A stretch of DNA of 64,000 bases, from positions 315,668-379,667 of the forward strand of contig CBDEUM010000038.1 of the NCBI GenBank assembly GCA_965242925.1, in the 5' to 3' direction. Source of the DNA: Roseibacillus sp. GTDB lineage: Bacteria > Verrucomicrobiota > Verrucomicrobiia > Verrucomicrobiales > Akkermansiaceae. Numbering within the stretch: position 1 is the stretch's first letter; every line of letters begins with the position of its first letter. This document shows positions 1 through 64,000 of the stretch, in pieces. Position numbers and translations under genes: made by a program. The notes beneath the pieces are model-generated. The model saw nothing but the letters and a program-made list of their open reading frames with translations. It did no database searches and was not told the DNA's origin.

Positions 1-1
1 C

Positions 2-1027
2 GTCTTCTGCCCGGTAGCGGGCAGGGCCGGAACCCCGGAGGCGGCCGCTCAAATCAGGAACGAGTATGAAGCGGCGGTCCGGATCTGGGCTCAGAAACTG
101 GCGGTTGCGGATTCCCAGGCTCAACGCAATGTCTGGAAGAACCGCCCCGGGTCATCGGACTATGGTGCGCGCATGTGGATGGAACTGAAGGATTCCCTGC
201 GCACGGACTGGACCATCGAGTATTGCGTCTGGCTCCTGGAGCGCGCCCCTGTTTTTGCAGCGGAGACTGACTCGGGAGAGTCGCGGTCGCGCGCGCAGTT
301 CATCATACAGTCCCTCCAGCGTTTCCACCTCAAGAGTCCCAAGATCGGAATGCTCTGCCTGGCTTTGACCAGCCAGCCTGATCGCTCCATTCTCAAGGTG
401 ATTGAGACGGTCGAGCAAGAGAATCCACACGAGGAGGTCCAGGGTCAGGCGTCCCTCGCGATCGCGATGCTCCTGAAGGGGCTGGGTGATGATGCGGTAA
501 TCCTGGAGCGGCGGATTCGCAATCTGCGACGGGCCATCATCAAGGCCCATGAGGTGAAGGTGGGGGATACCACCGTCTCCAAGTTGGCCATGGATGAGAT
601 TTTCGTGATTCAGAACCTGGTCAAGGGGAGGACTGCTCCCGATGCCATCGGGCGGGACTCGGCAGGGGAGCCCTTCAAGTTGAGCATTTTAAAGGGCAAG
701 GTGACTGTGCTGGCTTTCTGGCATACCAGTATGCGCGACGCTGAGCGGGGTCTGGGCCTTTTACGTAAGCTGCATGAGCAGCACGGAAAGCGTGGGATGA
801 ATCTGATCGGGGTGACCTCCGACTCCCGGGAGGTGCTGCGTAGTCTGCGAGCCAACGGGACCATCCCTTGGCGGAATCTTTCCGATGTAGACGGGCGGAT
901 CCACTCTCAGTATCGGGTGAGAGATCTTCCCCTGGTTTACGTCCTGGATGCCCAGCGGAAGATCCGCTACATCGGCGGCCCCGGGTCTTTCGTAGATCTG
1001 ACGGTAGAAGGAATGCTCGCCGAGTAG
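2..1027 (+). CDS. TlpA/redoxin-like thioredoxin-fold protein with helical N-terminal region, 5'-truncated by the window; lacks CxxC
   Basis: Frame is open from base 2 (VFCPVAGRAG...GARMWMELK). The C-terminus GRTAPDAIGRDSAGEPFKLSILKGKVTVLAFW...YRVRDLPLVYVLDAQRKIRY is the TlpA/AhpC-TSA pattern, but FWHTSMRDA replaces FWATWCxxC. Confidence 0.75.
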   Translation, partial: VFCPVAGRAGTPEAAAQIRNEYEAAVRIWAQKLAVADSQAQRNVWKNRPGSSDYGARMWMELKDSLRTDWTIEYCVWLLERAPVFAAETDSGESRSRAQFIIQSLQRFHLKSPKIGMLCLALTSQPDRSILKVIETVEQENPHEEVQGQASLAIAMLLKGLGDDAVILERRIRNLRRAIIKAHEVKVGDTTVSKLAMDEIFVIQNLVKGRTAPDAIGRDSAGEPFKLSILKGKVTVLAFWHTSMRDAERGLGLLRKLHEQHGKRGMNLIGVTSDSREVLRSLRANGTIPWRNLSDVDGRIHSQYRVRDLPLVYVLDAQRKIRYIGGPGSFVDLTVEGMLAE

Positions 1028-1039
1028 AGGGCGGGTTCT

Positions 1040-2326
1040 TCAGGACTGGCAGGGAGATTTACCCGGCTCTGGTTCCTGTTCGCGGGTAGCGGGATCCCAG
1101 ATATAGCGGGTAAAGAGAACCTTCACAGAGGCCGTGAGAGGGATCGCGAGGAGGGCGCCCAGGAATCCGCCCAGGACAAGGGACCAGAAGAAGATCGAGA
1201 AGATGATGGTCATGGGGTGGAGCCCCACCTTGTCTCCGATGATCTTGGGTTGGACAAAGAGTCCATCGATTTGCTGGACCACGAAGAAGATGGCGAAGAC
1301 CAGGGCTGGGTGCTGCCAGTCGCCATACGTGGCCACCGCGATGATCATGGCCGGAATGAGGGTCACCAGGAATCCGATGAAGGGCATCACTCCCAGGATG
1401 GCGAGGGCAAGGCCAATCACAAAGGCGTAGGGGAGCCCGATCATCCAGAGAAGGAGACCGGTGAGGAGGCCGTCGATGATGCTGACAAGGACCTGGCCAC
1501 GGAAGAAGGCGATGAGGTATCCGTTCATCTCGCCGAGGGTTGCGACGACTTCGCGCTTCAGGTTGGATTCACGCAGGGGTACGAAGTGGCTCCAGCGGCT
1601 CTGAATGATGGCGGCCTCCTTCAAAAAGAAGAAGAGGTAGACCGGGACGAGGAGAAATCCGAGGGCGTAGCCGATGAAACCAAAGACCTTGCCGGCTCCG
1701 CCTTCAAGCCAGTTGAGCCCTGTGGTCAGGAGATCCTCGAGATTTTCGGTGGCCCAGTGCCAGCCCTTGCTTTTTCTGAGATCAAATTCGCCGGCATCCT
1801 GGCCTGGAATCCACTTGGGAAAATTCTCGAGCCAGTCGTCATAGTTTGCGAGTTGCTTCTCTTGTGAGGGATCGGCTGAAGATGTGGCGGGCTCTTCTCC
1901 TGTTTCATGTTCGGCCAGAGCCTGATTGGCCAGGGGGCGTAACCAGGGTGTGGTGCGGATATGCTGGACCAGATTGCTGGCCAACTGCTCCCGCTTTTCG
2001 AACAGTTCCCCGGCCTGAGAGGCGATCTTGGGGCTTATTACCAGGAGCGTGGATCCCAGGAGGATGGCGGAACCGGCAAAAACGGATAGGATGGCCCGCA
2101 GGCGAGACAGGCCCTTTTCCTCCAGTTTCACCACCAGAGGATTGAGGAGATAGGCGAGGATGCCGGCTACCGCCAGGGGAACGAGAACCGGTTGAAGATA
2201 GGTGAGAGTTCTACCGATGAGAATGACGAGGCCCACGAGGAGGGCTCCAATCACCGCGATGGCAATGCCAGTCAGGGCAATCCAGAGAGCGCGGCGCTGA
2301 AAGTCGGTTGGGAACTGGTGGAGCAC
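1040..2326 (-). CDS. AI-2E family (PerM/UPF0118) transporter
   Basis: Multi-TM protein with AGILAYLLNPLV, FFRGQVLVSIIDG and QQIDGLFVQPKIIGDKVGLHP...GALLAIPLTA motifs. Confidence 0.9.
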   Translation of the reverse strand: MLHQFPTDFQRRALWIALTGIAIAVIGALLVGLVILIGRTLTYLQPVLVPLAVAGILAYLLNPLVVKLEEKGLSRLRAILSVFAGSAILLGSTLLVISPKIASQAGELFEKREQLASNLVQHIRTTPWLRPLANQALAEHETGEEPATSSADPSQEKQLANYDDWLENFPKWIPGQDAGEFDLRKSKGWHWATENLEDLLTTGLNWLEGGAGKVFGFIGYALGFLLVPVYLFFFLKEAAIIQSRWSHFVPLRESNLKREVVATLGEMNGYLIAFFRGQVLVSIIDGLLTGLLLWMIGLPYAFVIGLALAILGVMPFIGFLVTLIPAMIIAVATYGDWQHPALVFAIFFVVQQIDGLFVQPKIIGDKVGLHPMTIIFSIFFWSLVLGGFLGALLAIPLTASVKVLFTRYIWDPATREQEPEPGKSPCQS

Positions 2327-2551
2327 AGGCAGTTCAAAGAATTAGCAATCCGGGGAACAGGGGGCGATGAGAAAGTCGGGAAAGGCTGGGGGTCAGTCCG
2401 ACAGGAGGAACCGTTCAGGGTATGACCGTTCCTTCATCCGCCGTTCGGAGTATTTGAGGGGAAAGGATCCTGTGTGGAGCTATTCAAGGGCCGCAGAATT
2501 CAAATCACACGAACCGGGAAGATCGGGAATGTCTGGCGGATGACCTAGTTG

Positions 2552-3427
2552 CTATCCGTTTCTGGTCACGCGGTCGAGCACGCCATTAACGAAGCCGGGA
2601 GATTCAGTGGTGCCGAAAGCACGGGCGAGTTCGATGGCCTCGTTGATGGCTACAGCGGTCGGAACTTCGTCGTCGAAAAGGAGTTCGTATGTGCCGAGTC
2701 GGAGGATGGACCGGTCGACCCTGTCCAGTCGCTCAGGGGAGTAGTTGTCTACCACCGCGGCCAGTTTCCGGTCGATGTCAGCGAGATGTCGGTGCAGATC
2801 ATGATAGTAGGATTCGATGCGCGAGGTGGTGTGAGCAAGATCCGTCTCGGCCCGCGCCACGGATTTCAATTCGGGCAGCGTCGTGAGGTCGTCGCCGAGG
2901 GCAAGGGAGAGGCGTTCACTCACGGGTACGATCTGTTCTCGCAGAACCAGAGCTTCGTCGTGCAGTTGCTGGAGGGCGGGGAAGTGTGGATTGGTGGCGC
3001 TCACCCGGGTTGCCGCGGAGAGAGCAGCGCGATTGCTCCGTTTAGCGCCTTCCATACTCTCCCGGAGGCGGGTGACATCCTTGTTGCCTTTGAGTTCGTG
3101 ACGCAGGCCATGGAGGAAGGTGCGGAGGTTTTCCTCCTCCTCGCTCCAGGATTTGAGGTCCCTGTTCATCTCGTCGGCCCCATCGGCGGGATCGAGTTCT
3201 TCGAGGGTGAGCAGGAGAGGGGAAAGACCGGCGATGATCTTCTCCCGGCCTTGCTGGAGATGCACTATGGCCCTTGCGCGAGCTCTCGTGGACCTGTCCC
3301 GGGTCGACTCCAGGAGCAGCGACAGGATGGCGGGATCCGGCGCATCCGGGAGTTCATCTGCGGGGCCCAAGGCATAGAGGAACTGCACAACCGCCTCGCG
3401 TATACGGCGACGGGAAGTGTCAGGCAT
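2552..3427 (-). CDS. nusB: Transcription antitermination factor NusB with a large internal insertion (291 aa)
   Basis: N-terminal [14 protein letters not shown]-terminal [18 protein letters not shown]...[14 protein letters not shown]...FVNGVLD. Lies directly after ribH, and the ATG at 3427 overlaps the ribH stop. Confidence 0.9.
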
Positions 3428-3929
3428 CTTTTGGCTGGGTGCGAAGCGATCCTCCGCGGTCAAGTTCGGAGAAGATCTCCACCATGGAGGTGGCAGCACG
3501 AGCGGCTTCGATTCCGCGGTTTAGTTCGTCACCCAGACAACGGACGTGGGCCTGCGCTTCGTCCGCCACCAGAAGCACTTCATTGATGACCGGGGTAGTG
3601 TAATCGAGGGAGAGTTGCTGGAGGGCATCGATAACGCTGCGGGCTACCAGATCGGCGTGGGCGGTTTCGCCTTGGATGATGACTCCGAGGGCAATCGCAC
3701 AAATCGGTTGTTCAAGTTCGAGTAGAGACTTGATGACAACCGGGATCTCAAAGGCACCGGGCACCCGGATCAGGTCGACCCGGGCCTGTGGCAGGAGCTC
3801 GCTCAGTTCCTCGATCGCGTTATCAACGAGTCCGTCGCTGTAAACCTCGTTGTACTTCGAGGCCACGATGGCGAGTTTGTTGTGCTTGGCATTGAAGATG
3901 CGAGGCTTCCGGGAGATTTCTAGAGACAT
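3420..3929 (-). CDS. ribH: 6,7-dimethyl-8-ribityllumazine synthase
   Basis: [21 protein letters not shown] and [10 protein letters not shown] motifs; lies between ribBA and nusB. Confidence 0.95.
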
Positions 3930-4058
3930 GACGAATGAACCTTAGGATCTAAGAGATGGATGCTGAATCGAAAATTCAGGGAATTGTAGTGCGGCTTCCT
4001 GGGGGGTGACACGTGACGATTTCGTCACAGGCCTCGCTGCTCTCATGGAGGGCCTTTC

Positions 4059-5258
4059 CTACAGGCGATGGCCGAGTTTGTCGCGTTTCGTTTCGAGGTA
4101 GCGGCGGTTGTCGGGATTGGGCTCGGAGCGGATCAGCACCTGATCGACGATTTCCAGTCCGTATCCCTCTAAACCCACCACTTTCTTCGGATTATTAGTG
4201 AGCAGGCGGATCTTGCGGACACCGAGGTCGTGGAGAATCTGGGCCCCCATTCCGTAGTGCCGAAGGTCGGACGGGAACCCCAGTCTTTCGTTAGCCTCCA
4301 CCGTATCAAGGCCTTTCTCCTGGAGCTTGTATGCGTGAATTTTTGCGGCAAGGCCGATGCCGCGGCCCTCCTGGCGGAGGTAAAGGAGCACGCCCCCGTT
4401 CTCAGCGATGCGTTCCATGGCGGCGTGGAGCTGGCTACCACAGTCGCACCGGCGGGAGGAGAAAACGTCTCCGGTGAGGCACTCGGAGTGAACCCGCACG
4501 AGTGTTGGCTGCTCGGGGTCGATCTGGCCCCGGGTGAGCGCCAGGTGGTGTGAGTCGTCGGTGTGCTCCCGATAAAGGTGGCAATCGAACGCTCCGTATT
4601 CGGTGGGAAGGTCGATGGTCTCCTCGCATGCCACCAGACGTTCCGTCCGGCGTCGGTATTCAATAATCTGGGCAATCGTGCAGGCCTTCAGCCCGTGTGT
4701 CTGCTGGTAGTCGCCGAGATCGCCGACCCGAGCCATGGTGCCGTCTTCATGCATGATCTCGCAGAGCATTCCGACTCCGGGAAGGTTGGCCATAAGGGCA
4801 AGGTCAACTGCTGCTTCAGTGTGTCCGGCCCGGCGCAGCACTCCATCGTCGGCTGCCTGCAGGGGAAAGACGTGGCCTGGCTGCACGAGACTGTCCGCGC
4901 CCGCGTCCTCATTGGCCAAAAGGCCGATAGTCCGTGATCGATCGGCTGCTGAGATTCCGGTGGTGATTCCGTCCGCAGCATCTACTGAAACGGTGAATGC
5001 CGTGCGGTGTCCTTCCCTGTTCCGCCGTGACATGGGAGGCAGGTTAAGGGCTTCCACCCTTGCCCGGGTGACAGGTGCGCAGATCAATCCGCGTCCGTGA
5101 GTGGCCATGAAGGCGATCGTTTCAGGAGTGGTGCGGGAGGCTGCCCCTATGAGGTCTGCTTCGTTCTCCCGGGCGGGATCGTCGGCCACGATGACGAGTT
5201 TGCCGCCGGCGATATCGTCGACAATTTGGTCGATAGAACTGAAGGTCAGGGCCGACAC
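4059..5258 (-). CDS. ribBA: Bifunctional DHBP synthase / GTP cyclohydrolase II
   Basis: RENEADL, AFTVSVDA, TTGISAADR and RAGHTEAAVDL (RibB) followed by VRVHSECLTGD, CDCGSQL and QEGRGIGL (RibA). GTG start. Confidence 0.97.
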   Translation of the reverse strand: MSALTFSSIDQIVDDIAGGKLVIVADDPARENEADLIGAASRTTPETIAFMATHGRGLICAPVTRARVEALNLPPMSRRNREGHRTAFTVSVDAADGITTGISAADRSRTIGLLANEDAGADSLVQPGHVFPLQAADDGVLRRAGHTEAAVDLALMANLPGVGMLCEIMHEDGTMARVGDLGDYQQTHGLKACTIAQIIEYRRRTERLVACEETIDLPTEYGAFDCHLYREHTDDSHHLALTRGQIDPEQPTLVRVHSECLTGDVFSSRRCDCGSQLHAAMERIAENGGVLLYLRQEGRGIGLAAKIHAYKLQEKGLDTVEANERLGFPSDLRHYGMGAQILHDLGVRKIRLLTNNPKKVVGLEGYGLEIVDQVLIRSEPNPDNRRYLETKRDKLGHRL

Positions 5259-5485
5259 GGGCTGGTGCGAGGGGGTTGGCGGTCTAAGTGGGGCGGATGC
5301 TCGGTGAAGATGTAGTTCAGATTCGAGGAAAGAAAAGCACCAGTAGGGTTCAATCCTTTCGATGGGGGCCGTGTTCTCAAAGGCTTGGGGGTGTTTTTTG
5401 TCAGGTCTGCGGGTAGCAATTTCATAAAGGACGCAAGGTCAGTGTGTTGGAGGATAAAGTGGTCTCCATTTGAATAGGCTTGCTA

Positions 5486-5502
5486 TTGAGACTCAGTCTC
5501 GA
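5486..5502. promoter_or_regulatory. 8-1-8 inverted repeat TTGAGACT-C-AGTCTCGA, candidate metalloregulator operator
   Basis: Near-perfect palindrome (1 mismatch) in the intergenic region upstream of a metal ABC operon; resembles Fur-family boxes of the TGAGAATnATTCTCA type. Confidence 0.55.
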
Positions 5503-5572
5503 CAGGGTCTCAAAGGCTTTCATAGGTGCATCCAGCGCCATCCTTGAAAGAGCCCGAATCAATTCACCACCA

Positions 5573-5734
5573 ATGAAACCGAGCAAGCTCCAGGCGATTT
5601 TTGGCAATCTGTTCCCTGGGCCGGGGGCTGAGGTTTTGGTTGTGAAGCCAGAGGCGCAGGATAACCAGCAGCAAGGCTTTGAACTCTCATGGCCGGAACA
5701 GGGCGACAATGATGGGCCGGTTTCGGGCGCCTAA
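5573..5734 (+). CDS. Possible small protein (53 aa), MKPSKLQAIFGNLFPGPG...
   Basis: ATG-initiated ORF between the palindrome and troA, same strand as the operon; no recognisable motif. Confidence 0.3.
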   Translation: MKPSKLQAIFGNLFPGPGAEVLVVKPEAQDNQQQGFELSWPEQGDNDGPVSGA

Positions 5735-5793
5735 GAAAAAATGGCATAAGAGACCGCTAATTTCTCCCAATCTCCCCCTCAGTTACCAGATCG

Positions 5794-6780
5794 ATGAAAC
5801 GACGTCTAACGATCCTCCTCGCACTAACCGGAATCGGTTGGATTTTATCCGGATGTGGGGAAATAGAGCAGGCTACGGGAACAGGTCCGAAAGAGTATCC
5901 CTACCAGATCACGACTACGGTGGGGATGATTTCCGACATAACAAGGCACGTGGCGGGCCAGCATGCCGTGGTGGAGGGAATTGTCAGGGAGGGTGTGGAT
6001 CCGCATCTCTACGCGGCCTCCATCAATGACGTGAAGGCGTTCTACGCTGCAGACGTGATTTTTTATAACGGAATGATGCTGGAAGGGAAAATGAGTGACA
6101 TTCTGGTGCGGGTGGGACGCAACAAACCGGTCCATGCGGTGACAGAAGCCATCCAGCAAGAGGCTGGTTATGTCATCATGGATGAATCAAAACATTACGA
6201 TCCGCATGTCTGGAATGATGTAGCCGGGTGGATGAAGGCGGTGGAGGTGGTGCGGAATGTCCTGCAGGAATACGATCCTGCTCACCGGACGGATTACAGC
6301 AGAAACGCGGAGGCCTATCTCGAGAAACTGAAACAACTGGATGCATACGCAAAGGAGGTGTTAGGCTCTATCCCCGAGAAAAGGCGCGTCCTGATAACCG
6401 CCCACGACGCGTTTGGCTACATGGCTCGGGCCTACGGACTGAAAGTCCGCGGGATTCAGGGGCTCAGCACCGAGGCGGAAGCTGGTCTGCGGGATGTCGA
6501 AGTACTGGTTGAATTCCTGGTAGAACACAAGATTCCCGCTGTCTTTGTGGAGTCTTCGGTTTCCCACAAGAGCATCGAGGCCCTCATCGAAGGGGCAGGG
6601 GCCAAAGGTCACAAAGTGGAGGTGGGGGGACAGCTCTTCTCGGATTCCATGGGAAGATCCGGAACCCCTGAGGGGACCTACATCGGGATGGTCGATCATA
6701 ATGTGACCACTATCGCGAGGGCGCTGGGGGGTAGCGTTCCGAAAGGGGGATTCCAAGCCTGGGTGAAGAACAGACAATGA
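5794..6780 (+). CDS. troA: Mn/Zn/Fe ABC transporter substrate-binding lipoprotein (TroA/YtgA type)
   Basis: Lipobox LSGC; ligand motifs DPHLY, DPHVW, TAHDAF and LFSDSMG (His,His,His,Asp). Confidence 0.92.
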   Translation: MKRRLTILLALTGIGWILSGCGEIEQATGTGPKEYPYQITTTVGMISDITRHVAGQHAVVEGIVREGVDPHLYAASINDVKAFYAADVIFYNGMMLEGKMSDILVRVGRNKPVHAVTEAIQQEAGYVIMDESKHYDPHVWNDVAGWMKAVEVVRNVLQEYDPAHRTDYSRNAEAYLEKLKQLDAYAKEVLGSIPEKRRVLITAHDAFGYMARAYGLKVRGIQGLSTEAEAGLRDVEVLVEFLVEHKIPAVFVESSVSHKSIEALIEGAGAKGHKVEVGGQLFSDSMGRSGTPEGTYIGMVDHNVTTIARALGGSVPKGGFQAWVKNRQ

Positions 6781-6914
6781 AGTCTTTCGTCGACAATCGC
6801 GACGTGCCAGCCTAACTTGACCCCTGTTGCGAGGACTCCCGGGTGGCCTTTCTGAAAGGGGGCCAGTCCCGGGTGAATAACAAGCAATGAAGTCTTTCGT
6901 CGACAATCGCCACG
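6741..6914 (+). repeat. Diverged direct duplication of the troA/troB junction (110-bp offset)
   Basis: CAATGAAGTCTTTCGTCGACAATCGC is identical at 6775-6800 and 6885-6910. The upstream GAAAGGGGG...GGGTGAA.AACA context is also repeated. Confidence 0.9.
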
Positions 6915-7702
6915 CACCTGCAGACGGTCGCCCGGAACATCCGGACAACCTCCCCCTCGCGATTCACGACCTGACGGTGGCTTATCACCGCAAACCGGTC
7001 ATCTGGGATATCGAACTCAATATCCCGGAAGGGAAACTGGTGGGAGTGGTGGGTCCAAACGGAGCAGGGAAGAGCACCCTTCTCAAGGCGTGCCAGGATC
7101 TGGTTCCCAAGACCTCGGGGGAGGTGCAGATTTATGGAGCCCCTTACAAGTCGCGCCGCAGTCTTGTCGGCTACGTTCCCCAGCGGGAGAGCGTGGACTG
7201 GGATTTCCCGGTGAGTGCGTTGGATGTGGTGGCGATGGGGACCTATGGGAGACTCGGATGGTTTCGTCGTGTCGGAAAGGCCCAGAAGCGTGTTGCCATG
7301 GATGCCTTGGCGCGTGTGGGTATCGAGCATCTGGCAAGCCGACAGATCAGCCACCTTTCGGGTGGGCAGCAGCAACGGGTTTTTCTTGCGCGCGCTCTTG
7401 CGCAGGATGCCAGGATCTACTTCATGGACGAACCCTTTGCTGCCGTCGATGCTGCCACCGAGCAGGCAATCGTGACGTTGCTGAAAGAGTTGAACCAGGT
7501 GGGCAAGACCTGTCTTGTGGTGCATCACGATCTGTCCTCGGTGACTCGCTATTTCGATTGGCTTGTCCTGCTCAACATGCGGGTGGTGGCCTCGGGTCCC
7601 ACGGAGGAGGTGTTCACCCGCGAGAACCTTCAGAAAACCTATGGGGGCAAGCTCAGTTTGCTGGACGATGTCGCGGATCGTTTGCGCCATGTCAGCAGTT
7701 AA
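6887..7702 (+). CDS. troB: Metal ABC transporter ATP-binding protein
   Basis: GPNGAGKS, GYVPQR, LSGGQQQR and MDEPFAAVD motifs. Confidence 0.93.
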   Translation: MKSFVDNRHAPADGRPEHPDNLPLAIHDLTVAYHRKPVIWDIELNIPEGKLVGVVGPNGAGKSTLLKACQDLVPKTSGEVQIYGAPYKSRRSLVGYVPQRESVDWDFPVSALDVVAMGTYGRLGWFRRVGKAQKRVAMDALARVGIEHLASRQISHLSGGQQQRVFLARALAQDARIYFMDEPFAAVDAATEQAIVTLLKELNQVGKTCLVVHHDLSSVTRYFDWLVLLNMRVVASGPTEEVFTRENLQKTYGGKLSLLDDVADRLRHVSS

Positions 7703-9140
7703 GAGCGGGAGGGGATTGGTCCTGCTGATGGCTTTGGCGCTCCTTTTCCTGAGTGCCGGCTCGCTCGAGGCCCGGGAATCGGCATGGCAGGACTGGGACT
7801 ATGTCTGGAAGGTTATTACTTTGCAGTCGTACAATGCACGTCTTGTCATCCTTTCCACCTCGTTGCTTGGAATTGCCTCCGGACTGGTGGGGACCTTTCT
7901 GCTCCTCCGGAAGCGCTCCCTGATGGGGGATGCGCTCTCCCATGCCACCTACCCGGGCATCGGCATGGCCTTTCTGGTGATGTTGCTCCTGGGGGGAGAG
8001 GGGAAGTGGCTTCCAGGATTGCTTCTCGGGGCGGCCACTACCGGACTGCTCGGCGTTCTCATGGTGCTGGCCATCCGCAACACTACTCGCTTGAAGGATG
8101 ATGCTGCGATGGGGATCGTGATGGGTGTTTCCTTCGGCCTCGGGGTCGCGCTCATGAAAATGGTGAGCGATCTTCCCCAGGCTGACGCGGCCGGCCTCAG
8201 CAGTTTCATTTACGGGACGGCTGCCACCATGATCTTAGGTGACTTTCTTTTGATCCTTGTTGTGACCATAGGAGCGGCACTGGCGTCTCTCTTCCTGCTC
8301 AAGGAGTTCGCTATCCTTTGTTTTGATGAGAGCTTTGCGGCGAGTCAGGGTTGGCCTACTTTTTTCCTCGATCTGGCCATGCTCGGACTGGTGACCGCGG
8401 TTACGGTGGTGGGTCTCCAGGCAGTGGGCCTGGTGTTGATCATTGCATTCCTCATCATTCCCCCCACGGCAGCGCGTTTCTGGACGCATGATCTGCGAGG
8501 CATGCTCGGGCTGGCCGCCATGGTCGGCGGTGTGAGCGGTTGGATCGGTTCGAGTCTGAGTGCGCTTTTTGCGGATCTTCCTACCGGGGCGGTCATTGTC
8601 CTGGTTGCGGCCACGATTTTCCTTGTGAGCATGCTCTTCGGTCCGGCCCGGGGGGTGGTGCCCCGCTCATGGCGTCAGGCCCGGTTGCGGCGCAAGGTCG
8701 GGCGGCAACACCTCATGCGGGCGGCATACGAAATACTGGAGGGGCAGCAACCCGATGTAGCTGAGCCTATCCGCAATCTCCCCATTGCGCTCGATTCCCT
8801 CCTGACCCATCGGTCCTGGTCGGCACAGCAGATCAACCGTCTCCTGCGCACCGCTCGGACCGAAGATCATCTGGAGGAGGCGGAGCCAGGGCAGGTGCGG
8901 CTCTCTGAGGCTGGCTTCGGCGAAGCGGCCCGGGTCACCCGCAATCACCGCCTCTGGGAGCTTTACCTTATCCACTATGCTGACATTGCGCCCTCCCACG
9001 TTGATCGCGATGCCGATCTGGTGGAGCATGTCCTTGACGCCGAGGTCGTGAATCAACTCGAATCCGAGCTGCAGGACCGGCCCTCCAGCCTGGAAGTGCC
9101 GCCCAGTCCCCACTTCATTGATCAACGTGCAGAGTCGTAA
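7689..9140 (+). CDS. Metal ABC permease (ABC-3) fused to a C-terminal DtxR/MntR-like domain (YtgCR-like)
   Basis: LLRKRSLMGDALSHA and DAAMGIV permease motifs; C-terminal VRLSEAGFGEAARVTRNHRLWELYL...DADLVEHVL matches the DtxR metal-binding/dimerisation region. Start chosen at ATG 7689. Confidence 0.9.
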   Translation: MSAVKSGRGLVLLMALALLFLSAGSLEARESAWQDWDYVWKVITLQSYNARLVILSTSLLGIASGLVGTFLLLRKRSLMGDALSHATYPGIGMAFLVMLLLGGEGKWLPGLLLGAATTGLLGVLMVLAIRNTTRLKDDAAMGIVMGVSFGLGVALMKMVSDLPQADAAGLSSFIYGTAATMILGDFLLILVVTIGAALASLFLLKEFAILCFDESFAASQGWPTFFLDLAMLGLVTAVTVVGLQAVGLVLIIAFLIIPPTAARFWTHDLRGMLGLAAMVGGVSGWIGSSLSALFADLPTGAVIVLVAATIFLVSMLFGPARGVVPRSWRQARLRRKVGRQHLMRAAYEILEGQQPDVAEPIRNLPIALDSLLTHRSWSAQQINRLLRTARTEDHLEEAEPGQVRLSEAGFGEAARVTRNHRLWELYLIHYADIAPSHVDRDADLVEHVLDAEVVNQLESELQDRPSSLEVPPSPHFIDQRAES

Positions 9141-9157
9141 GAATTTCATCGGAAGAC

Positions 9158-10096
9158 ATGAACTGGTCTAGCTTGGACACCTGGACGGTCGCGATTGGAG
9201 CGATTTGCGCGGTGGCCTGCGCCCTGCCTGGCTGTTTTCTCGTTCTTCGGCGCATGAGCATGATGGGGGATGCCATCAGCCATGCCGTCCTGCCCGGTCT
9301 GGCAGTGGCTTTCCTGATTACGCACAGCCGGGTGACTGTGGCGATGTTTGTCGGAGCGGTCTGCATGGGTCTGCTCACCGCGATTTTCACGCAGTGGATC
9401 AGCAAGTTCGGAAAGGTGGACCGGGGTGCGGCGATGGGCATTGTATTTACGAGCCTCTTTGCCCTCGGTCTCATCCTGATCCGTCAATCCGCCAAGCACG
9501 TCGATCTTGATCCCAGCTGCGTGCTCTACGGTTCCTTGGAGTACTGTGTGCTTGATATGGTGCGGATGGGTGCTCTGGAAGTGCCCCGTGCGGCCCTGAG
9601 CACGGGTGCGGTAATGCTCGTGAATTTGCTCCTTTGTGCGCTTTTATTCAAAGAGCTGCGCATTAGCTCCTTCGATCCGACCCTGGCTACTACGATGGGA
9701 ATCAATGCCAACCTGATGCATTATCTCCTCATGGCGGTCGTGGCAGTGACTACGGTTGCGGCCTTCGAGGCAGTGGGAAGCATCATTGTCATTGCCATGC
9801 TGATTGTTCCCCCTGCCACGGCTCTCTTGCTCACCAATCGCTTGCCATTTGTGCTCATATTGAGCGCGGTGATCGGCATTGCCTCGGCCTTTCTGGGGCA
9901 TCTTGGAGCATTGACCGTCCCTCCGCTCTTCGATCTGGGGGGCACGGTGAGTTCCGGCATGATGGCAGTGGCCGCCGGCCTGCTGTTCTGTCTCGCGTGG
10001 CTTCTGTCGCCGCAACAGGGGTTGCTGGTTCGTTGGTTCGGGCGGGATTTTGGACATGGAGAGGAATCCCAGGATTTCCCCGAGGAGACGGTCTAA
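9158..10096 (+). CDS. troD: Metal ABC permease (ABC-3, TroD type)
   Basis: LVLRRMSMMGDAISHAVLPG, FKELRISSFDP and AFEAVGSIIVIAMLIVPPA motifs. Confidence 0.9.
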   Translation: MNWSSLDTWTVAIGAICAVACALPGCFLVLRRMSMMGDAISHAVLPGLAVAFLITHSRVTVAMFVGAVCMGLLTAIFTQWISKFGKVDRGAAMGIVFTSLFALGLILIRQSAKHVDLDPSCVLYGSLEYCVLDMVRMGALEVPRAALSTGAVMLVNLLLCALLFKELRISSFDPTLATTMGINANLMHYLLMAVVAVTTVAAFEAVGSIIVIAMLIVPPATALLLTNRLPFVLILSAVIGIASAFLGHLGALTVPPLFDLGGTVSSGMMAVAAGLLFCLAWLLSPQQGLLVRWFGRDFGHGEESQDFPEETV

Positions 10097-10178
10097 CACC
10101 CTGCCGGGAGCAAGCCTCCCCGCTTCTTTACACGATCTGGCGGTCAATCACTTGCTCACAAGAGTTTGCGATCAATGG

Positions 10179-10208
10179 TTGCGCGTAATCTAAATGCTGT
10201 GTTATCAT
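10179..10208 (+). promoter_or_regulatory. Candidate sigma70 promoter for the SNF2 gene
   Basis: TTGCGC-N18-TATCAT with extended -10 TG (TGtTATCAT). Confidence 0.5.
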
Positions 10209-10238
10209 GGCGTTCTGCTGGCTGTGCGGGTTGTCACT

Positions 10239-10352
10239 CATTCCGTAGCGCCAGCCCCATTCCGTAGCGCCAGCCCCATTCCGTAGCGCCAGCCCCATTC
10301 CGTAGCGCCAGCCCCATTCCGTAGCGCCAGCCCCATTCCGTAGTACCAGCCT
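10239..10352 (+). repeat. 19-bp tandem repeat CATTCCGTAGCGCCAGCCC, 5 perfect copies plus 1 degenerate
   Basis: Units start at 10239, 10258, 10277, 10296 and 10315; the degenerate unit CATTCCGTAGTACCAGCCT starts at 10334. No spacers. Confidence 0.97.
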
Positions 10353-10360
10353 TATTGATC

Positions 10361-13300
10361 ATGACAGAATCAACGATGTCCGCGTTGAATCCGGACCGCG
10401 CGACGCTGAACTTCCTCAACGGCTTTCCCGAGAAGGTCCGTAAGAAGGGAGAGAAACTGCAGCAGGATGGTGCAGTTACGCAGATATTCGGCAACCATCT
10501 CTTCATTCAGGGCCGGGTGGAGGACAAGGCCGGGACACACCGGACGACTCTCCGTCTCCAGGGCAACCGCTGGTTCGGGAACTGCACGGAAGAAGATGAA
10601 GCCATCGCGGGCGCCGCCATGTATGCGACCATGCTGGAGCGCATGCACCGTGGCGAAGATCTGCCCGAGTCACCTAATGAGTTTGACGACACTCCGGTTA
10701 TCGATCTCATCGAGGACAGGATTGAGCGCGAGGTCGATGACAGCGAGGCCGACTTCGTGAGCAAGGTGGAGAAGCGTTATCGGCGTTACGTGATAGAGGG
10801 AGAGATCCACGATCATGATATGGTGCGCCTGAGTCCCCGGTGGGAGATCAACAGCTATGAACCACTTGAGCTCTGGCCCGTTCCGCCAGGGGACATCATC
10901 GAGTTCTGGAACTATATTGCTTATGCCTTTTACAAGCGCAAACTGAACTACCCGGACTTCATGAATGCGATCACCGACCTTGGGGCGGTGCAGCGCAAGA
11001 TGAAGGACTGGGAACAGGAGCGGGAGATTGCCGCATGGTACGACCGCATTGAGCGGGTCAACGACCGACCGCCGCAACTTGAGCCGATTGGAGCTGAGTT
11101 CCGTCTGGTGGCCACCATCAATGAAGCCCGAATAGAGGCCCGGGAAGGAGAGGGTGAGTGGTATGCCCTGCGCGAAAGACAGGAGATCGAGCGACTCCTA
11201 GAGCTCTACAAGGATGCCGCTTTGCGGACGGATGCCGCGAGTCAGATTATCTGGGAGCATTTTCTCAATCACTACACGGAGCACGGAGATTCCAAACTGG
11301 ATCTTGACGAGGAGATTGCCTGCCGATTCCTGAACCGCATGTTTTGTCAGGAGGCAGTGAGCAGCCGTCTGGTCAATCTTGACGCCCGCGAGTTCAAGAT
11401 GGTCAGGGAGCCGCTCAAATGGATATGCGAAGATGATCCGGCCAATCCCAATTGTTTCGCCCTGCAGTTGGTGACCAAGGACGGGGAGGAAGTCTCCCAC
11501 TCGGTCCGACTTCTGCCTGGCCGGGAGGAGCTTTATCAGTCAGACGAGACGGTCTTTCCCGGTCCTCCCCGGTGGTTGGAGGAGACTGAAGTGATGCCTC
11601 GGTACCTTATTCCGAAGACGGTTATCGACAGCCTGGAAGGGGTGGAATTTCTCAGAAAAATTGGAGCCAGACTTCCGGAATCGATGCGCCGCAGGGTTGT
11701 CGACCTAGATCTTTATCCCCGTTTTGAGATGAAGATCATACAGGGTCTGACTGCGGCGGAAACCGAGCACCTTGTCATTGACGTGACGGCTCTTGAGAAG
11801 AAAGAGCGCCGTTGTGAGAAACTGGTCAAGGGGGGCTGGGAAATGGTGGAACAGAAGCCGGTAAGGGGGAAGCAGCTCCTTCGATTTGCGAGAGAGAAAC
11901 TTTACCCCGTCCCTGATATTCTGGCCGAACAGGGCCTCTCTTACGACGAGAAGCTAGGGGCCTTCAAGACGCGCATCACCAAGCAGTTCCCCGAGAGATT
12001 TGCGGAGTGGAACGAGAAGATGCCCGATTTTGCCGAGATTGAGATGGATGGCAAGCTGCGCACGATCCTCGCGGATCCGGTCTCGGCCGCTGTTCGTTTC
12101 GAAGTGATCAACCAGGAGATCGACTGGTTTGACTTGCGGGTGGTCATCGACGTGGAAGGCGTTGATCTCACCAAGGCCCAGATCCGGCAGCTGGTTGCGG
12201 CTCGTGGCGGCTATGTGCGTATGGACGACGGTTCGTGGATGCGTCTCGAGATCAAGCTCGATCCCGATCAGCGTGATGCAGTAACACGGTTGGGACTGGA
12301 TCCCTTTGATCTCTCCGGTGAAACTCACCGCATGCATGCCATGCAGCTGGCGGATCCGAAGGCGGCTGAAGTCTTCGACCCCAAAGCCTGGAAGCGCATC
12401 AAGGATAGTGCCAGGGATATTACGATAGAGGTGGAACCGGAGCTGCCGTCGGGTCTGCAGGCGGAGCTGAGGCCTTATCAGGTCGATGGGTTCCACTTCC
12501 TCGCTTATCTCGCAACCAACCACTTCGGCGGAATCCTGGCCGACGACATGGGCCTCGGTAAGACAATCCAGAGTCTTACCTATATGCTCTGGTTACGCCG
12601 TCTGGCCAAGGAACAGGGCAAGCACATGCCGGCCCTGGTGGTGTGTCCCAAATCCGTGCTCGACGTCTGGGCCGTGGAAGCCGACCGTTTTGCCCCGGAG
12701 CTCAAGGTGCAGGTCCTGCGGAGTCGAGATCAGCTGGATCTCGAAGCTCTCAAGAGCGAACTCGATCTCCTCGTGCTGAATTACGCCCAATTGCGGGTGG
12801 GCGGTGACGAGCTCAACAAGGTGAAGTGGCTGGTGGTCATTCTGGATGAGGGTCAACAGATCAAAAATCCGGATTCGAAGGCCGCGAAATGCGCCCGTGA
12901 ACTGGATGCAGAAAATCGTCTGGTGCTCACGGGAACGCCCATCGAGAACCGCCTGATGGACATGTGGTCCCTTATGGCTTTTGCCATGCCCGGAGTGCTG
13001 GGCTCCCGTGCCTACTTCAAGAAGCGCTTTGATAAGCGCAAGGACCCCAACTCACAGAACCGTCTTGCAGCCCGGCTTCGCCCATTCCTTCTGCGCCGGA
13101 CCAAGGGGCAGGTGGCCAAGGATCTGCCGCCAAGGACCGAGGAGGAGGTTTATGCCAACATGGACGGCATACAGATGGAACTGTACAAGGCGGAACTCAA
13201 GCGCATCCAGAAAGCACTCCTTGGTCTCGACTCGGACGAGGCGGTAAAGAAGAACAGCTTCGCCATCCTGCAGGGTCTCATGCGTCTACGGCAGATCTGC

Positions 13301-13888
13301 TGCCATCCTGGACTGATTGATTCGAAGTATCTCAAGGAGGAAAGCTCAAAGTTGACCGCTCTCTTCTACCTGCTTGACCAGTTGCGCGAGGAGGGACACA
13401 AGGTTCTGGTATTCTCCCAGTTTGTTTCCATGCTGGAAATCATCAGGACCCAGTTGGAGGTCGAGAGCCGTCCCTTCAACTACCTCACCGGTCAGACCAA
13501 GGATCGTAAGGGGGAGATCGAAAGATTCCAGACCTGCAAAGAGGCCTCCGTCTTCCTGCTGTCCCTCAAGGCAGGTGGCTCCGGGTTGAACCTGACCTCT
13601 GCCTCCTACGTCATACTCTACGATCCGTGGTGGAACCCGGCGGTGGAAAACCAAGCCATCGACCGGACGCACCGGATTGGGCAGAAGAACAAGGTGATTG
13701 CCTACAGGCTTCTCACCCGGGACTCGGTAGAGGAGAAGATCCGCGTTCTTCAGCACCAGAAGACCGCTCTGGTCACCAACGTTCTCGGCGATGAGGGCTT
13801 TGCGAGTAACCTCGATCTCGAAGATCTGCAGTTCATCCTCAGTCACGGAGGAGAAATGGAAGGGGACGCAGAGGAGGGCGCCGGATGA
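10361..13888 (+). CDS. SNF2/SWI2-family helicase-like ATPase
   Basis: LRPYQ, ILADDMGLGKT, ILDEGQ, LTGTPIEN, KVLVFSQF, LSLKAGGSGLNL and DPWWNPAVENQAIDRTHRIGQ motifs. Confidence 0.95.
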   Translation: MTESTMSALNPDRATLNFLNGFPEKVRKKGEKLQQDGAVTQIFGNHLFIQGRVEDKAGTHRTTLRLQGNRWFGNCTEEDEAIAGAAMYATMLERMHRGEDLPESPNEFDDTPVIDLIEDRIEREVDDSEADFVSKVEKRYRRYVIEGEIHDHDMVRLSPRWEINSYEPLELWPVPPGDIIEFWNYIAYAFYKRKLNYPDFMNAITDLGAVQRKMKDWEQEREIAAWYDRIERVNDRPPQLEPIGAEFRLVATINEARIEAREGEGEWYALRERQEIERLLELYKDAALRTDAASQIIWEHFLNHYTEHGDSKLDLDEEIACRFLNRMFCQEAVSSRLVNLDAREFKMVREPLKWICEDDPANPNCFALQLVTKDGEEVSHSVRLLPGREELYQSDETVFPGPPRWLEETEVMPRYLIPKTVIDSLEGVEFLRKIGARLPESMRRRVVDLDLYPRFEMKIIQGLTAAETEHLVIDVTALEKKERRCEKLVKGGWEMVEQKPVRGKQLLRFAREKLYPVPDILAEQGLSYDEKLGAFKTRITKQFPERFAEWNEKMPDFAEIEMDGKLRTILADPVSAAVRFEVINQEIDWFDLRVVIDVEGVDLTKAQIRQLVAARGGYVRMDDGSWMRLEIKLDPDQRDAVTRLGLDPFDLSGETHRMHAMQLADPKAAEVFDPKAWKRIKDSARDITIEVEPELPSGLQAELRPYQVDGFHFLAYLATNHFGGILADDMGLGKTIQSLTYMLWLRRLAKEQGKHMPALVVCPKSVLDVWAVEADRFAPELKVQVLRSRDQLDLEALKSELDLLVLNYAQLRVGGDELNKVKWLVVILDEGQQIKNPDSKAAKCARELDAENRLVLTGTPIENRLMDMWSLMAFAMPGVLGSRAYFKKRFDKRKDPNSQNRLAARLRPFLLRRTKGQVAKDLPPRTEEEVYANMDGIQMELYKAELKRIQKALLGLDSDEAVKKNSFAILQGLMRLRQICCHPGLIDSKYLKEESSKLTALFYLLDQLREEGHKVLVFSQFVSMLEIIRTQLEVESRPFNYLTGQTKDRKGEIERFQTCKEASVFLLSLKAGGSGLNLTSASYVILYDPWWNPAVENQAIDRTHRIGQKNKVIAYRLLTRDSVEEKIRVLQHQKTALVTNVLGDEGFASNLDLEDLQFILSHGGEMEGDAEEGAG

Positions 13889-14259
13889 TTCTCAGTCCGC
13901 GAATTGCAGGATGTGGCGTCGGTTTTCACCGATGAATGGGAAAGGCCTGCCCGCCCCTTGATCCCTTTCTGGCCCTCGATTGAAGGGTTCGCCACTGGCT
14001 TTGAGCAAGGGCTTGCCGGCTCTTTGAGGCAATCGGAATAAGGCATTCGGGCAGAAGGATCCCCTGTGGCTGGGTCAGATTATCCGATTGTTGACTGGCG
14101 CCTCTGAGTGACCTGATTCTTCCACTCCTGTGAAGAGGCGACGGAGGTCCTTCAGTTTTCCGTTGTTTTGAGATGAAGGAAGTGCTGGCATTGGCTGCGC
14201 CCCGGGATGGATTGCTATAAGAACGCCGCCTCGGAACAACTTTCCCGATCAATACTGCC

Positions 14260-15294
14260 ATGAGTCACACAACCCGAATTCCATCCGTCCTTACCGTTGC
14301 GGTGGGGAGCATCCTGCTTCTTCATCCAGTCGCGGCCAAGTCTGCTGCCGAGCGCGAGGTCTACAAAGAAGTCATCGTACCGATTCTGCGAGGCAAGTGT
14401 TACCAATGTCATGCCGATGCTGCTGATAATCCGAGTGGAAGGAAGAAGATCAAAGCCAAACTGGACCTGACCACTATTGATCTGATCAAGAAAGGGGGTG
14501 ATGAGGGACCAGCGGCAGTGGCGGGGGATCTCGAGGAAAGCATCATGATCGAGCGGATCAACCTTCCGCATGACGACGACGATCACATGCCACCCGAGGA
14601 CAAACCCCAGCTCGAGGAGCATGAACTGAAGGTGCTCAAGTGGTGGATCAAGGCCAGCCTCCCGGCGGGAAAGAGCATGAAGGACGCAGGCGCTCCTGAC
14701 GACATCCTGGCGGCTGCAGAGAAGGTGCCCTCCGATGAGGAGGTCAAGAAGGCTCTGGTGAAGATGTTTGCTGCAGCGGAGCAAAACGTTGCCAAGTTGG
14801 CAGCCGCTCGCAAGGCGCTGGAAGGAGCGATTGCCGAGGTGTCAGAGCAGTTCCCCAATGCGATTGGCTTTGTTTCCCAGCAGGACAGCGACCTGACCTT
14901 CACAGCGGTGAGCATGCGCAAGGATTTCAAGGACGAGCACCTGACCAAACTTGCTCCGGTGAGCGGCGGACTGGTCGATGTCAACCTGGGAGCCACTTCC
15001 ATCACCGATGCCGGGATGGCAAATCTGAGCAAAATGCCGAAACTCAGGAAACTCTGGCTTAATGGAACGGGAATCACGGACGCCGGTCTGGATTCCATCA
15101 AGGCCTTGAACGCACTGGAATATCTCAACCTTTACGGAACGCAGGTGACCGACGAGGGACTCAGGAAGCTCGCAGGTCTGAAGAATCTCAAGAAACTCTA
15201 TCTCTGGCAGACGAAGGTGACTTCCGGCGCAGTAGAGGAGTTCAAGAAGAGCGCCAAGGACTGTGACGTGAACATGGGGATCAAGATCGAGTAG
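14260..15294 (+). CDS. Exported planctomycete-type cytochrome c domain protein with C-terminal leucine-rich repeats
   Basis: Signal peptide, VPILRGKCYQCH heme motif, HMPP distal Met, then LxxLxLxxTxITDAG repeats. Confidence 0.85.
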   Translation: MSHTTRIPSVLTVAVGSILLLHPVAAKSAAEREVYKEVIVPILRGKCYQCHADAADNPSGRKKIKAKLDLTTIDLIKKGGDEGPAAVAGDLEESIMIERINLPHDDDDHMPPEDKPQLEEHELKVLKWWIKASLPAGKSMKDAGAPDDILAAAEKVPSDEEVKKALVKMFAAAEQNVAKLAAARKALEGAIAEVSEQFPNAIGFVSQQDSDLTFTAVSMRKDFKDEHLTKLAPVSGGLVDVNLGATSITDAGMANLSKMPKLRKLWLNGTGITDAGLDSIKALNALEYLNLYGTQVTDEGLRKLAGLKNLKKLYLWQTKVTSGAVEEFKKSAKDCDVNMGIKIE

Positions 15295-15386
15295 GAAGGA
15301 AACCTGCGGACCGGATCAAGTTTGAATCCCGCGGTATCCCACCGCCGCCGGACCCGTGGGGAGAGAGCCCTCGATCCGGACCTTTG

Positions 15387-16757
15387 TTACGGGGAGTCCC
15401 CGCCCTGGGAGCGATTGCGGAACTGCTGTCTGCGATCGGCGTCACGGATGATCCGGCCCTGCTGCTCAGTGGAAAGTCCGCTGTTTGGGAGCCATGCACG
15501 GGCTTCCTCCGGGTCCTTTCGGATCCAGGAGTGGGCGACCCCGTTCAGGGTTTCCATGCGGATTTCATCATTTGCGATGGAACCGGCCCATTCTGCCGCC
15601 ATCTGGGGGTCTGAGCCGTCAATCTCATTGGCATAGCTCCGCACTGCCGTATCGCGGGATGCAGAAGGATCCATTTCGCGCAGGAAGTTGCCGGCCGAAA
15701 CCGGATCCTCGCGCGTCCAGCGCTCCATGGACTGGTAAATCGCTCGTGACTGGTTGGCTTCGGGGAGATCTGCCAGCCAGCGGACGGCTTCCTCGGGACT
15801 CTCCCGACCAAGTTCTTCGGCTACCTCGCGCACGGCCCGTTCGGCGTAATCCTTGTCGGCGTGACTCTCCACCCAGGCCGCCGCTGCGGCAGGATCTTCC
15901 TTGGCGAACTGATCAGCTACCCGGTCGAAGGCGGAAGCCTTGATCGTTCCTTCCGGGAGTTGTTCGGCCCACGCGGTTGCGTTGGACATGCCGCGTTCAA
16001 TCTGGGCACTCGCGATGGTGTCGAGTTGCCGGTCAAAGGCGTAGGCGCGGGTCCGCTCCCACCACTGGCGCTGGCCTTCCTCGGTGCCGGAGTTGGCGAG
16101 GGTATCCTGTTGGGACTGGTCGAGTTCCAGGACAAAGGCGGTGGCGGCCTCGGGGTCGGAGCTTGCCAGGCCATTCACGATGCCCTGGGCGAGCACGCCT
16201 TTCACCAAATCATTGTCGAGACCCTTGAGGTGTGCTTTGGCGCCCTCCGGATCAGTGCTGGCCCAACCTGTCATCGCTGCGATTCCGGCCTGCCCCTGTC
16301 GGCGGGGATCCCGATCCAGTTCCTCAACTGCCTTCATGGCGGTGGCGCCGTCCAGTTGTCCCCAGGCGCGCAGGAAGAGAGACATTTGCGCATCTGAACT
16401 ACCCCTGCGATTCTTGCGCAAGCCGTCGAAGATGCTCCGTGCGCTGGAGGCGTCCATGCTGAGGATGAGATCAGCGAACAGTTTGTTGGCAATAAGCGGG
16501 TCACGTTCATTGAGAAACTGGGAGACAGTTACCCCTGATCCGGGCAGGTTGTTGTCGGAAGACGAACGTCCTGAAGCCTTGTCCCCTCTCTGCGTCGTGG
16601 AGTAATTCCCGGTCCGGGTTGCGCTGCTCTTGCCGGATCGGCTTTTGCTGGCATCTCCGTCTGAAGCCTCACCTGAGTTCATGCTGGAGCGACCGAAGAG
16701 GAAGGCTGCAGCGGCGAGAGCGAGCCAGATGGCGTGGAGGGTGAGGGACTTGTTCAT
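15387..16757 (-). CDS. Membrane-anchored hypothetical protein with DP.AA..W alpha-helical repeats
   Basis: N-terminal hydrophobic segment, Ser/Gly-rich linker and about nine repeats (DPEGAKAHL, DPEAATAFV, DPAAAAAWV, SPEEAVRWL, DPQMAAEWA, DPEEARAWL and others). Confidence 0.85.
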   Translation of the reverse strand: MNKSLTLHAIWLALAAAAFLFGRSSMNSGEASDGDASKSRSGKSSATRTGNYSTTQRGDKASGRSSSDNNLPGSGVTVSQFLNERDPLIANKLFADLILSMDASSARSIFDGLRKNRRGSSDAQMSLFLRAWGQLDGATAMKAVEELDRDPRRQGQAGIAAMTGWASTDPEGAKAHLKGLDNDLVKGVLAQGIVNGLASSDPEAATAFVLELDQSQQDTLANSGTEEGQRQWWERTRAYAFDRQLDTIASAQIERGMSNATAWAEQLPEGTIKASAFDRVADQFAKEDPAAAAAWVESHADKDYAERAVREVAEELGRESPEEAVRWLADLPEANQSRAIYQSMERWTREDPVSAGNFLREMDPSASRDTAVRSYANEIDGSDPQMAAEWAGSIANDEIRMETLNGVAHSWIRKDPEEARAWLPNSGLSTEQQGRIIRDADRRQQFRNRSQGGDSP

Positions 16758-16787
16758 GGGCAGGATTCAGGATGGGTTATCATGAGC

Positions 16788-16819
16788 ATGCGTGAATGAT
16801 GGTGGGAATCCGCAGAGAA
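16788..16819 (-). promoter_or_regulatory. Candidate ECF-dependent promoter, copy 1 (TTCTCTGCGG-N17-CGCAT)
   Basis: Minus strand reads TTCTCTGCGG ATTCCCACCATCATTCA CGCAT, ending about 30 nt before the ATG at 16757. The same boxes and spacing occur at 17459-17490. Confidence 0.65.
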
Positions 16820-16837
16820 TTGACAGATTGAGGTTTC

Positions 16838-17437
16838 TCAGGAGGGATGCTTGATCTCCCGATGAAGCCAAGTCTTGCCATAGGTCCAGAGGGCCTCCGC
16901 GGAGCGCTTTTTGAGATCCATGGCCTCGGCAGCTTCAGCCATTGTCATCCCCACGAAATAACGGAGTTTGACCAATGTTGCAACCTGCGAATCTACCGCT
17001 TCAAGGCGGCCCAGGGCCTCGTGGACCGCAATCAACTCCTCGGACGGAGCGTTCACCACGATGGAGAGTTCAGCGGCATCAAGTTCCACTTTGGGTGTGC
17101 CGGACCCCCGTTTCTGGCTCTTCTTCCTGCGCGCATGGTCGATAAGGATGCGCCGCATGGCCTCGGCGGCCGCACCGAAGAAGTGGTTGCGGTTTTTCCA
17201 GTTTGGCTCCGAGGTGCCCTCCAGACGGAGCCACGCTTCGTGTACGAGAGCGGTGGCCTGGAGGGTATGTCCAGCGCGTTCGCCCGCCATCCTGCGGCGG
17301 GCGAGGCTGCGCAATTCCTCGTAGACGGCAGGAAGAAGTTCTTCCGCCGTGCACTCTCCGGTCTCCATCCGGCAGAGAATGCGGGTCACGTCGTCCAAGG
17401 TAAGGTGGAGAGTCCTCCATGCCCCGGATTCTGTCAA
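16838..17437 (-). CDS. ECF-type RNA polymerase sigma factor, TIGR02999-like (kinase-associated); likely start TTG at 17398
   Basis: DVTRIL, ELLPAVYEELRSLA, HTLQATALVHEAWLRL, HFFGAAAEAMRRILIDHARRK and LVKLRYFVG motifs. Confidence 0.92.
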   Translation of the reverse strand: MTESGAWRTLHLTLDDVTRILCRMETGECTAEELLPAVYEELRSLARRRMAGERAGHTLQATALVHEAWLRLEGTSEPNWKNRNHFFGAAAEAMRRILIDHARRKKSQKRGSGTPKVELDAAELSIVVNAPSEELIAVHEALGRLEAVDSQVATLVKLRYFVGMTMAEAAEAMDLKKRSAEALWTYGKTWLHREIKHPS

Positions 17438-17458
17438 CGGGCAGCACGGGAAGAAAGG

Positions 17459-17490
17459 TTCTCTGCGGGAATTTCGACAAATTTGCGCAT
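17459..17490 (+). promoter_or_regulatory. Candidate ECF-dependent promoter, copy 2 (TTCTCTGCGG-N17-CGCAT)
   Basis: TTCTCTGCGG GAATTTCGACAAATTTG CGCAT upstream of the kinase gene. Confidence 0.65.
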
Positions 17491-17574
17491 AATGAGGATG
17501 GCGATGGTATTATGTCCTCGTACAGTTCGTGAGGTCTCGGACCCTTCACCGACAACCAGTCAACGATCGCTGCC

Positions 17575-20500
17575 GTGAGTCGCAATCCAGCAAAAGGGAC
17601 AGGGACTGCCAAAAACCTGCGGGAAATCTTCACCGCAGCGCTGGGGTGCGATGATGCGAAGGCGCGGAAGAAACTGCTGGAGCATGAGTGTAATGGCGAT
17701 GATATCCTGCGTGGGAAAGTGGAGTTATTGCTGGAGGAGTCGACCATGGTGGGAGACTTTCTGGAACGCCCTGCGGTTGAAGATCCGACCCGGGGGAGCA
17801 CGCAGGTAGAGACGATGGAGTCGCCGGGAGAAGGTCCTGGAGATGTGATAGGCCCCTACCGTCTCATCGACCTGGTGGGAGAAGGGGGAGGAGGTTCTGT
17901 TTATAGGGTGGAGCAGCAGGATCCCGTTCAGCGGACGGTTGCTCTCAAAATTCTCAAGCTGGGCATGGATACCCGGAGTGTCATCCGCCGGTTCGAAATC
18001 GAACGGCAGGCCCTGGCGGTGATGGATCACCCTCACATTGCCAAGGTTCTTGATGCGGGAGCCAGTCCCGATGGACGGCCTTACTTCGTGATGGATCTCG
18101 TGGAGGGCGAACCCATCACCGGTTACTGCGACGCCCATTCGTTATCGGTGAAATCCCGGGTCGCCCTCCTGATCAAGGTGTGCCGGGCAGTCGAACACGC
18201 GCATCAGAAGGGAATCATTCATCGCGACCTCAAGCCTTCCAATATTCTTATCGTCGAGCAGGACGGGGAGGTGGTTCCCAAGGTGATTGACTTCGGAGTA
18301 GCCAAGGCGATCGATCCTTTCGAGGACGACCGATCTCTGACCTTGAACGAAACGGTAATCGGGACTCCTGCCTACATGAGTCCGGAACAAGCGGAACGTG
18401 ATCGCGTGGACATTGATACCCGCAGTGATGTGTATTCCTTGGGGGTTCTTCTCTACGAGTTGCTCACCGGTTACACTCCGCTGGACGGTGGCAAGCTAAA
18501 GGAGGCAGGTATCGATGAGCTGCGCCAGGCCTTGCGCGAGGCCGGATCCTATCGACCCTCGCTCAAGTTGCGGCATGCACGTGTTGAGGATCGTCCCCGC
18601 ATCGGGATGGCCCGGGGAGCTTCAATTGGCAGGTTGGAGGTCGAAGTGCAGGGGGACCTCGACTGGATCGTCATGAAGTCTCTTGAACGGGACAGGTCCC
18701 GCCGTTATGGCGGAGCGAGTGAACTGGCGGCTGATCTGGAACGCTACCTGCAGGGGTTGCCGGTGGAGGCTAGTCCGCCGAGCACCCCTGATCGTCTCCG
18801 CAAGTTTGCCCGTCGGCACAGGACGGTGGTGACTGCAGCAGCCTTGCTTTTGTTCATGCTGATAGCGGGAGTGGTCATCAGCACCGGGCAGGCCTTGCGA
18901 GCCATTCGAGCCGAGCGAGAAATGAGGGAAGCTCACCGGCAAGAGTCCATCGCTCACGCGAGTGCCATGCGGGAACGGGAGGAAGCGGTTCGCAGCGAGG
19001 CTACTGCGCGGTTGCACGAGTATGTGGCCGATATCAACGTAGGTTACCATGCGGTGGAAGACGGACACATCGCCAAGGCCCTGAACCTCCTTGAGGGACA
19101 GCTCCGGTCAGATCCGGCGGGGGAACTGCGCGGCTTTGAGTGGCGCTATCTCGCTTCAAGGTGCATGGGTGTCCCTCACCGGACGATGCCTCGTCAGGGC
19201 AGCCCGGTTTCTGCCCTGTCGTTTTCTTCCGATGGGGACCTTCTGGCGGTGGGGACTCGTCACGAGGTCCTGGTGTGGGATCTATCCCGGGACAAACTGA
19301 AAATGTCCGTACCCGGGCCGGCCACCACCGTTGTTTTTCTTTCGAGAGGAGAGCGACTGGTGGTGGGTAACCGGAGCGGGGTGGTGATCTACAACTGTGA
19401 GAGCGGGGAAGTGGTGCATGAGTTGGAAGAACAGGGTGGGGGAGGCGCGGCGACTCTCTCTCCGCGGGGAAATGTGCTGGCCACGAGCGGACGTGATTCA
19501 GTAACGTTATGGGAGACCGGGAGTTGGCAGCCAATACGGCGTTTGCCCGATGTTGCCGGACCGCTGGCGTTTGCCCCCGACGGAATGACCCTGGCCACCG
19601 GTTCGCGCGAAGGAATCGTCCTGTGGTCCCTTGGGGAAGATCATCAGGTCACCCTGTATGACTCAGCGGTTCCATTGAGTGGATTCTTTCCGGGAGGGAC
19701 GAGGATTCTTTTCTCCCCGGATGGCGCGACGGTGCTGGCTCCGCATGTCGAGAAATCCGAATTGGGCGTGTTTTACCTTGGGACCTGGGATGCAGTGAGC
19801 GGAGAGGAACTGGGGGTATTGCCCGCAAGTCCTGCTGACGAGGGGCATTCGGGCATGATTACTTCGCTCTCAGCCGACTGGGAGGGGCAGGTTCTGGCCT
19901 CAAGTAGCTGGGATCATTCGGTGCGCCTCTGGGATCTGGAGACCCGACGCCTCCTTCGGACCTTACACGGACACCGGGGGGAGGTCTGGTGCACGGCGCT
20001 CTCTCCGCATGGGGGAGTGGTGGCCAGCGGAAGCAAGGATGGCGAGGTCAAGATCTGGCCCACCAGCGGAGCGCCAGAGGCGGAAGCCATCGTGGGTCAG
20101 TGGAAGCCATTGAGTTTTTCACGGGACAGTCGTTACGTCGGCGCGTTAAACAGGGAAGGGGGAGTTGCGATCATGAACCTTGAGACAAGGAAGATGGTCC
20201 ACCAGTTGGAGGTGAGTTCCTCAGACAGGCGTTACCCCCGCTATATCGTTGCTCTCACAGACGATTTGACCGCGCTGGCAGAAGCGTTGCCCGAGGGGGA
20301 AGTCAAGATGAGGAATCTGGGCAAGGAGGAGACAGTAATGACTTTTGCAAGCGGGAGTTCCCGGGTTGACAGGTTGGCTCTCGCTCCTGATTCGAGCACG
20401 ATTGTTACAGTCGGATGGCGGGATGATCTCGCCTGGTGGGATCTCACGGACACTTCAGAACCCATAATGAGAATTTCAGGTCGCCGGGCGGTGTTCTCTG

Positions 20501-21009
20501 CCGATGGGGGAACGCTTGCGACCGTGACAAGAGATGGCTACAGCATCATCTGGGATACCGCGACCCATAGGGAGCGGTTACGCATTGAACATGGGGGACA
20601 GTCCCTTGGTTCCAGCGTGGCTGTCTCGCCGGATGGAGCGATTCTGGCCCTGACCTATGGGATCGATGACTTTGAGAATACGGTCAGCCTGTGGGATACC
20701 ACCACCGGTGAGCATCTGGGGACCTTGCCGGGACACAAGCAGACCATCTGGTCAGTTACCTTCTCTCCGGACGGGCGAACACTGGCCTCCTCCAGTGCGG
20801 ACGGCACCCTTCGCTTATGGAATGTTGCCTCGCGCCGCGAACTGATGTCCATCGATCAGGGGGGATCGAGTCTTGCTCATTTGCGGTTTTCTCCCGATGG
20901 CACCTTCCTGGTAGCGGGGACTCCACCCTTTTCGAGTTCAGGCCAGATCCGGATTATTCACGCCCCGCCGATCCGCTTCGATGATCCTGATACGGATATC
21001 ATTCCGTGA
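17575..21009 (+). CDS. Hanks-type Ser/Thr protein kinase with TM helix and WD40 beta-propeller(s)
   Basis: GEGGGGSV, VALK, HRDLKPSN, DFG and GTPAYMSPEQ motifs; TM VVTAAALLLFMLIAGVVIS; many GH...WD repeats. Confidence 0.95.
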   Translation: MSRNPAKGTGTAKNLREIFTAALGCDDAKARKKLLEHECNGDDILRGKVELLLEESTMVGDFLERPAVEDPTRGSTQVETMESPGEGPGDVIGPYRLIDLVGEGGGGSVYRVEQQDPVQRTVALKILKLGMDTRSVIRRFEIERQALAVMDHPHIAKVLDAGASPDGRPYFVMDLVEGEPITGYCDAHSLSVKSRVALLIKVCRAVEHAHQKGIIHRDLKPSNILIVEQDGEVVPKVIDFGVAKAIDPFEDDRSLTLNETVIGTPAYMSPEQAERDRVDIDTRSDVYSLGVLLYELLTGYTPLDGGKLKEAGIDELRQALREAGSYRPSLKLRHARVEDRPRIGMARGASIGRLEVEVQGDLDWIVMKSLERDRSRRYGGASELAADLERYLQGLPVEASPPSTPDRLRKFARRHRTVVTAAALLLFMLIAGVVISTGQALRAIRAEREMREAHRQESIAHASAMREREEAVRSEATARLHEYVADINVGYHAVEDGHIAKALNLLEGQLRSDPAGELRGFEWRYLASRCMGVPHRTMPRQGSPVSALSFSSDGDLLAVGTRHEVLVWDLSRDKLKMSVPGPATTVVFLSRGERLVVGNRSGVVIYNCESGEVVHELEEQGGGGAATLSPRGNVLATSGRDSVTLWETGSWQPIRRLPDVAGPLAFAPDGMTLATGSREGIVLWSLGEDHQVTLYDSAVPLSGFFPGGTRILFSPDGATVLAPHVEKSELGVFYLGTWDAVSGEELGVLPASPADEGHSGMITSLSADWEGQVLASSSWDHSVRLWDLETRRLLRTLHGHRGEVWCTALSPHGGVVASGSKDGEVKIWPTSGAPEAEAIVGQWKPLSFSRDSRYVGALNREGGVAIMNLETRKMVHQLEVSSSDRRYPRYIVALTDDLTALAEALPEGEVKMRNLGKEETVMTFASGSSRVDRLALAPDSSTIVTVGWRDDLAWWDLTDTSEPIMRISGRRAVFSADGGTLATVTRDGYSIIWDTATHRERLRIEHGGQSLGSSVAVSPDGAILALTYGIDDFENTVSLWDTTTGEHLGTLPGHKQTIWSVTFSPDGRTLASSSADGTLRLWNVASRRELMSIDQGGSSLAHLRFSPDGTFLVAGTPPFSSSGQIRIIHAPPIRFDDPDTDIIP

Positions 21010-21859
21010 TGGGAGCTTTGTCCGGGGGCTTGCGCTTTTCGAGTGAAATCCCGTAGAGGGCGGCGAGAGAGGATACAAAGCCGGCATGTTCCTGGGGGAC
21101 TGCCCGGTGCCACTTGGAGAAGTACTGAGGGAAGGTTTCTCCTTGGGGAGAGGGAGAGGAATTCAGCCAGCGGATGGCATTCCAATTCTGCGGGTGACGC
21201 TCGAAAACGGCCAGCAGGACGAGGGCCATTGCACCATTTTTTTCCCGATCGGTGCCGTTAGAAGCGAGATGCTGAGCGTGTTTCCGGTAATAGGCCGGGA
21301 GGCCTGTCCGGGTAATTTCAAGATAGTCTTGGCGGGTTCGCTCGATCTCATCGGTGTAGTCACGTAGCAAAGGAGCATAACTTTTCCAGTTTCCGTATGG
21401 AGCGTTCGTTCTCCATTCCACTGACATCCTGCGCAGGCAGTAAAGGGAAGCGGTCTCGCAGATGGTCTCCTCGAACCAGAGATTGCCTCGAAAGTCTTCA
21501 TCATAACCGCATAGGACATGGCATATCTCGTGGGAAAACTGGTAGGCATATTGAGCCCAGTACAATTTTTCGGTGGTGAGTCTTATCAGATGCTCCCCTC
21601 TTTCCCCGCGCCTGAAGAGAACGATCGGTCCGTGGTCACCCCTGCTTACTGCGGTCGTTGTCTTTTCCAAGCCTTTCATGTGCCTGAGCAACTGGTCCGC
21701 GGCAGAGCGACATACGGCGTGGATATCGGCCCTGGGGGCATTGAAGCCCTCGGGGTTTACCTGAATGGTGAGGGACTTCCGCGAATCGGCCGGAGAGACA
21801 AGCTGCAGAAGGACGAAAAGTGCTGCGGAGAGAAAGAGAGGGATGTGTCGGATTCTCAT
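20999..21859 (-). CDS. Secreted hypothetical protein with HExxH zinc-metallopeptidase-like motif
   Basis: Signal peptide; QFSHEICHVLC followed by WFEETICE (gluzincin-like spacing). Confidence 0.7.
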   Translation of the reverse strand: MRIRHIPLFLSAALFVLLQLVSPADSRKSLTIQVNPEGFNAPRADIHAVCRSAADQLLRHMKGLEKTTTAVSRGDHGPIVLFRRGERGEHLIRLTTEKLYWAQYAYQFSHEICHVLCGYDEDFRGNLWFEETICETASLYCLRRMSVEWRTNAPYGNWKSYAPLLRDYTDEIERTRQDYLEITRTGLPAYYRKHAQHLASNGTDREKNGAMALVLLAVFERHPQNWNAIRWLNSSPSPQGETFPQYFSKWHRAVPQEHAGFVSSLAALYGISLEKRKPPDKAPITE

Positions 21860-21876
21860 AGGTTGAGGAGATGGTT

Positions 21877-22854
21877 TCAGTAGGGCCCACGAATGTGCTC
21901 ATGAACATTGCTGAGATAGAATCGGCGAAGCGTGTCGTGTAATTCGCCGGAAAGAGGAGCAAGAGAGGAAACGGTTGCATTTTCCTGCGCCTGTTCCGGA
22001 GAGCTCGCACCCGGGATGATGACAGAAACCGCTTCGAAATCGAGAATCCATCGTTGAGACATTTGAGCCATGGTCATGTCCTCGGGCACGAGAGGTCGCA
22101 GTTGATCGGCGAGTTGCAACCCCTTCTCAAAGGGAATCCCTGCGAAGGTTTCCCCGACATTGAAGCATGCTCCATCCCGGTTGAAATTGCGGTGGTCGCC
22201 CTCTCCGAAGGTGGTTTCAGTGGTGAACTTGCCGCTCAGTAATCCGCTGGCGAGGGGGAGTCGGACGATGATGCCGACTCCCTGTTCTGCGGCGCGGGGG
22301 AATAGTTCTTCAATAAGTTTTTGCCGGAAGGGGTTGAAGATGACCTGAAGAGAAAGGAGGTCATCATGTTTCAGGCAGGTGAGGCCCTCCTCCACGCTCT
22401 CGACACTTGCACCAAAATGCCTGATGAGTCCCTCGTTCTTGAGTGCGCGCAGCCAATCAAAAATGGCTCCTTCCCGAAGGATCGAATGCGGGACACAATG
22501 TAGTTGCACGAGGTCGAGGCAGTCCAGTCCGAGTTTCTCGTTGCTCTTGAGGATCGACTTCCGAAGGTTCACCTCGCTGTAACCGTCGGGGTAGACTTCG
22601 CGACCGGTCTTGGAGGCAACCGTGATACCGTTACCATGTTCCCGGAGGAATTTCCCGATGAGTCTCTCGCTGCGTCCAGACCCATACACATTGGCGGTGT
22701 CGAAGAAGTTCGATTCGCTGTCCTGTGCGGCCGACAGAATCTGATGTCCAGTCTCCTCATCCAGGGGGCCGAATTCGGTCCCTCCCAGCTGCCAGCAGCC
22801 CAGCCCTACTTCGCCTACTTCAAATCCATTTGAGCCAAGGGTGCGGGTTTTCAT
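21877..22854 (-). CDS. Aldo/keto reductase
   Basis: GLGCWQLGG, FFDTANVYG, VASK, DLVQLH and PLASGLLSGK motifs; full D/Y/K/H tetrad. Confidence 0.93.
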   Translation of the reverse strand: MKTRTLGSNGFEVGEVGLGCWQLGGTEFGPLDEETGHQILSAAQDSESNFFDTANVYGSGRSERLIGKFLREHGNGITVASKTGREVYPDGYSEVNLRKSILKSNEKLGLDCLDLVQLHCVPHSILREGAIFDWLRALKNEGLIRHFGASVESVEEGLTCLKHDDLLSLQVIFNPFRQKLIEELFPRAAEQGVGIIVRLPLASGLLSGKFTTETTFGEGDHRNFNRDGACFNVGETFAGIPFEKGLQLADQLRPLVPEDMTMAQMSQRWILDFEAVSVIIPGASSPEQAQENATVSSLAPLSGELHDTLRRFYLSNVHEHIRGPY

Positions 22855-22949
22855 GCGTCGCTGGACGATGGAGAGGTCGGCAGGGGGTGACAAGGAGCGA
22901 GTGAAGATGCCAGCTTGGCTGCCAGTCTGAGAGAGCTGGAATCAAATGC

Positions 22950-22981
22950 AAAACGGGCCGCAGGGAATGAGCGGCCCGTTT
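22950..22981 (-). terminator. Probable intrinsic terminator after the ThuA-domain gene
   Basis: Perfect 11-bp inverted repeat AAACGGGCCGC / GCGGCCCGTTT with a 9-nt loop and a short T run on the minus strand. Confidence 0.7.
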
Positions 22982-23010
22982 GTGGGGAATGATGGAACCG
23001 GAACCGGCGA

Positions 23011-24018
23011 TTACTTGTGATCGGAAGGTTTTATTCCCTTCTTGAAGCCGTTGAAGCTGTAAAAGGTAGGCTTATAGTCCCCGATCGGAGTGACCTTGGC
23101 TTTGCCGTCAATGGTGTCCTCCATGCCGAGTCCCCAGAAGACTCCATTGACAACCATGCGGCGGAGACCCTCGCTCTTGAAATCGGTGGCGGCTCCCATC
23201 GTGGTACAGAAGAGCCGGTTGGTCTTGCCCTTGGGATTTTTCAGTTCGCGGGTCCAAGCCACTGCCATGGCTGGATCGTTAACATCCTCGACCTGTCCGG
23301 TGGCACGGTTTTTCTTCTTTTTGCCCTCCACCGGAGCGGAGTCCGGCTTAAGGGATTTGGTTACCACGCCCCGCATGAGAATGGTGGCGTCCTTGGGAGG
23401 ATATGCTTCGTAGGTGTCGCTGTCCGCAAAGACATCTGTAGCGCCCTTCAGGATGGGATGATCCTTGTTGGCGTCTTCCACCGCGCCACGACATCCTTCC
23501 CGCTTGTGGTGTCCCCAGTGGCTCACCCAGCCCTCGCCGAGCACCTTTTTGCCGAAGCTGTTGAAGTCCCGGTAGGCGCCCTGACGGAGTTGAAAGGCGT
23601 GCGTGCTGGTGCGGAGGCCGATGATGGGGACGCCCCGGTGATAGGCATCCACAAAGTGCTTCATGTCCTCGTCGGGCCAGTTGCGGAACCGAAGGGCTAT
23701 GATGATGAGGTCAGCCGAGTCCATGGCCTCGGAGTTGGTGACACTCTTCTGGTTGTTGGGATCGATCTCGCCCTTGTCATTCACCGAGAAGAGAACGGTG
23801 CAGTCGAATCCGTGGTGATCGGAGAGGATGCGCCCAAGCATGGGCAGACATTCCTCGGAGCGATATTCTTCGTCACCACTGACAAGAACGATGTGCTTGC
23901 CCTTACCCGGGCCGTCCTTGCCCTCGTAGTGGACCGAGAGATGATGATCGGCCTGAACTGAGGTGAGGCTGAGTGCCAGGCCGGCGCCAGCTGATACGAT
24001 GCGATGGAGTCGATTCAT
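23011..24018 (-). CDS. Secreted ThuA-like (class I glutamine amidotransferase-like fold) protein
   Basis: Signal peptide from ATG 24018; HIVLVSGDEEYRSEE, PIIGLRTSTHAF, HPILKG and RLFCTTMGA motifs. Confidence 0.8.
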   Translation of the reverse strand: MNRLHRIVSAGAGLALSLTSVQADHHLSVHYEGKDGPGKGKHIVLVSGDEEYRSEECLPMLGRILSDHHGFDCTVLFSVNDKGEIDPNNQKSVTNSEAMDSADLIIIALRFRNWPDEDMKHFVDAYHRGVPIIGLRTSTHAFQLRQGAYRDFNSFGKKVLGEGWVSHWGHHKREGCRGAVEDANKDHPILKGATDVFADSDTYEAYPPKDATILMRGVVTKSLKPDSAPVEGKKKKNRATGQVEDVNDPAMAVAWTRELKNPKGKTNRLFCTTMGAATDFKSEGLRRMVVNGVFWGLGMEDTIDGKAKVTPIGDYKPTFYSFNGFKKGIKPSDHK

Positions 24019-24160
24019 GGTTAGTGGGATGGTTGGTGTTGGAACAGGCTGCATACACACCCCCTGCTGGCAAGATCTCAATCGCGCTATCCCGGGGCGG
24101 AGGCCCACGGGGAAACGGGCGGAATTGAATGGGCGGTTTCCTGGATCTCCTGAGAAATGG

Positions 24161-25087
24161 TTAATTGGAGAGGGCCCGGAGGGCGGCGACATTAGCCCTC
24201 ATCACGCTGAGGAAGTCTCCGTTTTCGGGTTGGTTACCGCAGGGGGAGATGACCACGCTGGTGAGGCCGATTTCTTTCAGTTTCTCGATGTTCCGGGGGA
24301 GAGGATCACCCTCCCAGATGAAGAGCGTGGCCCCGGGGTTCTCTTCCCGGATTCTGGACAGGGCTGCCATGTCTTCGGGGGTGAGTTCCATGTTGGGTTC
24401 CCATAAGAGTGAGGGTGCGACGATGTGGTAGGCGCGGGCCCAGTATTGATAGACCGGGTGAGAAACAATGACGGGAGCATTTCCGAGTCCGGATGTGGCG
24501 GCAGTCATCCCGGTGTCGAGGTTGTTGAGATCTTCCAGAAGGGCGTCCAGCCTGGTCATGACAGTCCCCCTGTGTTCGGGAAATCGCTCGCCGAGTGCGA
24601 GGGCTGTTTCGGATGCCTGGGCCGAAGCCTGCTTGAGATCCAGCCAGGTGGTGAACGCGAGACCGTCGTGAGAGTGAGCGTCCTCGCCCTTCTTGTGGCT
24701 GTGCTTGAGAGTGCCCTCGGTCTTGATGAGCCTGTCCCGGAAGGAACTGGAGGTCGTCACCGTGGTCTCGTAGGGGAGGGTGCGGGAGGAGGTCCACTTG
24801 GCGTAGGTTGCCCCATTCAGCAGGATGAGATCGGCCTTCTGGATGGCGGTGATCTGCTCGTCATGGGGTTCCCAGAAGGCGGGATCCTGGTTGGTCGGCA
24901 CGTCGTAGAGAACAGTGGCAAAATCGCTGGAAAGGCGTTCAGCAAAATAGGCCAGAGGATAGTTGACGGCGGCGATGACGGGCTTGTGGCTTTCGCCGTC
25001 ATGGGGCTGGGCCTGCTTTTCTTGCTCTCCGCAGGAAACGAGATGAAGAGCGAGGATCAGAGGGGAGCCGGGGAGAGCGTGTTTCAT
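24161..25087 (-). CDS. ZnuA/TroA-fold substrate-binding lipoprotein with non-canonical ligand set and His-rich loop
   Basis: Lipobox LVSC; VNYPLAYFAERL and ADLILLNGA; DPAFWEP and AFTTWLD replace DPHxYEP and DPHxWLD; loop KHSHKKGEDAHSHDG; SHPVYQY retained. Confidence 0.85.
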   Translation of the reverse strand: MKHALPGSPLILALHLVSCGEQEKQAQPHDGESHKPVIAAVNYPLAYFAERLSSDFATVLYDVPTNQDPAFWEPHDEQITAIQKADLILLNGATYAKWTSSRTLPYETTVTTSSSFRDRLIKTEGTLKHSHKKGEDAHSHDGLAFTTWLDLKQASAQASETALALGERFPEHRGTVMTRLDALLEDLNNLDTGMTAATSGLGNAPVIVSHPVYQYWARAYHIVAPSLLWEPNMELTPEDMAALSRIREENPGATLFIWEGDPLPRNIEKLKEIGLTSVVISPCGNQPENGDFLSVMRANVAALRALSN

Positions 25088-25103
25088 GCAAGAGAAGCAG
25101 TTC

Positions 25104-26289
25104 TTAGTTGAGAAACCTGGAGAGAAGATCGCTAGCGAGGGAGCGGGTGAGGGAGACGGCAATCCGTGCCAGAATCATTGCCGAGATCACGACAATGGTG
25201 ACCTCGACGGCCTTAAGGGTGCCGATCAGGATCCTGCTGGCACCGATCTTGGTGTAGGTGAGCATTTCGCGTTCACGAAGACGAAAGGAGAGCAGGAATA
25301 CGAGGGCGGCCAGTCCCAGGGCGGCCACGCCCAGAAGTCGGAAAGCTGCTAGAGCAAGACGTTGGGTGGCGAAGAGGGTGTCAGCGAGGTCTGTGACGGC
25401 AGAGAGGGGAACCACCATCTGGGCCGGTGGCGTCCCTGTCCTGATAAGCCGCCAGGGCGAGGGCGCGTTGCTTCTGGTCCCCGGGGACGAGGATGGCAGA
25501 AGAAAGGGGATAGGTGCCAGGATCACCGTGAAAGTGAAAGCTTGTGATATTCCCGTCGGTGACCTCGTTAAATTCGATCACCGAGGCATTGGCGCGAACC
25601 ACGTTCTCGCCGGATTCCCCGGGCGATCCGGAGGCCCCCGGGTCGGTCAGGTCCTGGTGACCATGTGCGAGGCCTTCGATAATCCAGGTGGTCTTGAAAT
25701 CGACGAAGACGGCGTCGTCATCAGCCGTGTGATTGGGGGCAAGCACACCGGTGATGCGCATGCGCAACGGGTAGACACCGGCAAGATCAAAGACATTCTC
25801 CGGCGAGGACGTGATAGTGTCGCCTGCCTTGAGATTCTCGCGGGCGGCAAGTCGGGATCCAATAACGCAGTCGCCAAGGCGGGTGATCATCCGTCCGGAG
25901 GACACCATGAGTTTGCGCAATTCGAAGTAGGCGAGAGAAGTCCCTATGACGGGGGCGTTCTCTGCCTCGAATCGGGCGTGCATCGGGATGGTGGTCCCGA
26001 AACGTTGCCGGGAAAGTTCTTCATAGGTGGCAAAGGTGAGTGGGGGAAGTTGCTGCGGGGTGAAATAGAGCGAGTTCAGGGTGAGGTCGATCGAGCTGCC
26101 TTTCGGACCGAGGAGGAGGGGGGTGGAGCGGGCCCGCTCCCGGAGGACATCCTCACTTTCACTGATGAAGACCTGCAGGGCGCGCGGAAAGAAGAAGGTG
26201 AGCGCGATGGCGGTGACCAGCGTGAGCGATCGCATCGGGCGATGGCTGAGGTGTTTCCAGCTGAGGAATGCGATGCCGCCGGGATTCAT
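25104..26289 (-). pseudogene. FtsX/MacB-type ABC permease split by a frameshift near 25420-25440 (pseudogene or assembly indel)
   Basis: ORF 25381-26289 gives TM1 and the periplasmic domain. The C-terminal TMs (QMVVPLSAV...RLREREMLTYTKIGAS) continue in another frame to the stop at 25104. Confidence 0.8.
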
Positions 26290-26960
26290 GGGGTGGCGGT
26301 TTCCCGGAACTGGTTGAGTTCTTCAAACTGCACGACTGCGTCGAAGGCATCCAGCAGTTCGACATCGTGGGTGGCGACCACAAGACACTGTCCCCGCTCG
26401 CGGGCGGTGTTGATCATGACATCCAGCACCCTGCGCTTGTTGCGAGGGTCAAGATTACCGGTAGGTTCATCGGCCAGAACAAGGCTGGGCTTCGTGCTCA
26501 GGGCACGACAGATGGCGACCCGCTGTCTCTCGCCGTGGGAGAGGTTGCGGGGGTGCATTCTCCAGTAGCCTGCGATTCCGGTATGTTCGGCGAGTCGTTT
26601 CGCCTCCGCTTCGATGGCGGGCCGTTGCGATCTCAGGCCGAGATGTATGGGGAGAAGGATGTTTTCTCCTACCGCGAGATGCTCGACGAGTTCAAACTCC
26701 TGGAAGATGAGCCCTATTCTCGCCAGCCTGAAGGTTGCACCCATGGCGTCTCCCAGGGAACTGACCTCAACGCCGTCCACGCGGACAACTCCCCTGGACG
26801 GGTGAAGAATCCCGGCGGCCAGATTGAGGAAGGTGGTCTTTCCGCAACCACTGGGCCCGACGATCGCGGTTGCCTGTGCCGCCTGGCAGGCGAAGTGGTC
26901 GATCCGCAGGCGATAGTCGCTTTGCGGATATTGAAATTCGATCTCTTCGACTTGGAGCAC
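26286..26960 (-). CDS. ABC transporter ATP-binding protein, LolD/MacB-like
   Basis: GPSGCGKT, IGLIFQEFEL, LSHGERQRVAICRAL and LADEPTGNLD motifs. Confidence 0.92.
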   Translation of the reverse strand: MLQVEEIEFQYPQSDYRLRIDHFACQAAQATAIVGPSGCGKTTFLNLAAGILHPSRGVVRVDGVEVSSLGDAMGATFRLARIGLIFQEFELVEHLAVGENILLPIHLGLRSQRPAIEAEAKRLAEHTGIAGYWRMHPRNLSHGERQRVAICRALSTKPSLVLADEPTGNLDPRNKRRVLDVMINTARERGQCLVVATHDVELLDAFDAVVQFEELNQFRETATP

Positions 26961-26963
26961 GGA

Positions 26964-28235
26964 TCAATCGGGGGTGGATGTTGAAGCGGACGCCGATGCC
27001 GGTTCGCGTTGGCGCTCGTGCAGACGGAGCTGTGTGATCTTCCAGGTGTTCTCCAGGGGTTCAACTACGAAGGTGGCACGGTAAAGGTTGGTGCGATCGT
27101 GGAAGTGCCCCCAGTGCCCCACCCGGCCACGGACCTCCCAGTTGCAGGTGGCAGTGAAGCCCGGTCGGTCGGGCAGGGGCGAGGGCTGTGAGTCTTCTAT
27201 GCGCAGATCATTCACGCGAACTCGGGAGCCGTCCCGGGCGCGGCTCTCAAGGGTACGCTGCACTTCGAGAAATATCGGGGTGAGGGCCGCTCCTCCCACC
27301 ACCTTGTTGAGGGCATCGTACTGTTCACTGCGTTTGCGATAGTGGAAGGAGTGGTAAACGCCGCGCAGGAGGGGATCGAGAATGCGGGACGACTGGGTCT
27401 CGTTGAGTTCGGTTCCGGAGCCCTTGCCGATCTCCACCTTGATGTGTGTGAGGCTTGTCGCGGTGATGGCAAGGAGGATGAGCAGGACTGCCAGAGCGGG
27501 GTTTTTCCGGTTGCTGCGCAGGAACCAGATGACCGGGGGAACAAGCCCCAGGCCAATCAGAACAGTGAGCCAGGGGAAACTGACGATGCTGGCGCCGAGG
27601 GTGGGCAGGAGAGGAGGGGGGAGAGGAGCGTTGCGACCGGCGGAGCGGTAGCGGCCGCGAATGTTCAAGGCAGGATTGAACTTGGTGAGATTGAAACTTC
27701 GTGTTCCAGCCGCATCGGCTACCTTGACAGTGACGAAGGGTGCGTTCTCGGGGATGAGGTTCCAGAAGACCTGAAGGGCCTGGCGGAGGTCCATGTTGGG
27801 GGCGGCGTAGACCACGCTAATCCGGATGTCCCGTGGAGAGACGGTTGCCTTTGGATCAATGAGGGAGAATTCGGTGGCCTTGGGTTCGATGAAGTGAATG
27901 CGGTCGAGAGTGAACTCGATCGGTTCATCCTGGATGGTGACGGGGCACTTCAGCGCCAGAAAGTTGCCGATCTTCGGTTTCAGGGCGGCTCGCTCCTCCG
28001 GGGAGAGTCTGGAATCTGCAGTGATTCCGAGATCGATCCACTGCTGCAGGGCGAGTGGACTTACGACGAACTCTTTCTCGATCTGCCAGGCATCAAGGTA
28101 GAGCGCTCCAGCCAGTTCGGCGGGAGGGGCAGGGGCCTCCTGCGCAGGCAGGCCCGAAGCGAACGAGATCGCGAAAGTCAGAGCGGCCCAGGGCTGAAGG
28201 GCAGGGATACTGATGCTGATTGTTTTTTGTGGCAT
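26964..28235 (-). CDS. Hypothetical envelope protein (signal peptide, two central TMs, C-terminal GHWGHFH motif)
   Basis: ATG 28235, signal-like N-terminus, TMs FPWLTVLIGLGLVPPVIWF and ALAVLLILLAITA, C-terminal WEVRGRVGHWGHFHDRTNLYRA; the stop abuts the ATPase start. Confidence 0.8.
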   Translation of the reverse strand: MPQKTISISIPALQPWAALTFAISFASGLPAQEAPAPPAELAGALYLDAWQIEKEFVVSPLALQQWIDLGITADSRLSPEERAALKPKIGNFLALKCPVTIQDEPIEFTLDRIHFIEPKATEFSLIDPKATVSPRDIRISVVYAAPNMDLRQALQVFWNLIPENAPFVTVKVADAAGTRSFNLTKFNPALNIRGRYRSAGRNAPLPPPLLPTLGASIVSFPWLTVLIGLGLVPPVIWFLRSNRKNPALAVLLILLAITATSLTHIKVEIGKGSGTELNETQSSRILDPLLRGVYHSFHYRKRSEQYDALNKVVGGAALTPIFLEVQRTLESRARDGSRVRVNDLRIEDSQPSPLPDRPGFTATCNWEVRGRVGHWGHFHDRTNLYRATFVVEPLENTWKITQLRLHERQREPASASASTSTPD

Positions 28236-28569
28236 GCGCGCGCGCGCAGGGCTTGATAGCGGGAGTCTACCGGGAGAGAGGAAGAGGAGCAAGGGTGTGG
28301 GAGCAGCGAGGGCGGCGGAGTTCCTGAAGTCTCTGGCCGGTGGTGCGGGGGCGAAATCAGCCCGCAGGGGATCCGGATGGCGGCCCGTGGACATTCGATC
28401 CAGGGGTGTTGGGAGTGGGGAAGTGTCGCCCGGGGACGACTTATTCCCATGCCTTCGGATCAAGTTGAAGGCCGGGAGCTCAGATTCATCCTCTAAAGGG
28501 ATTAATTCGGGACGGTTGGCTTGTAAGATCCCTTCGATACTGCCAAGCTTTATTGGCTCTAGAAAACCC

Positions 28570-31500
28570 ATGAGACACACGCACGGATTCCTTTCGTCGC
28601 TGGCGCTGACAGCCATTGCGATTTTCCCGGTCGGTTTCGTTCACGGTGCGGAAGGAGAGAACGAAGGCTCCGACCGTCCGGTCAGTTACTGGAACGACAT
28701 TCGACCGCTGATGCAGGCGAGTTGCCAAGGATGTCACCAGCCAGCCAAGGCCAAGGGTGATTATGTCCTCACCGATGTGAAGCGCCTTATTGAGGGGGGA
28801 GAAAGTGATGAGGCGGCAGTTCTTCCGGGAAAACCCGATGAGAGTCTTCTGATCGAGCAGATCACCCCTGATGATGATGGCAAGGCGGAGATGCCTCGCA
28901 GGGAGAAGGCTCTGCACGAAACCGAGATTGCTCTGCTCAGGCGGTGGATCGCCGAGGGCGCAGTGGATGATACGCCCGAGAATGCCTTCCAGAAATATGA
29001 CATGAATAATCCGCCGGTTTACGCGGTGCCACCGGTGGTGACTTCGATGGATTACTCTCCGGATGGTTCATTGCTCGCGGTGGCGGGTTTTCACGAGATC
29101 CTTATCCATAAGGCCGACGGGAGCGAGTTGGTGGCACGGTTGGTGGGGCTTTCCGAGCGCATAGAAAGTGTGGCCTTCTCGCCGGATGGCAGCATGGTGG
29201 CGGCAACCGGGGGGTTGCCAGGCCGGATGGGTGAGGTCCAGGTATGGAATGTAGCAAAGCAGACGCTCAAGGTCTCGGTGCCGGTGACCTACGACACGGT
29301 TTACGGGATCGCCTGGTCTCCGGACAGCAAGCTGGTTTCCTTCGGGTGCAGCGATAACACCCTTCGCGCGGTCAAGGTTTCGGACGGAAAACAGGTCCTT
29401 TTCATGGGGGGGCATAACGACTGGGTGCTCGATTCCGTCTTCTCCCGCGATGGCAAGCAGGTGATCAGCGTGGGGCGCGATATGACCGCCAAGCACACCG
29501 AGGTGGAAACTGAGAGACTCATCGATAACCTGACCTCTATTACACCTGGGGAGTTGAAGGGCGGGATAGCGGCGGTGGCGGGTCATCCATTGAAGGACGA
29601 GGTCCTGGTGGGTGGTTCCGATGGACAACCACAGGTCTTCCGCCTGAAGCGGCAGACTGCGCGCAAGATTGGGGACAACGCCAATGTGGTTCGCAAATTC
29701 CCACGTATGCCGGGGCGCATCTGGGACCTCTCCTTCAATAGAGACGGGAAACGGGCGGCGGGAGTCAGCAGCCTGAATGGGGGCGGAACGATCACCATCT
29801 ACAACTCCGAATACGACAGTAACATCCCTGGGGACATCAAGAATATCTTTAACAAGACACCTAACCCAGGAGAGAAGCAGAAACTGGAGGAATACTGGGC
29901 CCGCGAAGTGAACGTGCTTCATACCGTCGTTGTGCCGGAAACGGAGATGTTCTCGCTGGCGTTTTCTCCTGACGGCAAGATTCTTGCGGCAGCCGGGGCA
30001 GATGGAAAAGTACGCTTCATTGAAGTGGAGAACGGAAAGGTGAAGGGCGATTTTGTGCCCGTAAAGGTGGAAGGAGCCAAGGTCGTGGCCCAGCGTGAAA
30101 AAGGAGAGCAGAAGCCACTCAATCGGAAACGCGGAAAGCACGCAGAACTCAACGAGCGCAGGATCTCTGCGGACGAGATCATTTCCCTGTCCCTGGAACC
30201 CGGTGAGATCGTCTTCGACAAGTCCACCCAGTATGTGCAGCTCCTGGTGACGGCGGTTTTGAAACAGGGAGGGAAATCCGATGTGACTCGGCAGGTGTCG
30301 GTGGAGGGGGCGGGCGGACTCCTGGAAGTGACTCCGCGAGGGAGGGTTCAGCCCATCAGGGACGGGGAGGGAATGCTGTCCGTGAATTTAGGCAACCACA
30401 GGGCCGAGGTGAAGGTGATGGTTACGAATGTGAAGGAACACCGCATTCCCGACTATGTGCGGGATGTTAAGCCGGTGCTCAGCCGGATGGGTTGTGATGC
30501 GGGAACCTGTCATGGCTCCAAGGATGGGAAAAATGGATTTAAGCTTTCCCTCCGCGGCTACGATCCGCTCTTCGATGTGCGGGCCTTTAGCGATGATATT
30601 TCGGCCCGGCGTGTGAATTACGCCTCTCCCGACGATAGTCTCATGCTCCTGAAGGCAACCGGAGCGGTTCCCCACGAGGGGCAGCAGGTGACCCAACCGC
30701 ATTCGGAGTATTACCAGATTATCCGCGACTGGATCGCCAATGGCTCAAGCTTGGCCGACCCCAAGCCGGTAGTGAAGTCGATCGAGGTGTTTCCGAAGAA
30801 CCCCGTAATCCAGGAAGTGGGCGGGCAGCAGCAGATACGGGTGGTAGCAACCTATACGGATGGTTCGACGCGTGATGTGACGCGCGAATCGTTCGTGGAG
30901 GGTGCCAATCAGGACGTGGCGATCCATGACGATTATGGATTGATGACTACCCTGCGCCGGGGAGAAGCGCCTGTGCTGGCGCGCTACGAAGGTGCGTACG
31001 CGGCCACTACTCTGACAGTGATGGGAGATCGGAGCGGGTTCGAGTGGGTCGAGCAACCAGCCTGGGGAGAAATCGACAGACTGGTGGCCGCCAAGTGGCA
31101 GCGGATGAAGATCCTGCCGAGCGACCTTTGCAGCGATGAAGAGTTCATCCGAAGGGTTTATCTTGATTTAACCGGGTTGCCGCCCAAGTCGCTTCAACTG
31201 AAATTGTTCCTGGCGGATCCCACCGACTCGAAAACCAAGCGGGAGGAGGTTATCGATGATCTCATAGGTTCTCCTGAATTTGTGCAGCACTGGACAAACA
31301 AGTGGGCCGACATGCTCATGGTGAACAGTAAGTTCCTCGGAGGGGAGGGAGCAAAGATCTATCGGGAGTGGATCCGCAAGGAGGTGGAGACCAACACGCC
31401 TTATGACACTTTTGTGCGTAAGATACTCACCGCCAGTGGATCGAATAAGGAAAACCCGCCCGCGTCCTATTTCAAGATACATCGCGATCCGGACCTCCTG

Positions 31501-33691
31501 ATGGAGAATACCACGCACCTTTTCCTGGCGACCCGCTTCAACTGCAACAAGTGCCATGATCATCCCTTCGAGCGGTGGACCCAGAACCAGTACTATGAGA
31601 TCGCAGCCTACTTTTCCCGGGTGAAGCTGGAAAGGGACGGCAAAAATGCCCCCAAGCAGAACATTGGCGGAACCGCAGTAGAGGGAGCCAAGCCGCTCTA
31701 CGAGATCGCCAAGGATGCCGGAGAGGGGGAGATGAAGCACGAACGTACCGGCCAGGTAACCCCGCCGGCCTTTCCCTATCTGGTGAAGTATGAGAAGCCT
31801 CAGGCCACTCCCGAGAAGGGCCCCACCCGGCGCGAGGAGCTCGCAGCCTGGATTACGGCGAGTGGTAACCAGTTCTTCGGGCGGAGTTATGCCAACCGTA
31901 TCTGGGGGTATCTGATGGGAACGGGGGTGATCGAGCCGCTCGATGATATCCGTGCCGGCAACCCTCCTTCGAATCCTGAACTTCTAGACCATCTAACCAA
32001 CAAGTTCGTGGAAGGGGGCTTTGATGTACGCAAACTCATTGCCGAGATCTGCAAATCGCGGACCTATCAACTCTCCCTGACTACCAACAAATGGAATGAG
32101 GATGATCAGATCAACTTCTCTCATGCTCAGGCCCGTCGTCTTCCCGCGGAAGTGCTTTATGATGCGGTTCATGCGGTGACGGGTTCTGCGCCGAAGCTGC
32201 AGGCAAAGCAGATCGACGCCAAGCAGGACACCAAGAGTGGCCTGCTTGCTACGTTGGGCCGCCCCACCCGGGAGAGTGCCTGCGAGTGTGACCGCGCCAA
32301 TGATATGCAACTCAGCGGAGTGATGGCCCTTCTGAGCGGTCCCGACATTGCGGACGCCATTGCGGATCCCAAGAATGCGATTGCCAAGCTGGTGGATGAG
32401 CAGAAGGACGACGTGAAGCTGATCAAGGAAATCTACCTGCGGGTGCTCAATCGTGAACCGAGCTCTTCCGAGGTTCAGGTAGTGCAGGATAACTGGACCC
32501 TGATCCAACGGGATCACAAAGCGATGATGGACGATCTCTCCAGGCGTGAAAAGGAGTGGGAACCCGCTCGCAAGGAGCGGGAAGCCAAACGGCAGGCAGG
32601 GATAGACCAGGCCCAGAAGGATATCAGGGATTACCAAGCCCCAGCACGATGCCGAGCGCAAGCGTCTGGAGGGGGAGCGACAGAAAAAGATGAATGACTC
32701 CAAGAAGGCGATCGTTGATTACGAGGCGACCCTGCCGGTAAAGGTCGAGGAGTTCTCAGCCAAGGCCAAGATAGATGAAATTCCTACTAGGTGGCACCTC
32801 ATCAGGCCCGCTTCGGTGACCACTTCCGATAAGTCCAAGGTTGAGATCCTGTCGGACGGTTCCGTCAAGGGCAGTGGGGGTGAGCGAGCCTTCGACTACC
32901 TCGTCACGACGGAAACGAAGCTCACCAATATCACCGGTCTCATGATTGAGGCTGTGCCGGATCTTGCGTTTAACGGGGGACCGGGTCTGAGCAAGGATGG
33001 GAATATGGTGATCACGGAGTTGCAGGCCCGCTGGCAGAGCAAGGCGGAGGGAGCAAAGGGGATGGGAATCCCCTTTGCTGATGCCAAGGCCAGCTTCACT
33101 CAGAAGGAGTTTGATGTGAAGCGCACCTTTGACGGCAATCTCGATGGCGGAAACCGGGGATGGGCGCTCGGCGCCACAAATTACAAAGTGCCCCACCGGG
33201 CCGTCTATAAGCTGAAGGAACTCGTGAAGGGCGATTCAGAGAACGGCGCCACCCTCACGGTGGGCGTGCTCTGCCGTTTCAAGAGTCATCCGATAGGGCG
33301 TTTCCGTGTTTATATCACTACCGACGCTGATCCCCTGCACTTTGGAATCCCTGCCCACATCGCGGATGCATTCGGTAAAGAGGCGGAGCAGCGCAGCGAG
33401 GAGGAGAGAAAAGGTCTTGCGGCCTGGGTCGGAGAGAGCGACGTCGAATACCAGAATCGTCGCTGGGCGGCCAAAGGGCCCATTCCACCTGTCCCACCGG
33501 ACAAGAAGATCGAAGAGCTCAAGAAGGCCCTCAAGTATGCGGAAACGCCTATTGAGGAGGATCCCCGGCTCATCAGGTTCCGCAAAGACGTGGAAATGAG
33601 TGCCAGGCAGTCCAAGAATCCCCGGCTCACCGCTGCCCAGGATTTAACTTGGGCATTGATTAACACCCCCTCTTTCCTGTTTAATCACTGA
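28570..33691 (+). pseudogene. Large exported cytochrome c / WD40 / Ig-like / DUF1549 / DUF1553 protein, frameshifted near 32640 (pseudogene or assembly indel)
   Basis: Signal peptide at ATG 28570; SCQGCH, WD40 repeats, CDAGTCH, FIRRVYLDLTGLPP, FNCNKCHDHPF, NPPSNPELLD and RESACEC. The family-typical end QDLTWALINTPSFLFNH is in the next frame (32690-33691). Confidence 0.85.
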
Positions 33692-33736
33692 ATCAACCAC
33701 GCGGGGCAGGGATGTCCCGCGCCACCTGACTTAAAT

Positions 33737-35206
33737 ATGTTCCGTATCAAAGGCGCAAAGGGCCGCGATCTGTGCGATGCCCATCTCGGTTCCACCCGTC
33801 GTGACTTCCTCCGTGTGGGAGGAGCTGGCATGATGGGGATGACCCTTAACAACATCCTGGCGGCTCAGGATCAGTCGAAAGCGAGTCCGCATGCAGGCAG
33901 GGATGGCTGGGGCAAGGCCAAGAGCGTGATCCTGCTCTACCTGCAGGGGGGGCCGAGTCATCTCGACCTCTGGGATCCCAAGGAAAACGTCCCGGATAAG
34001 ATCCGTTCGGCCTTCAAGACCATTCCGACCCAGATCCCGGGGATTCACTTCACCGAAATTCTGCCCAAACTCGCCAAGGTGAACGATAAGTTCACCACGA
34101 TCAGGTCGATGAGCTACACCCCTAACGGGCTTTTCAATCACACGGCCGCGATCTACCAGATCATGACGGGTTATACTACGGACAAGGTGAGTCCGTCAGG
34201 CCAGCTTGAGCCCCCCTCGCCAAAGGACTTCCCTAATTTCGGTTCGAACATCATTCGGTTCAAACCCACTGACGAGCCCATGCTTCCTTTTGTCATGCTG
34301 CCCCGTCCACTCCAGGAGAGTAATGTGGTGGGCAAGGGAGGGACCGCCGGTTTTCTGGGCAAGGCTTACGATCCTTACTACCTCTACCCGCCAGGGGACG
34401 ACATGAAGATGAGCAAGATGGACGAGATTAATGTGGAGGACCTTCAACTTCGGCCTGAAGTCTTTTCCACCCGTCTCCGCCGCCGCGCCAATTTGCGTCA
34501 GACGATTGAGAGTCAGATGCCAGCCATCGAAAAGGCTGTCGAGAAGTATAACCTCGATAATTACTATGAGCAGGCGCTGAATCTGATCGTCTCGGGCAAG
34601 GCTCGCGAGGCGTTTGATCTGGGGATGGAAAGCGATGATCTGCGCGACCGCTACGGGCGCAACACCTTTGGACAGAGCTGTCTCCTGGCTCGCCGCCTGG
34701 TGGAGGCCGGTACCCGCGTGGTAGAGGTGGTCTGGCCCAAGGTAGCCAACTCCGACAACCACTCATGGGATCATCACAAGGATCTCAGCAAGCGCATGAA
34801 GACCCAATCGGGTCCCATGCTGGACGGTGGGTTGGCCACCCTCTTTGAGGATCTCGATGAACGTGGCATGCTTGACGAGACCCTGGTAGTGGCTATCGGG
34901 GAATTCGGCCGCGCTCCCGAAAAGGGCGTGAGCACTTCAGGTAATGGTAATAGCGCGGATGGCCGGGATCACTGGCCCTACTGCTATACCTCTGTCATAG
35001 GGGGAGCGGGAATCAAGCGCGGATACGTGCACGGGAAATCGGACAAGACGGGCTCCGCCCCGATCGAACTCCCGGTTCATCCGAGAGAGGTTCTCGCCAC
35101 CATTTATCACAGCGTGGGAATCGATCCGGAGACCGTGGTCCTCAATCATCTCAAGCAACCGCGTGAACTGGTCAAGGCCCAGGCAGTGGAGAAGCTCTTT
35201 GCATAG
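33737..35206 (+). CDS. DUF1501 family protein with Tat-like signal
   Basis: [50 protein letters not shown] and GRDHWP motifs; follows the DUF1549/1553 gene. Confidence 0.92.
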
Positions 35207-35324
35207 GAGAGAGGCCTCTGGGAGGCGCCGGCAGTGGGGCTGATCGGGTTGAGCCCTCCATAGCAAGGGCGGCGGCATCCTTGCCGGGATTCTCCTTTTT
35301 CCGGCGACTGGGTGGTCCAGCCAT

Positions 35325-36377
35325 TCAGGCTGGAGCTGAGACTGGAAGGGCTTCCGCGGCGCGCTGGAAAGCTGCTGCAATGGGGGATTCTGCCCCGTCC
35401 AGCAATGCCACTGGTTCCCCGTTGTCGCAGCGCCGCCTGGTATCGGGATCGAGGGGAATCTGAGCAAGCAGGGGAACATTCATGAGTTCAGCCTCGCGCT
35501 GTCCTCCGCCTTCTCCGAAGAGATGGTATCTTGTGCCGTGCTCACACTCGAACCAGGACATGTTTTCGATGAGTCCGAGGATCTGGACGTTAACCTTGGC
35601 GAACATGCTGATGGCTTTGCGGGCGTCGATCAGGGCGACTTCCTGCGGAGTAGTGACCACGATGGCGCCGTCGAGAGCGACGGTTTGGACGGTGGTTAGT
35701 TGAATGTCTCCTGTTCCGGGAGGAAGATCGAGAATGAGGACATCGAGTTCACCCCAGGCCACCCCCTGGAGAAACTGCTGGGTATAACGGGTGGCAAGAG
35801 GACCCCGCACGATGACGGGAGCACTGTCACCAAGAAGGAATCCCATCGACATCAACTTGATGCCATGGGCTTCAATGGGAATGATACGCTCCTCTGTGTC
35901 GGCCATGGGTTGCTGGTCGGTGGCACCGAACATGAGGGCGATGGAGGGGCCGTAGAGATCGCAATCGCAGAGCCCGACCTTCAATCCCTGCCTGGAGAGG
36001 GCGACCGCAAGGTTGGAGGAAACCGTGGACTTGCCCACGCCTCCTTTTCCGGAAGCGACGGCGATGACCTGCTTGACACCGGGGATGGACTGTTTGTCAG
36101 TCGCTCCACCCGGTGTATTTGCGGCGCCGGGTGGATCCTGAATATCGATCCCGATCTGTACCTTTTCGGGATCGCCCGCTATTTCATCGAGGATCTCGTG
36201 GCACTCTTTGAAGATCTGCTCGGGAACTTCAGGGTCCCGGGTCTGTATCTGGATTCCCACTGATACAACCCCATTTTCGATCAGGATCGACTTCACCAGG
36301 CCAAAGGAGACGATGTCCCGGGAGAATCCCGGATATTTGACAACAGAGAGAGCATTGCGGATAGCGTCTTCGGTCAT
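35325..36377 (-). CDS. mrp: Mrp/ApbC/NBP35 Fe-S cluster carrier ATPase
   Basis: N-terminal RDIVSFGLV domain; ASGKGGVGKST, DLPPGTGD, VTTPQ and IENMS motifs. Confidence 0.93.
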   Translation of the reverse strand: MTEDAIRNALSVVKYPGFSRDIVSFGLVKSILIENGVVSVGIQIQTRDPEVPEQIFKECHEILDEIAGDPEKVQIGIDIQDPPGAANTPGGATDKQSIPGVKQVIAVASGKGGVGKSTVSSNLAVALSRQGLKVGLCDCDLYGPSIALMFGATDQQPMADTEERIIPIEAHGIKLMSMGFLLGDSAPVIVRGPLATRYTQQFLQGVAWGELDVLILDLPPGTGDIQLTTVQTVALDGAIVVTTPQEVALIDARKAISMFAKVNVQILGLIENMSWFECEHGTRYHLFGEGGGQREAELMNVPLLAQIPLDPDTRRRCDNGEPVALLDGAESPIAAAFQRAAEALPVSAPA

Positions 36378-36504
36378 GTGATAGATTGAGGGTTGTCGGT
36401 GGGCAATGCAGGATTGTCAAATCTTCCACGGGGGAGAGTTGGAATATTGAAGGTCACAGGGGATCTTCTGGAAAACCCTTCTGTCAGGTAGAGGTCGCGT
36501 TAGC

Positions 36505-37896
36505 TCAATAGCTCCTGCGGAGGTGACTGGGCAGGATGTTGAGTTGTTCGCGGTACTTTGCCACGGTGCGGCGGGCCACCTTGATCCCCTGCTGGGAGAG
36601 GATTTTCTGGATGGCAGAATCGGAAAGAGGCTTTTGCCGGTCCTCGGCATGAACAATGGATTGAAGGGTCTCCCGAACCCCCTCGTTGGAGACGGCATGT
36701 CCCTCCGAGGTCTTATAGCCGGTGGCGAAGAATCGGCGCAATTCAATCACGCCATGGGGAGTGCGGGCGTGCTTGCCAGCCACCGCTCGCGAGACGGTAG
36801 CGGGGTGCACCTCGATGGCTTCTGCAATCTCGTTCATGGTGAGGGGCTTCAGGCTGCGCGGGCCGTTCTCAAGGAACTCGATCTGGTGTCTGATGATCTC
36901 CTCGGAGATGGCGAGGATGGTCGCCTGGCGCTGGTCGAGGGCCTTGATGAGGGTGCGGCCTTCGCGAAGCTGATTACGCAGATAGGTGCGTAGCTTGCGG
37001 TCGGGGCTGGTGGCCACCAGATCCTTGTATGTGTCGCTCAGTCGGAGACGGGGCAGGTATTCGTTGGTGAGCATTGCGATCCACTCGCCCTCGCCGTCTT
37101 TCTCCAATGAGACATCAGGGATGATGTAGGGGTTGCTGGAAGGATCGAAGGAGGTTCCCGGAGCGGGATCAAGTTGAGCGATATGGGTAGCGGCCTCTAC
37201 CACCTCCTCGACACTCACGGTGAGTGCGCGTGCTATTTTCGGATAGTGTTTGCGTGCCAGTTCATTGAGATGGTTCTCGACGATACGGAATTCCAGCGAG
37301 TCCAACCGGTTGGAGCGATGCAACTGTACGAGCAGGGATTCCTGGAGGTCATCCACCGCGATTCCCGGTGGATCGAAGCTCTGAAGGATAGTCTTCGCGC
37401 GTTCCAGGTCGTCGACCGGAATGCCCAGACGGCGACCGACTTCTGCAAGGGGTTCATCGAAATAGCCTCGTTCGTCCATGTTGCCGATGAGAGCCAGCGC
37501 AGCGACCCGCAATTCATCGGGGAGGGCGGACAGATTGAGTTGGTCGGCCAGATGCTGCTGGAAGGTTTCCGGACCTACGATGGAGTTGTAGAGGTGTTCC
37601 CGGCGCTCTTCGTCTTCTCGGCTGGATCCGTTGGCACGCCGCTCCGTGATGGCAAGTTCGCGGAGATCATCGTCAGGTGACTCTACCAGTTCGTCGGGGT
37701 CCGCCTCCTTCCGGTCGAGGTCGTCGAGGGAGAGGGTGGACAGTTCGTGCTCCAGGACCGGGTTGGTCTCAAGAAACTGGCGCAGTAACTGTTGCAGCTC
37801 CAGGGTGTTCGACTGCAGAATTTCCAGACTCTGGCGCATCTGAGGCGCGAGAGTCTGAGTCTGGCTGACGGTCTGGGTGAGAGCTGGCCCGGGCAT
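36505..37896 (-). CDS. rpoN: RNA polymerase sigma-54 factor
   Basis: Gln-rich N-terminus (QTQTLAPQMRQSLEILQ), HTH LKPLTMNEIAE...TVSRA and RpoN box ARRTVAKYRE. Confidence 0.97.
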   Translation of the reverse strand: MPGPALTQTVSQTQTLAPQMRQSLEILQSNTLELQQLLRQFLETNPVLEHELSTLSLDDLDRKEADPDELVESPDDDLRELAITERRANGSSREDEERREHLYNSIVGPETFQQHLADQLNLSALPDELRVAALALIGNMDERGYFDEPLAEVGRRLGIPVDDLERAKTILQSFDPPGIAVDDLQESLLVQLHRSNRLDSLEFRIVENHLNELARKHYPKIARALTVSVEEVVEAATHIAQLDPAPGTSFDPSSNPYIIPDVSLEKDGEGEWIAMLTNEYLPRLRLSDTYKDLVATSPDRKLRTYLRNQLREGRTLIKALDQRQATILAISEEIIRHQIEFLENGPRSLKPLTMNEIAEAIEVHPATVSRAVAGKHARTPHGVIELRRFFATGYKTSEGHAVSNEGVRETLQSIVHAEDRQKPLSDSAIQKILSQQGIKVARRTVAKYREQLNILPSHLRRSY

Positions 37897-37954
37897 TACA
37901 AGTTGAACTGCAACAACACCATGGCACTTCTTTTCTGAGACGCCAGCGTTTTTG

Positions 37955-37972
37955 AAGCAGTATCCATGCCAA
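37955..37972 (-). promoter_or_regulatory. Sigma54 -24/-12 element upstream of rpoN
   Basis: Minus strand TTGGCATGGATACTGCTT has GG-N10-GC and 2 mismatches to YTGGCACGNNNNTTGCW, oriented toward rpoN. Confidence 0.7.
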
Positions 37973-38357
37973 TTCCGACAGGATCATTCGGTTCCTTTCA
38001 GGGTGGAGCTCATCAGGGCCATTGAAGTTGGATCGGAGTTCCTTTCTTGAGTGGCAGATTCGCGAACGGAGTTGCGATTGATGGTGGATCTGAGAATCCT
38101 TGGAATCGGCAATCTAGCAACCGCCACCTCAGTGGCAGTGTCGATCGTTCTAACTTCGAGTTCACTGGTGCGATAGTTGGCAGGAGTGCCCCTTTGAAGG
38201 GGAGGCGTGGAATTCGGCGGTGTCAGGAGTCACTATGAACGGGGGCTATCCCGGTTTCGGGCTGTTTAGTTGGTTGATTGTGAGGTAGTAAGAATATATT
38301 CAGAGGCTTTTGCGGGATCGGACTTGCCAATGCTGCGGAGCTTCTATTGACTCGCTT

Positions 38358-39812
38358 ATGGCGGATTTGACTTTGGGACTGTCCTTTGACGACGTCCTTC
38401 TGGTGCCCAAGAAGAGTGGGGTTTTGCCCACTGAAGCACGGCTGGACACGGCGCTCACCGAGGAGATCCCGCTCAAGATCCCCGTGATTTCCGCGGCCAT
38501 GGACACGGTTTCGGAGTCAGAACTTGCGGTGTCTCTAGCTCGGGAAGGAGGGATGGCGGTTCTTCACCGGGCCTGTTCTGTGGAGGAGGAGGCGGAGATG
38601 GTTTCCCGGGTTAAGCGCTCGGAAAGCGCGGTTATCCAGAAACCAATGACGGTGAGGAGTGATACCACCATCGCGGATCTCAAGAGCATCATGGGGGAGC
38701 AGGGTTTCTCTGGATTTCCGGTGGTCGATGGGGAGGGCGTTTTGGTCGGAATGGTGACGGGTCGGGATATTCGCCATTTTGCCGACGACGCGGCCAAGGT
38801 GGGAGATGTCATGACCTGTGAGGACAAACTTGTCACGGGAGCCCCCGACACCACTCCCGAGGCAGCCCGCCGGATTCTCTATGAGCACCGCATTGAGAAA
38901 CTGCCTCTCGTTGACGCCGAGGGTCGGTTGTCGGGTTTAATCACCGGGGGCGATATTGAAAAACAGATCACTTTTGTGGATGCGGCCAAGGACCCGAATG
39001 GCCAGCTGCGTTGCGGCGCGGCCATCGGGGTGGGAGCGGAGTGGAAGGAGCGGGCGCAGGCGGTGATTGAGGCAGGTGCAGACGCCCTCTTCATTGATGC
39101 CGCGACGGGGCATACCTCGCGTGTTCTCCAGGTGGTGGAGGAATTGGCAGTTCTCTCGGACCGACCGGTTGTGGCGGGTAATGTGGTGACTGAACAGGGT
39201 GCACGCGATCTTGTCTCGGCAGGCGCCCGGGCAGTGAAAGTGGGAGTGGGTCCCGGATCGATTTGTACCACTCGCGTGATTGCCGGGGTGGGTATGCCGC
39301 AGTTCACGGCCATTCAGAATGTGGCTCCGTGGTGCCGGGAGAATGGTGTGCCCGTGATCGCGGACGGGGGAATACGTTACTCCGGTGATATCGTGAAGGC
39401 CCTGGCGGCTGGTGCGGATATCGTGATGCTGGGCTCGGTCCTGGCGGGGACCCGCGAGAGCCCGGGGTTAACGGTTCACTTTCAGGGGCGCCGCTTCAAG
39501 ACCTATCGGGGGATGGGATCTCTGGGTGCCATGATGAAGGGGTCCGGCGATCGCTACGGGCAGGGTGCCAGCGGCAAGCTGGTGGCCGAGGGAGTGGAGG
39601 GGCGCGTGCCCTACAAGGGTCCGCTGTCCGAGGTGGTTTATCAGCTCATGGGTGGACTCAGGTCAGGGATGGGATACGTGGGTGCGGAAAATCTCGATGC
39701 CCTGCGCTCACAGTGCGAGTTCGTGCGGATTACGCCAGGCGGATTGCGTGAGAGTCATACTCACGACATTGTCATCACGCAGGAACCTACCAATTATCAG
39801 CCGATCAGTTAG
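38358..39812 (+). CDS. guaB: IMP dehydrogenase
   Basis: [20 protein letters not shown] pair, [13 protein letters not shown] and YRGMGS motifs. Confidence 0.97.
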
Positions 39813-39847
39813 GAGCGGACTGAGGATTAGTTATTGAGGTCACGGTC

Positions 39848-41371
39848 ATGGAAGAGAACAGGCACGTCGCAGTTGTTGATTTCGGGTCGCAGTATACGCA
39901 ACTCATCGTGCGACGGGTGCGGGAGCTGGGTTTCTTTGCCAGACTCTACGCTCTGGAAGAATTCGATGAGCTAGGGAAACCGGGTGCGATTATCCTGTCG
40001 GGGGGACCCAGGAGCACCAGCGAGGAAGATGCGCCCGACATCGATTTCGGACGGTTACAGGATTATGGAGTTCCTGTGCTCGGCATCTGCTATGGGATGC
40101 AGCTGCTCAATATCAAGTTTGGCGGGAATGTGGAGGCCAGCGATCATCGCGAATATGGGCCAGCGGTGCTGAAGCCGAAGGAGCAGAAAGGGCTCTTCGA
40201 AGGGATTTCCCAGGAGTCGCAGGTGTGGATGAGTCACTCGGATACGGTCAACGATCTGGCTGAGAATTGCCGGGTGATTGCCAGTAATCAGCATGGCACG
40301 CCGGTGAGCCTGCAGTGGGGCGAACGCTATTTTGGGATTCAATTCCATCCGGAGGTGACTCACAGCCATGAAGGACTGAGGGTCCTGAAGAATTTTCTAC
40401 AGCGAGCCGACTCGCTGCAGGAATTCCGTATCGAAGACTTCAAGCGTGAACTCCTGGAAAAGATCCGTGAAAGGGTCGGCGAAAAGCAGGTCGTGTGCGG
40501 TGTGAGTGGCGGGGTGGACAGCACCGTGCTGGCAGTCCTCCTGAAGGAGGCGGGAATCAAGATGAGGGCCATCTTCGTCGATCACGGGCTTTTGCGAAAG
40601 GATGAGGGAGATGAGGTGCAAAAGAACTTCCGACGGATGGGAGTGGACATCGAGACGGTGGACGCTTCGGAGCGCTTTCTGGGCGATTTGTCCGGGGTGA
40701 CTGACCCGGAGGCCAAGCGTAAAATCATCGGAAATCTGTTTATCGAGGTCTTCTGGGATTCGGTGGGAGACGCGGATATGCTTGCGCAGGGCACACTCTA
40801 TCCGGATGTGATCGAGAGCGCATCGAATGCCAAGACCAAGGCCTCCAAGATCAAGACCCACCACAACCGGGTGGACAGGATTCTGGAGCTACAGGAACAG
40901 GGTAAGGTCCTGGAGCCCCTGGCGGAGTTGTTCAAGGACGAGGTGCGGGAACTGGGCATGTCCTTGGGAATTGCGCATGATATCGTGCATCGGCATCCCT
41001 TTCCAGGTCCCGGACTGGCGGTCCGCTGTCCGGGTGAGATCACAGAGGATCGGCTTCGCATCATCCGCGACAGCGATGCAATCTTCATTTCCCGCCTCAA
41101 GGATCACGGTTGGTATGACAAGGTGTGGCAGGCCTATGTCGCGCTTGTGCCGGTCAGGACCGTGGGAGTGAAGGGCGACGAAAGAAGCTACGAATTCGCC
41201 GTGAGTCTGCGGGCCGTGGTGAGCGAAGATGCCATGACCGCAGACTGGGTAGAACTCCCCTACGATATCCTCAGGGAGACCAGCCACCGGATTCTCAACA
41301 GTGTGCCCGGAGTGAACCGGGTCCTCTATGACGTTTCCACCAAGCCACCCGCCAGTATCGAGTGGGAGTAG
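39848..41371 (+). CDS. guaA: GMP synthase (glutamine-hydrolysing)
   Basis: DFGSQY, GICYGMQ, QFHPEV, SGGVDS, QGTLYPDVIES and KPPASIEWE motifs. Confidence 0.97.
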   Translation: MEENRHVAVVDFGSQYTQLIVRRVRELGFFARLYALEEFDELGKPGAIILSGGPRSTSEEDAPDIDFGRLQDYGVPVLGICYGMQLLNIKFGGNVEASDHREYGPAVLKPKEQKGLFEGISQESQVWMSHSDTVNDLAENCRVIASNQHGTPVSLQWGERYFGIQFHPEVTHSHEGLRVLKNFLQRADSLQEFRIEDFKRELLEKIRERVGEKQVVCGVSGGVDSTVLAVLLKEAGIKMRAIFVDHGLLRKDEGDEVQKNFRRMGVDIETVDASERFLGDLSGVTDPEAKRKIIGNLFIEVFWDSVGDADMLAQGTLYPDVIESASNAKTKASKIKTHHNRVDRILELQEQGKVLEPLAELFKDEVRELGMSLGIAHDIVHRHPFPGPGLAVRCPGEITEDRLRIIRDSDAIFISRLKDHGWYDKVWQAYVALVPVRTVGVKGDERSYEFAVSLRAVVSEDAMTADWVELPYDILRETSHRILNSVPGVNRVLYDVSTKPPASIEWE

Positions 41372-41468
41372 TTGGAGGCCGAAGCCGAATCCGCAGAGAC
41401 TCAGAGGGAGCCGGACTGCCCCGGAACTTCGCGCATGCAGTCTTCAGTCTCAGGGCGAGCTATCCCCG

Positions 41469-42335
41469 TCACGACTTGTCGGCGTCCGTGACCATTCTGA
41501 CAGGAATGGGGGCCAGGGCCTTGCCGGCAGCGAGAGTCATGTGGGGGAAGGGGATCTCGATGTCTTCCTCGTCGAAGCGTTCCTTGAGTTCGCGTGGCAG
41601 GGTGTTGCGGAGTGTGCCGTAGTCCTCCTGGATACACCAGGCGCCCAGGCGGAAGTTAAGGGAGGAGTCGCCAAAGCCGGTGAAGATGATGAGGGGCTCT
41701 GGTTCATCAAGGCATTGGAGGTTTTTTTCGGAGACATCCCGCAGCACGCTGAGGACGTGTCCAATGTTCTCGTCGTAGGCCACGCCCACCTCCAGGTTGA
41801 ACCGTCGGATCGGATGCCGGGTGACGTTGGTGACGTTGGTTTTGACCAGGGTTTCGTTGGGAATGCGCACCGAGCGGTTGTCGAAGGTTCGCAGGGTGAG
41901 TGACAGCAGTCCGATGGTGTCGACTGTGCCGCTGATACCATCGATCTCGATGATGTCACCAAGTTCGAAGGGTCGTTCACCAATGAGGAAGAATCCACTG
42001 ATGATATTCGAGAGCGAAGTCTGAGCCGCAAATCCGATCGCGATGCCGGCGACCCCGGCGGCTCCGAGAATCGCTCCCAGGTCCAGGCCCATCTGGTTGA
42101 GAGCCAGGATGCATGCGAAAGCAAAGCCAAGATAGCGGATGAGCTTCTTGAGCACCATCACGCCCTGAGATCCCAGGCGCGAGCCGAAGATCCGGAGGGC
42201 CGCCTTGTTGAGGATCGTGATGGTGATGACACCGCCCAGCAGGATGGCGGCAGCCCCTACGACCTTCCAGAGGGCTTCTGATTCGAGAAGGTTGGCGAGC
42301 CAGACGGGCAGGGCGGCGAGAATCGGGGTGGTCAC
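41469..42335 (-). CDS. mscS: Small-conductance mechanosensitive channel (MscS family)
   Basis: GAAGVAGIAIGFAAQTSLSNIISG, ERPFELGD, IPNETL and IEIPFP motifs. Confidence 0.92.
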   Translation of the reverse strand: MTTPILAALPVWLANLLESEALWKVVGAAAILLGGVITITILNKAALRIFGSRLGSQGVMVLKKLIRYLGFAFACILALNQMGLDLGAILGAAGVAGIAIGFAAQTSLSNIISGFFLIGERPFELGDIIEIDGISGTVDTIGLLSLTLRTFDNRSVRIPNETLVKTNVTNVTRHPIRRFNLEVGVAYDENIGHVLSVLRDVSEKNLQCLDEPEPLIIFTGFGDSSLNFRLGAWCIQEDYGTLRNTLPRELKERFDEEDIEIPFPHMTLAAGKALAPIPVRMVTDADKS

Positions 42336-42344
42336 GGCAGAGGC

Positions 42345-43133
42345 TCAGTTGATGACGTCAATAACAGAGGCGAATGCCCGTCGGAGGGAGGAGTGGCGTA
42401 TCGTTCCGGCCCGTGCATGAGTAATTTCAGTGGCATCGGCGGCAGGGTGAAGGGGGCCGGGTTCGTAGGTGATGTCGTTGCCTTCCTCCTCGTCCTCTCT
42501 TATCCGGATGCGGCATGCATTGGACCAGAGCCGGCCTTCATGGGCGAAGATGGAAAAATGTCCCAGGTCGAGGAAGAGTCGTTCAAATTCAAATGGTTCC
42601 TCGCCTTCGTTATACAGATCCACTGTCACGATGATATCGTGCCTGGGCCAGTCTTCGGGCTCAAAGTGACGACGTGCGCGAGTGCGCAGCGAGTAACAGG
42701 GTTCGCCCTCGGAGCGGTCGCCGTGCCAGGTCTTGCTGAGGGTTTCCGTCGAGATACTGGTGAGCTTGCGCAGGCCGGTGCCACATTCGCCGTGAACCTC
42801 GATGCTTGAGGGGATGCCAACATAGAAGAGGGCGTTCCCCCTGGGGGCAATGGAGAGAGAGGTGGTTGGTTTGGCAATAATGGGGAGATCAGGGAAGGAG
42901 GGCAGGAGACGAACCCGGGAGTCGTCGTCGCCGCAGTCCCAGCGCCCCCATTCCAGACTGGCAGGGAGATCCTGCCTGTCGCCCTCCTCTGGCAACTCCG
43001 GGAAATCCCCGTGCTCCCACGTGCTTACGCGCCACTCGTCATGGCGACGGAGAAGGGCAAGATTGAGTGGGCCCATTCTTGTGCGAAACCAGCGGCCCTG
43101 CGCGAGCTCGCGTTCGTCCCAAGGCTGAATCAC
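42345..43133 (-). CDS. DUF432-like hypothetical protein
   Basis: Beta-rich soluble protein with LPIIAKP...LSIAP...LSKTWHG...CY pattern, co-oriented directly upstream of mscS. DUF432 call is from recall. Confidence 0.6.
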   Translation of the reverse strand: MIQPWDERELAQGRWFRTRMGPLNLALLRRHDEWRVSTWEHGDFPELPEEGDRQDLPASLEWGRWDCGDDDSRVRLLPSFPDLPIIAKPTTSLSIAPRGNALFYVGIPSSIEVHGECGTGLRKLTSISTETLSKTWHGDRSEGEPCYSLRTRARRHFEPEDWPRHDIIVTVDLYNEGEEPFEFERLFLDLGHFSIFAHEGRLWSNACRIRIREDEEEGNDITYEPGPLHPAADATEITHARAGTIRHSSLRRAFASVIDVIN

Positions 43134-43357
43134 CCGGCCACGATGGAAACTGCACCGGGCAAGTCAAGCGAGGCGATGGATGGATGCAGACGGGTTTGGG
43201 AATAGATTGTGAACAGAGCGTCAGATATGGTCATGCCCTGTGAATACTGGAGAAAGGGTGGATCGTGGCATTCCTGGTGATTTTCCACCGTCATTCAAGG
43301 GGGGAGTTTGCTTAGCGTTGACGGTTTCCGGCGTTGCCTCTAAGAATGGAAAGACTG

Positions 43358-44473
43358 ATGAATCTGACCAGAACAGCATACGGGACCTGGAGCGGAGGAC
43401 GCTTCATGCATTTTGGCGAGACGTTGGAGGAAGATCGCTACCTGGAGTGTATCCGCCTTGCATATGAGAGCGGTGTGCGGACGTTCGTGACGGCGGATGT
43501 GTATGGACATGGTCAGGCTGACGCGGCACTGGCAGAGGCCCTCAGCGACTATCCCCGGGAGTCCTATTGTCTGGTGGGAGCTATCGGGCACGATTTTTAT
43601 GAAGGGTCACGATCCGGGGCGGGAGGCTACCCGCGCTTCACCGATCCCGGCCTGCGTAAGCCTGCGGAGTATCGCGACTATCTACGGATGGCCTGTGAGA
43701 AGTCGCTCATGAACAATCGGACCGACCATTTTGACCTTCTCCTTCTGCACAATCCGGATGAGCTGGGATACACGCAGGAGGACGTGTGGAAGGCCATGGC
43801 AGCCCTCAAGGAAGAGGGAATGGCGCAGCGCCTGGGTGTTGCACCAGGTCCGGCCAATGGCTTTGTCCTCGACTTGATCTGCAGTTTCGAGCGCTTCGGG
43901 GAGTTGATCGAATGGGCCATGATCATTATTAATCCGCTGGAGCCATGGCCGGGGCAGTTCGTGCTACCAGCAGCCCGGCAACACGGGGTTGAGATTCTGA
44001 CCAGAGTGGTTGACTATGGAGGATTGTTTCAGGGCGACGTGAAGCCTGGACATGATTTCAGGCCCGGCGATCACCGGTCCTACCGACCGGAAGGCTGGGT
44101 GGAGGAAGGCCATGAGCGGATTGAGAAGATGGCCCCGATCATCAATCGACACGGACTTTCCCTTTTGCATTTCGCTTGTCTGTGGAATCTCTCCCAGGAG
44201 CCTGTGAAGAGCGTGGTCCCCACCTTCATTCAGGAAGCAGGTGATGAGGGAAGATCCATCGAGGACAAGATCGAAGAGTTTGGAGCTCTTCCGGAGGTTG
44301 TCCTGAGTGCGGAGGAGGTAGAGGAAGTAAGGGCCGCCGGGGATAATACCGGCTGCATGCGACTGAAGGGCGCGAGCCAGCGTCACAAGCGCAGCGAGAG
44401 GCCTGACGAGTGGCCCATGCGGGACGAGTTATTGAAACTAGCTGACCGGTATGGACTGGGGGCAGAGTGGTAG
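43358..44473 (+). CDS. Aldo/keto reductase-like protein with atypical catalytic residues
   Basis: AYGTWSGG, GVRTFVTADVYG and FDLLLLHNPD give the AKR barrel pattern; the Asp and Lys of the tetrad are not evident. Confidence 0.85.
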   Translation: MNLTRTAYGTWSGGRFMHFGETLEEDRYLECIRLAYESGVRTFVTADVYGHGQADAALAEALSDYPRESYCLVGAIGHDFYEGSRSGAGGYPRFTDPGLRKPAEYRDYLRMACEKSLMNNRTDHFDLLLLHNPDELGYTQEDVWKAMAALKEEGMAQRLGVAPGPANGFVLDLICSFERFGELIEWAMIIINPLEPWPGQFVLPAARQHGVEILTRVVDYGGLFQGDVKPGHDFRPGDHRSYRPEGWVEEGHERIEKMAPIINRHGLSLLHFACLWNLSQEPVKSVVPTFIQEAGDEGRSIEDKIEEFGALPEVVLSAEEVEEVRAAGDNTGCMRLKGASQRHKRSERPDEWPMRDELLKLADRYGLGAEW

Positions 44474-44513
44474 GGACGGTTGATGAAGTGATGCGCGATC
44501 GGAAGAGGAAGTC

Positions 44514-45158
44514 ATGAAGTGCCCCCGATGTGTGCAGCGTATCCACCGCATGGCACGGCAGTGCCCGCACTGTGGATTCAGCATTGCCGATGTGGACCGG
44601 GTCTTTGGTGAAGATGATGTGAGACTGGGGGTCCTGACTGATGCGGCAGGAGTGTTGCGGAAGAAAGAGCGGGTGGCCTTGCTCAGGATGCTGCGTAACT
44701 TTGAATCCACTTTTCCCCAGCTCTTCTTCGGGATCTACTTTGGGACTTTCAGGGAATTGCCGAGCCTGCGGCAGTTCGGATTCTGGCTGCTGAACCGGGG
44801 TGCGTTCGAGGACGTGGATGTTTCCCGTCCCAACGAAGCGGGAATCTTGTTGAGCGTTGATGTTGGGGAAAAGTCGGCAGGGATCACCTATGGTTACTCC
44901 CTCCAACCCTTTCTCGATGATGAGGCGACCTTCAAGGCCGTGTCAGCGGCACATCCCTACTTTCTGCAGGGGCAGTGGATGAAAGCCAGCGAGGTGGTGA
45001 TCCGAAAGATCAGTAAGACCCTGGGCAGACAGGCTCGCCGGGCCCGGCGCGATCCGGCGGCTTTTCAGGGGTCGCCCGAGAAGGCGGAAGGAATCGGAAA
45101 GATGCCGGAACGAATCCGGGCCGGTCACCGGAGGAGCCAGAGGAAGACACAGGCATGA
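44514..45158 (+). CDS. Zinc-ribbon plus TPM-like domain protein
   Basis: MKCPRC...CPHCGF; LTDAAGVL, GILLSVD and ITYGYSLQPFL resemble the TPM domain (DxAxxL, GvLl, IevGYGLE). Confidence 0.7.
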   Translation: MKCPRCVQRIHRMARQCPHCGFSIADVDRVFGEDDVRLGVLTDAAGVLRKKERVALLRMLRNFESTFPQLFFGIYFGTFRELPSLRQFGFWLLNRGAFEDVDVSRPNEAGILLSVDVGEKSAGITYGYSLQPFLDDEATFKAVSAAHPYFLQGQWMKASEVVIRKISKTLGRQARRARRDPAAFQGSPEKAEGIGKMPERIRAGHRRSQRKTQA

Positions 45159-46309
45159 GAAAGGGGCTGTTCATTCTATTATCCCTGGTGCTCCCGGAGG
45201 GCGCGCTGACCGGACAGGATTCGCTGCGGCCTCCCGCCGCAACTTCGGAATCGGCCAGGGGCGCAGAGACAGAAGGCAGGGCGAAGGACCCGGAGGAGAA
45301 GGCAGCGGAACTGGAGAAGGTGAGGAAATCCCGGTTGCCCGCTCTTCCTGTCTGGAGTCCTAGCGATTACGAGAAGGTCAAGAGGGGAGAAATCGTGGCG
45401 GGCCAGAATTTTTTCGCACCTGTCCCGGTCGATCCTGACGCAACGATTGAACCGCCGGTGGTGGAACTGCCGGAACCAGTCGAGGAGTCGCCTCAGCCAG
45501 AGGAAGATGAGACCGCGATTTCAGCCGAACACATGGTCGAATACTTCCGGGAGATTCCCAGAGACGGGCGCGGGGAATCTATTTTCCTGAGTGATCCCCA
45601 GGACTTGTTGTCGCAACAGGAGTTCCGGGATCGGGAGAGTTTCCTCCACTACCATTCCAGCGAGTCGAACATCGACATGTTTGTCTATCTTTTCGACCAA
45701 AGGCAGGAATTCCCGGTGGATACGGATATTCAGGCCGTTTACCAGGGCCTGTTTATGAAGCATGGTCCGGTGGCGTTGGTCTTTTATCACCTTGGAGCTC
45801 CCGATCGCTCGCAGTTTTTTCTGAGTTCAGATATCCGTGCGGTGATTTCGCAGGATGAACAGGACCGTGCGCTGCGGGCCGCAGTGCAGGAGGCATTCGA
45901 GAAAAGCGATGTGGCCTACCAGTTGGACAACTTCCTGGTTGAACTCTCGATTCGTCTCTACTGGATCGAACGGGAGTTGAAAGCCGCCACGGCAACGCGC
46001 GAGGCTCGTCGTCTCGAAAGCGAAATCCGGGTGATTCCTGCTCCTGTGGGGAACGAAGAAGATAATCTTCGACTGGTCGGTCGGGCGGTTCTCCTTGCCT
46101 TCTGCGTGATCCTCGTCGGGCTGTCAGGGTGGGCTGGCTGGCTGTGGCTGCAGCATCGCAGGAAGTATCGCTTTCCGGAGGTAGAGTGTGGACCGCTCCT
46201 GGGGGCGCCGTATGCCGCCGGGGTGGGTGCGGTCATCTCGTTCAGCAACGCCCATCTCCCGCCGTCACGGCAACGCGACCAGGTGCCGGACTACCTGGAA
46301 CGAATGTAG
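45155..46309 (+). CDS. Exported hypothetical protein with possible TPM-like domain and C-terminal TM anchor
   Basis: Signal peptide, Pro/Glu-rich linker, FLSDPQDLLS motif and TM AVLLAFCVILVGLSGWAGWLWL; ATGA overlap with the upstream gene. Confidence 0.7.
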   Translation: MRKGLFILLSLVLPEGALTGQDSLRPPAATSESARGAETEGRAKDPEEKAAELEKVRKSRLPALPVWSPSDYEKVKRGEIVAGQNFFAPVPVDPDATIEPPVVELPEPVEESPQPEEDETAISAEHMVEYFREIPRDGRGESIFLSDPQDLLSQQEFRDRESFLHYHSSESNIDMFVYLFDQRQEFPVDTDIQAVYQGLFMKHGPVALVFYHLGAPDRSQFFLSSDIRAVISQDEQDRALRAAVQEAFEKSDVAYQLDNFLVELSIRLYWIERELKAATATREARRLESEIRVIPAPVGNEEDNLRLVGRAVLLAFCVILVGLSGWAGWLWLQHRRKYRFPEVECGPLLGAPYAAGVGAVISFSNAHLPPSRQRDQVPDYLERM

Positions 46310-47132
46310 GGTAAGCCAGGGGGGCAGAGGTTTTTCCCCATGGACTGGGAAGAATCGTGTCGAAAAGGAGATTCGCGATGGGATCTTGTTGAGCCTGCCC
46401 GTCCTCTTGTCGTTCTGTCAGAGGGTGAACGGCTGATGATCGGGGTGCAGGCAGGGTCCTGGTTTCAGGTTAGGAGGCGATCATGACGCGGTGGCGTAGC
46501 AGAAGGCAGGAAGGAAGTTCTTCGGTCTGGAATTGTCTCCGCCTGCGCTGGCGGCGGCGCGGGGAGCGTTATGGGGAAGGAGTGACGGTGGTGGATGGGA
46601 ATTTCTTCGATGAAGCACTCACTGCACGGTGCCATGTGAAAAGGCTCTTCGAGCATGCCTTCTTCTGTGCGATGGCTCCTTCCCTTCGGTGGATCGCATA
46701 CTGAGTCGGCAACTCGATGACTGGTGTCGGGGAACGGGTGGTCAGAGTCTTTTTTCGCGATCTTCCGGGGCGGGAGGATGGTGAACCCGGACTGCCTTGC
46801 CGGAACTTCGGGAGTTATATACAGAGTTTTTCACAATTCAGAGGAATCGTCACCCGATCGCAGCCATCCCGACAGGTGAGGGAGAGAGATCATGATTGAG
46901 ATGGTCAGAAGGCCCTGAAATTCAGCCGGTGAGCTGAGCGGAATTGTACTTGCAAAGTAGCCTTGCATCATAAACCTATAAAGATTCCCCCTTTGGGGGG
47001 GGTTAGACAGCCCAATTGGCGTTGGCTACAGGTTAGGGGGTTTCCTGGGCCAGTTTTACGCCGTTGGGTTGTCTTTTTTCAGGCTTGGGCGTTGAAGTGG
47101 CATTACCCGGGACCTATTTTGCCTCTGTAAAG

Positions 47133-48155
47133 ATGATGAAGCCTCTCCCCCATTCCGAACGGCACCTCGGAAGGTCGGCAATCCTCTGCACTCTCTTGTT
47201 CGCGGTTTTCAGCGTGGGATCCAGGGCTGGAGAAAAGGAAGGTAATCGTCCCTACTTCAACCAGAAGGAGGTCCCGGAGAATATCCGGGATCTCAAGAGG
47301 ATTCAGGAGGCTCTGCAGAAGAGCCTGCCCCGCTCCCGTTCAGCTACGGTTTCGATCGATCTGGGAGGTGGCTCAGGCAGTGGCGTTATCGTCAGCGAGA
47401 AGGGTTTGATCCTGACTGCCGCGCACGTGAGTGGAGGCGTGGGAAAGAAAATGACGGTTATCATGGAGGACGGCACCAAGCACAAGGCGACTTCTCAGGG
47501 CCTGGTGGCTGCGACAGATGCGGCCATGGTCAAGATTGATGAGGAAGGGACCTATCCTTATGTCGAACTGGACGGGAAGGATACCGCTTCACTTGGAGAT
47601 TGGGTTTATGCCCTGGGGCATTCCGGTGGGTTCGAGAAGGAGCGAGGGGTGGGAGTCCGGATCGGTCGTCTGGTGCGGATGGCGGACGAAACGATCAACT
47701 CGGACTGCAACCTGATCGGGGGCGATTCCGGGGGGCCTCTCTTCGACATGAACGGGCGGTTGATCGGTATACACAGTCGAGTGGGAGCCAGTCTGGAGCA
47801 GAACATGCACGTGCCTGTGAGGGAGTTCCTCACGAACTGGGATGAGATGCTCAGGAATGCATTCATCGGGGAGGGGCCTTTCGTTCAGAAAGCCGGGCCC
47901 GGTTTCTTGGGAGTGGCCACGGAAGACCGGGAAGAGGGTGGAGTGATCTTGAAAGCGGTGGGGGAGGAGACGCCCGCGGCAACGGCAGGCCTCAAGGAAG
48001 GAGATGCGATCGTGGAGTTGAATGGTGAAAAGATCGAGAATGGGAAGCACTTCTCTGCCTTGATCAAGGAATGCAAGCCGGGAGATAAAGTGAAGCTCAA
48101 GATCCTGCGAGATGATGAAGAGATGGAAATCGAAGTGGAACTGGGTGAGAAGTAG
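47133..48155 (+). CDS. HtrA/DegP-like trypsin serine protease with one PDZ domain
   Basis: GSGVIV, LTAAHV, DAAMVKI and GGDSGGPL (intact triad); C-terminal GFLGV...PAATAGLKEGD PDZ. Confidence 0.92.
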   Translation: MMKPLPHSERHLGRSAILCTLLFAVFSVGSRAGEKEGNRPYFNQKEVPENIRDLKRIQEALQKSLPRSRSATVSIDLGGGSGSGVIVSEKGLILTAAHVSGGVGKKMTVIMEDGTKHKATSQGLVAATDAAMVKIDEEGTYPYVELDGKDTASLGDWVYALGHSGGFEKERGVGVRIGRLVRMADETINSDCNLIGGDSGGPLFDMNGRLIGIHSRVGASLEQNMHVPVREFLTNWDEMLRNAFIGEGPFVQKAGPGFLGVATEDREEGGVILKAVGEETPAATAGLKEGDAIVELNGEKIENGKHFSALIKECKPGDKVKLKILRDDEEMEIEVELGEK

Positions 48156-49203
48156 TCTCCTGGGCCTCATTGGCTTCAGTGCTTCTCTTGCCTGTGCCCA
48201 GCAGCAGTTTGGCCAGCTCGAGGGGGAGTTCAGGCTCAACGGAAAAGAGACCTGGAAGGCCTTCGAGCCGGTTCGCGAGGTCCTGCAGGCGAGCAGTGCG
48301 GTGATCTATGACGGATGGAAGTCTGTTGCCTATGGTGTGGTGGTCAGTGCAGACGGTTATCTGGTGACCAAGGCCAGTGAGATAGACAAGGTTGAGGAAA
48401 TCAGTGTGAGAGTCGACCGTAAGCATTTCAAGAAGGTGGAGGTAGTGGCGACCACGGTGGAGTGGGACGTGGCGCTCCTCAAGGTGGACGGCAAGGAGCT
48501 TCCTCTGGTCGAGTGGGCGGAAGCTGAGCCGGTGCATGGGACCTGGGTAGTGAGCAATGGGTCCACAACCCGGCGTGATCGGCGGGTGCGGGTCGGGATC
48601 ATCAGTGCCAACGCGCGCCAGGTCGGCGGGGGCCGCGCCCCGGTGGTGCTGGGAGTGACCCTGAAAATCAATGACGAAAGCGGGGGGCTGTCGATTGACA
48701 AGGTCCACGAGGGCTCCGGAGCGGACGAGGCCGGTCTGGAGTCAGGGGACATCATCCTCAAGGCCGACGGCATCGAGGTGAAGAGCATGGAGGACCTGCA
48801 GGAGGTGCTCGGGAGGAAGGAGCCGGGAGACAGGCTCACGCTCAGGATAAAGCGTGGCGAGGAAGACCAGGACCGCGAGGTGGAACTGAAGAAACGGGAG
48901 AGCGTTTTTGAGGAGGAGAAGACTCGAAATGACGCCATGAGTGGCCGCGTCTCTCAGAGGCGGAGCAATTTCCCCCGCGTGTTGCAGACCGACCTGCCGC
49001 TTTCAGTTCGGAGCGTGGGTGGGCCTCTTCTGGACCTTGAGGGGAAGTGCATAGGAATGAATATTGCCCGGGCCAACCGTTGTGAGACGTTCGCGATCCC
49101 GACGAAGGAACTGCGTGAGATCATCAGGGACCTGATGAATCCAGTGCAGGGGGAGGAAGGAGCCGATGAAGAAGAGGGATCGGAGGATCCGGAAGAGGAA
49201 TAA
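48112..49203 (+). CDS. HtrA-like protein with degenerate catalytic triad and PDZ inserted in the protease domain
   Basis: YGVVVSADGYLVTKASE (no His), DVALLKV, internal PDZ VLGV...GADEAGLESGD, then VRSVGGPLLDLEG (no nucleophilic Ser before GGP). Confidence 0.85.
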   Translation: MMKRWKSKWNWVRSSLLGLIGFSASLACAQQQFGQLEGEFRLNGKETWKAFEPVREVLQASSAVIYDGWKSVAYGVVVSADGYLVTKASEIDKVEEISVRVDRKHFKKVEVVATTVEWDVALLKVDGKELPLVEWAEAEPVHGTWVVSNGSTTRRDRRVRVGIISANARQVGGGRAPVVLGVTLKINDESGGLSIDKVHEGSGADEAGLESGDIILKADGIEVKSMEDLQEVLGRKEPGDRLTLRIKRGEEDQDREVELKKRESVFEEEKTRNDAMSGRVSQRRSNFPRVLQTDLPLSVRSVGGPLLDLEGKCIGMNIARANRCETFAIPTKELREIIRDLMNPVQGEEGADEEEGSEDPEEE

Positions 49204-49261
49204 AGCGGAACGGGTTTGGGAAAGGAGACGAGAGGGGAAGCTCCTGCGCGATTTGCCCGCT

Positions 49262-49522
49262 TCAGGCCTTTTCGAGGAGTTTTCGACTCTTCCGGATGGT
49301 GGCCTGACTCAGTTTTCCGTCAACGCGGCGGGAGTTGTCCACCAGTTGAATCAATTCGACGAGACCCTTTTCGGCAGCGGCAAGCGATTTCTTGGATCCG
49401 CCGTATTTCTTATCGCTGAAATACTTGGTAAACGTTGTTCCCGCCCGGCTCAGGCAGAGGCGCCATCCCTGAAAGGCGGTGGTCTCGTAGGTGAAGCGGG
49501 TGAGGTTGCGTTTCGATTTCAT
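49262..49522 (-). CDS. Small basic protein with AP2-like DNA-binding domain (86 aa)
   Basis: GWRLCLSRAGTTFTKYFSDKKYGGSKKSLAAA resembles the AP2 W...K.FS..KYG...A pattern. Confidence 0.65.
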   Translation of the reverse strand: MKSKRNLTRFTYETTAFQGWRLCLSRAGTTFTKYFSDKKYGGSKKSLAAAEKGLVELIQLVDNSRRVDGKLSQATIRKSRKLLEKA

Positions 49523-49782
49523 GGTCGCTACGTAAAAGAGCATATGGCGTGCCGGACGAGACAAGCCAATCTAAAAGTTGAAGGAAATGTTAGACGGGAT
49601 ATTTCCGCCTGTTAGGGACTGGGGGAGCGTTGAGAAGGGGGGGTGAATTTAGGGTTGCATTAGCCAGGAACATGTCCTTTATTTCCTGCCCGCGAGACTT
49701 AACAACCGCCGTAGGTCCTTCGGGCAGTCAGAAGTTCTGACAGCCATCTCGCCGGAGGGAAACCCGGCAACCCCATGAAATC

Positions 49783-50901
49783 ATGTCTGAAGCACCTGTT
49801 GCTGAAAACGAAAGCAGTAATGAGTCCATTCGGCTCGACCGGTTTGAAGTTCCGAACCGCCTGATCAAGAACGAGGATACCGCTACGGAGTGCTATGCTC
49901 AATTTGTGGCCGAACCGTTTGAAAGAGGATTCGGTCATACCATCGGCAACTCGCTGCGCCGTGTCCTGCTCTCTTCTCTGGAGGGAGCGGCCATCACTTC
50001 GGTGCGTATCGCCGGTGTGCAGCACGAGTTCTCCACTCTTCCCGGTGTGGTGGAGGATGTGACCGACATCGTCCTCAACCTGAAAAAGGTTAAGTTCCAT
50101 CACCACGACAAGGAACCCCGGGTTCTCTCGATCAAGGTGGAAAAGGCCGGGGTCGTGACTGCAGCTGATATTGACGATGACAATGTTTACGAGGTCATCA
50201 ACAAGGATCAGGTGATCTGCACGCTGGATCGCTCGGTGAAGTTTGACTGTGAGTTTGAGGTGCAGGTGGGGCGCGGTTTCCGGACCGGTGACGAAAACAA
50301 GCGGGAGGAAATGCCCATCGGGGTGATTGCGATCGATTCCATCTTCTCTCCAGTGACGAGGGTGAAGTACGAAGTGGAGAACACCCGGGTCGGCCAGATG
50401 ACGGACTTTGACAAGATCATATTCGATGTATGGACCGACGGGCGCGTGGAACCTCATGAAGCGCTTCTTCATGCGTCCGCTATCCTGCGCCATCATCTGG
50501 ATGTCTTCGTGAATTACGACGATGACGCGGTTGAATTCGAGGAGGCACCGGCCGAGCAAAGTGAGGAGAACGCGGCGCTCAAGAAGCTCCTGAACATGAG
50601 CGTGAACGAAATCGAACTCTCAGTAAGGGCGGCCAACTGCCTCAACAACGCGAACATTACTTCAGTGGGTCAACTCGCGATGAAGACCGAGGCTGAAATG
50701 CTGAAGTACCGCAACTTCGGAAAGAAGTCGCTCAACGAGATCAAGGACAAGCTCTCGGAGTTGGGCCTGAGCCTGGGTATGACCTTCGATCCGACCCTCC
50801 TGACCGGTCCCATGCCATCAGTGGCCGTGCCGCGTCTGGGAGTGGAGGACGAAGCGCCGGTCGGCCTCGCGGATCTGATTGCCCAGAATATCGACGAATA
50901 A
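49783..50901 (+). CDS. rpoA: DNA-directed RNA polymerase subunit alpha
   Basis: EPFERGFGHTIGNSLRRVLLSSLEG, IDSIFSPV, ELSVRAANCL and NFGKKSLNEI motifs. Confidence 0.98.
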   Translation: MSEAPVAENESSNESIRLDRFEVPNRLIKNEDTATECYAQFVAEPFERGFGHTIGNSLRRVLLSSLEGAAITSVRIAGVQHEFSTLPGVVEDVTDIVLNLKKVKFHHHDKEPRVLSIKVEKAGVVTAADIDDDNVYEVINKDQVICTLDRSVKFDCEFEVQVGRGFRTGDENKREEMPIGVIAIDSIFSPVTRVKYEVENTRVGQMTDFDKIIFDVWTDGRVEPHEALLHASAILRHHLDVFVNYDDDAVEFEEAPAEQSEENAALKKLLNMSVNEIELSVRAANCLNNANITSVGQLAMKTEAEMLKYRNFGKKSLNEIKDKLSELGLSLGMTFDPTLLTGPMPSVAVPRLGVEDEAPVGLADLIAQNIDE

Positions 50902-50922
50902 CCATCACCCTTAGTTATCGCC

Positions 50923-51339
50923 ATGAGGCATCGCAAAAAGACCGCGAAATTGCAACGGAACGCCAGTCAGCGGAGGGCTCTCCTCTCAGGCTTGGCCTGC
51001 TCCCTGATTCGCGAGCGCAGAATCCGGACAACCCTCGCCAAGGCGAAGGCCTTACGGCCGTTGGCCGAGCGACTGGTCACCCTTGGGAAGCGGGGAGATC
51101 TCCATGCCCGGCGACAGGCTGCAGGCTTCCTTCGGCAAAAGGAGGCGGTGAGCAGTCTCTTCGCCGATGTGGCCCCCGCCTGTAGCGACCGGCAGGGGGG
51201 ATACTGCCGGATCGTCAAGCTCGGTCCCCGTTTCTCGGACTCGGCTCCCATGGCCTACATAGAGTGGGTCGACCTCGCTGTGGAGGTGGGTGAGATAGAG
51301 GATGAAGAAAATGAGGAAAGTGAGGAGGCAGAGGAGTAA
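50923..51339 (+). CDS. rplQ: 50S ribosomal protein L17
   Basis: [24 protein letters not shown] and DSAPMAYIE motifs; follows rpoA. Confidence 0.97.
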
Positions 51340-51370
51340 GCCTCTTTATCTCAACATCACCTTTTCAACG

Positions 51371-51401
51371 AAGGCGCCCTCCCGAAGGAGAGGGCGCTTT
51401 T
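51371..51401 (+). terminator. Intrinsic terminator after rplQ
   Basis: Stem GCGCCCTC / GAGGGCGC followed by TTTT. Confidence 0.75.
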
Positions 51402-51544
51402 GTCATGAGCTCCGATGCCCGGGAGGAGAACGACAGAGGCGGCGGGAAACGGTCGCCAGTCAGCCCGACTGGGGAGAATCGGAGCGTGGTATGTGCAGGC
51501 TGAAGTTTGAGCAGGTATTCTTTCTGTATTTGCTGTGAAATCTC

Positions 51545-52009
51545 TCAGTCCCTGGAGATTTGAACGGGGGATCCAAGAGGCATGAGGTCGTAGAGCTCGG
51601 CGACATCGTTATTTTTCATGCGGACACAACCGTGGGAGGCGGGAGAGCCAATCCTGTCCTCATGATTTGTGCCATGGATATAGATGTAGCGTTGGTAGGA
51701 ATTGGAGTTGTTGTCCTCCAGTCCGTGAAGGCGGAGGATGCGGGCTAGGATGAGGTCTTCCTCTCCCGGGGCCTGATCGGGATTCCACTTTCCAGCAGGT
51801 TTGCGCTCCTTGAAAATAGTATGCAGGGGTTTTTCGCCTCCGTGTTTTTCGCAGATTTCAAAGGACCCGAGAGGGGTTTTGAAACTGCCTTCCTCGGTAC
51901 CCAGTCCGAATCTGGAGGTGGAAACCGGATAGGTTCTTAGAAGCTCATCCCCCTTCCAGACCTCCATGGTCTGTGTGGCGACCGTGACGCAAAGACGGAG
52001 GGAGGGCAT
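51545..52009 (-). CDS. L,D-transpeptidase (YkuD) catalytic-domain protein
   Basis: YPVSTS, KTPLG, IYIHGT and SHGCVRM motifs. Confidence 0.9.
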   Translation of the reverse strand: MPSLRLCVTVATQTMEVWKGDELLRTYPVSTSRFGLGTEEGSFKTPLGSFEICEKHGGEKPLHTIFKERKPAGKWNPDQAPGEEDLILARILRLHGLEDNNSNSYQRYIYIHGTNHEDRIGSPASHGCVRMKNNDVAELYDLMPLGSPVQISRD

Positions 52010-52022
52010 TCGCTGTTATGGC

Positions 52023-53018
52023 CTACTTGGGAGCCGGAGAAAGAGGACGTTCCGGGGTTGAGCAGGGAGCCGGAGCGGAGCGGTTGGCCGGTTTGGCTTC
52101 CAGATCGAGCTTCTCCAAAAGGGCAAGGTCGTTCTGAACAGCCGGGTTGGCAGCAGTAAGGAGCTTGTCGCCGTAGAAGATTGAGTTTGCGCCGGCAAAG
52201 AAGCAGAGAGCCTGGGCTTCATCGGAGAGGCAGGTGCGCCCGGCCGAGAGGCGGACGCGGGCCCGGGGGGTTGAGATGCGGGTGAGAGCAATAAGGCGGG
52301 CGAGATCGAATGCGTCGACCGGTTTGCCGTCGGCAAGAGGGGTCCCCGGCATGGGCATGAGCGCGTTGATGGGAATGCTCTCGGGTGGAGGGTTGAATTC
52401 TGAAATCACTTCCAGCATGCGCAGGCGATCCTCGACGGTTTCTCCCAGGCCGAGAATTCCTCCACAGCATACCGACATGCCGGCATCCTGCACGTGACGA
52501 ATCGTGTTGAGGCGATCCTGGAAGCTGTGGGTGGTGACGATGTTGGGATAGTTCTCAGGGGAGGTGTCGATGTTGTGGTTGTAGGCAGTGACGCCTGCCA
52601 GACGAAGGGCTTCGGCCTCTTCTGCCCCCAGTTCCCCGAGAGTTACGCATACTTCGATCTCAAGGGCGGCTACCCCGCGTACGATCTCAAGAACAGATTC
52701 GAATCCACGAGTGCCGGCCCTTACCCCTCTTCCCGCTGCACCCATGCAGAAGCGGGTGGACCCGTTTGCCTTGGCCAACCGGGCCCGCTCAAGAACCTGC
52801 TCCTTTTCCATGAGGCGCTCGGTATCCAACCCGGAGGTGTAGTGGGCTGATTGGGCGCAATAGGAGCAATCTTCCGAGCAGCCTCCTGTCTTGATAGAGA
52901 GCAGGGCGCAAAGCTGGACGCTGGAATCGCTCCAATGATTTTCATGCACCTCGCGAGCCTGCTGCAGCAGGGAAAAAAACGGTTGGTGGTAGAGTGCAGC
53001 AAGGTCAGCGTAGTGCAT
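52023..53018 (-). CDS. bioB: Biotin synthase
   Basis: IKTGGCSEDCSYCAQS radical SAM motif, YNHNIDTS, CCGGILGLGE, PESIPIN and GANSIFYGDKLLT. Confidence 0.96.
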   Translation of the reverse strand: MHYADLAALYHQPFFSLLQQAREVHENHWSDSSVQLCALLSIKTGGCSEDCSYCAQSAHYTSGLDTERLMEKEQVLERARLAKANGSTRFCMGAAGRGVRAGTRGFESVLEIVRGVAALEIEVCVTLGELGAEEAEALRLAGVTAYNHNIDTSPENYPNIVTTHSFQDRLNTIRHVQDAGMSVCCGGILGLGETVEDRLRMLEVISEFNPPPESIPINALMPMPGTPLADGKPVDAFDLARLIALTRISTPRARVRLSAGRTCLSDEAQALCFFAGANSIFYGDKLLTAANPAVQNDLALLEKLDLEAKPANRSAPAPCSTPERPLSPAPK

Positions 53019-53036
53019 GGTCGTCCTCAGCCTTGG

Positions 53037-53720
53037 TTAGCGGACCCACGTGCCAGTGACGTATGGCAGGCGTCCCTGGCCAACCTCGCTGTAGTTGGTT
53101 TTCCCGTTTGCACCGATGAGGCGATTGCCGATCTTCCGGCGCCAGACCTTGCTCATGCTCTCGCCGGTATGACACCCGTAGCTCTGGCAGATGGCCCCCC
53201 GGGAGAAGACGGATTTCCTGATCCTGCCGAGATCCCGCTGGTGGATCCAAGCCTTTGAGATGGCCATGATATCGTTGCTGTAGTCGAGCATGAAGGCGTA
53301 GCGATTGGAGTGGCCGAAATAGTCGAAGCTGAAAATGGAACGGGCAGGACGTTCGTTGATGGCGGTGATGGCCTGAGCTCCACTATCGATCCAGATGAGC
53401 TGGCAATTGCGTTTGTCGGCCTGTTCCTGGATCCAGACTGGATAGGATTTACCGTCAGCGTGGGCGCGGGAGAGATAACCGGGCCGGTAGACGATCCAGA
53501 TCAGCTTGGCTTCGCTGCCGTGCCTGAGCCGGATCTCAGCCATGCGGAGGGTGGAGGCGCGGATGAAGTTGGCCCACCACCGGTCATGCTGTTCGTTTGC
53601 ATTACGCAGATCCTCCCACTTCCGCAGGGCGGGACCTCCACAGAGGATGACGTGTTCCTGGACGGCCGCAGAGAGGCTGGTAAAGGGGAAAAGAACCGTT
53701 AGGAGGAGCACGAATCTCAC
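53037..53720 (-). CDS. Secreted hypothetical protein with possible His-Cys dyad (clan CD peptidase-like)
   Basis: GTG 53720 followed by a signal peptide; FDYFGHSN and CQSYGCHTG motifs. Confidence 0.65.
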   Translation of the reverse strand: MRFVLLLTVLFPFTSLSAAVQEHVILCGGPALRKWEDLRNANEQHDRWWANFIRASTLRMAEIRLRHGSEAKLIWIVYRPGYLSRAHADGKSYPVWIQEQADKRNCQLIWIDSGAQAITAINERPARSIFSFDYFGHSNRYAFMLDYSNDIMAISKAWIHQRDLGRIRKSVFSRGAICQSYGCHTGESMSKVWRRKIGNRLIGANGKTNYSEVGQGRLPYVTGTWVR

Positions 53721-54039
53721 GGGCTCAGAATGCGGCAGACGGGGCCGGGGGGCAAGGAGGGAGTCGTGGGAGTAATGGGGACAAGGAATTTCGCCCGGGG
53801 ACCGTAGGCGGGAATAGTGCTCGTCCGGAATTCGGGTTGAAACCCAGCCAGACAGCACACGATTGGAAGACTGGGTTTCTGTAGCGTTCTCTTGATCCAC
53901 AGCGGTGAAATTGAACTGTTCTGAGGATGCTCCATGGGCCAGTTCCACTCCGGGGAGCAGGCTGGCGAGAGGGCGGAAAGGGAACCCGGCGCGGTCGTCG
54001 ATTGACTGGGAAGCTTCCGCCCGTCACGGTGCCTGAAGG

Positions 54040-54477
54040 GTGACAATCCTGTTAACAAGTTTTTCAGAGGCGGAATCCGAAATTTGCACGATACGCAATA
54101 TAGTCTTCGGTGAGGAACAGAATGTTCCACCGGAGGTTGACTGGGATGGGAAAGACGAAAAGTGCCTGCATGCTCTGGTGCTGGGTGAAAAGGGTGAGGT
54201 GGTGGCTACGGGCCGCCTCGCTCCCGAAGGAAAAATTGGACGTTTGGCGGTTTTGCGCACCCACCGCCGGAGGGGTGCAGGAACCGGCATGCTACGGGCG
54301 TTGGTGGAGGCTGCGCGTGGGTGGGGGTTGGGGCAGGTGTTTCTCCATGCGCAGACACAGGCCCTGGGGTTTTATGAGCAGGAAGGCTTCCGGGTTCGTG
54401 GCGAGTCATTTTATGAGGCGGGGATCGAGCACTACTACATGTATCGGCATCTGGGTGATAATGGTGATCGTGCGTGA
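54040..54477 (+). CDS. GNAT family N-acetyltransferase (ElaA/YjcF-like)
   Basis: IRNIVFGEEQNVP, KIGRLAV, RRRGAG, LHAQTQALGFY and EAGIEH motifs. Confidence 0.92.
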   Translation: MTILLTSFSEAESEICTIRNIVFGEEQNVPPEVDWDGKDEKCLHALVLGEKGEVVATGRLAPEGKIGRLAVLRTHRRRGAGTGMLRALVEAARGWGLGQVFLHAQTQALGFYEQEGFRVRGESFYEAGIEHYYMYRHLGDNGDRA

Positions 54478-54592
54478 TTGCGAAAGCGGTCCCCGCCGTG
54501 CACGTCGGCAGGTGCAACGTTTCGCTGAACCGGCAGGATGAAAGTCCGGCCATGATGCCAGGGAGCGGCATCAGGAGTGAGGAGGAAGGGAA

Positions 54593-55738
54593 CTAGGTCC
54601 GTTTGCCAAGGGCTTTGCGGATGGACTCGAGGGCCTCCTCAAGGAGCACCTGGCTGCATCCGAAATTGAGGCGGGCGTGTCCGGGGCCACCGAAAAACCG
54701 GCCATCGGAGAGGAAAAGGCCTGCCTCCTCTTCGAGGAACCGGGCTGGTTCTGGGATCCCGGCAGGGCGGAAGTCGAGCCAAGCGAGGTAGGTGGCCTCC
54801 ATGTCCGGGATGGTCACCTTGCCGAGTTCCTCGCGGCAGAAGGCGGTGAGGAGATCACGGTTGGATCGGAGGTAGGAGATCAGCTCACGGCGCCATGACT
54901 CACCGTGACGATAGGCCGCTTCGGCGCAGTGGTATCCGAGGCAGGTGATCTCCGCCAGGATGTGTCCACGCTTGCTGGTAAAGCGGTGCCGCAGGCGTTG
55001 ATCCGGGATGACTGCGTAGGCATAGCCCATGCCCGCAATATTGAAGGTTTTGCTGGGAGAGAGGAGCGTGATGGTCCGAACGGCATATTTGTCCGGAAGC
55101 CGGAGAGCTGTGAAATGAGGCGTGCGTTCTTCATCCAGGATGAGATCACAGTGGATCTCATCGGATACCAGGATGAGATCGTGGCGGTCACAGAACTCGG
55201 CCAGTTGAATGATTTCCTCTTCTGAGAACACGCGTCCCAGGGGATTCTGGGGATTACTGAGAAGGAAGAGCCTTGTGTCGGGGGTGACCGCTGTCTCCAT
55301 GGAATCCCAGTCGAACACCCACTGATCATCCTCAAGAATGTGGGGGACGGTGATGAGTTCGAGGCTGGCATCACGGTGAATATTGAGGAAGGGCGGGTAG
55401 ATGGGCGTACATGTAAGGAGGGCGTCTCCGGGATTCGCAAATGCCCGGCCTGCGAGGGAGAGGGCAGGGACAAGTCCACCGAGATGGACGAGGTGATCGG
55501 CAGAGATGGATGCCCCATGTCGTTTTGCGAGGTAGGCGAGAATGGAGTCGACGAGGCCATCATGAGGCACAGCATAGCCGAAGACACCGTGGTCCACCCG
55601 GTGATGGAGAGCCTCGATCACTTCCGGCGGGGAAGGGAAATCCATGTCCGCAACCCAGAAAGGCTGCAACTCGGGGCGCTTGTCCCATTTCAGGGAGCCG
55701 GTTCCTCGCCGGCTGGGAGGGACATCGAAGGTGGACAT
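54593..55738 (-). CDS. PLP-dependent C-S lyase / cystathionine beta-lyase (PatB/MalY family)
   Basis: SLKWD, WVADMDF, HGVFGY, NPQNPLGR, SDEIHCDL, SPSKTFN and EATYLAWLD motifs. Confidence 0.93.
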   Translation of the reverse strand: MSTFDVPPSRRGTGSLKWDKRPELQPFWVADMDFPSPPEVIEALHHRVDHGVFGYAVPHDGLVDSILAYLAKRHGASISADHLVHLGGLVPALSLAGRAFANPGDALLTCTPIYPPFLNIHRDASLELITVPHILEDDQWVFDWDSMETAVTPDTRLFLLSNPQNPLGRVFSEEEIIQLAEFCDRHDLILVSDEIHCDLILDEERTPHFTALRLPDKYAVRTITLLSPSKTFNIAGMGYAYAVIPDQRLRHRFTSKRGHILAEITCLGYHCAEAAYRHGESWRRELISYLRSNRDLLTAFCREELGKVTIPDMEATYLAWLDFRPAGIPEPARFLEEEAGLFLSDGRFFGGPGHARLNFGCSQVLLEEALESIRKALGKRT

Positions 55739-55770
55739 GAGCGGGAGCGATAGGGCAGGGGGCGCAGATG

Positions 55771-56535
55771 TCAAATCATGTCCGGGGTAACCGCGAATTT
55801 GGCGGCGCAGCGAGGGCATTGAACGGTGATCGTTTCCTGGCCTTGGAAGAGCTCCTCAGGCTTGTCGCGCCAGGTTCCGAGCGCTGGCAGGACACGATTC
55901 AGGTCGCAGCCACAATCCCAGCGGAAGCGGCGAGTTTCCAGGAGACTGGTTTCCTCAGATTGCTCGAGTCGGGCGATGTCACGGGTGTCGACGGACGTGA
56001 ACCACTGCTCGTCATAGTCGGGCTGGGCCGCGAGAAGGACAAAGGTCTCGTCGGGCAGGCGGAAGGCCCGGCCTGGTCGTTGCTCGGAATGCTGGTAGAG
56101 CTTTTCAGTCCATTCAAGGGGATCGGTGGAAGAAACCTCCAGCGAACTGCGCCGCGACTCCTCCTCAGGGACGGTGGTCTGTGAATAGAAGATGTTGCGA
56201 TCTGTTTCGCGGACATCCTCGGTAAAACAGCGCCCGGTGATCTGCTGGTGCAGGGAGGAGCCAGTAGTGAAGAGGTTTATCCTTGGGGTGCGGATGTTGA
56301 CAGTCCAGGCGATGGTTTCTGCCAAGGGTCTCGCGACCAGGTGAAGGGTGAGCATGGCCATGGCACCCTTGAGGGTAGCGTCGAGGTCCTCAGGATAGCG
56401 TAACCCGTGCTGCATCAGGTGAAGATAGTAGTCTGTGTAAATGGGCGGGAAGCGGCCGCGGATCATGAGTACATTGCGGTGCCGGACGAAGATGGACTCC
56501 ACGCTCGCGAATTCCTCAGAAAGCTCGTGTTCCAT
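55771..56535 (-). CDS. hslO: Hsp33 family redox-regulated chaperone
   Basis: C-terminal zinc-binding CGC...CPRC motif with Hsp33 spacing. Confidence 0.8.
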   Translation of the reverse strand: MEHELSEEFASVESIFVRHRNVLMIRGRFPPIYTDYYLHLMQHGLRYPEDLDATLKGAMAMLTLHLVARPLAETIAWTVNIRTPRINLFTTGSSLHQQITGRCFTEDVRETDRNIFYSQTTVPEEESRRSSLEVSSTDPLEWTEKLYQHSEQRPGRAFRLPDETFVLLAAQPDYDEQWFTSVDTRDIARLEQSEETSLLETRRFRWDCGCDLNRVLPALGTWRDKPEELFQGQETITVQCPRCAAKFAVTPDMI

Positions 56536-56549
56536 GAGAGGGGCAGTGG

Positions 56550-57479
56550 TTAGAGAGGAAGTTCGGGCTCATGCTCCACTTTCAGGGGAGTGGCAGACTG
56601 CTGCCCCGGCTGGTCAGCGGAATCCTCCAGTCGTTCACGGGCAATCTGAATATATTGCTCATCGATCTCAAAACCAATGCAGGTGGCGATGTCCTGGTTG
56701 CGTGCGGCCAGGGCGGACGATCCGATTCCGAGGAAGGGATCGAGGAGGACGGTTTCTGAGCCCTGGCCGTGAAGCGTGATACACTGTTCTACGAGGGCCG
56801 GCGGGAAGGTGGCAGGATGTGGGCGCTGCCCCTCCCTTGACCGGATTGTTTCGTAGGGGATGAACCAGGTGTTGCCCCGGCAGCGGCGATCGACCCCCAT
56901 GGTGTGCTTCCATCGTCTGATGTTCGATTTGTCGGCATAGGGAACTCCGGCGGACCGACGATCGAGGGGAACGGACCCGTTTCTCGTGAGATGGAACACG
57001 AACTCGTGGCAGTCATTCACATATCGCTGCGAATTGATCGGCTTGAAGTGGCCTGCACTGATAATCTTGTCATTGCGGGTCTGAATGGAAATCGACTTGA
57101 TCCAGTGGAAGGTGTTCTGGAGCTTGAAGAGATCGGGTGCGGTCAGCGCAAGGAGTAGTTGGTGGGGCAGAAGCGGATTGCTGGGAGATCCGCCCAGATT
57201 CAGGAAAAAAGAACCGTCAGGGCGGAGGATTCTCAGGATTTCACCAGCCCAGTCTGCGCACCAGAGGAGGAAGGCTTCACGCGGGGAAGTGTCGTCATAG
57301 CTGCGATATTCGATTCCCAGGTTGTAAGGCGGGGAGGTGACGACCAGATCGATGCTCTCCTTTTCAAGTTCGGCCATGCCGCGGAGGCAATCGCCATGGT
57401 GGAGCTGGAATGAGGTTGGGATTGGTTTGAGGGAAATTGGTTCCCCTGCAACCTGTGGGGAGAAGGGTGGCTGGGGCAA
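56550..57479 (-). CDS. Amino (N4-C/N6-A) DNA methyltransferase, beta class, no adjacent endonuclease
   Basis: GDCL, IDLVVTSPPY (motif IV), HPATFP and LDPFLGIGSS (motif I), GFEID; IV-TRD-I order. Confidence 0.9.
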   Translation of the reverse strand: MPQPPFSPQVAGEPISLKPIPTSFQLHHGDCLRGMAELEKESIDLVVTSPPYNLGIEYRSYDDTSPREAFLLWCADWAGEILRILRPDGSFFLNLGGSPSNPLLPHQLLLALTAPDLFKLQNTFHWIKSISIQTRNDKIISAGHFKPINSQRYVNDCHEFVFHLTRNGSVPLDRRSAGVPYADKSNIRRWKHTMGVDRRCRGNTWFIPYETIRSREGQRPHPATFPPALVEQCITLHGQGSETVLLDPFLGIGSSALAARNQDIATCIGFEIDEQYIQIARERLEDSADQPGQQSATPLKVEHEPELPL

Positions 57480-57567
57480 GCCACTCTTTTGGTAATTGTA
57501 TAAACAACATTTAATCAGTTAGTTATAACTGAAGAGGACTTTGGTCCCGGATTTGGGTTGACCGCTG

Positions 57568-57592
57568 AAACTTACGTTTTAAACATCTGTTT
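57568..57592. promoter_or_regulatory. Two tandem AAAC-N4-GTTT inverted repeats, candidate TetR (PsrA-like) operator
   Basis: AAAC TTAC GTTT at 57568-57579 and AAAC ATCT GTTT at 57581-57592, between a TTGACC hexamer (57558) and the TetR ATG (57599). Confidence 0.7.
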
Positions 57593-57598
57593 AAGTTG

Positions 57599-58255
57599 AT
57601 GGCGAAAACACCTGAAGATCCCCGGGGCACCCGCGAAAGGGTCCTGAGGTCTGCTGAAACGCTTTTTGCGGAGCGGGGTTTTGAAATCGTTTCCCTGCGG
57701 GATATTACCGGGGCCGCGGATGCGAATGTAGCTGCGGTGAATTATCATTTCGGCTCCAAGGAAAAGTTGATCGATGCTGTCATCGAGCGCCACGTGGTGC
57801 CGATCAACGAGGAGCGGGTGGAACTACTTAATCGTTTTGAAGCCAAGTGGGTGGAATCCCCCCTGCCGGTAGACAAAGTTCTGAAGGCCTTTCTTTGGCC
57901 GATGCTGCGACACATCACAAGTGGGGAAATGTCCGAAGAGCTCTTTGGAAAATTCATGGGCCGCCTCATTGGGGAGCGTGGTTACCGACTCCCGGAATCC
58001 GTCCGTCCCCTGTTCAGGATGATGGCTGCCCGCTTCACATCGGCCCTGCGCAGGGCGGTGCCGCAACTCAGTGAGGAAGAGGCCCTCTGGCGAATGCATT
58101 TCTCCTTTGGAGTGATGTCAAACACCCTGACGCACGGTGACACCTTGCGTGAGATCTCAGGTGGAAGAGCAGGAAATCCTTCTATTGAGAAGATCTTCGA
58201 GGAGATTATCGAGTTCTGCGCGGCCGGCATTGAGGCAGTCAAAAAAGAATCATGA
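57599..58255 (+). CDS. TetR/AcrR family regulator (PsrA-like)
   Basis: TRERVLRSAETLFAERGF...SLRDITGAADANVAAVNYHFGSKEKL HTH. Confidence 0.93.
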   Translation: MAKTPEDPRGTRERVLRSAETLFAERGFEIVSLRDITGAADANVAAVNYHFGSKEKLIDAVIERHVVPINEERVELLNRFEAKWVESPLPVDKVLKAFLWPMLRHITSGEMSEELFGKFMGRLIGERGYRLPESVRPLFRMMAARFTSALRRAVPQLSEEEALWRMHFSFGVMSNTLTHGDTLREISGGRAGNPSIEKIFEEIIEFCAAGIEAVKKES

Positions 58256-59664
58256 GTGAGAGGAGGGCAGTGCTGGCAGTGCTTGGACTGACGGTCCTTG
58301 CGGTAGGTTGTGCGGTGCGTCCGCCCGAAAGCCGTATCGGCAATGTGTCTGCCGGGGCACCGGAGCGCTGGATTGCGAGCAGGGCTGCAGGGGCGGGGAT
58401 CGATCAGAACTGGATCACGCGCTTTGGGGACTCTCAGCTGGTCGTTCTGGTTGACGAATCAATGAAGAACAATCCGGACCTTCGGGTAGCAGCCGAACGC
58501 GTTCGCCGGGCGGAAGCGGTTGCCCGCCTCTCCGGAGCAACACGGCGGGTGCAGGCGTCAGGAAACATCACCGGGCAGTTGCAAAAGCAGCGTTTCCCGG
58601 GCTTTCCGCTCAATCTGGGAAGTAATACTGCGGAGGTTTTCGGGGCTTCAGTGGATGTCAACTGGGAGCTGGATCTCTGGGGTCGACTCCGTGCTACCCA
58701 GCGGGCAGCGATAGCGGATCAGGAGGCGCAGGAAGGGGATTACCGGGCAGCGCGTGCCTCGATGGCAGCCCAACTCGCAAAGGCTTGGTTCGCACTGGGG
58801 GAGGCCAATGAGCAGATCGGACTCGCGCAGGCGGCGATCGTGGTGCGTGACAAGACGGTAGCATCGATTCGGGAACGCTTTGCAGGGGCTCTGGAGGGAG
58901 GTCTGGCGTCGCAGTTGCGCCTGGCGGAAACGGATCTCGCCGGTTCCCGCGCGGCGCTTGCACGGTGGCGGGCTGAACGTGAACGCGCGGTGAGGCAGGT
59001 GGAGTTGCTGGTGGGGCGTTATCCAAAGGGAGGGTCACTTTCCCGACGGGGCCTTCCCAGGGCGCCTGAGGCTCCGCCCGCGGGACTGGCCTCGGAGCTC
59101 TTGCTGCGGCGACCGGATATCCTTGCAGCCGAGCGCAGGTACGCCGCGGCAGGAAGTCGTTTCAAGGCCGCACGGTTGGCGCGTTATCCGAGCTTCTCCT
59201 TGACTGGCAGGAAGGGCACGAGCACCGATGCTCTGCACGAGGTGCTGGACAGTCGGTTGGGAGTGTGGTCCCTCAGCGGGGGCGTGGTCCAGCCGTTGCT
59301 TTCCGGGGGGCGCCTCCGGGAGGAAGCGAAGATTGCGGGTCATGATGAGGAGATCGCCCTGCGTGAGTTGCAGGGCAGTGTCCTGCGTGCATTCGGAGAG
59401 GTCGAGCAGGCGCTCGTGGCAGAGGAATATTTCGGCAAACGGGAACGGGCGATGGCGGAATCCGCTCGCTCGGCCCGGGAAGCGGCGGGAGCGGCCATCG
59501 TCGACTTTGCAGACGGGGCAGTCGAAGCTCTGACCCTTCTGAGTGCCCAGGATCGGCAGGTGCAGACCGCATTTCAGTTGGCTTCCCTACGCCGTATGCG
59601 GCTCGACAACCGGGTGAACCTTCACCTGGCGCTGGGGGGGGATTTTAAATTACGGGGACAATAG
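58252..59664 (+). CDS. RND efflux outer-membrane factor lipoprotein (NodT/OprM family)
   Basis: Lipobox AVGC; NNPDLRVA, WELDLWGR, SELLLRRPDILAAE and LHLALGG motifs. Confidence 0.93.
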   Translation: MSERRAVLAVLGLTVLAVGCAVRPPESRIGNVSAGAPERWIASRAAGAGIDQNWITRFGDSQLVVLVDESMKNNPDLRVAAERVRRAEAVARLSGATRRVQASGNITGQLQKQRFPGFPLNLGSNTAEVFGASVDVNWELDLWGRLRATQRAAIADQEAQEGDYRAARASMAAQLAKAWFALGEANEQIGLAQAAIVVRDKTVASIRERFAGALEGGLASQLRLAETDLAGSRAALARWRAERERAVRQVELLVGRYPKGGSLSRRGLPRAPEAPPAGLASELLLRRPDILAAERRYAAAGSRFKAARLARYPSFSLTGRKGTSTDALHEVLDSRLGVWSLSGGVVQPLLSGGRLREEAKIAGHDEEIALRELQGSVLRAFGEVEQALVAEEYFGKRERAMAESARSAREAAGAAIVDFADGAVEALTLLSAQDRQVQTAFQLASLRRMRLDNRVNLHLALGGDFKLRGQ

Positions 59665-59671
59665 TAATAGA

Positions 59672-60919
59672 ATGAGCAGGAAGCTAATCGTCGATGAAGG
59701 ATTGGTTCGGGCCGGGATCTGGGCGCTGATCTGCGTGGCGATCCTCGGCGGAGCGATTGGGATCACCGGATTTCTGATCAGGAACGGTCCGGAGGCACCA
59801 GCCTCCGAACCGAAGACGAGAATGGTCACGGTGGTGGTAGAGGAGGCGGTGGTCTCCGGGTTTGAACTGAAGCTGAAATCCGGGGGTGAGGTGCTGCCCC
59901 GCCGCCGGACGGCGGTAACCGCGGAAGTGGGGGGACGGTTGACCTTTGTTCATCAACAGTTCGAAAAAGGGGAGATTTTTGAGGGGGCGAGCCCGGACCG
60001 TCGGGGTGACCTGCTGCTTCGGATTGACCGGGCGGATTACGAAGCGGCCCTGGCGGCCGGGGAGGCGACTCTGGCAGATGCCCGGTTGGCCCTGACGATG
60101 GAGGAGGTGCGCAAAGCCCAGGCCATGCGAGATTGGTTGAAGATCGGGAACGGGGAAGAGGCCAGCGAACTGGTGAAACGGATACCGCACATCGCGAGTG
60201 CCAAGGCCAAGATCGTGGCGGCGGAAGCGGGACTGGAGAAGGCGAAACGCGATCTGGATCGCACTGAAATCCGCGTGCCTTACGACTGCCGACTGGAACG
60301 GACCTACGTCGATGTGGGATCGACCGTCGCGCCCGGGATGCCCCTGGTCGACCTCGTTTCCCTGGGAGCGGTTAAGGTGCGTTTGCCTCTCTCGCTCGAG
60401 GACTACGGGTATTTGAAACGGAAGGACGGTGGGGTGATCGGTGAGGTGACGGCAATCGGCCGGATTGGTGGAAAGACGGTGAACTGGAACGGTCGAATCA
60501 TTCGATCCGAAGAGATGGTAGAGAGAACCACGAGGTCGATCAACGTGGTGGCGGAATTCGGCACAGACGGTGGTGACGCTCCACCTATTGGCATGTTCGT
60601 CCAGGCAGTCATCAACGGGAAGACTCTTCCCGAGGTGGTTCGGGTGCCACGTTCGGCAATGATTGATGGTGATAATGTTCTGCTGGCGAAGGAAGGCAGG
60701 TTGGATATTCGGCCGGTGGAGGTGCTTCGCACGGAGGCAGCGGAGGTGATCGTAAGGGGGGGGGCAGCAGAGGGGGAGGTGCCGGCCGGGGCACAAATCG
60801 TAATCACACCACCAAATTCTCCGGTGCAGAACAGTCGGATTGCAATCGCGAAACCCGGGAGAGAGGAGAGCGATACTGAGCCTGAAGAGAAGGGAGCGGG
60901 AAGGGAGAGGGAGGAATGA
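59672..60919 (+). CDS. RND efflux periplasmic adaptor (membrane fusion protein)
   Basis: N-terminal TM, VTAEVGGR lipoyl half, coiled-coil hairpin, LDRTEIRVPYD and GMFVQA motifs. Confidence 0.92.
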   Translation: MSRKLIVDEGLVRAGIWALICVAILGGAIGITGFLIRNGPEAPASEPKTRMVTVVVEEAVVSGFELKLKSGGEVLPRRRTAVTAEVGGRLTFVHQQFEKGEIFEGASPDRRGDLLLRIDRADYEAALAAGEATLADARLALTMEEVRKAQAMRDWLKIGNGEEASELVKRIPHIASAKAKIVAAEAGLEKAKRDLDRTEIRVPYDCRLERTYVDVGSTVAPGMPLVDLVSLGAVKVRLPLSLEDYGYLKRKDGGVIGEVTAIGRIGGKTVNWNGRIIRSEEMVERTTRSINVVAEFGTDGGDAPPIGMFVQAVINGKTLPEVVRVPRSAMIDGDNVLLAKEGRLDIRPVEVLRTEAAEVIVRGGAAEGEVPAGAQIVITPPNSPVQNSRIAIAKPGREESDTEPEEKGAGREREE

Positions 60920-63900
60920 AGGGTGTCATCCGCTGGTTCAGCCGCAATCATGTGGCGGGCAATTTCCTGATGCTGGCTATTCTGCTGGCGGGATTTTATA
61001 CTTGGTTTCAACTCAAGAAGGAGATCTTCCCGGAGATCTCGATCGATGCGGTATCAGTGGGAGTGCCTTATCCCAACGCGAGTCCCGAGGATGTTGAGGA
61101 GGGTGTGGTCATTCCGGTGGAGGAAGCCATCGCAGACCTGGACGGAATCCGTGAGATCAATTCTGTGGCAGCGGAGGGCATGGGCATGATTACCGTCAGG
61201 GTTGAGAACGGCTATGACGTGCGCAATGTGATGGATGATATCAGGACGAGGGTGGATGCCATCGATAACTTCGCGCAGGAGGCGGAGCGCCCGGTACTTG
61301 AGGAACTTCGCATCACCTCGCAGGTAGTCAGCATTGCCGTCTCGGGAGACGCCGACGAGAGAAGTCTGCGACGGGTGGCGGAGGATGTGCGGACCGGTCT
61401 TCTGGATTTCAAGCCCACCAAGCCGAAATTCGACATCAGAAATCCTGTCCCGTTTTTCCTCTCCGCCCTCCGGAAGGAAACGGAGATCACCAAGGTGCGA
61501 CTGGCTGCGGTGCGCCCCTATGAAATCGCAATAGAAGTCTCTGAAGAAAGGTTGCGTCAATTCGATCTGACTATTGAGGAAGTAGCCAATGCAGTGAGAC
61601 AGGCATCCTTTGATCTTCCAGGTGGATCAGTTCAAACCTCCGCAGGGGAGGTGGTGATCCGGGTTCTCGGCAAGCCAGACGATTTCCGGCAGTTTGAGGA
61701 AGTGGTAGTGCTCACGAGACCGGATGGCTCGACAGTGAAACTCCGGGAGATTGCCAGCGTGGTTGATGGTTTTGAGGAGGTAGACCTGACAAACTCCTTT
61801 GATGGGCGTAAAGCCGTCCTCATCAACGTTTTCCGCACGGGGGAACAGGACACGCTGAGAATCCGCGAGGCGATTGCGGACTACCTGGAGAAGGCTCGGA
61901 CGGAAATTCCGGAGGGGATCAGGTTGGAGGTCTGGAATGATACGAGCATCTACCTCAAGGGACGTGTCGATCTGCTCAAGCGGAATGGCACCTGGGGGCT
62001 CATCCTTGTATTCCTTGTTCTGGCGCTGTTTCTGCGACCCAGTCTGGCCTTTCTGGTGGCGTTGGGGATCCCTGTTTCCTTTGCCGGCGGCATATGGCTC
62101 ATGCCGCATTTGGGAATCTCGATCAACATGATCTCCCTCTTCGCCTTCATTCTCGTGCTCGGGATCGTGGTTGATGATGCCATTATCGTGGGAGAGAACG
62201 TCTACCGCCGCATACGAAACGGGGAGGATCCGAGGGAAGCATCCTGGCAAGGAACGCACGAAGTGGGAGTGGTTGTCATCTTCGGGGTATTCACAACCAT
62301 GGTGGCGTTTAGCCCCATGTTGGGACTGAGTGGTGTGAGCGGTAAGATCTGGCCGAACATACCACTCGTCGTGATCCCCACGCTGATGTTCTCGCTGGTA
62401 CAGTCGAAGCTCGTCCTGCCAGCTCACCTTGCTCTGCTGAGACGAAGCGACCCGACTCGCAAAGTCTGGATTCTGGGCCGTCTGCAGCAAAGAATATCAC
62501 TCGGACTTGAGCGGTTCGTGATCCGGATCTACAGCCCTTTCCTCAAGTTCTGCCTGCGGCATCGCTATATAGTGCTCTCGATTTTCCTGGCGACCCTTTG
62601 TCTGACGGTGGGACTGGTAAAAGGGAAATGGATCAAGAGCATGTTTTTTCCACAGGTCGAGGCCGACCTGGTTATTGCGCGTTACGAATTACCCCGGGGG
62701 GTTCCCTTCCAGTCGGCTCTTGAGGCCACGCGGAAGATAGAGAAGGAAGCTCTCAACCTGGCGGATTCCCTGGAGATGAGGACGAGGGATGGCAAACCGG
62801 TTATCCGCCATATGCTGGCCAGTGCGGGCATCCAGCCTTTTATTTCCGATTTTTCACCGAGCGGGCCAGGATCCGGCAGCAATATCGGGGAGGTAACCCT
62901 CGAGTTGGCACCATCGGCGGAGCGGGATATTTCATCCAATGAAATCGTACGCCGCTGGCGCGAGCAGGTGAAGAGCATCCCGAGCGCGGTTGAATTGACC
63001 TTTATCGCCCAGGCTGCGGGGGGAGGGAACGCGATTGACCTGCTCCTGGTAGGAAAGGACCAGAAGGAGCTTCGGGCGGCAGCAGATTTCCTGCGCGAAA
63101 AGCTGGAGAGTTATATCGGAGTGATTGATATCGCTGATAGCGATCGACCAGGAAAACGGGAGTTAATTTTCGAGGATCTGACTGCGGAGGGTCGGGCTGC
63201 TGGTCTCCGCCTGGGAGATGTCGCCGCTCAGGTGCGCCGGGCTTTTTATGGTGATGAGGTGCAGCGATTGCAGCGTGGATACGATGAGGTGAAGGTGATG
63301 GTGCGCTATCCGGAGGGAGAACGGGAATCGGTTGAGAATTTCGAGCAAATGAAACTGCGTACGCCGCAGGGCAACATCCCTCTCATGCAGGTAGTGACCG
63401 CGAGGGAACGCAGGGGACCGGATACCATCCGACGCTCGCAAAGGAAGCGTGCGATCCGCATCACGGCCGACGTGGATCGCAGTATGGCCAATTCGAACGA
63501 TGTTATGAAACGGTTCAAGTCGGAGGCGCTGCCCGAACTGGCCGATCGTTTCCAGGGGGTGGAACACAGATTCGAAGGCGAGCAGTCTGATCAGGCTGAG
63601 AGCATTCGTCAGATTGGCATCGGTTTTCTTTTTGCCCTGATTGCAATGTATGTGCTCATGGCCATACCGCTGCGTTCATACCTCCAACCGGTGATCATCA
63701 TGTCGGTTATTCCATTTGGAATCGTAGGCGCCGTATTCGGCCACATTGTGATGCGCACCGAACTGAGCATCATGTCGATGTGCGGATTCGTGGCGTTGGC
63801 GGGGGTGGTGGTAAATGACAGCCTGCTGATGGTGGATTACGTGAACCGTCACCGGAGGGATTGTAGCAGTGTGCTTGAAGCCGCCGTTAAAGCGGGGGGA

Positions 63901-64000
63901 GTGCGCTTCCGTGCCATCCTTCTGACATCGCTCACGACCTTTGCGGGGTTGATGCCCATATTGCTTGAGACGGATATGCAGGCGCGGTTTCTTGTTCCCA
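60916..64000 (+). CDS. RND efflux permease (AcrB family), 3'-truncated by the window
   Basis: ATG 60916 overlaps the MFP stop; reads IRWFSRNHVAGNFLM, LGIVVDDAIIVGEN, GVVVNDSL and RFRAILLTSLTTFAG. No stop before the window end, hence absent from the ORF track. Confidence 0.95.
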   Translation, partial: MKGVIRWFSRNHVAGNFLMLAILLAGFYTWFQLKKEIFPEISIDAVSVGVPYPNASPEDVEEGVVIPVEEAIADLDGIREINSVAAEGMGMITVRVENGYDVRNVMDDIRTRVDAIDNFAQEAERPVLEELRITSQVVSIAVSGDADERSLRRVAEDVRTGLLDFKPTKPKFDIRNPVPFFLSALRKETEITKVRLAAVRPYEIAIEVSEERLRQFDLTIEEVANAVRQASFDLPGGSVQTSAGEVVIRVLGKPDDFRQFEEVVVLTRPDGSTVKLREIASVVDGFEEVDLTNSFDGRKAVLINVFRTGEQDTLRIREAIADYLEKARTEIPEGIRLEVWNDTSIYLKGRVDLLKRNGTWGLILVFLVLALFLRPSLAFLVALGIPVSFAGGIWLMPHLGISINMISLFAFILVLGIVVDDAIIVGENVYRRIRNGEDPREASWQGTHEVGVVVIFGVFTTMVAFSPMLGLSGVSGKIWPNIPLVVIPTLMFSLVQSKLVLPAHLALLRRSDPTRKVWILGRLQQRISLGLERFVIRIYSPFLKFCLRHRYIVLSIFLATLCLTVGLVKGKWIKSMFFPQVEADLVIARYELPRGVPFQSALEATRKIEKEALNLADSLEMRTRDGKPVIRHMLASAGIQPFISDFSPSGPGSGSNIGEVTLELAPSAERDISSNEIVRRWREQVKSIPSAVELTFIAQAAGGGNAIDLLLVGKDQKELRAAADFLREKLESYIGVIDIADSDRPGKRELIFEDLTAEGRAAGLRLGDVAAQVRRAFYGDEVQRLQRGYDEVKVMVRYPEGERESVENFEQMKLRTPQGNIPLMQVVTARERRGPDTIRRSQRKRAIRITADVDRSMANSNDVMKRFKSEALPELADRFQGVEHRFEGEQSDQAESIRQIGIGFLFALIAMYVLMAIPLRSYLQPVIIMSVIPFGIVGAVFGHIVMRTELSIMSMCGFVALAGVVVNDSLLMVDYVNRHRRDCSSVLEAAVKAGGVRFRAILLTSLTTFAGLMPILLETDMQARFLVP

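Follow-up and report, generated by a model that had tools for sequence, protein, structure and literature searches.

A histidine-rich four-gene ABC operon of Roseibacillus as a distinct Zrg variant

The stretch of Roseibacillus sp. DNA analyzed here (the window, 64,000 nucleotides) carries four tightly packed minus-strand genes, running from position 28235 down to 24161. A protein of 423 amino acids that we call A (26964–28235) is followed by an ABC ATPase of the FtsE/LolD type (26286–26960; 224 residues, assigned by PF00005 and its best NCBIfam models), a MacB-type permease (25104–26289; ~394 residues in nature), and a ZnuA-fold lipoprotein that we call D (24161–25087; 308 residues). The first-pass annotation had described this arrangement, and all the motifs it quoted are found in the operon proteins, far beyond chance. 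A possible, weak sigma-70-like promoter (TTGCTC-N17-TAGACT; 28264–28292, minus strand) was recognized by eye ahead of A, and a similar element occurs in the related loci L002–L004; a consensus promoter scan did not list it. In the window assembly, one surplus base at about 25424–25428 (minus strand) breaks the permease frame. This base, which the annotation had missed, is absent from the contigs of all four DNA-type runs, from both RNA runs spanning the site, and from four related genomes aligned there. With the base missing from every one of the six runs that reach the site, the frameshift is an assembly error; the same runs and relatives rule out a pseudogene. Contigs from the RNA runs span parts of the operon, but as contigs they carry no information on whether it is expressed, at what level, or as a single transcript.

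Of 20 related genomes, 17 have the order A–ATPase–permease–ZnuA intact, and it recurs on Gamma- and Alphaproteobacterial plasmids. Beyond Verrucomicrobia, the cassette reaches Planctomycetota, Pseudomonadota, and Cyanobacteria. Among 251 family genomes, A and the permease occupy an identical set of 25, 18 of which belong to one genus; D is present in 23 of these 25 and in no other family genome, and in one genome (G346) A and the permease are both present though unlinked. A marine Verrucomicrobia genus retains the module almost throughout, in 17 of 19 genomes. Conserved synteny and co-occurrence, chosen beforehand as the test that might refute the annotation, therefore hold, as does the conservation of histidines detailed below. 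A match to a characterized transporter would likewise have counted against the annotation, and no description of the four-gene module was found in the literature covered, mostly open journals, with supplements (e.g., the ZrgA neighborhood in figure S3 of PMC7731109) outside its scope.

Protein A has 1,629 homologous clusters at 50% identity and no match in Pfam or NCBIfam; a search of solved structures by sequence returned nothing (best E 0.12). Its predicted architecture consists of a signal peptide, a domain with the ZrgA/PA4063/Ang-1 fold (about res. 37–198), a two-helix membrane hairpin (res. 222–264), and an NTF2/VirB8-like domain (res. 275–411), with a pLDDT of 88.7 for the AlphaFold2 model. 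Foldseek, together with a re-examination of its matches, aligned the model to 9gce (Z 10.0, rmsd 3.1, 142 aligned residues), 8f1b (Z 9.7, rmsd 4.2, 129 aligned), and 5had (Z 11.8, rmsd 3.3, 127 aligned). The HWGHxH triad H374/H377/H379 (27099–27116, minus strand) is predicted to sit at the tip of a β-hairpin of the NTF2-like domain, between strands 360–374 and 377–394, and the three positions are histidine in 147, 145, and 146 of 148 aligned homologues. The annotation had A, a protein with a signal and two membrane segments, end in GRVGHWGHFH; the motif is there, but 44 residues follow it. The first domain is His-poor (mean 1.4 His) and often tandemly duplicated (hhalign 96.9%). HupE/UreJ-2 is fused to the A homologue in four of five long homologues tested, some A homologues being joined behind an Ang-like domain plus HupE/UreJ-2.

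The ATPase is LolD-like, as first described, its best NCBIfam models being FtsE (E 2.5e-49) and LolD (E 4.3e-46), both below cut-off. The FtsX/MacB assignment of the permease is likewise borne out by a match to MacB_PCD (PF12704; 32 bits, cut-off 27). LAHGHQD and FHFHGD lie in the large MacB-type periplasmic domain between helices 1 and 2. These motifs contain the pairs H209/H211 (HGH; 25657–25665, minus strand) and H252/H254 (HFH; 25528–25536, minus strand), which lie in the predicted periplasmic insertion and are present in 40 of 40 aligned rows. The L002 protein (89% identity) was modeled (pLDDT 85.7) with helices at residues 18–55, 294–337, and 352–393, and the model's best fold match in Foldseek is MacB (5lil, E 1.3e-11); by sequence, the single permease retrieved no solved structure, and its profile retrieved only FtsX (E 0.07). 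Model and hydropathy agree on three membrane helices, whereas type VII permeases have four each, according to passages of PMC11481552 and PMC9820375. The C-terminus lies 37–49 residues past G349 in all 40 rows, and the fourth helix is absent in all 16 family members listed and retained in sister permeases. The annotation had overlooked this loss. In the 40-row alignments, the membrane helices contain no conserved His, Asp, Cys, or Met, and only E362 of the permease is invariant. A quick tree with two long outgroups groups the window-type permeases in their own clade of 16 (SH-aLRT 99) beside 12 Zrg-like rows (97), and the permease profile scores 78–112 bits on Zrg-, phosphatase-linked, and DUF3299-linked sisters versus 8–15 on two generic permeases. 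Sequence comparison thus identifies the clade as a predicted three-helix sister of the four-helix ZrgB/PA4065-type permeases. A complex prediction for the permease and A (L002 copies, 40-row alignments) scored 0.01, which speaks neither for nor against binding.

D is a cluster A-I lipoprotein, as annotated, with a PF01297 match of 119 bits (cut-off 29; E 2.6e-34) and the lipobox LVSC; some D copies lack the lipoprotein Cys. The reported loss of the first two canonical His ligands is evident in the alignment, where His1 is replaced by Ala70 (30 of 32 rows) and His2 by Thr146 (30 of 32, with His in 2); the DPHLY and DPHVW of the window's TroA, to which they had been compared, are present. We add that the third His is kept (H210, 30/32) and that the acidic ligand near the C-terminus is lost, TroA D284 aligning to P282/C283. 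Cluster A-I proteins have conserved metal ligands in the cleft (PMC7731109). D resembles those working with ABC-3 permeases (ZnuABC, TroABCD, AdcABC, AztABCD) in its PF01297 fold, its conserved Trp (W148, 32/32), its third His, and its His loop, but it lacks two of the three His ligands and the acidic one. Its loop follows a fixed HxH-x(5-6)-HxH pattern, with H129, H131, H138, and H140 (24668–24703, minus strand) present in 32, 32, 31, and 32 of 32 rows. D adjoins a MacB-type rather than an ABC-3 permease and was found only in genomes that also carry the permease of this module.

Because A carries the ZrgA/PA4063 fold and the permease is a sister of ZrgB/PA4065, the operon represents a separate form of Zrg system. 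The annotation had suggested a loose likeness to the Vibrio arrangement with different partners; the link is real, and the ZnuA-fold lipoprotein is indeed a different partner, but the kinship was understated. Like Vibrio ZrgABCDE and Pseudomonas aeruginosa PA4063–PA4066, the operon encodes a split ATPase and MacB-type permease with periplasmic partners, and A shares the ZrgA fold (Z 9.7, rmsd 4.2, 129 aligned). Unlike in Zrg, the ZrgA-fold domain of A is His-poor, membrane-anchored, fused to the NTF2-like HWGHxH domain, and without a DUF2796 match. The window permease has three helices instead of four, bears a fixed four-His site, and falls outside the ZrgB/PA4065 clade, and the ZnuA-fold lipoprotein takes the place of DUF3299 (ZrgE/PA4066), which is absent from the operon and had no match among 96 neighbor proteins scanned. 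Anglerase Ang-1 (PMC12537917) is the best fold match of A's first domain, and the fusions described above, together with DUF4198, which joins the operon in two lineages, extend this likeness. However, the window A has neither an N-terminal His brace after signal cleavage nor a HupE domain; its conserved histidines belong to the NTF2-like domain, and an ATPase is coupled to it. The type VII systems MacB, LolCDE, FtsEX, YbbAP, and HrtBA share the ATPase type, periplasmic core domain, and overall fold, and differ in their fourth membrane helix and in that no MacA/TolC or LolA partner recurs beside the window-type module.

The window also holds a TroA–ABC-3 operon, and the genome has a second ZnuA with a Zur-like palindrome upstream. 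At the four-gene operon, no Zur-like box was found (best match 6 mismatches to a pattern inferred from that palindrome), a possible further difference from Zrg. In 44 upstream regions, no common palindrome rose above shuffles, and neither did Zur-, Fur-, and NikR-like patterns.

Frequent neighbors are PNGM-1/GntH-like hydrolases of the metallo-β-lactamase fold, which are di-zinc enzymes (PMC7404133). They occur in 23 of 80 metagenome loci, which were chosen via A, are often short, and collapse to 63 clusters at 90%, 20 of which have the hydrolase. The count is 18 of 35 where at least 1.5 kb lies upstream, and 13 of the 23 hydrolases are within 400 bp. These hydrolases carry signals, and A can stand directly behind the hydrolase gene even in loci missing ATPase and permease; 15 of the 80 loci have A without a nearby ATPase and permease. 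Further neighbors are β- and δ-carbonic anhydrases, an M48 peptidase, PCuAC, an arginase-family protein with PpiC, and DUF4198; PpiC-type foldases occur in two operons, CopC or PCuAC lies near two copies, and NikR and a TonB receptor adjoin the Methylomagnum copy. Among the hydrolases at A loci, the N-terminus can be read in 24 frames, several of them shortened by start choice, and 23 of the 24 lack a twin-arginine motif. In a Tat-type hydrolase clade of five members (three clear twin-arginine motifs, one degenerate, one unreadable), a CobW/COG0523 GTPase follows in all five; since the CobW-linked hydrolases form one clade, this contrast counts as a single evolutionary event. The nearest non-Tat relative of that clade has a Zrg-type permease and DUF3299 as operon partners, and sister permeases have alkaline phosphatase in the same operon in three of the four regions examined. 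The hydrolase occurs in only 2 of 251 family genomes, which rules it out as a universal client. Neither the window's genome nor any of the 19 others from its genus has it, so no client was identified in this genome.

Enzymes exported unfolded must acquire their metal in the periplasm, and to our knowledge, energized zinc helpers in that compartment are barely described; metal loading after export is a poorly understood step. We give a probability of about 0.5 to the reading that the operon drives an ATP-dependent hand-off of a divalent metal, likely zinc, to exported metalloenzymes within the periplasm, without membrane crossing. The annotation's periplasmic metal relay is supported in this respect by synteny, co-occurrence, and His conservation, its function resting on sequence and models. 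D would take the metal on its four-His loop rather than in the degenerate canonical cleft and then dock at the HGH/HFH site of the permease. When the cytoplasmic ATPase binds ATP, the membrane helices would pass the movement on (mechanotransmission) and drive transfer to the membrane-anchored A, whose HWGHxH hairpin may accept the metal before A passes it to newly exported apo-enzymes. The His-poor ZrgA-fold domain(s) of A could serve as a docking surface, and A's membrane hairpin might replace the missing fourth helix of the permease. Canonical importers (TroA–ABC-3 and the second ZnuA) already cover import, which we count in favor of the hand-off, along with the membrane helices free of conserved metal ligands, the hydrolases and other exported enzymes among the neighbors, and the CobW contrast. 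Weighing against it are the absence of the hydrolase from this genus, the single origin of the CobW contrast, the redundancy of the metagenome loci, the loci in which A lacks a nearby ATPase and permease, and the dominance of one genus among the co-occurring genomes. The nickel-type neighbors DUF4198, NikR, and the HupE/UreJ fusions count against zinc as the metal, and the closest studied systems count against the hand-off itself, as passages of PMC9820375 interpret them as zinc acquisition and those of PMC11481552 as pyochelin–cobalt export.

A non-canonical importer or uptake aid resembling Vibrio Zrg seems to us unlikely, despite the solute-binding fold of D. In such a scheme, D and A would collect zinc (or nickel/cobalt), which would then enter the cytoplasm either by way of the three-helix permease together with A's hairpin or through a HupE/UreJ domain. 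In a znuA background, zinc limitation impairs the growth of Zrg mutants (PMC9820375), low zinc induces zrg genes 76- to 206-fold (PMC9817125), HupE/UreJ-2, recurrent in the long A homologues (4/5), is a proposed permease (PMC12537917), and the Methylomagnum neighbors NikR and TonB receptor suit uptake. Yet the membrane helices lack conserved metal ligands, MacB-type membrane domains are described as motion transmitters (in passages of PMC11481552), no Zur-like box was found at the operon, the same genome has canonical importers, and the recurring neighbors are exported rather than cytoplasmic enzymes.

The histidines might instead link subunits through metal with a structural or regulatory role, in a chaperone or activator that uses ATP to release or activate an exported protein, like FtsEX or LolCDE, with no net metal transfer. 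The ATPase's best models, the frequency of the NTF2/VirB8/ARC6 fold in protein-interaction domains, the PpiC-type foldases, and the placement of A behind the hydrolase without ATPase and permease all fit this reading; three separate multi-His sites with a ZnuA-fold partner, and the replacement by CobW at Tat-type enzymes, indicate metal supply and make it improbable, and some D copies without the lipoprotein Cys also count against it. Least probable, in our judgment, is periplasmic export or detoxification, with surplus or unsuitable metal (cobalt, nickel, copper) or a metal chelate being removed, as proposed for PA4064–PA4065. It draws on the build-up of cobalt and pyochelin in PA4065 mutants (reported in part of PMC11481552), on MacB as the best fold match, and on CopC or PCuAC close to two copies, but no MacA/HlyD or TolC family recurs in the neighbor clusters, which cover neighbors only. 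The one weak HlyD match among the 96 neighbor proteins comes from a locus without permease, siderophore or resistance genes are not recurrent, and near-universal retention in the marine genus (17/19) fits housekeeping.

The hand-off reading bears on Zrg/PA4063–66, for which published interpretations conflict (import versus export), while the fold is described as transmitting motion. As a tentative and rather doubtful extension, the operon may be a dedicated, ATP-powered periplasmic metal insertase, the outside counterpart of the cytoplasmic COG0523 GTPases, in which a three-helix MacB derivative completed by A's hairpin takes zinc off a remodeled ZnuA and delivers it to enzymes exported by Sec; all members of the Zrg/PA4065 superclade would in that case mature enzymes rather than act as transporters. 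The operon also presents a predicted three-helix MacB-type permease and a ZnuA fold in which a loop site takes the place of the canonical cleft. A natural swap, a Tat-type enzyme with CobW versus a non-Tat enzyme with a window-type or Zrg-type module, is available for comparison, and with three small fixed His sites and an adjoining candidate client, the module is easier to test than Zrg. In Roseibacillus loci, a downstream ThuA-like gene without a solved relative is close by and, with a secreted-looking product, is a candidate client.

The four minus-strand genes at 24161–28235, with every motif quoted for them in the first-pass annotation, are present in the window sequence. The first gene (28235–26964), originally left as an unknown, encodes protein A, which has 423 residues and belongs to no Pfam or NCBIfam family. 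The other three families are as originally assigned: the top-scoring models of the LolD-like ATPase (26960–26286) are FtsE and LolD, the FtsX/MacB-type permease (26289–25104) matches MacB_PCD, and the cluster A-I-type lipoprotein D (25087–24161) matches PF01297. The first-pass annotation overlooked a break in the permease frame of the window near 25424–25428. One base fewer is found at this site in four related genomes, in contigs of all four DNA-type runs, and in both RNA runs covering it, with two distinct alleles, each one base short, at 25424 or 25428. Since each allele lacks one of these bases, the window most likely merged two permease alleles. The natural gene is intact and encodes ~394 residues. 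A large divergent gene at 28613–33691 reads as two frames overlapping at 32690–32697, possibly a second assembly frameshift.

The genes are conserved as a unit. The synteny suggested for checking was recovered, with the order A–ATPase–permease–D at 17 of the 20 genome loci found with A; two of the remaining three stop at a contig edge past the ATPase, and one holds A alone. In a family-wide scan of 251 genomes, the permease family (counted at E ≤ 2e-108) and an A with its C-terminal domain occupy an identical set of 25, of which a single genus supplies 18 and which comes from the same collection as the 20 gene-order loci, hence is not independent of them. D is present in 23 of these 25 genomes and in no other; in one of the two D-less genomes, the sequence stops within the permease gene. 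Genome G346 carries A on a separate contig and a DUF4198 gene first in its ATPase–permease–D operon. Among 80 metagenome loci, A accompanies the ATPase or permease in 49, has neither nearby in 15, and lies on sequence that is too short in 16. Relatives of A number 1,629 at 50% clustering, and its atlas clusters are chiefly from Planctomycetota, Verrucomicrobiota, and Pseudomonadota. The cassette is also plasmid-borne, in Methylomagnum and Paracoccus. At the Paracoccus locus (L027:9097–13883), the module sits downstream of a type II secretion cluster, between two DUF4198 genes, with A cut down to the NTF2-like domain alone (166 residues).

The predicted model of A (pLDDT 88.7) begins with a β domain, followed by a hairpin in the membrane and then by a C-terminal domain that would expose HWGHxH at a hairpin tip. 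Its modeled first domain resembles Ang-1 (Z 10.0, RMSD 3.1, 142 aligned), ZrgA (Z 9.7, RMSD 4.2, 129 aligned), and PA4063 (Z 9.0, RMSD 4.7, 130 aligned), and its last domain ARC6/PARC6, IcmL, VirB8, and NTF2 (top Z 11.8, RMSD 3.3, 127 aligned), all at 7–13% identity, which denotes fold likeness and gives no indication of function. The usual A form (580–620 residues) has two copies of the first domain, and longer forms contain a HupE/UreJ-2 fusion in four of five tested. The permease model (L002 copy, pLDDT 85.7) is MacB-like with three predicted membrane helices, and the family C-terminus falls where sister permeases continue into a fourth helix.

The histidines proposed as a conservation check proved nearly invariant. 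Of 148 aligned homologues of A, 147 have H374, 145 have H377, and 146 have H379. Permease residues H209, H211, H252, and H254 are each found in all 40 scored rows (of 41, one incomplete), and the loop claimed for D retains H129, H131, and H140 in 32/32 copies and H138 in 31/32; most Roseibacillus duplicates and short frames had been removed from both alignments. In D, the first two canonical histidines are lost, as the annotation had read, their places being taken by Ala70 and Thr146; two of 32 copies still have the second histidine, confirming its position. The D cleft is degenerate, keeping H210 and aligning Pro/Cys opposite TroA D284. Conserved ligands and a Trp are reported as defining traits of cluster A-I proteins (PMC7731109), of which D is not a canonical example.

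ZrgABCDE and PA4063–PA4066 are the nearest known systems. In a quick 30-row permease tree rooted on two long outgroups, 16 family members form one clade (SH-aLRT 99) adjoining 12 Zrg-like permeases (97), including that of the P. aeruginosa DUF2796–ATPase–permease–DUF3299 operon. Four helices are reported as predicted for ZrgB, as in MacB (PMC9820375). The link is closer than the loose Zrg likeness described earlier. Lacking DUF2796 and DUF3299 and having a separate three-helix permease clade, the operon lies outside Zrg membership. It probably acts like the Zrg system. The literature searched yielded no published description of the module, a real and widespread Zrg-like variant that appears to be undescribed. 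A further type of Zrg-like operon in Verrucomicrobia, at L119–L121, has a DUF3299 gene that is divergent, and at L121 this operon diverges from a FeoB-like gene.

A signal-bearing hydrolase of the metallo-β-lactamase fold occurs at 23/80 metagenome loci (18/35 given sufficient upstream DNA), and in 13 of the 23 it lies no more than 400 bp from A or D. Four of five tested exceed the NF041257 cut-off, and the single one searched is near PNGM-1 (E 2.7e-119), reported to be a di-zinc enzyme (PMC7404133). Queried in turn, the hydrolase matched nine plasmid records and two of the 251 family genomes. Reading six of the nine records plus both genomes, we found non-Tat hydrolases alongside A or a Zrg-type operon in three contexts and a Tat-type clade directly followed by a CobW GTPase in five (L126, L128, L135–L137). 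At L126, PpiC, HupE/UreJ, and DUF3604 genes precede the Tat-type PNGM-1/GntH-like hydrolase. At A loci, 23 of 24 readable hydrolase N-termini have no twin-arginine. Tat substrates fold, and usually acquire metal, in the cytoplasm, and Sec substrates do so outside. This pattern, based on one clade, fits metal being supplied on the side where the enzyme folds.

The hydrolase is absent from the window's own genus. A secreted-looking ThuA-like protein (23011–24018) with an N-terminal HH and a SHWGHH motif, encoded shortly downstream of the operon in most Roseibacillus loci, is a possible client. The neighbor family scan covered 96 of ~206 candidates; carbonic anhydrases, M48 peptidase, PCuAC, DUF4198, and an arginase-family protein accompanied by a PpiC foldase stand beside single or few copies. 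Sister-permease operons in Shinella, Deinococcus, and Azospirillum include alkaline phosphatase (three of four regions read). At L108, L109, and L111 (Shinella, Deinococcus radiodurans MP1, and Azospirillum), the phosphatase is joined by a small CxxC protein, the ATPase, and a four-helix Zrg-like permease, a sister system amenable to laboratory study.

We infer, with a probability of roughly 0.5, an ATP-driven metal hand-off from D through the permease and A to exported apo-enzymes, retaining the metal relay or metallation reading of the first-pass annotation as the most likely mechanism. D would take up metal on its four-histidine loop and, once loaded, dock at the four-histidine permease site; ATP-driven motion would move the metal onto the three-histidine hairpin of A, which would deliver it to the enzymes. 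The candidate clients favor zinc, and links to DUF4198, NikR, and HupE/UreJ favor nickel or cobalt (PMC12537917). The system offers a direct test of whether Zrg-like machines metallate periplasmic enzymes.

Metal import by the operon we consider unlikely. In its favor, ZrgA is reported to be required for low-zinc growth when ZnuA is absent (PMC9820375). Against it, the aligned membrane helices show no conserved His, Asp, Cys, or Met, and the window genome has a TroA–ABC-3 operon, within the window, and a second ZnuA. That the operon forms a metal-gated chaperone is quite improbable. Export or detoxification seems about as improbable here; PA4064–PA4065 has been interpreted as a pyochelin–cobalt exporter (PMC11481552).

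AraC or TetR genes adjoin several cassette copies, and 44 upstream regions share no palindrome exceeding shuffles. The palindrome TAATGCAA-N5-TTGCATTA lies upstream of the second znuA and of His-rich genes elsewhere, in tandem before a His-rich protein, with sites in genome G000 at C22:154605, C35:8527 and 8549, C14:645522 and 645544, and C37:104643; the C14 and C35 sites are in apparently duplicated sequence. It is a candidate Verrucomicrobia Zur-like box, whose closest match at the four-gene operon has six mismatches. Within the tro operon, the ABC-3 permease (7563–9140) carries a fused metal-binding domain of DtxR type (PF02742). Another palindrome, TTGAGACTCAGTCTCGA, occurs at ~5486–5502, ~290 bases upstream of troA, with a second match at C22:59773.
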